Assembly (NCBI GenBank): GCA_002269645.1
Contig: NIVC01001044.1
Location: 1 to 64,000, forward strand
Direction of reading: 5' to 3'
Length of the DNA: 64,000 bases
Origin: Macrostomum lignano
Lineage: Eukaryota
In this document: piece by piece, positions 1 through 64,000 of the stretch
Layout: every line of letters begins with the position of its first letter
Numbering within the stretch: the first letter of the stretch is position 1
Program-made: the position numbers and the translations under genes
The notes under the pieces: model-generated
Told to the model about the DNA's origin: nothing
The model's database searches: none
The model's input: only the letters and a program-made list of their open reading frames with translations

Positions 1-140
1 TCTACGTGTCTATCCACCCTGTCTATCTATATGTCTGTTCACCTGTACTTCAACCTGTGTCTGCCAAACTGTTCTCCCACCTGTCTATTCACCTGTCTAT
101 CCACCTGTCTATCCACCTGTCTATCTACCTGTCTGTCCAC
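1..140. repeat. 12-bp minisatellite (TCTATCCACCTG)n
   Basis: Direct reading. Confidence 0.9.
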
Positions 141-172
141 TGTTTCCCCGCCTGTCCCCAGACGGTCTTCAC

Positions 173-3100
173 GGCAGCAGGGGTTGCCAGGCGGCGTGCC
201 GCAGGCAGCGGTAGTAGAGGCCAGGCGGGGCGAACCACAGCACAGTGGCCGGGTCGGCAGGGTGGCCGCAGCCAGGACTCGGACAGGCCACGGCGCCGGA
301 GCGGGCCTCGGACACGCAGCGGGTCACGTGACGAGTCCAGCAGGCGGCGCAGTGCCAGTGCCGGCAGGCGGTCAGCGCCGTCACCCAGTCGGCGGGGTCG
401 CTGAGCCACGGCCTGGGCGACCGCACCCCGCAGCTGCCGCAGGCGGCCGACGTCTGGGAGCGCCGGAACTCTTCGACATCTCGCCGCTGACCGGCTAGCA
501 GCGGCGGCAGGCGTCGGGGCGTCCGAGATGTCCGCCCGCCGGCCGACTCAATGCTAATGACGTCACTGGCTGGGACAGGCGCACTGGAGTACAGCCAGCT
601 GTACAGCGGAGGGCATGTCAAGGCGGAGATTCGAACTCCGGACGACAGGTCAGATTCGCTGACTGTCGAATCGATGCTTTCGTCATCAACAATTGGCTGG
701 TCTTGGCCGGGTGTGGACAGCCGGGCCAGCAGCGCTGGGAGGGAGCTGAGGAGTGGCGGCGAAAGCGGGATCTTGTCACGGTGGGGAGATCTAGTCACGG
801 TGGGGAGATCTAGTCACGGTGGGGAGATCTTGTCACGGTGGGGAGATCTAGTCACGGTGGGAGATCTTGTCACGGTGGGGAGATCTAGTCACGGTGGGGA
901 GATCTAGTCACGGTGGGGAGATCTAGTCTCGGTGGGGAGATCTAGTCACGGTGGGGAGATCTAGTCACGGTGGGAAATCTGGTGGGGAGATCTAGTCTCG
1001 GTGGGGAGATCTAGTCACGGTGGGAAATCAAATCACAGCGAGGAGATCGAGTCTCGGTGGGAAATCTAATCACGGTGAGATCTAGTCACGGTGGAGAGAT
1101 CTAGTCACGGTGGAGAGATCTAGTCTCGGTGGGGAGATCTAGTCACGGTGGGGAGATCTAGTCTCGGTGGGGAGATCTAGTCTCGGTGGGGAGATCTAGT
1201 CACGGTGGGAAATCTAATCACGGTGAGATCTAGTCACGGTGGGGAGATCTAGTCACGGTTGGGAGATCTAGTCACGGTGGGAAATCTAATCACGGTGAGA
1301 TCTAGTCACGGTGGGGAGATCTAGTCACGGTTGGGAGATCTAGTCACGGTTGGGAGATCTAGTCACGGTGAGGAGATCTAGTCTGGGTGGAGAGATCCAG
1401 TCAGGGCCTGGAGATCTAACAGTCCAGATCTAGTCACGGTGGGGAGATCTACCCACACCAGCAGGGATCCAGTCACAACTCACCCGAACGGGTCCTGACA
1501 GGCCAGCAGGCGGGTCAGGACGTGTCGCCGATCAGCCGGAGAGCCGCAGCCCAGCAGGTGCAGGCGAACTCGGGTCGAGCCAAACCGGACAGCCCTGGAC
1601 GCAGACGGCAGCTTGCCACCAGCTGCTGGCAGCTCCTCCATCAGCAGGGTGGGGCCGGGCCACCGCCAGCTCGTTGCCATTGACGACGGCCAAGGACGCA
1701 GCCAGATCTTGGTCGGCCAGCTGTCACTGCGCCTGCCGCCACCGCCAGCGCCAGCCTCCAGCAATCGATTCAGCAGCTCCCTCTGCACAGTCAGCACCGG
1801 TCTGAAGTCATCCTCTCGATCCTCTTCATTATCCTCTTTGAGCTGAGGCTGCTCAAAGCTGCCATCGGCTCGGCTCGACCGCTGCGTGGGCGGCTCGCCT
1901 TCGCTGGGCGAGAATTCAGCGAATCCCAGCTCGTCGGAGGCGAATTTGGCGAGCAGCTCGGAAATGCCGGCAGCCTCCGCCAGGGTTGATGAGGCGCGTC
2001 GGCTGAGCCTGAGAATGCCAGGGATAAATTCAAAACTGCCCAATTTTCTAAATGTACTTTTATACTACTCATTGCAAGTAGCTTCGGAGTTAATCGGGTT
2101 TGAGACTTAGCTCAGCATCATTCTCAATCAATCCAGCTCAGCATCGTTCCCCATCAGTCCAGCTCAGCATCATTCTCAATCAATCCAGCATAGCATCATT
2201 CTCCATCAGTCCAGCTCAGCATCATTCCCCATCAGTCCAGTTCAGCATCATTCTTAATCAATCCAGCATAGCATCATTCTCCATCAGTCCAGCTCAGCAT
2301 CGTTCCCATCAGTCCAGCTCAGCATCATTCTCAATCAATCCAGCATAGCATCATTCTCCATCAATCCAGCTCAGCATCGTTCCCCATCAGTCCAGCTCAG
2401 CATCATTCTTAATCAATCCAGCATAGCATCATTCTCCATCAGTCCAGCTCAGCATCATTCCCCATCAGTCCAGTTCAGCATCATTCCCTATCAGTCCAGC
2501 CCAGCACCATTCCCCATCAGTCCAGCTCAGCATCATTCTCAATCAATCCAGCATAGCATCATTCTCAATCAATCCAGCTCAGCATCGTTCCCCATCAGTC
2601 CAGCTCAGCATCATTCTCAATCAATCCAGCATAGCATCATTCTCCATCAGTCCAGCTCAGCATCATTCCCCATCAGTCCAGTTCAGCATCATTCCCTATC
2701 AGTCCAGCCCAGCACCATTCCCCATCAGTCCAGCTCAGCATTGATCATTCTTAATCAATCCAGCATAGCATCATTCTCCATCAGTCCAGCTCAGCATCAT
2801 TCCCCATCAGTCCAGTTCAGCATCATTCCCTATCAGTCCAGCCCAGCACCATTCCCCATCAGTCCAGCTCAGCATCATTCTCCATCAGTACAGCTCAGCC
2901 AACTCACCGCAAGCCTCCAGCATCTTGAGCAGTGCTCAGATCCAGCCGCCGCTGCCAGTTGTCCTCCAGCCAGTCGGCCAGTTCGTCTTCCGCTTCCCGT
3001 CTCGCCACCCGCCGCATCCGCTTGCGACGATGGCGCTTTTGCTTTTGGCGACCTAGACTGCTTCTGTTGGCACAAGAAGCTGCAGAATCTGCAGCGTCTG

Positions 3101-6100
3101 CATCAACAGAAGCAGCAGCAGGCGAAGCAGCAGCCCGAGCTCTGCAAGAGAACAGTTGGGCACAGAATGCTCGCAATAATGAGTTGTCCATGTTGCATAC
3201 GGATAGCTAATGCTTGTATACTACTGCAAATACGAGGTTAACAAGTAGTTTGATGCGGGTTTTAACAAAGAATATCAAATGGATTGACCAAAGAAAAAAA
3301 TGATAAAAAATATAATTACAGAAAACCAGCAAGTGTGTCATTGACGAAAGAAAATGTTTAAAGGGTCAGAACGATGTTAACGAATAAGGCTAAATAGTTC
3401 GGTTTAGGGTTGAAGGATAGGGTTTTGTGTTTTATGATCAAAATGTTAGGTTAGAAGGGTTGAGAGATTAGGGTTGAAAGGTCAAGGTTGAAGGGATGAA
3501 GGGTTGAAGGGTTAGGGTTGAAGGGTTGAGGGATTTGGGTTGAAAGGCAAATGTTGAAGGGTTTAAAGGGTGGGGTTGAAGGGTCTAAAGGGTAGGGTTG
3601 AAGGGCCTAAAGAGTAGGGTTGAAGGGTTTAAATGGTAGGGTTGAAGGGTTTAAATGGTAGGGTTGAAGGGTTTAAATGGTAGGGTTGCAGGGTTAAAAG
3701 GGTAGAATTGAAGGGTTAGGGTTGTAGGGTTAGGGTTGAAGGGTGTTATGCTGGTTGCGAAGCTTCTGTTTTCGAATATTCTGGACAATAGTTTCAGATA
3801 AAATACCGCAAAGTGAGTTTAATAGTTACTTTACAGTTCTATAAACATAGAGAGTAAAAAAATTCATCAATCTTTTATCTGCTTTCAAATTTCTAAAAGA
3901 GAAACATGCTGAAAAAAAACTGAGGCTGTACCTGGCAAAGGTGCGGGTCAGCGGTCGGTGCCAGCGGTCGTCAATGATGAGCTCATGCGGGGGCATCAGG
4001 CTGTGCAACACCAGTTTGGGTGCCGACGCCAGCGCGGACAGCGGCAGCGACACGGGCTCAGGGAGCTGCTGGCCGGCGCTGAGGCTCTCAACTGCCGATG
4101 GGGCCACCCGAGCAGCTCGTACAGATTGAGCAGTCGGCTGCGCTCGGGTTGGAAGCGGACTGGCAGACGGACTTCGCAGCTGGCGTCTGAAGCATGGGCA
4201 GGTTGACGTAATTTGATTCCCATTGAGTTGCCATGACAACCCGCGTCAGTCGGCCGCAGCAATCAAATCTTATCTACATGTACCTGTTCTCATCTAATCT
4301 CAGCATATCTACCTGTTCTCATCTAATCACACCATATCTACCTGTTCTCATCTAATCACACCATATCTACCTGTTCTCATCTAATCTCACCATATCTACC
4401 TGTTCTCATCTAATCACACCATATCTACCTGTTCTCATCTAATCACACCATATCTACCTGTTCTCATCTAATCTCACCATATCTACCTGTTCTTATATAA
4501 TCTCACCATATCTACCTGTTATAATTTAATCCCACCGTATCTACCTGTTCTTATCTAATCTCACCATATCTACCTGTTCTTATCTAATCTCACCATATCT
4601 ACCTGTTCTTATCTAATCTCACCATATCTACCTGTTCTTATCTAATCTCACCATATCTACCTGTTCTTATCTAATCTCACCATATCTACCTGTTATCATT
4701 TAATCTCACCATATCTACCTGTTATCATTTAATCCCACCATATCTACCTCTTATCATTTAATATCACCATATCTACCTGTTATCATGTAATCTCACCATA
4801 TCTACCTGTTATCATGTAATCTCACCATATTGATCTGCCCTCATCTAATCTCACTATATCTATCTTCTCTCACCTAATCTCACCATATCTACCAGTTTTC
4901 ACCTAATTGCACCATATCTACATAATCCCATCTAATCTCACCATATCTACATCTTTTAATCTAATCTCACCATATATACCTGTTCTCATCTAATCTCACC
5001 ATATATACCTGTTCTCATCTAATCTCACCATATCTACATCTTTTCATCTAATCTTACTATATCTACATCTTTTCATCTAATCTCACCATATCTACATCTT
5101 TTCATCTAATCTTACTATATCTACATCTTTTCATCTAATCTCACTATATCTACATCTTTTCATCTAATCTTACTATATCTACATCTTTTCATCTAATCTT
5201 ACTATATCTACATATTTTCATCTAATCTCACTATATCTACATCTTTTCATCTAATCTTACTATATCTACATCTTTTCATCTAATCTCACCATATATACCT
5301 CTTTTCATCCTACTTCGACTGTTTCCTAATCATTCCTCATATTTTCAGATTTCTGATATTTTTAAAGTATATAATAAGCCTTGAATAAGCTAGAAATAAA
5401 GACTCAAAAACGCACTAACCAAGATCGAGGATCTCCTCTCTCACGCCATCCACAGTCGCCCTGGTCAGTTCAGCCACCTGCCTCTGCACCTGCCTTTGCC
5501 TGGCCGTAACTCGAACTGCTCTCCGTCTCTGCGAACGCGAAGTCCCGCTAGCCACAGGGCGGATTTTATCAGCCCGAAGCCTCTTGAGGCTGCGCCGGTA
5601 CCGGCTGAGCAGGGACTGCACCGCAGGCATCCAGCCCAGGCTGCTGTCGCACTGGCTGACCCCAGGTGCCAGCAGACGGTTGCCTTGGATTGAGAAGTTC
5701 TCCTCGATCATGAATATCTGCAGGCCTTCCAGCATCTCCTCCGACTCGGCGTATTTGATGAAGAAGCCCTCCATGAGCTCCCAGCGGTTCTGCTTGCTCA
5801 GCGAGTACCGCACCGATGTGTCCACGCTGTGCCCGATGTTGATGGGGACGCGTTTGGGAGGTGATGTAACTTGTGAGAAATGGGGGATGGGGAATGGGAA
5901 GATAGGGAATCGGAGAGGGAATGCGAATGATGGGGGATGGGGAATAGGGGATGGGGAATGCGAATGATGGGGGTGGGGAATGGGGGATGGGGAATAGGGG
6001 ATGGGGATTGGGGGATGAGAAATGGAGCCTGGGGATTGGGGGATGGGGATTGGGAGAAGGAAAATGGGGGATGGGGAATGGGGATGGGGATTGGGGGAAG

Positions 6101-6495
6101 GGGAATGGGGGATGGGGAATGCGAATGGGGAAGGGGAACGGGGGATGGGGAATGGGAAGATGGGGAATTGGAGTTGGGAGATAGAAAGTGGGAGGGGAAG
6201 AAAATAAGCTAAGAATGAGAACATGCTGTATTAGAATTCAAATGGGAGAATCAAACCCAGCACTCACTCAAAATGCCTCCCAAACAGGTACCGACTGTCG
6301 CCCAGACGCACCGGTCGCCATCCAGACTCCGCCCCATCGGGCACATCTGGCGGCAGATAGCAAAACTGCAGCAGTCCCTTGGTTCGACTCTGTCGCAGAA
6401 TCTGCTTGGAAGTTCGACAGTTCTGCCTCTTGAAGGGGCCGCCGCCGGGACCGCACACGGGCCGGCCGCAGGGGCAGATGTTCCAGCAGTCGTAG
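173..6495 (-). CDS. Spliced gene, partial: RING1 (C3HC4, RBR/Ariadne-type) domain protein, probable RBR E3 ubiquitin ligase
   Basis: Phase-compatible exons 6495-6268, 5826-5420, 4186-3932 (needs +1 nt near 4089, or alternative sites 5445/4179), 3141-2908, 2008-1484, 745-~173. Last exon encodes CGSC-x21-CRHWHCAACW-x16-CPSPGC, the RING1 pattern of RBR ligases. The 5' end and any IBR/RING2 exons are unresolved; the latter would lie left of the window. That the 5' exons belong to this gene rests on splice phase only. Confidence 0.62.
770..1450. repeat. 19-bp intronic minisatellite (GATCTAGTCACGGTGGGGA)n
   Basis: About 35 units filling intron 746-1483. Confidence 0.95.
2105..2900. repeat. ~26-bp intronic minisatellite (CAGTCCAGCTCAGCATCATTCCCCAT)n
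   Basis: Fills most of intron 2009-2907. Confidence 0.93.
3400..3745. repeat. Degenerate telomere-like G-rich repeat (AGGGTTGA / TTAGGG)
   Basis: Repeated GTTGAAGGGTT(A/T) with scattered TTAGGG. Confidence 0.8.
4227..4240. promoter_or_regulatory. RFX X-box-like palindrome GTTGCCATGACAAC
   Basis: Matches the GTTNCCATGGNAAC consensus with one mismatch; exact reverse complement present at 7685-7698. Confidence 0.45.
4270..5330 (+). repeat. 29-bp minisatellite (ATCTACCTGTTCTCATCTAATCTCACCAT)n
   Basis: About 36 units; reverse-complement array at 6960-7470. Confidence 0.95.
5880..6200. repeat. G-rich (GGGGAT/GGGAAT)n low-complexity repeat
   Basis: Direct reading; intronic. Confidence 0.9.
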
Positions 6496-6959
6496 CTGAG
6501 AAAGTCGCGAGGCATATTACTGACCTACTGGGCTACATCATAAACTATAATGGCATAACTAAGCTACTTTGTAAATGATCAGAAATGTCAATCTTTTAGC
6601 CAGTTTTCCATTGCAGCCGCTTTTCCTATACTTAAAGTTGTGCGCGCTTCCCAGAAAAATGAGAGTTCTGGCCTATGGGGGGGGGTAGGAGAGCAGAGAG
6701 AGTACAGCTGGCTGCGGTTGCCATTGACAACACAATGGACTCGCGCGCGCAAGCGACCCCTCCCCCGGCAGCTCAGGGCTGGGTTGCTGGGGTGAGGGGT
6801 GAGGGGTTTGTGATAGCAAGAGTAGAGCAGAGCCATGCTCACCTGCTCACTGCTCAGCCATGGCCAATGTGCATGAATGGGGGAGGGTGCGGGCACTGGT
6901 ACAGCATTAACAGCTGGGAGGGCGAGAGAGTGCTCGGCTGATGAAATGCTAGGAAATTC

Positions 6960-7470
6960 TATGGTGAGATTAGAACAGTGAACACTCCTTAGTGAGTGAG
7001 AAAAATGATAGATGAGACTAGAGTAGATAGGGTGAGATCTGATATAAGAGCATGTCGATGTGGTGAGATTAGATGACAACAGGTAGATACGGTGAGATTA
7101 GATGATAAAATGTAGATATGGTGAGATTAGATAAGAACAGGTAGATATAGTGAGATAGATTAGATGAGAACATGTAGACATAGTGAGATTAGATGAGAAC
7201 AGGTAGATATAGTGAGATTAGATGAGAACAGATAGATATAGTGAGATTAGATGAGAACAGGTAGATATAGTGAGATTAGATGAGAACAGGTAGATATAGT
7301 GAGATAGATTAGATGAGAACAGGTAGATGTGGTGAGATTAGATGATAAAATGTAGATATGGTGAGATTAGATGAGAACAGGTAGACATAGTGAGATTAGA
7401 TGAGAACATGTAGATATGGTGAGATAATATGAGAACAGGTAGATATAGTGAGATGAGAACAGGTAGATAC
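6960..7470 (-). repeat. Inverted copy of the 29-bp minisatellite at 4270-5330
   Basis: (ATGGTGAGATTAGATGAGAACAGGTAGAT)n is the reverse complement of the 4.3-kb unit. Confidence 0.93.
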
Positions 7471-7684
7471 AGTGATGATAATAAAAACTTAGGGACACTA
7501 CCAGCACAGAGACGAGCAGACAAAAATGAGAATAAAGGCAGAATGCAAGGGAAGCGGAAAAACAGATGTTGAGAGGAAAGGTGAAAAGTAATAAAAAGCG
7601 GCAGATAGAGAGGAGTCATGGCACTCCAATGGAAAATCACAGGAACTAGACAAGACAATGGATAGCTTTGATTGACAATGGCAG

Positions 7685-7698
7685 GTTGTCATGGCAAC
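7685..7698. promoter_or_regulatory. RFX X-box-like palindrome GTTGTCATGGCAAC
   Basis: Near-consensus X-box between the HEAT gene stop and the first recognisable exon of the RING gene. Confidence 0.45.
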
Positions 7699-8009
7699 TA
7701 AACGGGGATTAATGCGGATCAATCGTATGCTTCTAAAAGTACATCTTCACCAGCTACAAATAAGTGAAGAGAATTAAAGCATTAGTCAATGAAACATGCA
7801 TAATCAAATTTTGAATTACGAAGAGCATATGAATAAACTAATTGCAATATAATTTCGCAGCACTTGTCAAGCAATACAAAACTGATACATTTTGTAGACG
7901 ATTGATCAGACTACTTTTAGTAGCATCGGGATAGACAAGACAACGTTTAATGGGCCTGCGCTAAATATTCACTGAATAAGATGTGAGTCTTCGAATCGTG
8001 GAAAATGCC

Positions 8010-8455
8010 ATTGACAGGTGGACAGGCAGGGAGACACTCACAAGTGGACAGGTAGGGAGACATGCCTACTCAAAAGTGGACAGATAAAAAGACAGGTGAA
8101 CAGGTGGATATTTAGAGAAGCAGGTAGAGAGGCAGGTAAAGAGGTGGACAAGTAGAGAGGTAGGTAGAGACAGGTAGGTGGAAATGTAGAGAGACAGATG
8201 GGTCTTTGCAGGCAGGTATGAGACATACAGACAAGTAGACAAGTAAGAGGGACACGTAGACAGGTGGACAGGTAAGAGGGATATGCAGACAGGTGGACAG
8301 GTAAGAGGGATATGTAGACAGGTGGACAGGTAAGAGGGATATGTAGACAGGTGGACAGGTAAGAGGGATATGTAGACAGGTGGACAGGTAAGAGGGATAT
8401 GTAGACAGGTGGACAGGTAAGAGGGATATGCAGACAGGTGGACAGGTGGGTGGAC
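8010..8455. repeat. 29-bp minisatellite (GTAGACAGGTGGACAGGTAAGAGGGATAT)n
   Basis: Direct reading. Confidence 0.9.
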
Positions 8456-8596
8456 ACAGAGACAATATATTCCACGATTCGTGACGGCTGCAGCACTGAG
8501 GTCTTGAGGCCCCGGTGCCAGAAAGCAGTACAAGAATGCAAGCTACAGACACTAAACGGTGTCTCAGTCAATACACGGACATCAGGCAGAGGTCAG

Positions 8597-11500
8597 TCAG
8601 GGAGGCAGCAATGGCGACAGGGCATCGAGCAGCCGGGGGTCTCGGGTCTGCTCGATCCGGCCGCGCAGAATCCCCGGGCCGAGCAGGCGGGCCAGGCCGG
8701 CCAGGCAGTCCTCGGCGGCGGCTGCGGCCAGCTGACTGTCCTGCCGGTGCTCCAAGGCGTAGGCCAGCGGCTCCAGGAAGGCTTCCAGGTGGCGCTTGAA
8801 CACAGGCTTGCCAATGCCGCTGGCCACCTGGGGCAGGCGGCGCAGCACCGACTCCAGCAGGGCGAAATGGTGGGCGAACTGCCTGCGGGCGGACGGGCGG
8901 TGGGTAAGCAGGTGAGTGAGGGAGCCTGTGTGCAAACAGGTGCAAAAAGAGACGGAGATTGTTAGTGTACAGGTGCAGAGAGACACAAATATTGTTAGTG
9001 GACAGGTGCAAAGACACAAATACTGTTAGTGGACAACAGCAATCGGACAACTGCAATCAGACAGGTGCAATCAGACAACTGCAATCAGACAACTGCAATC
9101 AGACAGGTGCAATCAGACAACTGCAATCAGACAACTGCAATCAGACAACTACAATCAGACAGGTGCAATCAGACAACTGCAATCAGACAACTGCAATCAG
9201 ACAGTTACAACCAGACAACTGCAATCAGACAACTACAATCAGACAACTGCAATCAGACAGGTACAACCAGACAACTGCAATCAGACAACTGCAATCAGAC
9301 AACTGCAATCAGACAGTTACAACCAGACAACTGTAATCAGACAAATGCAATCAGACAACTGCAATCAGACAGATGCAATCAGACAGTTACAACCAGACAA
9401 CTGCAATCAGACAACTGCAATCAGACAGATGCAATCAGACAGTTACAACCAGACAACTGCAATCAGACAACTGCAATCAGACAGGTGCAATCAGACAGTT
9501 ACAACCAGACAACTGCAATCAGACAACTGCAATCAGACAACTGCAATCAGACAGTTACAACCAGACAACTGCAATCAGACAACTGCAATCAGACAGTTAC
9601 AACCAGACAACTGCAATCAGACAACTGCAATCAGACAACTGCAACCAGACAGCTGCAATCAGACAGTTACAACCAGACAACTGTAATCAGACAAATGCAA
9701 TCAGACAACTGCAATCAGACAGATGCAATCAGGCTACCTGTAAGTGGTAGCCTTAGCCAGCAGAGGCAGCAGGTCAGCCAGACGAGGCCGCAGCTCAGGC
9801 AGATCGCACAGCTCAGCCAGGAGGTGCACGCAACCGTCGGCGATCTCCCAGGGCTCGGCGGGGCGCCGGAAGTTGTGATTGGAGCAGCCGCCGCCCGGGG
9901 ACATCTTGGGCGCCAGCGAGCCGCAGGAGTACATGGTGCGGTCCGTGTGCAGCGCCTCGTCATTGTCGCGAATCCGCTTGGCCGCGGCGACGCCGAACAG
10001 CGCCGGCTCGGAGGCGAGGCCGGACGCGGCCGAACTGGACTCGGGCTGGCTGGCCGGCTGGGACAGCCCGGCCGACAGCTCGGACAGCAGGGCGTCGCCG
10101 AGGCCGGGGTTGCTGGGCAACAGGCTGGCAACGAGGCAGCGCAGCGAAGCGGCGGCGCCCTGCCTGACGGAGGGCACGCTGTCGCGGAGGTTGGCGGTGA
10201 ACAGCGGCAGCAGGCGGTCCAGCATGCCGGCGGTCTCGGCGGGGTGCGCCGTGGCGAAGCGGCCGCAGGCGATGCAGGCGGCGTCGCGGACTGGCCAGCT
10301 GTCGTCGTCGAAGCAGACCAGCAGGGCGGAGTACAGCTGGGGCACGTGCGGCTGCACCACCGCGGGGTCCACCTGAGTTGGGGGTGGCGATAATGGAGGC
10401 CTTGGAGTCGCTTCAGAGGAGAACATATATGAGCAATTAGTGGGGTCAGTGACCCCGGCAGGCATGTGTCAAGGGGTCAGCTGACCTCCATAGACTGTAA
10501 AATGCCATGTTGGAACACATTACTGGGGTCAGTGACATCCATAGACAGTACAGTGACTGCAGGAGCACATTAAGGGGGTCATTGACCCCTAAAGACAGTA
10601 TAGTAACTACAGGAGCACATTAGGGGGGTCAATGACCCCAAATAGACAGTATAGTGACTGCAGAAGCACATTAGGGGGGGTCAATGACCCCAAATAGACA
10701 GTATAGTGACTGCAGGAGAAGGGTACTGAAGTCAGTGACCCCCAAATACAGTATAGTGACTGTAAGAGCACGTTACGAGGATCAATGACCTCCAGAACAT
10801 ATACATGTACACTATAGTACAGCAGGGTTAGTGGACCCCACCCCCCAAGAGCAAGCTCACAGCTCACCTTATAACCCAGCTCGGCGATGCAAGCGCAGGC
10901 GGCCTCCCTAACAGCGTGATTGTTAGCCCTGGACTGTTCCACGTAGAACTTGACCACCTGGTCGATGTTATCGCTAACCAGCCGGGGGCCTTCAACTAAA
11001 GTGGCCAGCAGGCGCCAGGTCTCCTGGTTGAACAGCCGGACTCCCTCGGCCATGTAGTAGCGGTTCAGGCACAGCGGCGGCACCAGCAGGCGCTGAATCT
11101 CTGGCGGCGGCTTCGACCGCTCGTCCACGTATTTGAGCAGGAAATTCCTGGCTGCCAGGCTGGCGGCCATTCTCACCTGGCTCCAGTTGTCCGACAGGCC
11201 TGTGGCCAGCTGCTCAGCGATGCGGCCTCTGCAGGCTGTTGGGGCGGCGTCTCCGCGGGACACGGCGGCGAGCACCTGGAAGCCGGTCTCGCGGACGAAC
11301 CGGTTGGTGTGCCGCAGGGTGCTGAACACCAGCTCGAGGAGCTCGTCGTCAAGGAGACGGGCGAAGCCGGAGCCGTAGCTGAAAATTTATTCGTAAATTC
11401 ATTTAGGAAGGAAAAAGGGAGTTTCAGCTACCCAAAAGTACACAACGAGCCGCCTAAAGTACACGGAGGGATAGTAAGTCAGTAACACCAGTCAGTTACA

Positions 11501-14500
11501 CCACAAGTTTCCATTACAAAAAATGATCCAGAGTTAAAAAACCCCATAACCTCAACAGCCTACTAGCTCAGTAGCAAGAGTGTGGGCAGGCTCAGTTGCT
11601 AGGCTAGCCTCCCAGAATGTCAGTTGCCGGCAGCCCCATCTCTATGACAGCTCGCCCCCAGCTCCATCACACGGCAGCTCACCCCCAGCTCCATCTCACG
11701 GCAGCTCACCCCCAGCTCCATCACACGGCAGCTCACCCCCAGCTCCATCACAGGGCAGCTCACCCCCAGCTCCATCTCACGGCAGCTCACCCCCAGCTCC
11801 ATCACGGCAGCTCACCCCCAGCTCCATCACGGCAGCTCACCCCCAGCTCCATCTCACGGCAGCTCACCCCCAGCTCCATCACAGGGCAGCTCACCCCCAG
11901 CTCCATCACACGGCAGCTCACGCCTAGCTTTATCTCTATAGCAGCTCACCCCCAGCTCCATCTCACGGCAGCTCACCCCCAGCTCCATCACACGGCAGCT
12001 CACCCCCAGCTCCATCACACGGCAGCTCACCCCCAGCTCCATCACACGGCAGCTCACCCCCAGCTCCATCTCACGGCAGCTCACCCCCAGCTCCATCTCA
12101 CGGCAGCTCACCCCCAGCTCCATCACACGGCAGCTCACGCCTAGCTTTATCTCTATAGCAGCTCACCCCCAGCTCCATCACACGGCAGCTCACCCCCAGC
12201 TCCATCACACGGCAGCTCACCCCCAGCTCCATCACACGGCAGCTCACCCCCAGCTCCATCACACGGCAGCTCACCCCCAGCTCCATCACACGGCAGCTCA
12301 CCCCCAGCTCCATCTCACGGCAGCTCACCCCCAGCTCCATCACAGGGCAGCTCACCCCCAGCTCCATCACACGGCAGCTCACCCCCAGCTCCATCACACG
12401 GCAGCTCACCCCCAGCTCCATCACACGGCAGCTCACCCCCAGCTCCATCACAGGGCAGCTCACCCCCAGCTCCATCACACGGCAGCTCACCCCCAGCTCC
12501 ATCTCACGGCAGCTCACCCCCAGCTCCATCTCACTGCAGCTCACCCCCAGCTCCATCACGGCAGCTCACCCCCAGCTCCATCACACGGCAGCTCACCCCC
12601 AGCTCCATCACACGGCAGCTCACCCCCAGCTCCATCACACGGCAGCTCACCCCCAGCTCCATCTCACGGCAGCTCACCCCCAGCTCCATCACAGGGCAGC
12701 TCACCCCCAGCTCCATCACACGGCAGCTCACCCCCAGCTCCATCTCACGGCAGCTCACCCCCAGCTCCATCACACGGCAGCTCACCCCCAGCTCCATCAC
12801 ACGGCAGCTCACCCCCAGCTCCATCACACGGCAGCTCACCCCCAGCTCCATCACACGGCAGCTCACCCCCAGCTCCATCACAGGGCAGCTCACCCCCAGC
12901 TCCATCACACGGCAGCTCACCCCCAGCTCCATCTCACGGCAGCTCACCCCCAGCTCCATCACACGGCAGCTCACCCCCAGCTCCATCACAGGGCAGCTCA
13001 CCCCCAGCTCCATCTCACGGCAGCTCACCCCCAGCTCCATCACGGCAGCTCACCCCCAGCTCCATCACGGCAGCTCACCCCCAGCTCCATCTCACGGCAG
13101 CTCACCCCCAGCTCCATCACAGGGCAGCTCACCCCCAGCTCCATCACACGGCAGCTCACGCCTAGCTTTATCTCTATAGCAGCTCACCCCAGCTCCATCT
13201 CACGGCAGCTCACCCCCAGCTCCATCACACGGCAGCTCACCCCCAGCTCCATCACACGGCAGCTCACCCCCAGCTCCATCACACGGCAGCTCACCCCCAG
13301 CTCCATCTCACGGCAGCTCACCCCCAGCTCCATCTCACGGCAGCTCACCCCCAGCTCCATCACACGGCAGCTCACGCCTAGCTTTATCTCTATAGCAGCT
13401 CACCCCCAGCTCCATCACACGGCAGCTCACCCCCAGCTCCATCACACGGCAGCTCACCCCCAGCTCCATCACACGGCAGCTCACCCCCAGCTCCATCACA
13501 CGGCAGCTCACCCCCAGCTCCATCACACGGCAGCTCACCCCCAGCTCCATCTCACGGCAGCTCACCCCCAGCTCCATCACAGGGCAGCTCACCCCCAGCT
13601 CCATCACACGGCAGCTCACCCCCAGCTCCATCACACGGCAGCTCACCCCCAGCTCCATCACACGGCAGCTCACCCCCAGCTCCATCACAGGGCAGCTCAC
13701 CCCCAGCTCCATCACACGGCAGCTCACCCCCAGCTCCATCTCACGGCAGCTCACCCCCAGCTCCATCTCACTGCAGCTCACCCCCAGCTCCATCACGGCA
13801 GCTCACCCCCAGCTCCATCACACGGCAGCTCACCCCCAGCTCCATCACACGGCAGCTCACCCCCAGCTCCATCACACGGCAGCTCACCCCCAGCTCCATC
13901 TCACGGCAGCTCACCCCCAGCTCCATCACAGGGCAGCTCACCCCCAGCTCCATCACACGGCAGCTCACCCCCAGCTCCATCTCACGGCAGCTCACCCCCA
14001 GCTCCATCACACGGCAGCTCACCCCCAGCTCCATCACACGGCAGCTCACCCCCAGCTCCATCACACGGCAGCTCACCCCCAGCTCCATCACACGGCAGCT
14101 CACCCCCAGCTCCATCACAGGGCAGCTCACCCCCAGCTCCATCACACGGCAGCTCACCCCCAGCTCCATCACACGGCAGCTCACCCCCAGCTCCATCACA
14201 CGGCAGCTCACCCCCAGCTCCATCACACGGCAGCTCACCCCCAGCTCCATCTCACGGCAGCTCACCCCCAGCTCCATCACACGGCAGCTCACCCATCAAC
14301 CACGCAGAGCAGGCAGCGCATCCAGGTCTCCAGATTCTTCCAGCCGGCCGTGTCGTGAAAGATGGCCTCCTTGTCGTGCCGCTCCGCCGACATCATTGGC
14401 GACGGGCTGTCGGGTCGCGACGAGTCGGAAGGCGAGGCGTCCCTGGCGTCGCCAGCAGTCATCCGCTCCAAGTTGTCGCGGATGCCCGCAAGAATCAGCG

Positions 14501-14942
14501 GCCGGAGCAGCTCCACGAAGAAGCCGCCGCTGTCACCTCCGCCAGCCGCTTCGGCGGGCTGGTCGCGCCGGCAGACTTCGCCGACGCACTCGCCGGCGAC
14601 AACCCGGACTCGAAACTCCGGATCGCTGAGCAGCGGCAGAGCTCGGTCGAGATGCCGACGGAGCAGCTCCGGGGAAACCGGCGGCCGCAGCTGTTGGAGC
14701 AACAGGCAGCTGGCGCGCAGGCAACCGAAGCGCTGCTCCCAGGCCTCGGGCTCCAGCTGGCCGGAGTCGGCCGCCTGCCACTTGGTATCCAGCCAAGCTG
14801 CCACCGTTGCTAGGGCAGAGCTCAAGTCGGTTGCCAAAGCGGACTGGACGGCGGTTTCTGAGCGGTCTCGCTCGAGTTTGGTGCCTGCGCAGAGGCCATC
14901 CAGACTGGCCGTCAGCGAGGCAGACTGCGGATGATCCACCTC
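8597..14942 (-). CDS. Spliced gene, 5'-partial: conserved HEAT/ARM-repeat protein (~690 aa recovered)
   Basis: Exons 14942-14293, 11378-10868, 10372-9738, 8882-8597 join in frame (VVDG|YGSG, LGYK|VDPA, TTYR|QFAH) with canonical GT/AG. Repeated HEAT signatures: [59 protein letters not shown]. Start exon not found. Confidence 0.85.
8920..9730. repeat. 14-bp intronic minisatellite (CAATCAGACAACTG)n
   Basis: Fills intron 8883-9737; explains the [10 protein letters not shown] pseudo-ORFs. Confidence 0.95.
10440..10800. repeat. ~50-bp intronic repeat carrying the palindrome GGGGTCA-N-TGACCCC
   Basis: 7-8 units; perfect palindromes at 10442, 10575, 10625 and 10677. Confidence 0.9.
11630..14292. 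repeat. 27-bp intronic minisatellite (GGCAGCTCACCCCCAGCTCCATCACAC)n with a ~1237-bp higher-order duplication
   Basis: About 98 units; variant units recur at an offset of 1237 bp. Confidence 0.97.
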
Positions 14943-15004
14943 CTTAAATATGGATGGAGGGCGGCTTGGTCTGGGTTTGGTTTGATTTTTTAAGGGCCCG
15001 GTGA

Positions 15005-15720
15005 CTGAGGATCTGGGAGGCTGGCCCAGCAACTGAGGATTTGGGAGGCTGGCCCAGAAACTGAGGATCTGGGAGGCTGGCCCAGCAACTGAGGATCTGG
15101 GAGGCTGGCCCAGCAACTGAGGATCTGGGAGGCTGGCCCAGCAACTGAGGATTTGGGAGGCTGGCCCAGCAACTGAGGATCTGGGAGGCTGGCCCAGCAA
15201 CTGAGGATCTGGAAGGCTGGCCCAGCAACTGAGGATTTGGGAGGCGGGCCTCAGCAACTGAGGATCTGGGAGGCTGGCTCAGCAACTGAGGATCTGGGAG
15301 GCTGGCTCAGCAACTGAGGATCTGGAAAGCTGGCTCAGCAACTGAGGATGTCGGAGGCTGGCCCAGCAACTGAGGATCTGGGAGGCGGGCCTCAGCAACT
15401 GAGGGTCTGGGAAGCTGGCTCAGCAACTGATGATGTTCGAGGCTGGCCTCAGCAACTGAGGATCTGGGAAGCTGGCTCAGCAACTGAGGATCTGGAAAGC
15501 TGGCTCAGCAACTGAGGATGTCGGAGGCTGGCCCAGCAACTGAGGATCTGGGAGGCGGGCCTCAGCAACTGAGGGTCTGGGAAGCTGGCTCAGCAACTGA
15601 TGATGTTCGAAGCTGGCCTCAGCAACTGAGGATCTGGGAAGCTGGCTCAGCAACTGAGGATCTGGGAAGCTGGCTCAGCAACTGAGGATCTGGGAAGCTG
15701 GCTCAGCAACTGAGGAGCTG
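15005..15720. repeat. 28-bp minisatellite (GCTGGCCCAGCAACTGAGGATCTGGGAG)n
   Basis: About 25 units. Confidence 0.95.
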
Positions 15721-16419
15721 GCCCTAGTTTATTTAGGAAACACTGAATGTCTTGAAATAAAAAAACATGGAAATGACAGCTTGTTAAAAAATATAATTTA
15801 TTAGCCTTAAAACTGTCAAAGTACAGGCGGATTAATTATTTATCAAACTGATATGCTCTTAGCAACGCAATGCACTCGATGCATTTAGATACAAAATGGG
15901 TTAGAAAATTTGTACTCAAAAAATTTTTGGATAAAAAATGATGCTTTTCGCCATGTATAATGACAGAACAGCCATGACAATGGAGTTAGGACTATAACAT
16001 ATTTCAATTTGTCATTTGGCACAACAAACTTGAATTAACAACAGCAAAAGTACACAAGGACATGACCAGTTAGCAACAAACACTCAAGCTGAATACGTTC
16101 AGAAAGAAGCACTAAATAATCGGTTACTTGTACTTTCCTACAGTATAAAGTTCGATGACGCGTAAAACAAGTGCTTTATTGGAAAACTTATTCAATAAAA
16201 CAGCCGTATTGATAGCACTGGGGTCTGTCTGCAGCACCGAGGACTTTCAGTTTGGTCTTTGGCATGATGATTTGATGAACTTTTCTGCGCAACATGGAGC
16301 CAGCATATTCTGGCTAGAGGCGCCACAATACAACAGGGGGTGTCAAAATTCACTGAAGGGCGCCACAACTCAACAGGGGACGCCACAATCAACGGGTAGC
16401 GCCACAATCCACTAAGGGC

Positions 16420-17665
16420 GCCACAATCTGCCGGTGTACCTCAATACACTAGGGTCCCACAATCTACCGGGGTACCTCAATACACTAGGGGCCCACAATC
16501 TGCCGGGATACCTCAATACACTAGGGGCCCACAATCTGCCGGGGTACCTCAATACACTAGGGGCCCACAATCTACCGGGGTACCTCAATACACTAGGGGC
16601 CCACAATCTACCGGGGTCAATACACTAGGGGCCCACAATCTACCGGGGTACCTCAATACACTAGGGGCCCACAATCTACAGGGGTACCTCAATACACTAG
16701 GGGCCCACAATCTAACTGGGGGCGCTACAAGCAACTGTGGGCACTACAATATACTTGGGAACGAAACAATACACTAGAGGGGGCGCCACACTACACTAGG
16801 GGGTGCCACACTACACTAGGGGCGCCACAATACACTAGAGGGGGCGCCACAATACACTAGAGGGGGCGCCACAATACACTAGAGGGGCGCCACAATACAC
16901 TAGAGGGGCGCCACAATACACTAGAGGGGGCGCCACAATACACTAGAGGGGGCGCCACAATACACTAGAGGGGGCGCCACAATACACTAGAGGGGGCGCC
17001 ACAATACACTAGAGGGGGCGCCACAATACACTAGAGGGGCGCCACGATACACTAGAGGGGGCGCCACAATACACAAGAGGGGCGCCACAATATACTAGAG
17101 GGGGCGCCACAATACACTAGAGGGGGCGCCACAATACACTAGAGGGGCGCCACAAAACACTAGAGGGGCGCCACGATACACTAGAGGGGGCGCCACAATA
17201 CACTAGAGGGGCGCCACAATACACTAGAGGGGGCGCCACAATACACCAGAGGGGCGCCACAATATACTAGAGGGGCGCCACAATACACTAGAGGGGGCGC
17301 CACAATACACTAGAGGGGGCGCCACAATACACTAGAGGGGCGCCACAATACACTAGAGGGGGCGCCACAATACACCAGAGGGGCGCCACAATACACTAGA
17401 GGGGGCGCCACAATACACTAGAGGGGGCGCCACAATACACTAGAGGGGGCGCCACAATACACTAGAGGGGCGCCACAATACACTAGAGGGGGCGCCACAA
17501 TACACTAGAGGGGGCGCCACAATACACTAGAGGGGGCGCCACAATACACTAGAGGGGGCGCCACAATACACTAGAGGGGCGCCACAATACACTAGAGGGG
17601 GCGCCACAATACACTAGAGGGGGCGCCACAATACACCAGAGGGGGCGCCACAATGCACTAGAGGG
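16420..17665. repeat. Compound minisatellite: 36-bp units (16420-16720) then 21/22-bp (CACTAGAGGGGGCGCCACAATA)n (16765-17665)
   Basis: Direct reading; both units share CACTAG..GGGC.CCACAAT. Confidence 0.95.
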
Positions 17666-18339
17666 TGATTCCAAAGATCCCAGCTGTTTAACAAACTAAG
17701 AGTATTACTCGTGAGAAGACAAGAATGAGAGGTCCGAACACCATCAGAGACGCTGCAAGCATCAGCAGCCAACTACAGAACATTGAGCAGGCAAAGTGCT
17801 CAATGCATTATTCTGCTTATTTTATTTCAGCAGTTATGCAAAATACTAATTAACTGCATTGGGAAATATCTAAAAATAATACTCTATATCTCACTGCAAT
17901 CTGTAGCGTTGCCATGGGCGCGAGCTGAGAGTATGCCAAGACTACACTGTAACGGAATGTACAAATTCAATAGATATTACACTGTTTGATGTTAATATGT
18001 TAGCGGCTGTGAAACTATAACTATATATCAGTAAGCTGATTGACATATTTAACTAGCATATTGGCTTTCTAAGAAAAGTACATCGCGATGAAACAGTGCG
18101 CAACTTGTGAATTCGGATTTTATTCTAACAAAAATGCCACATTTTCAACTGTCAGCATGCAAGCTTAGAGAGCTGGGTTTTGTTTTAACGACCTGCCCTA
18201 AATGACTGACGGCACGGCGAACTGATTTTGCGGTTCAGAAGTAAAAACAGGGAAGACTGACACTGATATTGAATCTCCGCTTTGAGATCCAGAGAGCAGT
18301 CAAAATGTCAAATGCGCTGAAAATCTAGGGAGCACTTTT

Positions 18340-19050
18340 GGACACCTTCCATTTGGGTTTCGGACACCTTTCATTTGGGTTTCGGACACCTTCCATTTGG
18401 GTTTCGGACACCTTTCATTTGGGTTTCGGACACCTTTCATTTGGGTTTCGGACACCTTCCATTTGGGTTTCGGACACCTTTCATTTGGGTTTCGGACACC
18501 TTTCATTTGGGTTTCGGACACCTTCCATTTGGGTTTCGGACACCTTTCATTTGGGTTTCGGACACCTTTCATTTGCGTTTCGGACACCAATTTGAAATTT
18601 GGACACCTTCCATTTGGGTTTCGGACACCTTTCATTTGGATTTCGGACACCTTTCATTTGCGTTTCGGACACCTTTCATTTGGATTTCGGACACCTTTCA
18701 TTTGGATTTCGGACACCTTTCATTTGCGTTTCGGACACCTTTCATTTGGGTTTCGGACACTTTCCATTTGGGTTCCGGACACGTTCCATTAGGATTTCGG
18801 ACACCTTTCATTTGGGTTTCGGACACCTTTCATTTGGGTTTCGGACACCTTTCATTTGGATTTCGGACACCTTTCATTTGCGTTTCGGACACCTTTCATT
18901 TGGATTTCGGACACCTTTCATTTGCGTTTCGGACACCTTTCATTTGGGTTTCGGACACTTTCCATTTGGGTTCCGGACACGTTCCATTAGGATTTCGGAC
19001 ACCTTTCATCTGGGTTCCGGACACCTTTCATTTGGGTTCCGGACATCTTC
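18340..19050. repeat. 22-bp minisatellite (TTTCGGACACCTTTCATTTGGG)n
   Basis: About 32 units. Confidence 0.95.
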
Positions 19051-19313
19051 CATTTGTATGAGCACAAAACAGTGATTCCGGAAACTGACAACAGCAGGAA
19101 GCGGCAGCGGTGAGAACAAATTCGCAGTTGTGAGAGAATTTCACTAACAGACAATTAGGCTGCAGCACTCCCGGCAGGCAAATTTTATACTGCAAAACTC
19201 GTAAAAAAATATTCAAAGACAATTCAGGGCGTGACCTACAAAAAATAAAAAAATAACAGTACTGATAATAACAAAATTGTATTAGATGGGACTATTACAC
19301 TAGCATGGGATTC

Positions 19314-19719
19314 CTACGAGATCAGCACCCCATAGCAACCGTTGCTAGGCTCGCTAATCAGCGTCAATTCGGCCGGCAATGGAGAGCCGCAGGGCGGATC
19401 CTCCGCTGTCGGCTCGAACACCTGGCAGGTGAGGCCGTCGTCCCGGGCTGCGGATTCGAGCGGCGGACTGAGCAGGCGGATGGTCAGGCCCAGCGACTCG
19501 GCCAGCAGCTGCAGGTCCTCGGCTTCGGGCAAGGCGGCGGCCAGCAGGCGGGAACGCAACTGTGGTTCAGGTGCCTGCCGCTGCTCAGCCTGGATGAGGG
19601 TCAGCGCCGCAGCGGCCTCCAGAAGGTCGCCGTCACCTCGGCTGCCGTTGAAGGCCTGTCAGATCAGCGGTTGACGTGCGTTCGAGGAGGAATGTATGTG
19701 TACAGACAGACAGACAGAC

Positions 19720-19782
<63 letters not shown>

Positions 19783-19855
19783 TAGATAGACAGACAGACA
19801 GACAGGCAGACAGACAGACAGACAGGCACACAGACAGACAGACAGACAGCCAGAC

Positions 19856-19896
<41 letters not shown>

Positions 19897-19951
19897 GGCA
19901 GACAGACAGACAGACAGACAGGCAGACAGACAGACAGACAGACAGCCAGAC

Positions 19952-19992
<41 letters not shown>

Positions 19993-20087
19993 GGCAGACA
20001 GACAGACAGACAGACAGGCAGACAGACAGACAGACAGGCAGACAGACAGACAGACAGGCACACAGACAGACAGACAGACAGCCAGAC

Positions 20088-20128
<41 letters not shown>

Positions 20129-20179
20129 GGCAGACAGACAGACAGACAGGCACACAGACAGACAGACAGACAGCCAGAC

Positions 20180-20220
<41 letters not shown>

Positions 20221-20247
20221 GGCAGACAGACAGACAGACAGACAGGC

Positions 20248-20280
<33 letters not shown>

Positions 20281-20285
20281 GGCAC

Positions 20286-20326
<41 letters not shown>

Positions 20327-20437
20327 TAGATAGACAGACAGACAGACAGACAGGCAGACAGACAGACAGACAGGCACACAGACAGACAGACAGACAGACA
20401 CAGACAGACAGGCAGACAGACAGACAGACAGACAGGC

Positions 20438-20474
<37 letters not shown>

Positions 20475-23400
20475 GGCACACAGACACACCTGCAGGGTCT
20501 CCCACTCGCGGAACAGCGAGCCGGGCTCAGCCCGAATGGACGCCAGCCGGGTGTGCAGGGAGCGCAGGCTGGCGCGGGCCCTGGCCAGAGGCGAGCTGGG
20601 CTGCTGCCGGGCGGCCACTGCCGCCGCAAAAGGCGACTGCGAGGCCGGCAGCTCGTCTGCTGCGGCGCAGTCCACAGCCTCCTCTGCCGCTGCGGCCGCA
20701 GCAGCCGCCGCGGTGGCGCCTGCTTGGTCAACGGGGTGGAACGGCCAGGTGTCGCTGAGCCAGCCGTGACGAGCGAAGGCCGAGTCCAACTCCTACGGGG
20801 CGGTGAGTGCAAATGCAGCGCTGCAGATTCACCTGATTTTATCTCAGCCCTTTAATTATAATTATAGCTCCTATTTTCGAAGACACATTTTAAGCATTCA
20901 TTACACTCGCAATTAATTACTATAATGCAACTCTCAAGCATGGGCCTGGTCTTATCTTTAGTTTCGTCTACTAATACCAACCTTACCTACACTCTTGATT
21001 TGTATGCAATTCGTTAGTAGTAGTATAGCCTCAGCCTTGTCATTTTACTGCAATGTACTTTTATAATTGCATCATTCAAATTTCTTTCCAGTTTAGTCTA
21101 ATCGCATCTCCTTATCTATATTTCCTTATTGGACTGTTTCAGTCCAATCTCATCCCCAGTTCAATCTAATCTCATCCCTAGTTTAATCTAATCTCATCCC
21201 TATTCCAGTCTAATTTTATCCCCACTTCAGTCCAATCTCATCCCCAGTTCAATTTAATCTCATCCCTAGTTTAATCTAATCTCATCCCTATTCCAGTCTA
21301 ATTTTATCCCCACTTCAGTCCAATCTCATCCCCAGTTCAATCTAATCTCATCCCTAGTTTAATCTAATCTCATCCCTATTCCAGTCTAATTTTATCCCCA
21401 CTTCAGTCCAATCTCATCCCTAGTTTAATCTAATCTCATCCCTATTTCAGTCAGTCTAATTTTTGCCCCAGTTCAATCTAATCTCATCCCCAGTTCAATC
21501 CAATCTTATCCCCAGTTCAGTCTAATCGCATCCCCATTTAAGTCCAATCTCATCCATATTTCAGTCTAAATCTCATCCCCAGTTCAATCCAATCTTATCC
21601 CCAGTTCAGTCTATCTCATCCCTATTTCAGTCTAATCTTATCCCCATTTCAGTCTAATCGCATCCCCATTTCAGTCTAATCTTATCCCCATTTCAGTGTA
21701 AGCTCACCCCACCCTTTTCAGTCTAATCTTATCCCTATTTCAGTCTAATCTTATCCCCATTTCAGTCTAATCGCATCCCCATTTAAGTCTAATCTCATCC
21801 CTATTTCAGTCTAATCTCATCCCCAGTTCAATCCAATCTTATCCCCATTTCAGTCTAATCGCATCCCCATTTAAGTCTAATCTCATCCATATTTCAGTCT
21901 AAATCTCATCCCCAGTTCAATCCAATCTTATCCCCAGTTCAGTCTAATCTCATCCCCATTTCAGTCCAATCTCATCCCCAGTTCAATCCAATCTTATCCC
22001 CAGTTCAGTCTAATCTCATCCCCATTTCAGTCCAATCTCATCCCCAGTTCAATCCAATCTTATCCCCAGTTCAGTCTAATCTCATCCCTATTTCAGTCTA
22101 ATCTCATCCCCAGTTCAATCCAATCTTATCCCCAGTTCAGTCTAATCGCATCCCCATTTCAGTCTAATCTCATCCCCATTTCAGTGTAAGCTCACCCCAC
22201 CCTTGTCAGTCTAATCTTATCCCTATTTCAGTCTAATCTCATCCCTATTTCAGTCTAATCTCATCCCCAGTTCAATCCAATCTTATCCCCAGTTCAGTCT
22301 AATCGCATCCCCATTTCAGTCTAATCTCATCCCCATTTCAGTGTAAGCTCACCCCACCCTTGTCAGTCTAATCTTATCCCTATTTCAGTCTAATCTCATC
22401 CCTATTTCAGTCTAATCTCATCCCCAGTTCAATCCAATCTTATCCCCAGTTCAGTCTAATCTCATCCCTATTCCAGTCCAGTATCAGCCCAGCCGCACCT
22501 GCAAGCAGTGCTGGCAGTCCCCGGGCAGGTGCCGCCGCTTCAAGCAGAATCCAAAGAGCGCCGCCCTGTGCAGAGCGCAGCGCCGTCTCGACCAGCTGCC
22601 GAAGCTGTCGGCGCCAGCGACGCGCCGAATAAAAGCGCCGCGACCGCTGCAGTCGGCTAGGAAGCGCTGACGCTGCTGCTCTGCTGAGCAGTGCAACGCC
22701 GACTTGGCATAGTCGGTGAGTCGCTCTAATTGGCCGATGGGCAGGCGGTGCCTCCGCTGCTGCTCAGGCGAGGATGCCGCCTGCTCAAACGGTGACTCTG
22801 TGATGACGGATGCGTCTGGCGACTCGCTAGCCAGAATGCTGCCTACAATTCCGTTGAATGTCGAATTTCGAATGTTGATGATGAATGAGATGAAACAGAG
22901 TCACTTGCGTTGCCCCCAGAGTCTTTTCAGACTCGTTGCAGGTAAAAAAATAAAAAAGTGACTCTACATGTAGACACCTTTGAAGCGACGATATGTCACG
23001 GTACAGGTCGCCGAAAAAGCCGTCGGAGTCGCCTAACAGTCAATTTGAGGTGTTTTGTTGTTTGCGACTCTGGGGCCATAGACTCATAGAGTCGTATCTG
23101 AGGCGTGCTTGAGTCGCTGTAGACTCACTGGGTTGCGTCTGGAGCGCATTTGCGCCACTTTATGAATTAGAATCTCATTTCTCGTTTATAAAAACTCTGT
23201 TTAGTGACTCAGTGAGTCACCAGTGAGTTGTTCACAATGACTCTTTAGTGATTATTGTCTCGGTAACTGTTTTTTTAACGGGATCAGAATGGAAGCAGAG
23301 GCAATAAATGCGAGGAGAATTGAAGTTGACATTTTTTCAACGCAACATTTGCTATTGCTTTGGGCAGACCCAATTTTTATCCTTTGATATGCATTGCCTT

Positions 23401-26400
23401 TCTTAATAGCTTAATAGCTAATAGTACAATCGCACATCATGTGTTTAAGAATCATAAAAATGGTATGGATTGACTTATTAGTTTTATGAATAGATTTTTA
23501 TTCAGTCTTAGCTCTATAAATACCAATCAAGCTATAAGAAAGGCGTGTACATTAGGTCTGTCTCCTTTAAAAACAATAACGATTTTTGAGCTGATCAAAT
23601 GAAAGCCTCCAATTTCCGTAATGCATTTTTTTAGATCGTACCTCAAATTTTTCATTCAAAGAAACGCAGTCTCCCGTCCTACTTGAGAATTTATCGACTG
23701 TTAATGCAGAATATGTTAAAGTAGTGTCTGCTAGCTACGCATTCAAATGTTAAACAATGCGCTTAGTTTTCAAAGTACAATATGTCAGGAAATAAACCTA
23801 GCAATAACTTCTGTAGCCAAAGTGCAATTTAAATAGGGACAGAGGCTGCGGCAGTGCAGTTGGCTGAGGCTTGCAAATTTCCTGACTCAAAGAAAGCCAA
23901 TTCGCTTCTTGGCTCTTTCCGCGCCAGCGGATTTCAGGGACGGCCCGACTTTATTAACAAGGTTAGCTTCAGTTGCTAGGCAGAAATGTGACTGTCAAAT
24001 ATTGTCGAAAAAAAACTGTTAGCATTTGTTATCAGCAACTGGCATAGTGCATTAGAATCTTAATTATGATTTATTGTTCGGTGTAACTAGCCGAGATGTT
24101 AAGCTCAGAAGGCAAAAATCATGAGGCTTTTATCTAGCGATTGATACATTATAAATGGTTAAATATGCTTCTGAAATCTGCAGTGCTATGAAGTCCAAGC
24201 ACCTGAACGATTGGTTATTATTGAATTCAGATTAGAGAAAAGCAGAAATCAAACCAGAAAAATGATTTTATCGAAGTACAAACAAGCGCTTTGCTCACGG
24301 TATTCTTGCGCCAGTGGAGACTCGGCTAAAATATTCATGTGCAGTTGACTGTTGGAAATTTCGTCTGGTTAGAGCGACTGCTTAGACACACAGACACGAG
24401 TACATTGAGAATGACCCAGATGACCCAGTATTGAATACAGCTTTATAGTTCTATTGTTACCTCTGCAAACATAGAACTTGACACAGATTGTACTGTCTCA
24501 AACTAATACTATCTTATAATATTAATCATATATTCGCGGGAGGGCAGCAAGGCACCCTGGCGCAATGCCTCCGGCAACATTGTCCGACACAACCATTGCA
24601 TTGCATTGCATTTTGAGCTTGTGGTCGACTTAGATCTAAATCTATATAAATCTACACCTTTAAATCCCAGACAGACTCACTCAGCCCGGCCTTGTGGAAA
24701 ATCTCCCCGATCCGGTCCTGCAGCGCCTCATCGTACAGAGACCAGTCGCCGGAGGACAGGTCCAAGTCCAGGCCGAAGCTTGACGAGTGCGACAGCCGCG
24801 AGCTGGCCAGCAGGTGCGCCACGTGCACCTCCTCCCAGGCCGACCGGGCGTCCGCCAGCTGCCGATCGGCCGAGGCGACACCGTCGGCAACTTCGCGTCC
24901 GCCGGAGGCCAGACGGTCGCAGACAGTCAGCTGATCGGCGGCTTCGGCTGACAGCGCAGCGGCGGCATCGAGCAGGCGGTCCAGCATCTCCAGGGTGGCT
25001 GAAGGAGAACCCGCCGTCGCCGCCGTTGCTGCCGATGTCGCTCCAGCTCCAGCTAATGGCGGATCAACCGACGCCGAAGCGAAATCGATTCCCGAGTCCT
25101 CCATGAGCCAGCAGGCGGAGGTGGCCACGGCGGTTGATGAGGCGGCGCAGTCGGAGAACAGCGACTCGCCCTGGCGCAGCGAGGTCAGCAGCTGCTGGCG
25201 GGTCAGCTCGTCATCCTCGTCATCTGCGTCTTCTCGGTCGGCAAAGAGCTCGTCTTCGGCGGCTTCTTGATGCTGCTGCTGCGGCTTCTTGCTGTTGAAC
25301 TCGTCTCGCCTCCGGGCGAACTCGGCACCCAGCGAGGTGTCCAGGAACTCGGCAGCGTCTGCATCGGCTGGCAGCTCCGGGTCAACGCTGGGCGATTCGA
25401 CTGCCACGTTGCTATCGCCGTTGCTATGGACGCGAGCGTAGATGTGCAGCACCCGGTGGAACAGGTCCTGGTTGTGCTCGTTGACGTAGCCGGGCAGAGA
25501 CGGCTGCTGGGACTGCTGGCGGGGCGGGGATCCGGGTGCCGCGGCTGGAATGGAGGGGTACAACAAATAGCTGGGTGTAACATCCGCATAGCAACTAAGC
25601 TGATAGCCAGATCTCTCAGCATTGAGCTAACTCAGTCATCGCTCACCACAAGTGCCGGGCCAAGCAACTGCGGAATTGCCGACAGAGTCAGAATGAATAA
25701 ACCAGCTGTCTCGGTTGACGGACTCCAAGCTGGACACGGCTCTGAGACTGTCAGTCCTGAACTCCACATCCTGAACTGCAGCAGCGGCGGCGGCAGCAGC
25801 TGAGCCGTCACCGTCAGGCAGCGCCTCCTCTGCTGAGTCTATCAGAAAATCCTGGTTACCACCGGCCGCTGCTGTGGCTCGACTGCCTTTAAACTCTCCG
25901 AAGTTATCGTCGCTGTCATCATCGTCGGGATCATCGTAGCCCAGCAGGTGCCGGGTCTCACCAGCGATTCTCGCCGCACCGGCTGACGCCGGCAGCTGCC
26001 GCAACTCAATGGCGTCGGCAGCTTGGCAGCGATTGCGCTGCCGCTGGTGCTGCTGGGTGTTGCCCATTGGGGCGACTGACGCTGACCCGTTGGGTAGCGC
26101 TGGGGCCGGCTCTAGCGACTGCCGCGTGCGGGGGGGCGGGTCGGGTCGTAAGTGGCGATGCTTTTGTGGCTGCTAAGGGGTGACTCTATTGCGATTGCTA
26201 AGGTGGTGATTCTCTTAAGGGGGTGATTCTTTTGCCGCTAAGGGGCTGGTGATTCTTTTGTTGCTAAGGGGGAGGTGATTTTAAGGGGGAGGTGATTCTA
26301 TTGTTGCTAAGGGGAGGCGATTATTTTGTTGCTAAGGGGGAGGTGATTTTAAGGGGGAGGTGATTCTATTGTTGCTAAAAGGAGGTGATTATTTTGTTGC

Positions 26401-27150
26401 TAAGGGGGTGGTGATTCTTTGATTGCTAAAGGAAGATTCTTCCGGGGTTGCCAAGGGACAGTTATATTCATGATTTAGGGGCGATTATAGCAGCAGTGGA
26501 GGCTCCATAGTTTAGGATTTCCTAATTTCTCAAGATTAATTCATTCATATAGGTTGGTAAATGTAAAAATAAAGAAATGAAAAATTGAAAATGATTTAAA
26601 GATGCATAAAAAGGCCAGTAGTTCAAACAAAGGTGTGAAAAAAAAATCACCAGAAACTCACAGTGCAACAATGCGACAAGCTGTCCTGACCAACACTAGC
26701 ATCGCCTGCTTCAACAGCATCAGCTGGCAGGTGTCTAGTCCTTGTCTGTGCACTCTTAATCCGATAGCATCCGCAGCCGCAGGTGCAACAGTCTTCTTCC
26801 TCTTCTACAAGCAGACTCTCTTGACCTTCGGTTTCGCTAGTCTCTCCGAGTTGTCTTTGTTGTTGTTGTTGCTGTTGTTGTTGTTGTTGTTGCTGCTGTT
26901 GCTTGTGGTAGCGACAGAACAGCCGGTAGGCGATCACGCCGCCGATCCCGATGCCGACAGCGGCTGACAGGCAGACGATTGAGCCGACACCGCGGACTGG
27001 AAGGCGGCACAGGGTGGCTGCTGAGTGAGCGCTGGTTGCGTCAAGCAGCAGGCTGCAAGCGCTGAGCAGCAGCAGGGCTGAGCTCACGCAGCAGGCGGCT
27101 AGGGACAGGCCCAGAGCCTGAGCTACTGATAGCCTAGAGCTAACTAGCAT
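19314..27150 (-). CDS. Spliced gene (~937 aa): N-terminal hydrophobic/TM anchor, polyQ, long acidic region, C-terminal OTULIN/FAM105 (peptidase C101)-like domain
   Basis: Exons 27150-26662, 26118-25647, 25544-24681, 22842-22499, 20792-20490, 19655-19314 total 2814 nt in one frame. [29 protein letters not shown] aligns by eye to [65 protein letters not shown] aligns to the OTULIN C-terminus (EMFLLAYAVRHTIQVY..VTLIAEDDRHYNIPV). The start codon and the exon-4 acceptor are uncertain. Confidence 0.72.
19703..20488. repeat. (GACA)n microsatellite filling intron 19656-20489
   Basis: Direct reading. Confidence 0.98.
21140..22480. repeat. ~21-bp intronic minisatellite (CAGTCTAATCTCATCCCCATTT-like)
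   Basis: Fills most of intron 20793-22498. Confidence 0.93.
26180..26460. repeat. Degenerate intronic repeat (GTTGCTAAGGGGGAGGTGATT-like)
   Basis: About 9 units. Confidence 0.8.
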
Positions 27151-30100
27151 TAGCCAGGCCTCGCCATTAGTCTCCGCGGACAAAACAAAGAATCCGAATA
27201 AAATTAAACGAATGAAGAATAAAAATCCAGGCCCCCGATTTGACTTGCTTCTGCCAGTCGCTATTTTTGTCTCTAATACCCCCGCGCATATCTCCGCTGG
27301 CTTCGTGTTTCCCTCCCCACCCAAACCCACGAACTGCGGAGCACCTATCCTATTCAGACATTGGTTCCCATGGACCTCGCCTATACACTCTATACAGGTC
27401 CTACAGAACGATATGGAAGGGGGACTTGGGCCTAATACCGGTACGAAATAATGGAAGCGCAGGGCTAGACGGAAGGGGGGGGGGCAGGCGGAGAAAACGC
27501 AGATGTGGTGCTGCGCAGAAGGCCACCAACTAGCCATATCTTCCTCTCGTTCCCTCACTGCCCCCCCCCCTGCACCAATAGCAATGTCCTGTCAGCGGCG
27601 AGCTATTAATAAGACAGGCCAGTTCCGAATGGGTAACCAACCTGAACTAACCAGCCAACCAGCCTCAGAAAAAAACCCGAGCCATTAGTGTAGAAAAGCA
27701 CGTTAAGGCGAAAAAGGACGGGACAAGCGCTGCACGCGGTAACTGATATGCGCGTTCTTGTTCACAGGACCGGACATGAAAAATTGTGGTTTTTTATCGG
27801 GAGCCAAGCCGGCAGTGCGGGACTCTCAGCTGGGCCCCGTTCTGTCCCTGCGGCTACCAACCCTCGGCTCGTACTGCGGGCAAGCATTGCAGACAGATAC
27901 AGGCAGTGCAGGACGCAAAGTGTATGTGGGAACTCGAGTGCGGCCAATGCCATGTACTAAAGCCAACGAACTGCACTATGGGATTCAATCTGACTCCGAT
28001 ATGCGTAATTTTATGGCTATTTTTCCAAGCTAACTAGCAACTGTAGCTTATCCACTGGCAACACGGAACGGGTCACTGGGCAAACAAGCTGTTTAATAAT
28101 AATATATGTATAATGTATGTTGCTTGTCTAAAACTAAACGTATAGAAAATATTTTTAGAAAGGATCGAACTCTACAGTTTCATATACTTTGCCCACAGTA
28201 AAATACATTCACCAGCAAATGATGCCTAGAGCCAATCCTGCATAATTTGATGAAGTCCTAGCGACTGGAGGATACTGGAAAGGAAGGAGGTAATCGATTT
28301 TGTACAAGTTTAAGTCACCGTCTCTCTGTCTCCGTCCTACCCTAACGACTAGACTCAGCCTCAACTCTGCTCAGCCAGTCAGTCAGTACAGAAACCCGAA
28401 TTGAGTGCAGCAGAGAGAACAGTTGAGAGACGGCAGCTCCCAGTCTTCGAAAAGTTTTGGAGACGAACTAACGGAGAGAGAAAAAAGTTAATTAGCTCGC
28501 TTCCGATCGAGATATAAGAGACCGAAGCATTCCCGAGAATGAGAATTTCTAGAACACGGAAGGCATAAGAAAAAATTGATGTGCTCGCACAGCATTTTAA
28601 TAATGCAATAGCAAGTCCAGCATGTATGTATTGCTTCGATTTTCCCTTCATCGAACCAATACTCGAGCGGCAGCGCATCATGCAATCATAAATCGCATGC
28701 GGAATAGACGGGCACTAATGCCAGGCAAGCAGGAATCGATGCATGCATAGTTAACTGGGCAAACATTAAGGCAATTGCCTATAGAAGAAAGCTTGTTGCA
28801 GCATAAAGTCTAGTTAGAAAAGTTGTGCAGTATTGCCTAAGCTAGCCGAGCTAAAAATAGCAGAAACTGCAGCAGGCTCGTATAATACTCGTATGTAGAT
28901 TCTGTTGTGACCCAAACAGACCCGAAATGAGACTTAGGAGAGATTTGACAGTGGAAACTAAACCTTTCTTTTATGTCTGAAAGGCCCACACCGAAGCCTG
29001 GCCAGTCAAGATTAGGGTAAACATTCCTAGGAAATGAACATTATAAAGATAAAGAACCTAGGAATAGCATAATATACTAGGTACTAGAAAAATAGTATAT
29101 GTAGATTTTTTCGCTGAAAGATATTTAATAAGGGGTTATCGATTGAACGCTAGCAATTAGTGTCGAAAGCATCGCAAACAGCACGGGTTTTTAGACAGAC
29201 TAGCCAATAATTCAGGCCTGTGACGCGGCAACTTACCCCGATCTAGATCAACAGAGACCAGCGGCAATGCTCGAGAGCGAAACGGGCCACCACCGCCAGA
29301 GTGCAGTACCAATAGCAGCACCACTTTGCGTCTGGCCGACAATGAGCTCTCGCCACTGTTGCCGCCGCTAGACAGCCACATACTCATGCGGCCTCTGCCG
29401 CCGCTGGCGGGCCTGCGACCAAAGTAGCGTCTGCGCGATTCGGGCAGAGGACTGGCAAGACAAGCGGGATCTAACAGCGACCTAGGATGCGAAAAGCTTG
29501 GCCAACAGCTGGCAGACAGAGGGGTCAAGTAAGAGGAGGACGGTAGATAGCCTAGCCGACCAGCGGATGCGACCGTAGTCGATAACAGCCGGAAAAGACG
29601 GATGCGAAGAAGCCGCTTGATTAGTGGAGGCAACGGGCGCTCGGGGGGAAGCATAGTGCGACCCCTTCCCGTGCAGCCCTGCCCTCCACCCCGCTGAAGC
29701 AAAGGCTAGCGGTACGCGATGCCAATTGTTGCCTTGCCCTCCTCGTCTTCACACACTCCTGTTCGCGTATTTTCTTCAGGCTTTGGCACCTTAGTTATTT
29801 CTTCGGCAAGAGCGGCGACTGTAGCCTCTAGCGTGGCTTTCCGTTGATTTCTATTCGTTCTCGCTCGGGTCCATGCTGCGCACTTTATAATACCGCCTCT
29901 CACTATGCACCCATGTGCACATAGAAGATAGGGTAGTAGATTGGGCAGTATTTTCCGTCCACAGAATACTTTTGAACGATGGGCGCGAGCGCACGGGCGT
30001 CTCAGATACTTGGCAATTAAGCGGGGCTGCCTGTCAACGTATTCGATTCATGGCGGGAAAATATTGATGACTGGACTTCAAGACGCATGCTTCATAACGG

Positions 30101-33100
30101 CGCGCTTTAGCTGGATATTTGCAGCAGCTACAGGGCTCGGATTAACTGAAGGTTGCGCGTAACGCTAACACAGGATTTTTCGCTAATGCGTTATTTTTGC
30201 CAGAAAGGAGCAATTGAACCTCTTTGCGTTCAGCACGACCAAATGCGGCCAGAACAGAGGGCAGTCGGCCTCAGCAACCGCTGCGTCTGTTTTTCTACCC
30301 TTCAAGAGTGCAGAGTATAGAATGAGTCAACGCGGCGCTGGCGGAGTACGGGGCCAGCCAAGAGCAGGACGAGCAAAGGGGAACGGGATAGCAGGATGGA
30401 TTTGCTGCGAATGCCGCTGTCGAATATAAATCGAATCCACAAAACGGGCGGACGGCCCAAGGGAAAGGGGGTAGGAATAGAGAGCGGCAGGCGGGATGGG
30501 AAAGGGCCACTAGTGGAAGCAGGCTCTAGGCAAGGGGGCAGGGAGTAGAAGGGGAATTTTAGAAGACCGCCACGAGGGATTAATCAAGGGACGCCGGGTG
30601 GTTGGAAAGAGAAAAAGAGCGCAAGAGATGAGGGGGCAGTAGCGGCAGACGCAAATCCGAGTGCAGAGTCGCTAATGCGAGCAGCGCCTTGAATAACAGC
30701 CGGATAGGAGCAAGCACGAATGGAGAGCAGCGTATTTCTTTACTGGCACAACTTCCTTGCTTCGCGGTTTTTTTTCTTTTCTTAGTAACGTTAAGCTAGA
30801 CTGAAGCGTCTTTGCGGGAGGCAAGGTTCCTCTCAGAAGGGGGTACGGAGCTGAAAATCCGGCAGAGACGAGATTTGGGGAGTCGGGGTAATAAAGAAGG
30901 GGATGGAAAAAATATGGAATGTCAGTGTAGAGGATACACGAGGCCTTTACAGCGCAGGCGATTCTTTGATGCGGAAGGCAACCACTTGTGACGAGGAGCG
31001 AAGGGGAAGCCTTCAGACTATCTCGGCCAGTTGGGCAGCTGCAGGCTCGAAGCGGACTGGCGAATCCAAGGTAGTTCTTAGATGCTGAATGAATAACTTA
31101 AGTCTTCGCCTCGCCAACTCGTCGGTTTTTCCACAAGTGTTTGCTTTAGGACTGGATGGAATTCTTTTGGCCGCCAACACAGACTTGATGAATGCGTACG
31201 CAAGGCAGAGGAATTCCAAAGTTGTCTTTAATGTAAATCGGTATAGACAATCAGTTGAAAATTGCAAACGCTTGCTGTGGAGCTTCTTTTACTGTTGGGC
31301 TTCTCTCGGTGAGCAGATTAATTCGGTTGCTAGCCAAAATTTTAATTTAGTCTGACACGCACAGCAGAACGACGATCTAGTGAAATGCAGAACTTTCTCT
31401 TCGGAATATTTGATAATATACAACAATGAGTGACAAACTTTGAGTCTCACACCCGAGCTCCTCTTATATGCAGAATTACGCTTCTCCGCCTGTTGCAGCA
31501 GTAACGAAAGCAGAAAAAGCTCGCAATAAAAGCAGAAAACTGAGTGGGTGGAGACTAAAAGGCGCCTGTGCGCAGGCGTGTGGACTAATGAACGAAGAAT
31601 GAATAGAGAAGGAATGAGCGACCCCTTCTTTTAGCTTGAAGCAAATAGAAGATGCAAAAGGGAAAAGAGGAGAGACTGGGGGAAGGCCGGAGACGGGTCG
31701 TGTTCAGACCTGACGCGCAGACTGGACAGAATGCAGACAGACGGAGAGAGTGGAGGAGAGACGGGGACTTGGGTCACTGGTTGCCTACACCAGAAACTAG
31801 CCCCGTACTGATGTGTCTGTCTACAGGGGGAGGAAGGAAAAGTAAGGCAGGGAGAATGTTCGCGACGAAGGCGACACACAGGGAACGTTTCCAAAGTGCT
31901 CGGAGCTGGAGGGAGAGAGTAGGATTAAGAATCAGACAGAAATGAGCAGTTCGAAGAGTCTAAATGGAATTATAGTCGAACAAAGAAGACAAATTAGCAC
32001 AAAAATGAAGCAATTTAACGGCTAGGACTGTTAAAAAAGATCCAACTGTACTCTAGATGTTCAAGTAGAGTAATTACGGAGAGTGCGAAAAGCACTAGGC
32101 TCAAGAGCGGACTTCTTTACGCGAACTTAGCTGCAATAGCATATTGAAAAGATTTTTTAGGAAAGCGAAATTGTCTTCTTTACTGATTCGAAAAGCTGCG
32201 CTGTGTTCCTCATCGCGTGTCGAAGTACACTCGATCTTCTGAGCCGGGACCAGCAACAAAGTTCTATTAGACTGATCAACGGACGAGACTTCTCGGTATA
32301 TTCGATCTTATCAAGTGTGCCTGATGAAGCTGAGCAGTTTCTGCTATCGAGACACTGCTCCAGGTTTAAACGTCCCAAAGATGGCTGATAAGAAATACGA
32401 GTGTAGAAATCCAATACCACCGAACGAAATAGGAAGCTTATGTTGTTGGACTCAACTTGATGTAGTAGCCGCTTGAAGCGCTGCCGCGTGAACTGAATGC
32501 AAACAGCAGGCGGAAGACAGGCCGGGCTTTGCGGGCAGCGCAAATTAAAATTCCACGAGAGACTCTCACCGCGCTGCAAACTCAATTCATTCCCTCGACA
32601 GCGGAGGGGAAAATGCAGTGGGATAAGGTGACAGTGGATGCACGACCTTCACCCATTGTACTGCCAACATAAGACGCCCCATGTGCGCGCATGCGCTCAA
32701 GGCTATCCGCTTTCCGTCCCTCATCCCTCACCCAGTATTTCGTTTCCACGCATTGAATTAAAGCAGCTGAGCGCATCCCAGTCAAAGAATACTGAGCTAA
32801 ATCAGATGTGCGCAGATAGGCAGTCAGACCGACCCCAAGCTGCATTTCCACTCCAAACACCGAGATTGGAAATTCAGCTATAGGGATGCATCAACTCCGC
32901 AGACTCTTCTCTCTGTTGTTGGATAGAGATTCACTTGGCAACTAACTCAGCCTGCCCCGCGACCCCGCGATTGCACTTTTGGAATGAATAGAAACTGGAG
33001 CGATAGAGGCAAAAATATGGCACGCAAGTATTGGAAATAACTATGGTAGATTGCTTAAAATAGATTCGACCCAGATCGCAGAGTATGCAGAAAATAAATC

Positions 33101-34109
33101 ATCTGAAATATAGCTAACCTACGAGTACACATCAGCTAGGGTAAAGAAAGAGAATGACCCCATCAATCATCAACTAGGCTAATTGCGAATTAATTTATAT
33201 TAGGAAATGGTAGCTAAAATCAATACTTGGCTGATTAGAGGTAGCAAAGTTTCATAGCCCTGCACTCACACATCTTAAGGCGGTCAGTCCGGTTCAACTA
33301 ATCCACATATTTCTACTATGGGGAAAAAGTTTTTATACGTCTAAAATAGCAACGGGAGTTATACTTTACAAGTTAAAAAGCCGCATTTTAAAACCCAGGA
33401 ATGTGGGCCAAACGCTCATAAAAGCCTTAGGTAGAAAGGAAAATTACAACCAAGGCGCATGCGAAAGTCGCTACAGTTGGCTTCCAAGCAGCAATAGCGA
33501 AGCGCTCGCCGCAGACTCGGACTATTAAGTATGTCTGCCAAGGGTCGGGACTGGAATATTTTGGTAGAAAATGCACGACGGGAGACAGAAGCGACTCGAA
33601 TGGAGAGGAAACAAGGCGTACTTTTGAGTAACTAAATAACCCTAAGAGCAGAGGAACTTCGACTCGCTACAATTTCTTTTCTTATAGATAAGCAGGAGGC
33701 CGTCGAAGGTACGTATATTTTTCGCATCACAAGTGCATTTTGCAAAATTAAGAATGTGAGCACTGGTATTTTTGGTTTGGTAAGCGACATTTTTTGCCTG
33801 GCATCAGGAATCGTCAAGCTCTTAAAAAATAGCTACGATTTATTTTTTAAAATCGATTTAGACGAAAATTGGTCGATAAGTCAGAAAATGTGCATTTAAT
33901 TAACAGTCGATTGCAGTCTTGCGGAGCGCTCACAGTGCACAGTGCTCATGTGTACACCTAGAATACTCTAATGAGGGCACTGGCACTATGATTGTAAAGT
34001 TGCTTAAATGTACATTTTCTGACTTTCATTGACCCGTTTTCGTCTAAATTGATATAAATGATAATAATAATTTTTTTGTCTTTTAGGGTTATTATTGTTG
34101 CTCATTTTC

Positions 34110-34152
34110 AAGAGCCTGACGAAGCCTGACGCGAGGCGTAACATGTCACTTA
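34110..34152 (+). ncRNA. Degenerate minimal type I hammerhead ribozyme motif
   Basis: CTGACGA-A-GCCT-GACGCG-AGGC-GTAAC-ATGT-C: core CUGANGA, 4-bp stem II, palindromic ACATGT stem III and GUC triplet. GAAA is mutated to GTAA and stem I is poor. Confidence 0.5.
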
Positions 34153-34351
34153 GCTCGTGCGAAAAATGCTAGTGCTCACATTCGTAATTTTACTAGAGCA
34201 TTTTCCAAGCCGATTGAGCCTAGGAGGAGCAAGCAATTTAATCCTTAGTGGGAAAATCAAGCTATCAGGAAAATCAAGCAATCAGGCCGATGTAACGAAA
34301 AATTTCTGAACAAAGCTGCCAAAGTATCTAATGGTTTTACCTGGTCTTACA

Positions 34352-34546
34352 NNNNNNNNNNNNNNNNNNNNNNNNNNNNNNNNNNNNNNNNNNNNNNNNN
34401 NNNNNNNNNNNNNNNNNNNNNNNNNNNNNNNNNNNNNNNNNNNNNNNNNNNNNNNNNNNNNNNNNNNNNNNNNNNNNNNNNNNNNNNNNNNNNNNNNNNN
34501 NNNNNNNNNNNNNNNNNNNNNNNNNNNNNNNNNNNNNNNNNNNNNG
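34352..34546. other. Assembly gap (195 N)
   Basis: Run of N. Confidence 1.
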
Positions 34547-36523
34547 CCATCGGAGACTTCAAATTATAATTAATCAGACAAACTCATATACTGACAAGTC
34601 GACTGTATTTATCAAGGACAAGTTGGCAGTAAGTTCTACCATTCTGTTTCGATTTTCTTCGTTGACAACAGTCAGATAGTAGCACTAAGAAGTCGGTGTA
34701 TGATTTGTTAATAATAAATTCTGCTCTTCTGCTCAACAAGCGCAACTCGGTCTCTCTCTATAAGCGAGAGACTGCACTCCTTGCTCACACTGTGCGTGCC
34801 GCGAGCATTTCCGACAGTGCACGACTCTCGGACAACTTCCTGCCGTCTCAAGCCAGCAAGTCTTGCCCTGTCCGCCTGTTGTACTCAGATTGCTGAGACG
34901 GCGCTGGTTGAACTATGGGGGTTGGGCGATCTCAGCAAAGAAAAGTAACAGCTTACGCGCCAAAGGGAAGAAGAAAAATGAAGCATTGGATGAGCTGCCA
35001 GATAAGAACACGAACATGTGCATAGAAATCCCATATAGAAAGCCATTAGCTGCTCTGGTGGAAGAGAATGGAAAGGGGAGTGGCCCAATGAACAAAATGC
35101 TTATGGAATTTGGAGGTGGCTACACGCGACTGGGAGAACTCAAAGGTGACAGAGAGCTCAGAGTGGGGAGAGAAAGGGAGTTCACTACTTGGGCAGCACT
35201 GATCAGCTCATAAATACATTGGGGACACGAGGCATTGGACGAACCTCAACTCAGGAAACACGTGACTCATGCAACCCCTCAAAGTACTCAAAGGTGAAAA
35301 TATTTTTGCACGCTTACTCACATGTTGACTCATTTCTCAGGAAGACTGCTCAGAGCACAGACAAACAGGTAGACTGGGATATTGGGACCACAGGCCAGAT
35401 CTATCCGACCATCGGGTAGTTTGAAACTTCACAACAGCAATCTAAACTGTTCAAGGTTTATATCTTCTCTCAGGTCCCTCCTCTCCCGTCTCCTTTATAT
35501 CAGGTCATACCAGGATCATTTTAACTTTACAAGTCTCTTCTTAGCTATCTTCTCTATAATCCATTCTCTTCTTTCTCCTCTCTCATTACATTCTTTCTTC
35601 CTTATCTCTCCTTTATTCTCCCTTGTATTCTCATTGACATTTTCTTCATTCTCAGCTGACCCGCTAAGAACTGGAGAACCAAAAAGGCAATCCTACGATA
35701 CCCTAGCCCAAAACCGCTAAGAACACAGCCTGAACTGACAGCTAAAACTACACAAGAGAAAACAAATAGAAAACACAGACTGACACAAACAAGTACAGTG
35801 CCGCCTTAAGCGTTTCAATTTGTTCTTAGCTGAACACACAGAGAGAGATGGAACAGCATAGAAACGCAGCGGGCAATTGAGCAGCTTTATATCAGATATA
35901 AAGCTGATATGCAAACAATTGGTTTAATGTATTTTTGTAATTAGTAATTAAAAATGATTTTGCAGGTGCATTGGTAAACAATATAATAGGAACTTTACAC
36001 TTCGCGCGCCCAGGTGAGACTTGAGGAACAAAGAAGAGGGGAAGAGGGGCTGGGGGGAGTCAAGAAGCTTTTTCAAGTCTCCAAGCCGCTGATGCAACAG
36101 AGAAGAGCTTAGAAAACCAGCAGGCCTGGCGATTTCACAATTTAACAATTTTAGGCGACAAAAAACAAAAAAAATGCTAAAAACTGCGACTCTCAATCAG
36201 GCAATACATTTGGCTCTACTAACAGCAGCCTGATGCGGACATGAACTGAGCTCTGCATTCAATATGAGAATTTAATAGCCACAGAAACAGGCCTGGGATA
36301 CCGGTCTGCTCAGGTCAAATTTCTAATGTTATACTAATATAAATTAGTCTTAACTAAACAAGAAAAGCGACAGTCAATGAAGAATAACACCCCAGATACG
36401 GCACAGCTGGGTAGTTAGATGGAGAAGAAATGCAAATTTCCATCATGCATTCTTAAGACAATCGAATTGAAATATGAATGATTATTTATTATTCATGGGT
36501 TAATCTCCCACGGCCTCCAACAG

Positions 36524-36662
36524 GAAGGGTTGGCAAACTGTTTTCCTCAAAAGTCCAGATAGAGAAGAGAGACAGACCGGATCGATATTGTGAAGTTTTA
36601 AAAGGGCCCGTGGGCCGGTTAGAGAGGCTTCGCGGGCCGCATGTGAGGTTTGCCAACCCCTG
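36524..36662. mobile_element. hAT/Charlie-like MITE remnant
   Basis: Imperfect TIRs GAAGGGTTGGCAAAC / GTTTGCCAACCCCTG and a GGGCCG-rich subterminal tract typical of hAT MITEs; no matching TSD. Confidence 0.55.
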
Positions 36663-36938
36663 GGCCCAGAGGGTGACAACCGGGCCATGCCACAGAGTAC
36701 CTGAATGCATTATAGAGGCACAATAGAGTGAGAAAGCAAACACTGCATTAACCTAGAAGTAATCAGCAAATTAGTTCTAAGCGAATTAATTTAACACAAT
36801 AAGCAGATAAACTGAGCCCAGTATTTCTTATCAACAGTGTTTTTTAGACTAAATTAAGAGAGAGAAGAAATCGCTACCCCAGTTGGGAACGAATGAGACA
36901 GGTGAGACAGGGGGTAGGACAGGAGGGTTGGGGCACAT

Positions 36939-39900
36939 TCAGTCATGCAGCTGGGCAATGAGCCGCTCTCTCTCCTTCTCCAGCTCGCCCTCGCTCAGGT
37001 CCATGCTGTCCGAGGCGTTCAGCGCCGCCTGCGACTCCTTCGGCGGTGCATCGTCGGCAGCAGTCTTCGAGGAGCCGCCACCGCGACCTCCGCGCTCGTC
37101 ACCGGAGGCTGCCGACGACCGGCTGGAATGTCGGCGCGCGCGCTTCCCGACCGCCGCTGACGACGAGGCGCCGGAGTGGCGCCGACTCCGGTGCTGCCGG
37201 CGCCGCGAGCCGCCGCTTTCCTCGCCGTCGTCAGGCAAGTCATCGCCGCCGCGCCGCCGCCTTCGTCGCGTTTTCGTTTCCGACTGCTGCCGCCGCCGCT
37301 GGAGGACTTGCCCTCCTTTCTGTGTTTCTTCTGCTCCTTTTCTTTCTTGTCCTTTTTCTTCTTTTTCTTCTCGCCACCAGCTTCGCCCTCGCCGTCGTCG
37401 GAATGCCGACTCTGCTTTTTCTTCTTCTTTTTGGTTTTTTGTCGCGCTCGCCGCCGGAGTCCGCCTTCTCGCCGTCCAAGTCGCCGTCGCTGTTTCGACG
37501 CGACTTCTTGCGGTCTTTGTCCTTAGACCGGTGGTCCTTGTCCTTGTCGACCTCCCGGTCGCGGTCTTTCTTTTTCTTCTTTTTCTTGCCCCCAGCCGCG
37601 GCGCCCGTGCCGCCAGACGCTGCGGATGCCGCCGGTTCGGCGAGGCTCTTCAAGAAGTCCTTGAACACGATGAGGCGCTCGGACTCGAGCGGGATGGCCT
37701 GGAAGCAGTCGGCCTGGCCGAATCTCTCCCTGACGGTGTCCCAGCTGGTGCTGGCGTCAACAGGCGGATCGGCCGAGAACAGCAGCTCCTTGAAGGCCTC
37801 GGCATGGCGCTGCATCTTGCGGCGCTCCTCTGCACGCTTCTCCTGCTCGATACAGCGCGCCTTCTCCTGCAGGCTGTCGAAGCTGCGCTCCACGTTGCCG
37901 GGGTCCAGCGAGCGGCCGCGCTCGTCCGAAGCGATCAGGCGAAGGAAATCCTCCAGCGCGGTGTCCGGACAGATGCTGAACGCGCGGTCCTTCATGATCT
38001 CCTTCACGATGCGCTTCTCCTCGGGGAATCGTTTCTTCAGATCGTCCACGTAGAATTTGAACAGGTCCAGCGGCGTGGAGCCCTGCTGGCACAGCATCTG
38101 GTCGAAACGACGGTCGCGGCAGATGTCGCGGAAGCAGTCTTTCCATAGGGAGTTCGCAGTGAGCCGGCCCTGGGATGGGGAGGAAATGCAAATAGACATT
38201 CATTATAGGAGCTTTGCTTTGCTTGTCTATTCTCCTCAGTGACAGATCTACTCCAATCAGTGACAGATCTACTTTAATCAGTGACAGATCCACTCCCATC
38301 AGTGACAGATCTACTCCAATCAGTGACAGATCTACTCCAATCAGTGACAGATCTACTTCAATCAGTGACAGATCTACTCCAATCAGTGACAGATCTACTT
38401 CAATCAGTGACAGATCTACTCCCATCAGTGACGGATCCACTCCAATCAGTGACAATCTACTTCAATCAGTGACAGATCTACTCCAATCAGTGACAGATCT
38501 ACTTCAATCAGTGACAGATCTGCTCCCATCAGTGACGGATCCACTCCCATCAGTGACAGATCCACTCCAATCAGTGACAGATCTACTTCAATCAGTGACA
38601 GATCTACTCCCGTCAGTGACAGATCCACTCCCGTCAGTGGCAGATCCACTCCCGTCAGTGGCAGATCCACTCCCGTCAGTGGCAGATCCACTCCCATCAG
38701 TGACAGATCCACTCCAATCAGTGACAGATCCACTCCAATCAGTGACAGATCCACTCCCATCAGTGACAGATCCACTCCCATCAGTGACAGATCCACTCCA
38801 ATCAGTGACAGATCCACTGCCATCAGTGACAGATCCACTGCCATCAGTGACAGATCCACTCCCATCAGTGACAGATCCACTCTTATCAGTGACAGATCCA
38901 CTGCCATCAGTGATAGATCCACTCCCATCAGTGACAGATCCACTCCCATCAGTGACAGATCCACTCCCATCAGTGACAGATCCACTCCCATCAGTGACAG
39001 ATCCACTCCCATCAGTGACAGATCCACTCCCATCAGTGACAGATCCACTCCCATCAGTGACAGATCCACTCCCATCAGTGACAGATCCACTCCCATCAGT
39101 GACAGATCCACTCCCATCAGTGACAGATCCACTCCCGTCAGTGGCAGATCCACTCCCGTCAGTGGCAGATCCACTCCCGTCAGTGGCAGATCCACTCCCA
39201 TCAGTGACAGATCCGCTCATACCTGGTCATGCAGCTCGTCCAACAGCACAACGAAGGCCTCTCTATTCTTCCTCTCTTGCCGCCGCTGCCTCAGCTGGTT
39301 CTCCTCTTTCTTATCGTCCTCCTCTTTCTCCAGGCGGGTGACGTGTTTCTGAAAGCAGATCAGCGCGTCCTCCTTGTCCATGTCTAGCAGCTCGCGGTCG
39401 GAGCGGAAGCTGGCGCTATTGCTGAGCATCTGCTGTGCCTCAGTCCAGGTGGTCAGGTAGTTCATCTCCTTCATACCCGCCAGAATCTCACCGAACCGTT
39501 CGATATTCCTGCGCTGCAGGGCCCGCTGCGCCTCCCGCTCGCGCTTGTCAATCTCGCGCACCGCGTCATCGAAGATGTCCCTGCGGTCCCGTTCGGGGAC
39601 GGCCGTCCAGACGCGCAGATCGACGAACATCTTCTCGGCTGTGCGGTACTTTGTGCTCGAAGTGATTGGCGCCGTCTGCAGCAGGAACTGCTCCAGGTCT
39701 TCGCGGGCCTTCTTGATCTGCGAGGGTTTGACAAGATAAGCATGTATAAGCATTTCAGCAGATATAAACACCCGATTACAGCTATTATAAACACCCCATT
39801 TTAGCATGGATAAACACCCGATTCAGCAGATATAAACACTCGATTAAGTATTTATAAACACCCGATTTAAGCATATAAAAACACCCAATTAATTTTATAT

Positions 39901-41542
39901 AAACACCCGATTTCAGCATAGATAAACACTTTTTTAGCATATATAAACACTTGATTTCAGCAGATATAAACACAAAAGTTTAGCATATATAAACACCTGA
40001 TTTTAGCTGATATAAAAACCCGATTTCATCATAGATATCTTTTTTATCATAGATAAACACTTGATTTCAGCATAGATAAACACTCGATTTCAGCATAGAT
40101 AAACACTCAATTTCAGCATATATAAGCATCCAATTTTAGCAGACATAAACACGGATATCAGCATAGATAAACAACCGATTTGAGCAAATATAAACACACG
40201 ATTTCAGCAGATAAAAACACAAAATTTTAGCATCTATAAACACCTGATTTTAGCTGATATAAACACCCGATTTCAGTGTATATAAACCCAATTCAGGCGA
40301 ATAAACACTCAATTTCAGCAGCTATAAAAATCAATTTTTGAATCTATTCATCTAAACACCGAATTGATGCTCTAATAAACACATCAACTCAACTTAAGCC
40401 TCTCAAAACACAATTAAAGATTGCAAAAACACTCTGATAAGGCTCTCTATAAACAAACACCCAATAGATGCCCCAAAGAGAATCAAAATAAAGATTCAAC
40501 TGAAACCAACCTTCAACCGCTGCTCCTCTTTCTCCTCCTTCTGCCGCTGAGTCTTATAATTATTGAACACCTGGCGCCTGTGCTGCAGGTGTTTCACCTG
40601 CTGGTAGCGCGGGTCCTCCTGAATCATGCGCACTGCGGTCTCCCAGGTGGCGCTGGACGGCACCCGCCGGTCCCGCAGCAGCTCTTTAAACACGTCTTCC
40701 TTGCTTTGCTCCTGCTGCTGCGGCTTGTTTTTCTTCTTCTTTCGGCCGGAGCCGCCGCTGCCGTCCGAGTCCTCGGAGCTGTCGCTGTCGTCATCGGCGC
40801 CAGACATGTCGCCGCCGCCGCGCCTTCGCTTACCGCCGCCTCGCTTGCCCGCCGCCGACGCCGAACTGCCAGCGTCGGAAGCGGCGGCGTCGGTAGTCGG
40901 CGGAATGACGCCGAATGACTCCAGCGTCTTCTTCATCGCTTCCTCGATGGCGGAGCTGCCGCCGCCGCCGCCGCCGCTGGCAGCCGGGGAGCCAACGGCG
41001 GCGGTAGGCGGAGGCGGCGGCCCAGACTGCTGCAGGTGCTGCATCTGCCTGAGCGGCTCGATGGCAGCCGCGGCCGCCGCCCGCTGCCGGGCCATCTCAG
41101 CCTGCTGCTCGGCCAAGCGGAGCTCCTCAGGCTTGGTCCACACGGACTGATTGGTGACCGAGTGAGAATAGTACACCTTGCCGGCATCCGTGCGGAACTC
41201 TCGCCACGGACACCGGGCCATGATCAGCTCCCACTCGGTTTTCAGATCGTCCGGCTTCTCCCAGACTGTCTTGCCGGTCACCAGGTTGTAATAGTACGTC
41301 TTGCCGTCTGGCATCGTGTGCTCCGCCCACTTCTTGTCCGTCGCAGCCGCCGCAGCTGCCGGGTGCCCCATCTGGTGATGCGGCATGGCGTGAAAGGCGT
41401 GGTGGGGCTGCTGCTGATGCTGCGGCGCTGGCGCCGAATAAGCGCCGGGCGCGGCGCCGCTGGGAAACATTGGCGCCCCGACAACTGGGGATGAGTGCTG
41501 TTGGTGCTGCGTGCGAACAGGAAAGCCGTTAGCCGCTGACAT
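36939..41542 (-). CDS. PRPF40A: Pre-mRNA processing factor 40 (two WW domains, FF domains, Lys/Arg/Ser-rich tail); two 1-nt frameshifts in the last exon
   Basis: Exons 41542-40511, 39717-39223, 38169-36939. WW1 [21 protein letters not shown]; WW2 [19 protein letters not shown]; FF repeats ([22 protein letters not shown]); conserved C-terminus [18 protein letters not shown]. Frame restored by +1 nt at ~37438 and ~37251. Confidence 0.93.
38235..39215. repeat. 21-bp intronic minisatellite (CAGTGACAGATCCACTCCCAT)n
   Basis: Fills PRP40 intron 38170-39222. Confidence 0.97.
39745..40340. repeat. Degenerate AT-rich ~22-bp intronic repeat (ATAAACACCCGATTTCAGCAT-like)
   Basis: PRP40 intron 39718-40510. 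Confidence 0.85.
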
Positions 41543-41694
41543 TGACTGCTGTGTCGGCGTAGGCTAGACTGGGTTCATGCAGTAATGCGCAAAATATTAA
41601 CTGTATTCATATTCTACTTGAAGTAGACAAATTGGATTATCAGTACATCATTTGTGCGCTCAACCCAAATGTAAAACCTGATACAGGCATTGGT

Positions 41695-42142
41695 TGAGTA
41701 GCTGGTGGACAGGGACAGTAGCTGGTGGACAGGAACAGTAGCTGATGGACAGGGACAGTAGCTGTTGGACAGGGACAGTAGCTAATGGACAGGGACAGTA
41801 GCTAATGGACAGGGGCAGTAGCTGTTGGACAGGGACAGTAGCTAATGGACAGGGACAGTAGCTAATGGACAGGGACAGTAGCTAATGGACAGGGACAGTA
41901 GCTAATGGACAGGGACAGTAGCTAATGGACAGGGACAGTAGCTAATGGACAGGGACAGTAGCTAATGGACAGGGACAGTAGCTAATGGACAGGGACAGTA
42001 GCTAATGGACAGGGACAGTAGCTAATGGACAGGGACAGTAGCTAATGGACAGGGACAGTAGCTAATGGACAGGGGCAGTAGCTAATGGACAGGGGCAGTA
42101 GCTAATGGACAGGGACAGTAGCTAATGGACAGGGGCAGTAGC
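41695..42142. repeat. 20-bp intergenic minisatellite (GTAGCTAATGGACAGGGACA)n
   Basis: About 22 units between WDR34 and PRP40. Confidence 0.97.
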
Positions 42143-42603
42143 AGAACAAATAAAAATAATTCAATCAAAAATCGACTTCAAAACGTATAATAAAGTCGAG
42201 TTAGTTATTTATTTGAAACTCTGATTACTTAAATTGCTTGAAGCGATAAAAAATCAAAGGACAGAAGTTACTTTTAGAAATCAATTCAAAGTTAAGTGCA
42301 TGAATATAAAAAGTCAAAACAGGTATGTATAAGTATTTTAGTTCAAAACGGACGGAGTAAGCGCACAGATTCTGACAAGGATCAAGAGAACAGAACAAGG
42401 CAGTGATCTACATCTATATATATACTACTTACTAAGTAGCTTGAAAAAATATTTATCGATTTCAGTAAACAGGAACCATCATCTTGGTTAACCTTTCGGT
42501 TACAATGAGTTTTCGAGCTATTCCCACTGACACCCTACTCACGATTATAGGCAATAAAAAGGCCAAACAGGCTACATGCAATGCATTGTAAGCCCAAAGA
42601 CGA

Positions 42604-43845
42604 TCATTCATCCCCAGCTCCTTCGTCACCTGCTTGACCCTCGCCTCCGCCGCCACCTCTGCTGCCAGCTCCAGTAAGGCTGGCAAAGAACTCGCCAACA
42701 GTGGCAGCGTTGCCAGCGGCTCCCAGATCCGCGTCCTGCCACACCAGCAGCCGGCCATCGGCTGTGCCAGCAGCCAGCCAGCTGGCATTCATCGGGTTCC
42801 ACTGGGTGCACAGCACCGCCTGCTGCTGCCCGCTGTCCGCGCCGCCCGCCGCACTCAGGGAAGCCACGGGAGACGCAACAGCCGAGGCGCCGGCTCCGCC
42901 AGCTGCACCGAGCGCGTACACCAGAACCCCGGCGTGCTCAGTTGCTATGGCAACCAGTCCAGGCCGAGCGGCTCCGCTGCTGGCGCAGCCGCCGGCAGCT
43001 CCGGCCGCAGTCTCCAGGCAGAGCAGCGGCGGCAGCGACGTGGCGGAAGCTGAGGCCGGCGGCGCCGCAGCGGACGAGGACTCGCCGCCAACGGCGTACA
43101 TCGAGCAGGCGCCGGAGCCGCCGCTGACGATGAAGAGGCCAGCGGAGGCGCCGGGCATGGCTGGCGCCAGGTGCACCGAGTCCAGCGCCAGCACCATGCC
43201 GAGCCCGCCGCAGTCGATGGCGCGCAGCACTTCGGGATCTCGCGGCGGCGAATTCGGGTCAAACGGCTTGGATTTGGAGGCCCGCGACTTCACCCGGCAG
43301 ACCAGCACCGCACCGGCTTCGCAGCCCAGCGCCACTGTCACTGTCGAGGAGGAATCGCCGCTGCGACCGCCGCCGCCGACCAGCCGCGCGCAGGTGACGC
43401 CGACGACGCCAGCCCGGCCGGAGGCGCGAACCCGCAGCGATTTCGGCAGCGACTTGGCCGACAGGCGGTTCGCACCGGCCAAGCCAAGCGTGGCCGCGCC
43501 AGCAGCCACAGCAGCAGCAGGCCGTCAGCGCCGACAGTCAGCAAGTGGTCCCGGCTGGAGGAGCCGCCGGCGGTGGACTTTTTGATCCACAGAATCTGAT
43601 TGGAAATTTAGTTGGCAAATATGCGATGAGAGTGATCTGCTAGAGGTGCTCAAAAATGAGATTCGAACTCAGGATCGCAGTATTTATAAGCTATGAACTA
43701 GGTAGCTCAACTGTAACGCGTCTGTCTAAGAGTCACACTGGCTCACACTGGTAGCACAGAAAGACAGACACACAGACAGACAGACAGCCAGACAGCCAGA
43801 AAGACAGACAGACAGACAGCCAGGCAGACAGACAGACAGACAGAA

Positions 43846-43882
<37 letters not shown>

Positions 43883-43915
43883 CAGACAGACAGCCAGGCA
43901 GACAGACAGCCAGGC

Positions 43916-43976
<61 letters not shown>

Positions 43977-44031
43977 CACAGACAGACAGACAGACAGACA
44001 GCCAGGCAGACAGACAGACAGACAGACAGCC

Positions 44032-44076
<45 letters not shown>

Positions 44077-44083
44077 GCCAGGC

Positions 44084-44118
<35 letters not shown>

Positions 44119-44119
44119 A

Positions 44120-44158
<39 letters not shown>

Positions 44159-44159
44159 A

Positions 44160-44192
<33 letters not shown>

Positions 44193-44267
44193 CAGACAGA
44201 CAGACAGACAGACAGCCAGGCAGACAGACAGACAGACAGCCAGACAGACAGACAGACAGACAGACAC

Positions 44268-44298
<31 letters not shown>

Positions 44299-44369
44299 CA
44301 CAGACAGACAGACAGACAGACAGACAGCCAGGCAGACAGACAGACAGACAGACAGACAGATAGCCAGGC

Positions 44370-44402
<33 letters not shown>

Positions 44403-44403
44403 C

Positions 44404-44454
<51 letters not shown>

Positions 44455-44465
44455 CACAGACAGAC

Positions 44466-44520
<55 letters not shown>

Positions 44521-44535
44521 CACAGACAGACAGAA

Positions 44536-44588
<53 letters not shown>

Positions 44589-44589
44589 C

Positions 44590-44632
<43 letters not shown>

Positions 44633-44633
44633 C

Positions 44634-44676
<43 letters not shown>

Positions 44677-44695
44677 CACAGACACACAGACAGAC

Positions 44696-44758
<63 letters not shown>

Positions 44759-44769
44759 CACAGACAGAC

Positions 44770-44828
<59 letters not shown>

Positions 44829-44839
44829 CACAGACAGAC

Positions 44840-44896
<57 letters not shown>

Positions 44897-47154
44897 AAGA
44901 CAGAGAGGCAATTTTAATGTCTGCGACTCTAAAACGACCCTACGACTCAAGAAGTCGTACTTGATGCGTGCTAAAGTCGCTGTCGAGCCACTAAGTTGTG
45001 CTTGAATCACTAACTAGCCTACTGAGTTAGTAGAAAGTTGAGGGCCAACACAATAATTCTTAAACGACTCTTGGACGTTTGTGTCGCAACAGTCGCCTCT
45101 TTGTCGCATTAGACACGTTTGAGTCGTTCGAAAGTCATTTCGAACTCGCTAGAGTCACCAGAAAGTTGTTTGTAACGACTTTTCAGCGATTTTTCTCTTG
45201 GTATCGGGGACCCAACGATAATAAGGCTAAGGCAGTTATACACCACTAGTCAGCGCGTGCCTGCGTGCGTATCCGAGTGCGGATACCCATGGCTGCTTGC
45301 AGTTTGCCTCACCGATGGCTGATAATGATCCCGCAAATACAGACAATCAAAGCCAAAGCCTAGATAAACAGATAATTGGTCTGTGCAACCAACTCAACTT
45401 ACCTCAACAATGGGCTCTTGGTGAGCAATCTCCAGTCCGCCCTCTGAGTCAGCAGCGACCGCCTGCTGTTTCAGCGAGCTGACAAGCAGCTGCTCGGCCT
45501 CCTCCCCCACTGACACATTCCACACCAGCAGCTCGCCTGTGAAGCTGCCGCCCGCCAGCAGGGAGGCGTTGCTGGGGTGGTATTGCACTGAGGTAACGCA
45601 GCTGGACGTCTCGAGAACTGCATGCGGCTTCTGCTGCTGCTGCTGGCGGTCCTGCTGCAATGAGTGACATGTTCAGGTGCACTGATTGTGGATAAATGCG
45701 GTCTGTTTGGGAGCACAGACAGAAAGACACAGACAGACAGGCAGGCAGACACAGACAGTCACAGACAGTCAGACAGACAGGCAGACACAGACAGTCACAG
45801 ACAGACAGACAGGCAGACACAGACAGACAGTCACAGACAGACAGTCACAGACAGACAGTCACAGACAGACAGGCAGACAGACACAGTCACAGACAGACAG
45901 ACAGGCAGACAGACAGGCAGACACAGACAGTCACAGAAAGACAGACAGGCGGACAGACAGACAGACACAGACAGTCACAGACAGACAGACAGGCAGACAG
46001 ACAGGCAGACACAGACAGACAGACAGGCAGACAGACAGGCAGACACAGACAGTCACAGGCAGACAGACAGACAGACAGGCAGACAGACACAGACAGTCAC
46101 AGACAGACAGACAGACAGACAGACAGGCAGACACAGACCCACCTGTCCCCGCGCAGAGGAGGCATTCCACACGCAGACGGCGCCCCTGTGCAGGCACCAG
46201 TCCTGGTGGTCGGACCGGCCCAGCGCAGCGGCCACAAACGCGCCGGTGGCGCTCCAGCTCAGTGCGGCTACTGGCATGGAATCGAGCTCGGGACTGCCAG
46301 CGCCGGCTACGACGGAGAGTCGAAGCGGCGCCGTGTCGGAGTTGGTGCCGGCGCCGCCACCGGGTCCGCGTGCGCCGTAGCGGCCGGAGAGAGCGGAGAA
46401 GGCGGTGCTGCGCGAGGCGCGCTCGAGCTCCCGGCACATCAAAGGCTCGAGCCGACGCAGCGCCTGCATCAGTGAGAATAACGGGGTGGGGTTGGAAATG
46501 CTTCTCTGCTTGCCATCGGAAGCTTGAAGAGTTTAGGGCTGATAGCGGCTGCTTGAATTCAGCTTTTCAGGTGGGGAATTTACTCAGGTAGCCCATTACT
46601 CAGGCGGGAAATTTACTCAGGTAGCTCATTACTCAGGTGGGGAATTTACTCAGGTAGCCCATTGCTCAGGTGGGGAATTTACTCAGGTAGCCCATTGCTC
46701 AGGTGGGGAATTTACTTAGGTAGCCCATTGCTCAGGTGCGGAATTTACTCAGGTAGCCCATTGCTCAGATGGGGAATTTACTCAGGTAGCCCATTACTCA
46801 GGTGGGGAATTTACTCAGGTAGCTCATTGCTCAGATGGGGAATTTACATACTCAGGCAGGTAACCCACTGCTCATTTAACTTATTTGTTAAATAACTTAT
46901 TAGTTTATAAAACCAATAAAACTCAGACACACCTTGATAACCTCCGGATCCAGCTCGCTGGAATCAACACTGAGCTCCTCCTGCACGTACATGAAGCTGT
47001 CAGTCTGGCACTCGACCTCTTTGCGCCGGGTGGTCTGCAGGCCGCGCTGGTAGCGGGTGATGGCGGGTGTCTCGGTCTCGCGGTCCTTGGTTTTTACCTC
47101 GACGCGCCAGGCCGAGGGGCAATCAATAACGGCTTGACTTTCGTCTGAGAACAT
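42604..47154 (-). CDS. WDR34: Dynein-2 intermediate chain WDR34 (WD40 repeats); one 1-nt frameshift in the last exon
   Basis: Exons 47154-46933, 46463-46143, 45654-45403, 43595-42604, all phase 0. N-terminus MFSDES..CPSAW..EVECQTD; [13 protein letters not shown]; [16 protein letters not shown]; [22 protein letters not shown]; HQEPIVEILW. All match the WDR34/DYNC2I2 family. Frame restored by +1 G at ~43500. Confidence 0.88.
43755..44905. repeat. (GACA)n microsatellite in WDR34 intron 3
   Basis: Direct reading. Confidence 0.98.
45715..46140. repeat. (GACA)/(CAGT)-based repeat filling WDR34 intron 2
   Basis: Direct reading. Confidence 0.95.
46565..46860. repeat. 33-bp intronic minisatellite (GTGGGGAATTTACTCAGGTAGCCCATTGCTCAG)n
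   Basis: About 9 units in WDR34 intron 1. Confidence 0.93.
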
Positions 47155-48832
47155 GCTCAAAATTCTATGTAGCAATTCAGCATGAAAATTAGATTGAATT
47201 GCTATATTGTCATATTATATTGTCAAGTCTAAATGCTGTGTCATCTGATTAGTATTATATTTGTTTTTGGCTAGGCATTTTTGCAGCTTACTTTAGCTAC
47301 TTTAGTTAATTTTAGAAAAAAATAAGAATTTTATACCTGGCCAAATACAATAGCCAGCCAATCTTTTATCAAGCTAGCAGCATATGCCAACAAGATTGCT
47401 GAAAAATCACTGAAGCAACAATGACAAAAGTAAAAATTATATTAAGAAAACCTTATTCTTGTGTTTTAAAAGTCTTATGCTTAAAATAAGAAAGACATTT
47501 TTCAAAATTTTTCATTAAACTCTAGCCTTAAATAGCACAAATTTAAGTTTAGCTAACAATTCTTGAAGATTGCCCATGCCTTAATCATAGAGAAAAGTGG
47601 CTTTGACTTAGAATATGGCATTAACTAAACTGAATATACATCTACTGAATAAACAATAGAATAGACAAACTGAATTAACATAGACTGAATAGAGCATAGC
47701 ATCCATAGTCAAGAATATAGCCTTTTAGGAACAAAATTCTGACACAAAAGAGGGTTAGACATATACCATGCCATTGCATTCCAGTTCAATAGCAGGCAAA
47801 AGGGGGAAATCTAGAATAGTATGAGTATGATATAAGTCAAAACTTTGACACAAATTGGTATAAGACAAAAACTTTTAGAAAGATAGTATTTTTGTAGATG
47901 GAAACTTAGCATATTTTTGTTTACTAGTATACTGATAGCTTTTTTAATTAAAATCTTAATATTCTATGAAAAAGATTTAAATATAAGTTTTACTAGCATT
48001 TTTTAAATGGAAAATACAGATTTTTGTTTTGTGTTTTTTTTCATAAAAGTTCTAGCACACGGCACAAGCAGACTTATTTGATAGCAATACTATTCCAAAT
48101 AGTTCAACTGCACATTGCAATCAGTTTTTTGACAGAATTTGCTCTGGCACAGATATACCATGATCTTGATTGACTATACTATCACATCTATAGGACCATG
48201 TTAAGGAAAATGGCCTTTTTGCTTAAAAGTTCTAGCATGCAATATTAGCCCTTTAGTTTATTGATGTGTTTATTTGGCATGCAAAGTTCTTTGAAAATAA
48301 GTAAATATATATTCTAGTTTTTATAACAAAAGGTAGAACATTTTAAAGAAAAAAGTTGTAATTAAGAGATAATAGGAGTGCAAATGAAAATAATAATAAT
48401 ACTGATTGAATGTGATAATTTTATTTTAAAGAATTTAGCTACTTGAACTTTATGCAACCCATAGTCAGGAAAATGGCTTTTTTCCCAAAAAAATCCAGTG
48501 CAAAAGTGGGTTGGACATTCGCAGTGTTGGGCAAAGTTCCGGCACTTCTAGCACTTTTAGTACCAGAAGTAATTTTTTTAAAGCGGCACTTTTTTCTGGT
48601 TCTTTTTTTTAAATGCTGGACTTTGGTAATGGAAGTTACTTTTTGATAAAGTCCAGTCCTCCAGTACTTGAACATGAAATTTTAGGTGCCAAACAGTCAA
48701 TTTAGCACTAAATATTTCCCAAAAGCACAAAACCTCTTCCAAAACACTTGTAGTACAATTATAAAAAGGTAAAAAAAAGATTATCCTAGATCATGTGGTT
48801 TTTACATTTTTTAAGTTAAAGCATGTTTTAAG

Positions 48833-49089
48833 CATACATGCGCAACTGCTGGCCGACCTGGCTGATCTGGCCACCATAAATTGTGGTGGACCAAGGGTAA
48901 GTCGCAAAAAAGCCCAGCCTAAAGAATACAGACGTAGTACTAATTAGATGACGAGGCATTTAGCCCTTATAAGACAGTTATAGTTACTCTTGCCGTTTAC
49001 CTAATCGGGTTTCTTTTAAAGGTAAGTCGCATTTTGGTCAAAAAGTAAGTTGCATGGCCAGTGTAAATCAGGGGGGTTGCGCATGTATG
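48833..49089. mobile_element. Non-autonomous DNA transposon (MITE), 257 bp
   Basis: Perfect 14-bp TIRs CATACATGCGCAAC / GTTGCGCATGTATG; target-site duplication TTTTAAG (7 bp; or GTTTTAAGC, 9 bp, if the ends are taken 1 nt inward); internal GTAAGTYGCA repeats. Confidence 0.85.
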
Positions 49090-51539
49090 TTTTAAGCATC
49101 ATATAGAATCATAGAATGAAGTAATTAAATTGGTAATTACTAATACTGAAACAAGAAAAATTCAAATTCAACACAATAAACATCCTTGTTTAACAACTCC
49201 TTGCATGTTTTCTAACAAGCATAACTAGCAGTACATCATGATGCTACACTTGTGATTCCTGGAACATTTTTTGAAGGCCAATTTCTTCATTTTGATGTTC
49301 ATGCAAGACAACACAAGTGATATATTCTTGAAGGTTTTGAGTTTTAACTCATTTGAGGCTAATATTCATTTTCTAATTGCAGCACAAGGCACTATAATCA
49401 AGTTATGTTAAAGTGTTACACATTGGTCTATCTATCAAATTCCAGCCATTTGTTATCTTGGTATCTTTTTTGTTAATTGTTAACTGGCATTTCTAAGGCT
49501 GCCAGAATATGATTATTGATTCTAAATGAGTCAACAAAACAAAAGTATACTAATTACACCAACTATAAAAATATAGCTGCTGTAGAGCTACAGCACAATA
49601 CTATATATAGTAGGGTGACAAGAGAATGGCCCATACAAACTAAGAGTCACCTGAAGTACAGTATTCTACAAGCTGATCATTGTGACACATCTATTTCCAT
49701 ATATACTTCTAGAGTCAGAATCAATGTTCGAAAATTAGCCTCCAAATTTTTATGTGAATCATCCTTATGTACTGCTAATCTTTGTTTTAAAGGTGTTATT
49801 TATTCATTTAAATTTTGGATGCAATAATAACAAAAAACAATATATAGCATCTTTATTTGAGAAATAACATTATATTTAACTCTAGACAAATACATGTTTT
49901 TGTTTTTCCTCATGAAGACATATTTAAATACTTTTTAGAAATTCAAATGTTTTGTATTTGGAAATTTTATTTTCCAAATTTCCAAATGTGCTTCCGAATA
50001 TGAAAAAAAAAACCAAAACAAAATTATGCTAACATAAAAAAATACAACTTTTTGAAAAGAAAGCCAATTAAAAAATGAGAACGCAAAATTTAATGTAATA
50101 TTGTTCATTTTTACAATTGTCTGTTTTGCAATAATGTATATTATTAAAAAGTGTTAATAAGTAAAGTTACTTAACTTTGGAACCTTTGAGGCATTCAACC
50201 TAAAGTTGCAGAAACATTTAATTGCAGTAATCATTGTTTAAGTGTAATCATCACTTTTTTTCAAAATGCAAATGCAATGGACTTTATGCACTATACACAG
50301 TAAAGTTTTCAAATTGCACAAACGCAATGTCAGTTAGTATTAGTAATTGGAATTAGTTAGATTAGATACATAAGAATTGAGTACAATTCTAAGTTTCACT
50401 CAATACAGATACTAGATAGATATAGTATAAGCCCTAGATTAGATTGAATCTTGTCAATAAATTAATGTACAGTGCTTACTAATACGATTACTAATTAGAT
50501 GACAAAACATTTTTGTCACTACAAGATGTCATAGTTACTCCCGCCGTGTACCTTTTACTTTTGTCTGCATTTGGAAACACATTTTGATATTTGGATTCGG
50601 ATTTGGAATTTTTTTGTACATTAGGATTCGGTTTCGGAAACTTGCAAAAATCTACATTCAGTCCGTCACTTATCAAAGTACTGATACCAAAACCCACACT
50701 CAAGAAGGTATACATTATAGTAGAAAATTATGGCACATATCAACGAAAAATGTATACAAAGTGGCGCACATGGTGCACAACAAAGGCTTAGTAGAAATTT
50801 TTAGCGCACAGTGGCACATAGCAAAACCTGATAAGAAAAATTTAGCTGACAAGTGACAATGAGTCACCTAAATTTATAATCTGCATATGCAGTACATAAA
50901 ATATGGTTGAAGATTACACTTTTTCTAAGCATATTAATTAAAAAATTGTTTCTTGGTAAGTAAAATGAATTATAAAATTCAAAATTAGATATTACTATAA
51001 AGTTCAAGCTAATTCTTTTGATAATTTTCTACGTGAGCTAAAATAAAGCAAAATGTTTGAGTTAAAAAAAAGCCTACCAAGGTACAAAAATTTATCTGTT
51101 TTTTTAGTTTTGTTTTAATTCGACTTTTACCAAGTTTTTAGTGCTACAATGCATTAGTACTCTAGCTATGTATTTGTCAGTAAACAAATGTTAACCTTGG
51201 TGCACAAATTCATATTTTGTTTTACCCACAGTGCACATTCCAAAAATATATTGAAATATATTCCTGCACACATGTGACACCTTCCTAAGTATAGACCAGA
51301 ACAAGTGCTAGAAGTTACTTTCTTTGGAATAGGAAGTTACTTAACCGGAAGTTATTTTTTCCAGGGTGCCAGCGCATTTTGAGAAAGTAAAATAAAGGAG
51401 ACTATTTGACTGATCCCAAAATAAAGGAGATTTAATTTGGTAATGTAACAATGATAGGCAATGTCTGTCTAAGGCATGTATAGGCAAACTCTGGCCTCTT
51501 GCCTCTGCATCACTATGTCATTTGGGTACTCTGAAACTT

Positions 51540-51950
51540 CTATCTTTTTTCTGTTTCCTCTCTTCTCTCTCTCTCCTTTTATCTTTTTTCTTTTCTTCCC
51601 ATTCTCCTATCCTATCTACTCTCTTCTCTTGCTCATCTATATTTTTTTTCTACTCTTTCCTGTATCCACTCTGGGCTCTCTTATCTTTCTCATCTCTTTT
51701 CTTTTATCTCTTCTTTCTTTCATCTTATCTCTCCTCTCTCTTCTTCTCTCTCTTATTTGCATCTTTTCCCCTCTATTATCCTCGCACTCCTCTTTCCCTT
51801 TTCCTTTTCTCTGCCTTCTCTTTCTCTCCTTACCCTCCTGTCTCCTCCTATACAAGCCTATTTTATCTATTCTCTTATCCTTTCTCTCAACTCTCTTTCT
51901 TTTATTGTCTATTCATTCTCTTTTCCACTTGCATCTGCCCCTGTAGCCAT
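51540..51950. repeat. CT-rich low-complexity tract
   Basis: Almost pure pyrimidine on the plus strand. Confidence 0.85.
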
Positions 51951-54388
51951 TAGCTGGATTTTTTATCTGGCCTTTGAGATAAAAACTGCCAATTTGCTAA
52001 GAATTTCCTTCCAAAATATCATCTTCAGGAATATGGCCTAAAATGAATCTGCTGAAATTTTGTTCAATGTTCATTAAAGTGACTTCACTAAATTAATGTT
52101 CCAAATAAAGGCCTAACCTAATTTTGGCATACTGCATTCTGGAAAAGGCATTAAAAATTAACTAGACCTAATTAGGTCTAGCTAGCTAGATAGATATTTC
52201 AAACTAACACAGGCAAAATGATCATACAGCATGCACCTTGGCTTGAGTTAGGTGAAATGGTCAAAAATGATACTTACGACTGGGTGTTAAATAATATTGA
52301 TTGTTATTAAACAGGACTATATAACATAGTACTGTACTACTGTTACTGTATAGTGTATATATATTCAATTTATACTAGGCTAACCTAAACTAAACATGCT
52401 AACAGATAGGCACCCAACCATAACAATAGTGCCTCTAGAGTGCACACAGGGACGATGCCCTAGCCCCTGGGCATGAACATACTGTCACTAACAAGTGCAC
52501 AACAATAGAAGTAAGTGTCTATGTCTAGGACGAGCACTGAGCAGCAACGATGTGAAATTTTAAAACAAAATCGTAGAATTTTGGTAAAATTCTACTGTTA
52601 ATTTTTTTTACTTTTTTTAACAAAATGTAAACTCTTTTTTAAATATTGATTTACTAATATATAGTATTGAGAGGTAAAATTATTTAAAATAAAAATAAAT
52701 TGTTATTTAAATATATTAAGAAAACTAACTCGAATCAACACTATCTTCCGGAAGCCAATGCCTCACAAAATGTTCAACAGGTGGTTTCCGTTTTATTCTT
52801 CCAGCCCTAACTACCATTAAAATTATCTAATTTTTATATTGGTTTTTATTTAACAGTATGGACACCTTAGTCGTATTTATATGTCCGGACTACTAAAGAG
52901 AAGGACCAACACTCAAAATCTAATGGAAAATGTTTTGAAGGCCACTGTTCCAAACAATTTCACTTTTGAATGGATGCACGGGAACATTAGAAATGTATAC
53001 TCCTTTAAGAATAAAATACCATTCGCGGCTTTGGCTAAATCTAATTTTTTTTAATTTACTTTTTCAAGGCAGACAACCCATTTTTTCAACAAGGTGTGCC
53101 ATTACTATGTACTATCTACATATAAAATTAGTGCAAACTGATTGCCTATATATGAGACTGCTTCAGCAAGTTTTATCGTTCTAGTGATCGTATAGTCGCT
53201 GCAGGATGAGCAATTAAGAAGCACCTTGCGCTTGTAGTGGTGCATATAGTTTTGCTACAGCAGTAATTATTATGATCGTGTCAAGCTCTTGGTTCATATA
53301 GCTGCTATTACATGTAGTTAAAGGCCTGTCTGGTAGGAGCGCGGAAACATTTCACCCAGCTGGTTTCGAGAGCTTTTACATGTAGATGCAGCAGATAGGG
53401 CCTAGTGTACGGAGTTAGCTGAAGTTGTCCAAATTGTTGAGACGGCACATACATGTACTACATGTATCAGGCAGGGCATCTCAATCTACATGCATATCCG
53501 ACTTCTTCCGCGCGGCCCGGACTTACGACAGAAAGAATTGAGGCAGCAAATGCAAGCTAGGGCACTCGCCGTGCGTTTATTTCGATTCCGACTTGTACTA
53601 CATGTGATTTTTGTTACTGATCATGCTACTTCAAGATGCATGAAGCGTACGTGAAGAATACGGATCGTTTAGAGCCCTCATAGAGCTGTCACTATGCTGA
53701 CGCTGCAGCTTGCCTGCACTGCAGGGGCTGCTGAATTTTAATTGTGCTGCACGCCGTTTGTAGAACGTAAGGTAGCTAGTCAGGCATGTTTTGTGACCCC
53801 GTTTATTCTTGCTTTTGCTCTTCATCGATCCCGAGCATTGATTTTGAATATCTAATAGTACAGTGTTATTTACCACCTATTTAAAACATGTACATGTACA
53901 TCTGTCTTCTTGTAGGGCACAAGCTGTGAACGAAAGAGCTGCTGTGCTGCTATGGCACCATGCATATACTACTCTAGCTGGATTGCCAAACTTTTCATGA
54001 CTACATGTACTCCTGTGTTTTGTAAATTCAAGGCTCAAGCCAACCGTTAAATGAATGAAAAGCAGAACTAAAAAGCGTCAAGCTTTTACGTTGACTTTGC
54101 AGCCGCATATATAAGAGCTACTCGGTAAAAGCTGGCATCCTGAACCCATATTGTAGTGCTGCAATAACTTAGGCTTTTATTTTTGCAAGCTCGCATCGAT
54201 TTTGAAGATTTTTGTCTTCACGATCAATATAGCTAAAAGCTTTCAAACAATAGTAAAATTGACATTTCAAAAGACCAATACACAACTGGATTCTAGTATA
54301 AAAACTCCAGTTAGAAAGGAAATGAAAGAAATCGCTTCTCCATCAGTTCGCTTCCCAGAAAATACGCATTGGTCGGCATCCGATTTAA

Positions 54389-55613
54389 ATGTCCAAGCTG
54401 GAATTAAAAACGTTCTGTACGTCTGCAGCTGCCTGCGTTGCCATGCTTATTCTCATTGAGATATTTTTTAAAATCCGCTACGCTTCAGCTGCAAATATCC
54501 AGTTTAAAAAGACTAAACTTTGCCCAGCTTCTGAGCAGATACGGCAGATGAAGCTGAGCAGTAAAATCCAGTGCGCCGCTGCGTGCAGCGCTGATAAGCT
54601 TTGCGACGCGTTTCATTTCGACAGGATAAGCCGGATCTGCTACATTGGAGACGCCTGCGCAAATAAAATGCTGTGGACTGCTGGAGCATGCGACTCGCAC
54701 GTGTACTATCCAGGCCATGTTGTCAGCAATGTGAAGGGTAAGTGCATCGCATATTTCAAGTACTGTACAACTGCATGAATCGCTTACACTCTCGGACACT
54801 CATTTTACTCAGACGGAAAATCGACATTCTTCAAGCGCCTACAGCTGCTGCTGTTTTACCGGTTCAAGAAGAATGGTTTGGTGAACGAGGTGGACTCGAG
54901 GCGATTCTGTTTGAAAGCGCACGATGTGACAGTCGGCAGTGACGGAGCCGGGTTCAAGGGCAGCCCGAGTTCTTACCTGAGCGCGGAGACTCCAGGATTT
55001 AATGAATACCTCGACTATGGGAAGAGTTACTCGTTTTACCTTCTGGTTCGGCATGTCATGGATTGCGAGTACGTTGCCTTCTAATTAATTAATAGGTTAC
55101 TGTTCAAATTTACAGTATGCATGAACGTTGAGTCAACTACATGTATGAATTCCAAAACTGCCAATAAATTTCAGGTATCAATACTATCATTCGTTCTGGA
55201 GCTGTGGCAGCTCTCCTGAAAGAAGCAATTCATTTGCTAAGCGTTCGAACTTCATATACGGCTATTCGTACTGGACTCAGGGCGACTACAAGAGGTTCCT
55301 GGCCGAGTCTGAGACTTTCCTGCCTGAGACCACTCAGCCAGCCCTGCTGTCTGTCGGTTGCGCTTACAACAGAACTGCCTACCAGCACTTCTACTTTAAC
55401 GGCTCGGTGTATGACAACTTCAAGAAGGCTCATCCGATGCAACCGGGAGCTTCAGTTAATCCATCTAGTTTTGACTGTCTAAAACTGGGATATTCTCCAG
55501 ACTCCTCTATCAGTCTAAATGGCTCTCTTTACTGCTATGGCATGAGCTCGAAAATATTGAATCAGGAAGAGTTCAAAGAGCTGGAGGACTTCTGCACCAA
55601 CACTAGTGATTAA
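54389..55613 (+). CDS. Secreted protein (347 aa): signal peptide, PAN/Apple domain, C-terminal LamG/concanavalin-A-like domain
   Basis: Exons 54389-54737, 54813-55068, 55175-55613 (1044 nt, phases match; introns 75 and 106 nt). Hydrophobic N-terminus ending ASA|AN; PAN pattern QCAAACSADKLCDAFHF..C; LamG-like FKGSPSSYL..SYSFYL and LNGSLYCYGMSSKILNQEEFKEL. The LamG call is by eye. Confidence 0.8.
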
Positions 55614-55801
55614 CAAGCGATGAGGACTGAGATTGAAAAGTGAATCTCTAACTCGTGTTATCGCAAAGAAATTGCATGATCTAAAAAATTGTGTTTCTCC
55701 TGCTCTTGATTTTCTTTCTGACATATCACCAGATCTGCTTGCTTTTGTCTTGCACGGGACTTGGATTTCCTTGAATTATCCTCGCGCAGAATTTTCTATT
55801 T

Positions 55802-56450
55802 TGTGACAGTGTGATTCGTAGAATCGCGTGTATCGTATTTCTTTATTTTCATATGCATACCGTATTCTTTCATTTATTTTAACAATATTCGTACGTATTA
55901 TTATCGCGCTATTTTTACTGTTAATTGCTTTGTTTTTTGTAGCCTCTTATGTATTTATTCTATTATTTGTATTTCATTCATATCGTTATTATTTATCGTA
56001 AAGTAGTCCTACCTATGTACATGTGCTGACGTATGTTATTCTTGTATGATATATTTATCGATTAATTTGTACATGTACATTTCACCTGAGTGGGGTTTGT
56101 CTGGTTTTTGGATTAAGCTTGTTGTTATCTTGTTTACTCACCAATTATAAAAATACACTTGCAGTCAGCGGCCGCTCTATCCTTTTGCTTCGTTGCTTCG
56201 CTTCTCGCTCTAAGCTTGCGGGTCCCTTAGCTGTCTGGCCTCTTTACCTTAACCCTCTACCGCCTGCCTCAGCCCACCCACCAGTCAACTGAATCCTGAC
56301 CGGCCCTTGCTAGGCGCATCAAATTAAGTACCTAACCAAACATACTAAATCTGCGATTTCACGCTAAGGATAAAATCGGCTGCTGATCTGCTGGTTCGTA
56401 GACTAATCCCAATTATCCGCTACACAAAGTCTTCCGCTTTATTCGTCACA
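55802..56450 (+). repeat. 5' LTR (649 bp) of the Gypsy element
   Basis: Starts TGTGAC at 55802, ends GTCACA at 56450, 6 nt before the PBS. Internal TATAAAA at 56146-56152 with GCAGTC initiator-like site at 56161. No second copy in the window, so the left boundary is unverified. Confidence 0.7.
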
Positions 56451-56456
56451 TAAATT

Positions 56457-56473
56457 TGGAGGTCCCACCGAGA
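56457..56473 (+). promoter_or_regulatory. Primer-binding site complementary to the 3' end of tRNA-Gln
   Basis: TGGAGGTCCCACCGAGA is the reverse complement of ...TCTCGGTGGGACCTCCA, the 3' end of eukaryotic tRNA-Gln, directly after the LTR. Confidence 0.88.
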
Positions 56474-56529
56474 CTCAACTCGACCCGCACGGCTCCTCGG
56501 AGGTCTTAGATCACCCATCTGCCTATTTG

Positions 56530-56850
56530 CGTTGTTATTTGTGGCGATCTGCAACGTTCTGCGACGATCTGCGACGATCTGCGACGATCTGCGGCGATCT
56601 GCGACGATCTGCGGCGATCTGTGGCGATCTGCGACGATCTGCGGCGATCTGCGACGATCTGCGGCGATCTGCGACGATCTGCGGCGATCTGTGGCGATCT
56701 GCGACGATCTGCGGCGATCTGCGACGATCTGTGGCGATCTGCGACGTTCTGCGGCGATCTGCGACGATCTGCGGCGATCTGAGACGATCTGCGGCGATCT
56801 GCAGCGACCTGCGACGATTTCTGGCGATCCGCGGTGAGCTGAGGCAATCT
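56530..56850 (+). repeat. 10-bp tandem repeat (GATCTGCGRC)n in the retrotransposon 5' UTR
   Basis: About 30 near-identical units between PBS and gag ATG. Confidence 0.95.
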
Positions 56851-57188
56851 GCTATCTGCAAGTGGCCCAAAGACGATCTACATCGGCCGGAGCGATCTGC
56901 ACATCGGCCGAGACGCAGTCTGCATCCGCCAGAGGCCATCTACGACTTCCGAGCGACGATACCAGCTAAGCCCGCAATCACGTTTCGTAAACCGGTATGA
57001 ATCCCTCTGTGTGTGTCTTTTAGGGCTCTTGTCTGGCAGGTTAGCATTTGGTTTGCGTGATTTTAGTTTAGATTCTTTAGGTTGGGCATTAGGTCCTGCC
57101 AGACACTGTGTGCTTTTGCTTTTGTTCTTCTCTCGTTTTCCGCTTTCTCTCTCTTTCTTGCTGCCTTCTCTTCGTTGCCGAGCCGATC

Positions 57189-60100
57189 ATGAGTGACCGC
57201 GAGGACAGGAGTGCCACTGCTGGCTCTCCAAATCCAGACGCTTCTGCTCAGGAAAGAAAGTTTGTGGCAAGCAACACTACAGACTCAGAGCCACTTCTTG
57301 CTAGTACCATTGCCGCACTGCACCGGTTGTTAGAAAATCAATTCTCAAGAGAGTCCCGTTCTCAATCGTTCTACCAGAGTCAACAGAAGGAAACAGCTTC
57401 AGGCATTAAGCTTCGGCCGCCACCGTTGTTCACTTGCACCACGAAGTTTGATGCCTGGGAAGCTCAGTTCAATGCGTACATTGAAGCTCATAGGGTTCCT
57501 TACTTTCAACAGACTGCAGTCCTGCTGTCCCTTCTGGCACCAGAATGCCAGGAGTACTTTCTAAATAAAACTACACGGTCGAATTAACTTGTTTACAGCT
57601 CGGTGGTCAATGCATAGTCTCTGAGACCCATCTTTCTTCTTAACTAACACTATCGGTGATACCCAGTCTGAATAACAATCTCACGGATCAGACCTGTGAA
57701 GAGGCACTGAAGTCTATGAGAGCGCGTTACACTGACTCTAACGTTAGGGAGAAAAGTTATATGGAACTAGTTGCCGCTCACCAGAACAGCACCGAATCGA
57801 TTGCCGAGTTTTACGATAGGTTAGCATCTTATGCCCGGTTAGCAGACCTCTCATCAACCGAAGCTGAACCTTTATTACGAGCGAGGCTGTGCCATGGCAT
57901 TCGGGATAAGGTGCTCGCAGAAAAACTCTTGCTTTGGAGCAGTGATGCAGGGGTGAGTGATGAGTCTAGTGGGGCAAAGGCTAAGACTGTCCCGTCTGCC
58001 GAGTTGGTTAAGAAGGCCAAGGAGATCGTTGGTATTCAGCAACTTCTGCAACCCGCTCCAAACTCCTCTGCGAATATCCGTGTCCTTGAAACCGAGAAGG
58101 CGTCTCTGGAGGCAAGAGTAGAAGAGCTAGAGAGACTCCTTCGACTCCAGAACCAGGCTGGAGTTTCCAAGCCTGTTGCTGTCAACCAACCACAACCATC
58201 TAACAAGTCAATCCAAAATTCAAACCAACACAAGCCACATAACAAGCACAAGAATAAACAACCGCCAAATCACGGGGCAACTCAGCAATTTGGTACAGCG
58301 GTGTCCAGATCAAGGAAATGCTACAGGTGCGGTGGTGAGGACCATTTCATTGCCGACTGTCCCATCACACCAGCACCTCCAATAGCTCACCAGACCGCTG
58401 CTAAGAGTCATCCTCCAAATAATCAGGCCCAGCATATGTCGGAGGTTGGTTCAATTGTTTCCTGGAAGGGGAACTTCGGGTTCATTCAATCAGAACAACT
58501 TCCCGACCAGCTCTTCTTTCACCGTGGTGAGCTGTCTGAATCCTTGAACCGTTCGGCTGACCAGCACCAACTCGTGGGCACAAGAGTCCAATTCCATCGG
58601 AAAATTGACTCGGGCAAGAAGCGCGATCAGGCTTGTGGGGTAAGGCCAATTCCATCGATCAATCAGACACATTTAGGCCAAACTAGTTCCGATGAGCCTG
58701 CGGTGGATTCCAGCTTCTTTGTCCAGTTGCGAATCGGGGACAACCAAGTCATGGCTTGCCTTGACTCGGGGGCAAACGCCAGCGTGATGGGGAAGCAAGC
58801 CATGGAGAGACTGGTTGAAGCCGATCCGATCAACAACATCTTTTCGCCAGCGCACAAAGACGCAAAGGCAACGGCTTTCAACGGGTCCACCACCCAGATT
58901 TTAGGCTCTTTGCGCTGCGAAGTTGAACTAGGCAAGATTAAAAAGCATCACGTTTTCCTTGTGACCGAAGAATCCACTGCTGAATCGCTCTTAGGTATTG
59001 ATTTCCTCCGTGGTTTCCAGGTGCTGCTGGATTTCACCTGTGGCCAGGTACTCGTGGCCGGTGGAGCAGTGCCTGTGATCGAGGGCGATAAGGGGGTGTT
59101 TCGCATACGCCGTGTATTGGCTGCTTGTACCTCTGAGCTACCACCTCACTCGGAAACCCTAGTGCCGAGTCGAGTGATTGACACTGTGCCAAACCTGAGT
59201 GGCACAGTCTCCTCTAAACTTTTCAATACAGACTCAGAATTTTTTGTAGCTAGGTCAGTGGATAGAGTCAGCCCGACGAATCACGTGTTAGTCCGATTGC
59301 TAAATAGTAGCGATCAACCAGCTAGGATTGAGCGTGACCAAGAGATTGCATCTTTTCAAGAGCTCGGTCATGGAGAAGTTGTAGTACCAACTGCTCTGTC
59401 TGAGAAGGATTTTTCCATAGACAACTGCAATCTCCTCAATAGTAAGCTTTCAAGATTACCACCACCAGAAAAAGGTACAGCAGAATGGCTTGTGAAACAG
59501 TTCCGACTCGACCAGTCCAGTCTGACTCCAAATCAATTAGCCCTAACTTTGCGCATGCTTAATTACTTTTTAAGCCAGATCTCACAGGATGATAGTGATC
59601 TCGGTCGCACAAAGCTACATGAAATGTCAATCGATCTGATTGAGAAGGACAGTCGTCCGGTTCTGCTCGCTTCGAGGAGAACAACTCCAGCTCAAAAGGA
59701 GTTTTTAGATCAACATATTAGTCAATTGCTTAAGCAGGATGTAATTGAAGAGTGTGATTCAGACTGGGTATCACCGATAGTGTTAGTTAAGAAGAAAGAT
59801 GGGTCTCAGAGACTATGTATTGACTACCGAGCTGTAAACAAGTTAATTAGACCGTGTAGTTTTCCATTGCCATTAATTGAAGAGTCGTTTGACAGCCTGG
59901 CTGGTTCTTCGGTGTTCAGCAGCCTTGATTTAACCTCTGCCTATTGGCAGGTGGGAATCAAAGAAGAAGACAGAGATTTTACAGCTTTCTCTTGTCCACA
60001 GGGCACGTTTCGTTGGAAAGTAATACCATTCGGAATCAAAACAGCCCCAGCGAATTTCGCTAAATTAATGCACAAGGTATTTCAGCCATTGCTTATGAAA

Positions 60101-63100
60101 GTTAGCCTAATTTACCTCGATGATATAATAATAAAAGCACAGAATAATGACCAAATGATCGCGCACCTAGCGCTGGTGCTTTGGCAACTTCGCAAGGCCA
60201 ATCTGAAGATTAAACCTGCGAAGTGTGAGCTATTTAAAGACAGAGTTAAGTTCTTAGGGTTCATAGTCTCGTCTAACGGTATCGAAGCCGACCCAGCCAA
60301 GACTCGAGCGGTCCAAGAGTGGTGTAGACCGAAAGACAAGAAACAGTTAATGGCGTTTCTTGGCTTTGCCAACTATTATAGGAAATTCGTACAACGATTC
60401 TCAGTTATTGCCACGCCGCTGTACGCGCTGGCTAAAGGTTCGGAAAAGTTCGTGTGGTTAGAACGCCACGAACGCGCATTCCAAGAACTCAAGCGCTGTT
60501 TGTGCAACCCACCGGTATTAGCGTATCCGGACTTGTCTCCCGACAGTCGTGGGTTCGTGCTCGACTGCGACAGTTCACTTGAAGGAGTTGGCGGCGTGCT
60601 ATCTCAGATTGGCCCAGATGGGTCAGAACAAGTCGTTGCGTACGCATCTAAGAAATTTTCACAGAGTCAGTCGAACTATTGTGCAACCATGCGCGAGTTA
60701 CTAGGGTTAGTACTCATGCTAGAACACTTTCGTACATATCTGTTAGATCGACCTTTCACAGTCAGAGTGGATGCCGCAGCCCTGCAGTGGCTTCATTCTA
60801 AGAAACATGCCACAGGCATGCTCGCGCAGTGGCTCGCGACCATAGATTTGTACGAATTCAAGATCGAACAGTCAGCTCTTGAAAGAGTCGGAGAATACGA
60901 CTTTGAGGTCCAGTACCGGCCAGGGAAAGACCATGTCGTGGCAGATATGCTGAGCCGAAATCCTCGCTTTCGTGCCGATCACTTCGACTGCCCGTCATGC
61001 AGCACGGTACCTGAATTTCAAGAGAAATTTAAAAGCGAGAGGGCTAAAAAGTCAGCATCAGTTAACATCAGAAGGCAACAAGTTGACGCTGCAGTGCAAT
61101 GCTCTGTAGCGGACGTATGTTGCCAGACAGACTCGCCTGTCACGAGCTGTCACAATATCGAAACAGTAGTAGCATCAGCCTGTCAAACCGAAACATTCAC
61201 AAGCAACACATCAACACAGTGCACATTTTTCACTACAGTTCCGGTCACAGAGGCCGCTGTCGAAGCGACAATGCCAATCGAAACGTCTCGACTAGCAGTC
61301 AGGGTAGCTGAAGTCGAACAATCGGCATCCAGCGAATCCTCAGTCGAGTCAGTTGACCCGGAACTAGAATGGGCACGTGAATCACAAGAGACTTGCGTTG
61401 ACATCGCTCAGCTGATCGATTGCGTGCAGGGCCGTACAGAAAAGCCTCCTAAGGCTAGCCTGCAGAGTTGCAGTCGTGAAGTTAGAATCTTGTGGTCGCT
61501 GTTCGATGAACTGAAAGTCGAAAATGGGCTCTTATATCACCTTAAGCCGAAAAAGAACAAAAAATCAGTCAATAAGCTGTTAGTGATTCCAGAGACCGCA
61601 GATGTTGTCGAGTTGGTGTCAAAATACCACCGACAGCTCAATCACTGCGGCATCACAAAAACCCTGACAGCTATTCGATCTCGTTTCGCCATCGCCGACC
61701 TAGAAACTTATGTCAAGGGAATCATAGCTGAGTGTGACGTCTGCGCCAGAACAAAAAAGTCAAAACTGAAGCATAAAGCCCCGCTGCAGCCCGAACTCTC
61801 GGGCTACCCGAACCAGGTGGTCCACGTCGATCACGCAGGTCCGTTTCCCGAGCAAGCAGGATATAGGTACTTGCTCGTGATGGTTGACCGATTTTCGGGT
61901 TTTGTAGAGGTCATTCCCGTAGCCGATGTCTCAGCGGAAACGACTGCAGTCAATATCCTGACCGAATGGATCGCGAGATACGGGTGCATGGAACAGATAG
62001 TCTCGGACAACGGTACAGCCTTTGTCAACAGCACCGTATCTGAGCTCACTCGACTTCTCGAGGTGGACATGGCGCGTGTCACAGCACGACGTCCACAAGC
62101 GAACGGGAAGGTTGAGCGAATGATACAGACAGTTAAAGGTCAGATTCGTGCTATTTGCTTGGATCGGCAGTTCGATTGGCCTCTTGCAGCCCGGCTAGCA
62201 GCTCTCTCGATTCGGGCAACAGTCGCCGAATCCACTGGATTTTCTCCCGCAAAGATCTTCTTTGGACACGAGCTAAATCTGCCACTGGATCTGGTTCATA
62301 ATCCACCAGTTCAAGATAGGTACAGACCTGAACTGTATGCACATTATCTGCACCAGACGCTCGTTGAGGTATCAGCGGCTGCGCGCCATGCCCGTGGAAA
62401 GGCCCAAGAGCGCCAAAAGCGCTACTATGACCGCAGCGCGCTGAACTCTAACTTCGAGATAGGCGATCTTGTATGGGTCCTCAACGCCGACCATCGTGGC
62501 CTCGACAGTGCTGTCTGGTTTGGACCATACAAGGTGGTGCAAAAGATTTCGGAGAGGAATTACAGACTCATTCCAGAATTCGCTAGAATAAATCCTTTGG
62601 AGCGCATTCCCAACCCGTCTCACAATGTGTACAATGTCGATCGGATGAAGCGCTGTGTGCGCAAACAGACTTATGAAGATGTTGTGGACAGGTACGGGAC
62701 TCGCATGCCAGCCAGAATGCCGTCGTCAAGAGTAGGCTTGCGAGGAGACGACCAGTCTACCTGGTTGTCTTCGTGCTCCATCAACGGTTCCAATCAAAGT
62801 GCTGCGACTCAACCGCTCCAGGTATCAGAAAGTGCGTCATCAGCGCTTGTGGATGAGTCCCAGCAGGTTACCACAGTTGCCACTCCCGACCTGTCAGTTG
62901 CAGTGCCACCCCGCCGATGGAGCCCTTGGAAGGAGAGGCGGGAGTAATCGATGAAGGTGATCCGCACGAGGTTTCGAACGGTAAACAGAGTGGCAGAGCT
63001 GTGTTCGATGAAAATGGCGATCTGTTGGAGGAGGCGGCAGAAGATGTCACCGAGGAGCAAGCTCCGGCTGAAGACAGTCCCGTTAGGGGGGAAGCCGGTA

Positions 63101-63273
63101 TGCCGGTAGAAGCCATCGAGGATCCTGACAGTGAGACCACGATGGAAGCTGTCGCTCCACAAGAACAGATTGACGCCATTTCCTTGCCTCAATCGACACA
63201 GACGACTAGATCCGGAAGGATTGTTACCAAACCGGCACGTTTTCGAAATTTTCTAGCACAGCTATTTAATTAA
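57189..63273 (+). CDS. Gag-(CCHC)-(cold-shock domain)-protease-RT-RNaseH-integrase polyprotein
   Basis: 57189-57577 + 57667-62912 (putative intron removed), then a frameshift into the 62917-63273 ORF. Motifs: CYRCGGEDHFIADC, LDSGA, YLDD, LDCDSS..GVGGVL, H..LNH..C..C, VDHAGP/SDNG/KVER, terminal TRSGRIVTKPARF. Confidence 0.9.
58445..58651 (+). other. Cold-shock domain (OB fold) inside retrotransposon Gag
   Basis: GSIVSWKGNFGFIQSEQLPDQLFFHRGEL...LVGTRVQFHRKIDSGKKRDQACGVRP has RNP1 (KGNFGFI), RNP2 (LFFH), the L..G..V.F strand and the terminal A..V strand of CSDs. Confidence 0.85.
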
Positions 63274-64000
63274 TAAAAATCGATCGCAACTCGCTCGGAC
63301 CGGGTAAAATTAATATTCATAAAATATTCCTTTAAAAACGCATAAAAACTAATATAATTGTCACAAGGAAAAAAATAAACAGGGTTGTTCCAAGATAACA
63401 AAGTACAGAGTTCATACATCATCAGTTCATACATGTAGTTTATGGTCCTAGAGTTTAGTTAATTTGCATCGTCATTCAATCGCGTGTCGTCTGTACTTAA
63501 GTAGCGCTTGTCGGTCTTTAGCGCGTTTTCTACCGCCGTTGTCAAGCCTGTGTGGCTGTGCAGAGCACCATAGGGTCTCTGTTCGTCTGGTTCCGGGGTC
63601 GGTTCCGGCGCCGTTGATCGGCGTGCCCTTGCGGTCGTTCTTGATCGGTCCCCGGCTGGGTTCGTGTTTGTGCGCGGACCTGAGCTCGCCTCCGGGCTTG
63701 CTCGAATTCTTTTCCCGTTTCTCTCGTGCTCCGTTTGCTTGGTGTTTCTAGGTTGCTAGGTGCGCCCTGTTTCGTCTCGCTTTGGTGTGTTCTCTTAGTC
63801 ATAGGGTGTGCCTGTGCCGGTTTTGCGTCTCGTGATTTGCTTTGTAGTGTTTTGAGTTGGTTTGCGACACCTTTGATATTTCCTATAATTAATCATTGTG
63901 TGTACTTTAATTCGGCTCTAACTCGTTGCACCAAATATCGTTCAATATTTTGAAATGCGAGAAGCATTTCTTTGACAAATATCTGTTTTAATTCCTGTTC

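Follow-up and report, generated by a model that had tools for sequence, protein, structure and literature searches.

A candidate LC8-binding site kept between RNase H and integrase in a group of Ty3/gypsy retrotransposons of Macrostomum lignano

Comparison of the families related to a Ty3/gypsy LTR retrotransposon found in a stretch of Macrostomum lignano DNA (64,000 nucleotides of contig NIVC01001044.1, the whole of which is called the window hereafter) indicates that an LC8-type motif in the spacer between RNase H and integrase is a real feature, kept under selection, and that the four-fold array seen in the window family is a local multiplication of a site retained throughout the group. This conserved candidate site is a likely docking place for the LC8 dimer of the host, by which two polyprotein chains would be clamped together behind RNase H; to this reading as a whole a probability of about one half is assigned. 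That LC8 binds at least one of the motifs is, on the strength of the sequence comparisons reported here, quite probable.

The element carrying the motifs is a young Ty3/gypsy LTR retrotransposon: an LTR pair, a primer site, a purine tract and a target duplication (4 bp, flanking the element) are all present, and the insertion is young because the two LTRs are nearly identical. The primer-binding site is the one that we take to be complementary to tRNA-Gln. The features relevant to the present analysis are the following (window positions, strand in brackets).

55802..56450 (+): 5' LTR, 649 bp, TG...CA
Outside the window, L126:1197-1845: 3' LTR, 99.85% identity to the 5' LTR
56457..56473 (+): primer-binding site, matched exactly at 99 places in the genome
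57189..57587 (+): 5' part of gag, in a frame that differs from that of the long ORF in the window copy
57567..57681 (-): 115-bp inverted copy of the RT-region stretch 59749-59863, interrupting the gag of this very young window copy
57644..62947 (+): long gag-pol ORF of 1767 aa, with a gag piece, CCHC knuckle, CSD-like domain, protease, RT, RNase H, insert and integrase
58721..59011 (+): aspartic protease, domain match
59786..60268 (+): reverse transcriptase core, domain match
60455..60958 (+): RNase H-like domain up to the terminal ADxLSR, domain match
60980..61000 (+): H-x-D-C-P-x-C module, present in all families and followed by a predicted helix; putatively metal-binding
61001..61369 (+): variable insert of 123 aa, pLDDT <50 at model residues 216-295
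61082..61105 (+): LC8-type motif 1, VDAAVQCS, aa 1147, VQC anchor
61109..61132 (+): LC8-type motif 2, ADVCCQTD, aa 1156, CQT anchor, at the position that is conserved among families
61169..61192 (+): LC8-type motif 3, VASACQTE, aa 1176, CQT anchor
61202..61225 (+): LC8-type motif 4, SNTSTQCT, aa 1187, TQC anchor
61295..61309 (+): word resembling a protease site, located downstream of the motifs; a putative cleavage site, being similar to the junctions at the capsid end and at the protease end
61370..62077 (+): integrase, with a folded N-terminal extension, the H2C2 zinc domain at 61610-61759 and the catalytic core at 61808-62077

Within the 1767-aa ORF the Pfam bounds are aa 938-1068 for RT_RNaseH and aa 1323-1372 for Integrase_H2C2; the order of the domains is PR-RT-RH-IN, and the integrase fold matches the PFV and Ty3 intasomes. 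Contigs of four out of four sequencing runs cover the stretch, a result that is uninformative on expression; no RNA run is listed as containing it.

Some further features of the element and of its surroundings may be recorded here. The 5' leader contains a 10-bp tandem repeat (56540-56850), and the CCHC knuckle is separated from the protease by a CSD-like region (58466-58648, +; Pfam CSD E 1.8e-4, below the cut-off) that can be aligned across all seven full-length families; the combination of CSD and CCHC recalls Lin28-type RNA binders. The interval between protease and RT (59100-59400, +) holds a conserved domain without a Pfam match, which presumably resembles a dUTPase-like fold. Elsewhere in the window there are a HEAT-repeat gene (9737-11386, -), a run of N (34352-34545), a PRPF40-like WW/FF gene (37243-41563, -) and a PAN-domain stretch (54389-54778, +).

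All four motifs are in frame in the long ORF, between RNase H and integrase, exactly where the first-pass annotation had placed them, and the low-complexity linker of about 130 aa that it described corresponds to the 123-aa insert, 76 residues of which are S, T, V, A or E. All four have the Gln at position 0 and the mid-sized residues at -1 and +1 of TQT-type LC8 clients, but none has TQT itself as anchor. Each of them passes the rule pattern, which asks for a small or polar side chain at -4 and excludes Pro inside the motif as well as a bulky hydrophobe at +2; the small residue found at -3 in motifs 1 and 3 is disfavoured in LC8 clients (PMC6607443), and motifs 1 and 2 are spaced by only nine residues. 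In an AlphaFold model built on 90 sequences, motifs 2-4 have pLDDT below 50 and no secondary structure and are predicted to be disordered, and motif 1 is found at the end of a predicted helix of middling confidence; a single-sequence model of the junction (pLDDT 35) is uninformative.

The four pattern matches of the whole 1767-aa protein all fall inside the insert, and against the shuffled insert of the window (20,000 shuffles), a comparison by which the first-pass annotation had proposed to judge them, the motifs exceed chance: two matches are found against 0.22 expected when only residues seen in binders are allowed (p=0.018), and four against 0.25 when Cys is admitted at -1 (p=1e-4), the latter pattern having been added after the motifs had been seen. 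Among the matches listed, 17 loci belong to the window family, family A. The four motifs are intact in 11 of these loci; another four are two broken copies, each fetched twice, in which the match to motif 2 is lost at a frameshift, and in two further broken loci the matches to motifs 2-4 are lost.

Conservation across families was followed with two kinds of pattern, one derived from the rules given in section 9 of PMC6607443 and the other from the per-position residues of the 62 measured entries in DataSheet1 of PMC12057147. A search of the element's own genome gave 196 matches; 70 loci were read from the 150 matches listed and 20 more from a second search, and the loci read sort into ten families with a complete insert. 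The RNase H of these families is 72-80% identical to that of the window among the rows listed, and the inserts are 16-37% identical between families, with the exception of two close pairs at 66% and 44%. A motif is nevertheless kept in all ten families between flanks that are unalignable, so that the conservation relative to the flanks on which the first-pass annotation had made its proposal depend is indeed observed. Each family carries one to four motifs, most of them one or two. The binder-seen pattern is matched in seven of the ten families, by 13 motifs, against 1.0 family and 1.06 motifs expected (shuffle maxima 6 and 7; 10,000 shuffles), and the Cys-admitting pattern in all ten, by 18 motifs against 1.1 expected, families B, B2 and G matching only if Cys is allowed at -1. 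When one member of each close pair is removed, the corresponding figures are 6/8 families for the binder-only pattern and 8/8 for the Cys-admitting one. The shuffles ignore shared descent, so that the p-values overstate independence, and what they demonstrate is retention rather than ten separate events.

The codons of the motif vary synonymously across families, which argues that the constraint acts on the protein and rules out a cause of conservation at the DNA level; between two B subfamilies, the codon changes amount to 4 silent and 4 replacement in 18 for the core, and to 4 and 17, respectively, in 40 for the downstream insert. A hold-out set consisted of 40 new loci fetched by the shared primer site alone, most of which are truncated copies, eight loci with the primer site lost at the fetch edge being left out. 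The RNase H anchor pattern of the group is absent in all 40; four of them (L142, L165, L168 and L171, near-identical and matching the proteins of the group mainly at the RNase H end) represent a decayed eleventh family, and in each of the four VNVGCQTE follows the RNase H end, in a single frame in one case. The suspicion that such motifs arise by chance in an S/T/Q-rich spacer is fed by the composition of the insert, in which S, T, V and Q abound, and by the post hoc widening of one of the patterns, but the observed totals were never reached in composition-preserving shuffles, and both the decayed family of the hold-out set and a second lineage, described below, agree with the retention; the chance explanation is thus largely refuted, and hardly any weight is left to it.

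Several motifs of the group closely resemble measured LC8 binders: IDACCQTE is similar to IDAATQTE of Chica (0.4 uM), VDSSSQTE to LDVSSQTD of KIBRA (0.45 uM), and SNTSTQCT to STTGTQCD of Ana2 (13 uM), while a VQC anchor is reported to bind LC8 in gephyrin. The CQT anchor, that of the best-kept motif, does not occur among the 62 measured entries of PMC12057147 DataSheet1; TQC is known from Ana2. A TQT anchor alone is no guarantee of binding either, because many anchor-bearing phage-display peptides fail (31 of 53 phage-display peptides, many of them with a TQT anchor, were non-binding). The host genome has genes for a canonical LC8 of 89 aa, among them L071:1498-1764 (-). Taken together, the likeness to measured binders and the conservation across families between unalignable flanks support the proposal of the first-pass annotation that the motifs are of the LC8 type.

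The same annotation had pointed to a motif of this type in WDR34, in the same window. KEVECQTD is indeed present at 46999-47022 (-), and a stretch downstream on the same strand matches human WDR34 (E 7.5e-11, the best dynein hit); motif and WDR34 stretch probably belong to one gene, but the KEVECQTD-bearing stretch by itself matched nothing relevant in the PDB or the Atlas. The probable gene comprises 46933-47154 (-) and 45397-45672 (-), and in its first stretch three LC8-like words follow one another at distances of 12 and 10 residues, the third being CQT-anchored.

The position of the site is informative as to its possible role. In all ten families the first motif lies 44-57 aa past the end of RNase H (SD 3.8 aa), whereas its distance to the folded integrase extension ranges from 42 to 119 aa (SD 26 aa). 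The capsid-end and protease-end junctions of the seven full-length families share the word [VIL][RKN]x[VLAI], which we infer to be a protease site. Such a word occurs just upstream of the first motif in seven of the ten families (0.5 expected) and downstream of the motifs in four (1.4 expected), in the latter case always 24-30 aa before the integrase extension: families A and C2 have it downstream only, E, F, G and H upstream only, and B and C on both sides, the downstream word being the sole protease-like site in the insert of window family A. Provided that these cuts are real, the product that carries the motif would differ among families, being RT, integrase or a spacer set free by the cuts; the word upstream of the first motif could alternatively be an extension of the LC8 strand.

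The vicinity of a putative cleavage region raises the question whether the kept xQT[DE] word is itself a recognition element of the protease, or the site of a partner other than LC8. The lack of a CQT anchor among the measured entries and the reported preference of the Ty1 protease for polar words with Val or Ile at P2 and P2' would agree with this; the junction words of the group, however, are unlike the motif, positions -4 and -2 also follow LC8 binders, and the presence of one to four copies with variable spacing and with TQT, SQT, IQT, CQT, VQC or TQC as anchor is a spread like that of LC8 clients, so that this alternative is regarded as unlikely. A reading as S/T-Q kinase sites was rejected, since in many of the motifs the residue preceding the Gln is C, I or V.

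The first-pass annotation had taken the linker to be, probably, the N-terminal extension of integrase, which LC8 might dimerise. The protease-like word preceding the first motif in most families is what this proposal would predict, and HIV-1 integrase has been reported to bind DYNLL1, according to the title of a paper and a sentence citing it. On the other side stand the variable distance between motif and integrase extension (42-119 aa; in the second lineage, 140-330 aa to the cut-off used there), the families with the downstream site only or with both sites, and the protease-like words of the outgroups, which cluster 80-100 aa before HHCC, close to where the folded extension starts (36/97 against 12.5 expected). 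An N-terminal extension of integrase is a possible fate of the motif in families with an upstream site, but it fits less well with a distance fixed to RNase H and with a window family that has the downstream site only; we judge a clamp on mature integrase to be rather improbable.

A further proposal of the annotation was that integrase may use LC8 to reach dynein for transport to the nucleus; LC8 would then hook the particle, or the pre-integration complex, to dynein. Pol is expected to be inside the particle, a circumstance that counts against such a hook. A review describes foamy virus Gag as binding LC8 and requiring it for centrosome targeting, but this Gag uses a coiled coil instead of a TQT strand; in addition, it is in the same grooves that LC8 receives its clients, and the protein is seen as a hub for dimerisation rather than as a cargo adaptor (PMC6607443). 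Transport by dynein is accordingly disfavoured and appears very unlikely.

A clamp exerted by LC8 on the precursor or on the RT tail fits better than either an integrase extension or a dynein hook, because the distance is fixed to RNase H and the protease-like sites vary by family. A clamp on two Pol chains is favoured on the following grounds: LC8, in its role as a hub, binds two client strands in symmetric grooves; in rabies P the LC8 site is found about 15 residues past the dimerisation domain, the dimer being extended by LC8 (PMC12017986); Ty3 RT behaves as a monomer by itself but forms dimers on nucleic acid, and a close association of RT and integrase aids reverse transcription (PMC5371799). 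Each LC8 dimer would take up two motifs, one per chain, as additional beta-strands, and might extend a weak dimer formed at the C-P-x-C/helix module, in the manner known from rabies P; the clamp would favour the pairing of RT, and would hold RT and integrase paired in the precursor. It would most likely act before or during processing, whichever product inherits the motif, because protease-like sites are seen before the cluster, after it or, in two or three families, on both sides. The upstream word, if cut, would part the motif from RT, which counts against a clamp on RT. The idea that the motifs are instead a decoy, drawing LC8 away from host silencing complexes, might be entertained in view of the dimerisation by LC8 of a piRNA silencing complex in Drosophila; LC8 is, however, highly expressed (PMC6607443), a decoy would have no need of a fixed motif position, and a silencing complex of the Drosophila type is not known from flatworms, all of which makes a decoy highly improbable.

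The spacer of the group is long by comparison: the span from RNase H to HHCC is 176-254 aa here, as compared to 68-114 aa in 19 of 20 other Ty3 loci of the genome (one is without RNase H there). Among database relatives, the linkers of other Ty3 elements have a motif in 5/97 cases against 3.3 expected, and in 2/31 against 0.9, linkers that were unparsable or shorter than 86 aa and one chimeric row having been left out; good-looking single motifs in the distant proteins P0049, P0150, P0102 and P0084 are, as a set, not above chance. In two quick trees the seven families included in each form one branch (SH-aLRT 100), and the nearest tree rows, L116/P0018 and P0019, show no pattern match in the linker.

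A second lineage came to light when the excellent motif of outgroup P0178 prompted a search around it, which gave 12 hits and six parsed members. Four of the six have a single TQT or VQT motif (CDGATQTE, YNRCTQTE, VEMSVQTE and RERGTQTE), 59-72 aa past the RNase H end; of the remaining two, one shows TST at that offset and the other lacks a motif, as does the sister row P0267. Without P0178 the count is 3/5 against 0.48 expected (p=0.006), and 3/6 when P0267 is added (p=0.011). Five members form a branch of their own (support 98), apart from the flatworm group; the backbone between the two is weak, and independent gain is thus not proven. It can tentatively be suggested, with more reserve than for the site itself, that a clamp by LC8 was acquired more than once by Ty3/gypsy elements where RT and integrase meet, that it would join two Pol precursors behind RNase H and so drive assembly of the RT dimer, and that the protease of the element may later move or remove it.

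Two other arrangements met among these sequences deserve mention. In P0263 a histone-fold segment (PF00125; H2A-like by eye) directly follows the LC8-type motif of the RH-IN linker, and an element of the same genome as the window, L089, has its integrase directly after the protease, an order that, we assume, recalls Gmr1-like elements.

Among described systems, the phosphoprotein of rabies virus (PMC12017986) is similar in that a polymerase-associated protein of a parasite has its LC8 site in disorder, shortly past a dimerising element; it differs in being the cofactor of an RNA virus with one site and demonstrated binding, whereas the present case is the junction of a retroelement polyprotein with one to four predicted sites and protease-like words adjoining them. 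Closely spaced sets of motifs that are weak or not of the TQT type, within disordered sequence, are also reported for KANK1 L2, ASCIZ, Nup159 and Ana2 (PMC12803091 and the binder table), which are, however, host scaffolds with up to 15 sites, while here one kept site is accompanied by family-specific extras. HIV-1 integrase and foamy virus Gag are likewise retroelement proteins reported to use LC8, but neither corresponds to an RT-IN insert, and the latter, as mentioned, binds by a coiled coil. The Ty3/gypsy (Ty3/Mdg4) LTR retrotransposons of Macrostomum lignano have themselves been described (PMC12801592), with the same order PR-RT-RH-IN, and the word "dynein" is absent from the main text of that paper; a 99% identical protein is labelled M. 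lignano by its source. The first-pass annotation knew of no array of LC8 motifs in an LTR retrotransposon, and a literature search, with most subscription journals outside its coverage, found no paper on one either. The motif site is probably an LC8 site of which no description was found for LTR retrotransposons, and would represent a known kind of use of a host hub.

To our knowledge, few host factors acting on the enzymes of LTR retrotransposons are known outside yeast and flies. A conserved predicted LC8 site supplies a named host partner, which can be tested directly by peptide assay, and provides a possible explanation of why the spacers between RT and integrase vary in these elements. 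If the proposal is true, the hijacking of LC8, known from RNA viruses and retroviruses, would also occur in retrotransposons, seemingly in two of their lineages, and the host hub LC8 would serve retrotransposition as an assembly factor whose action is timed.
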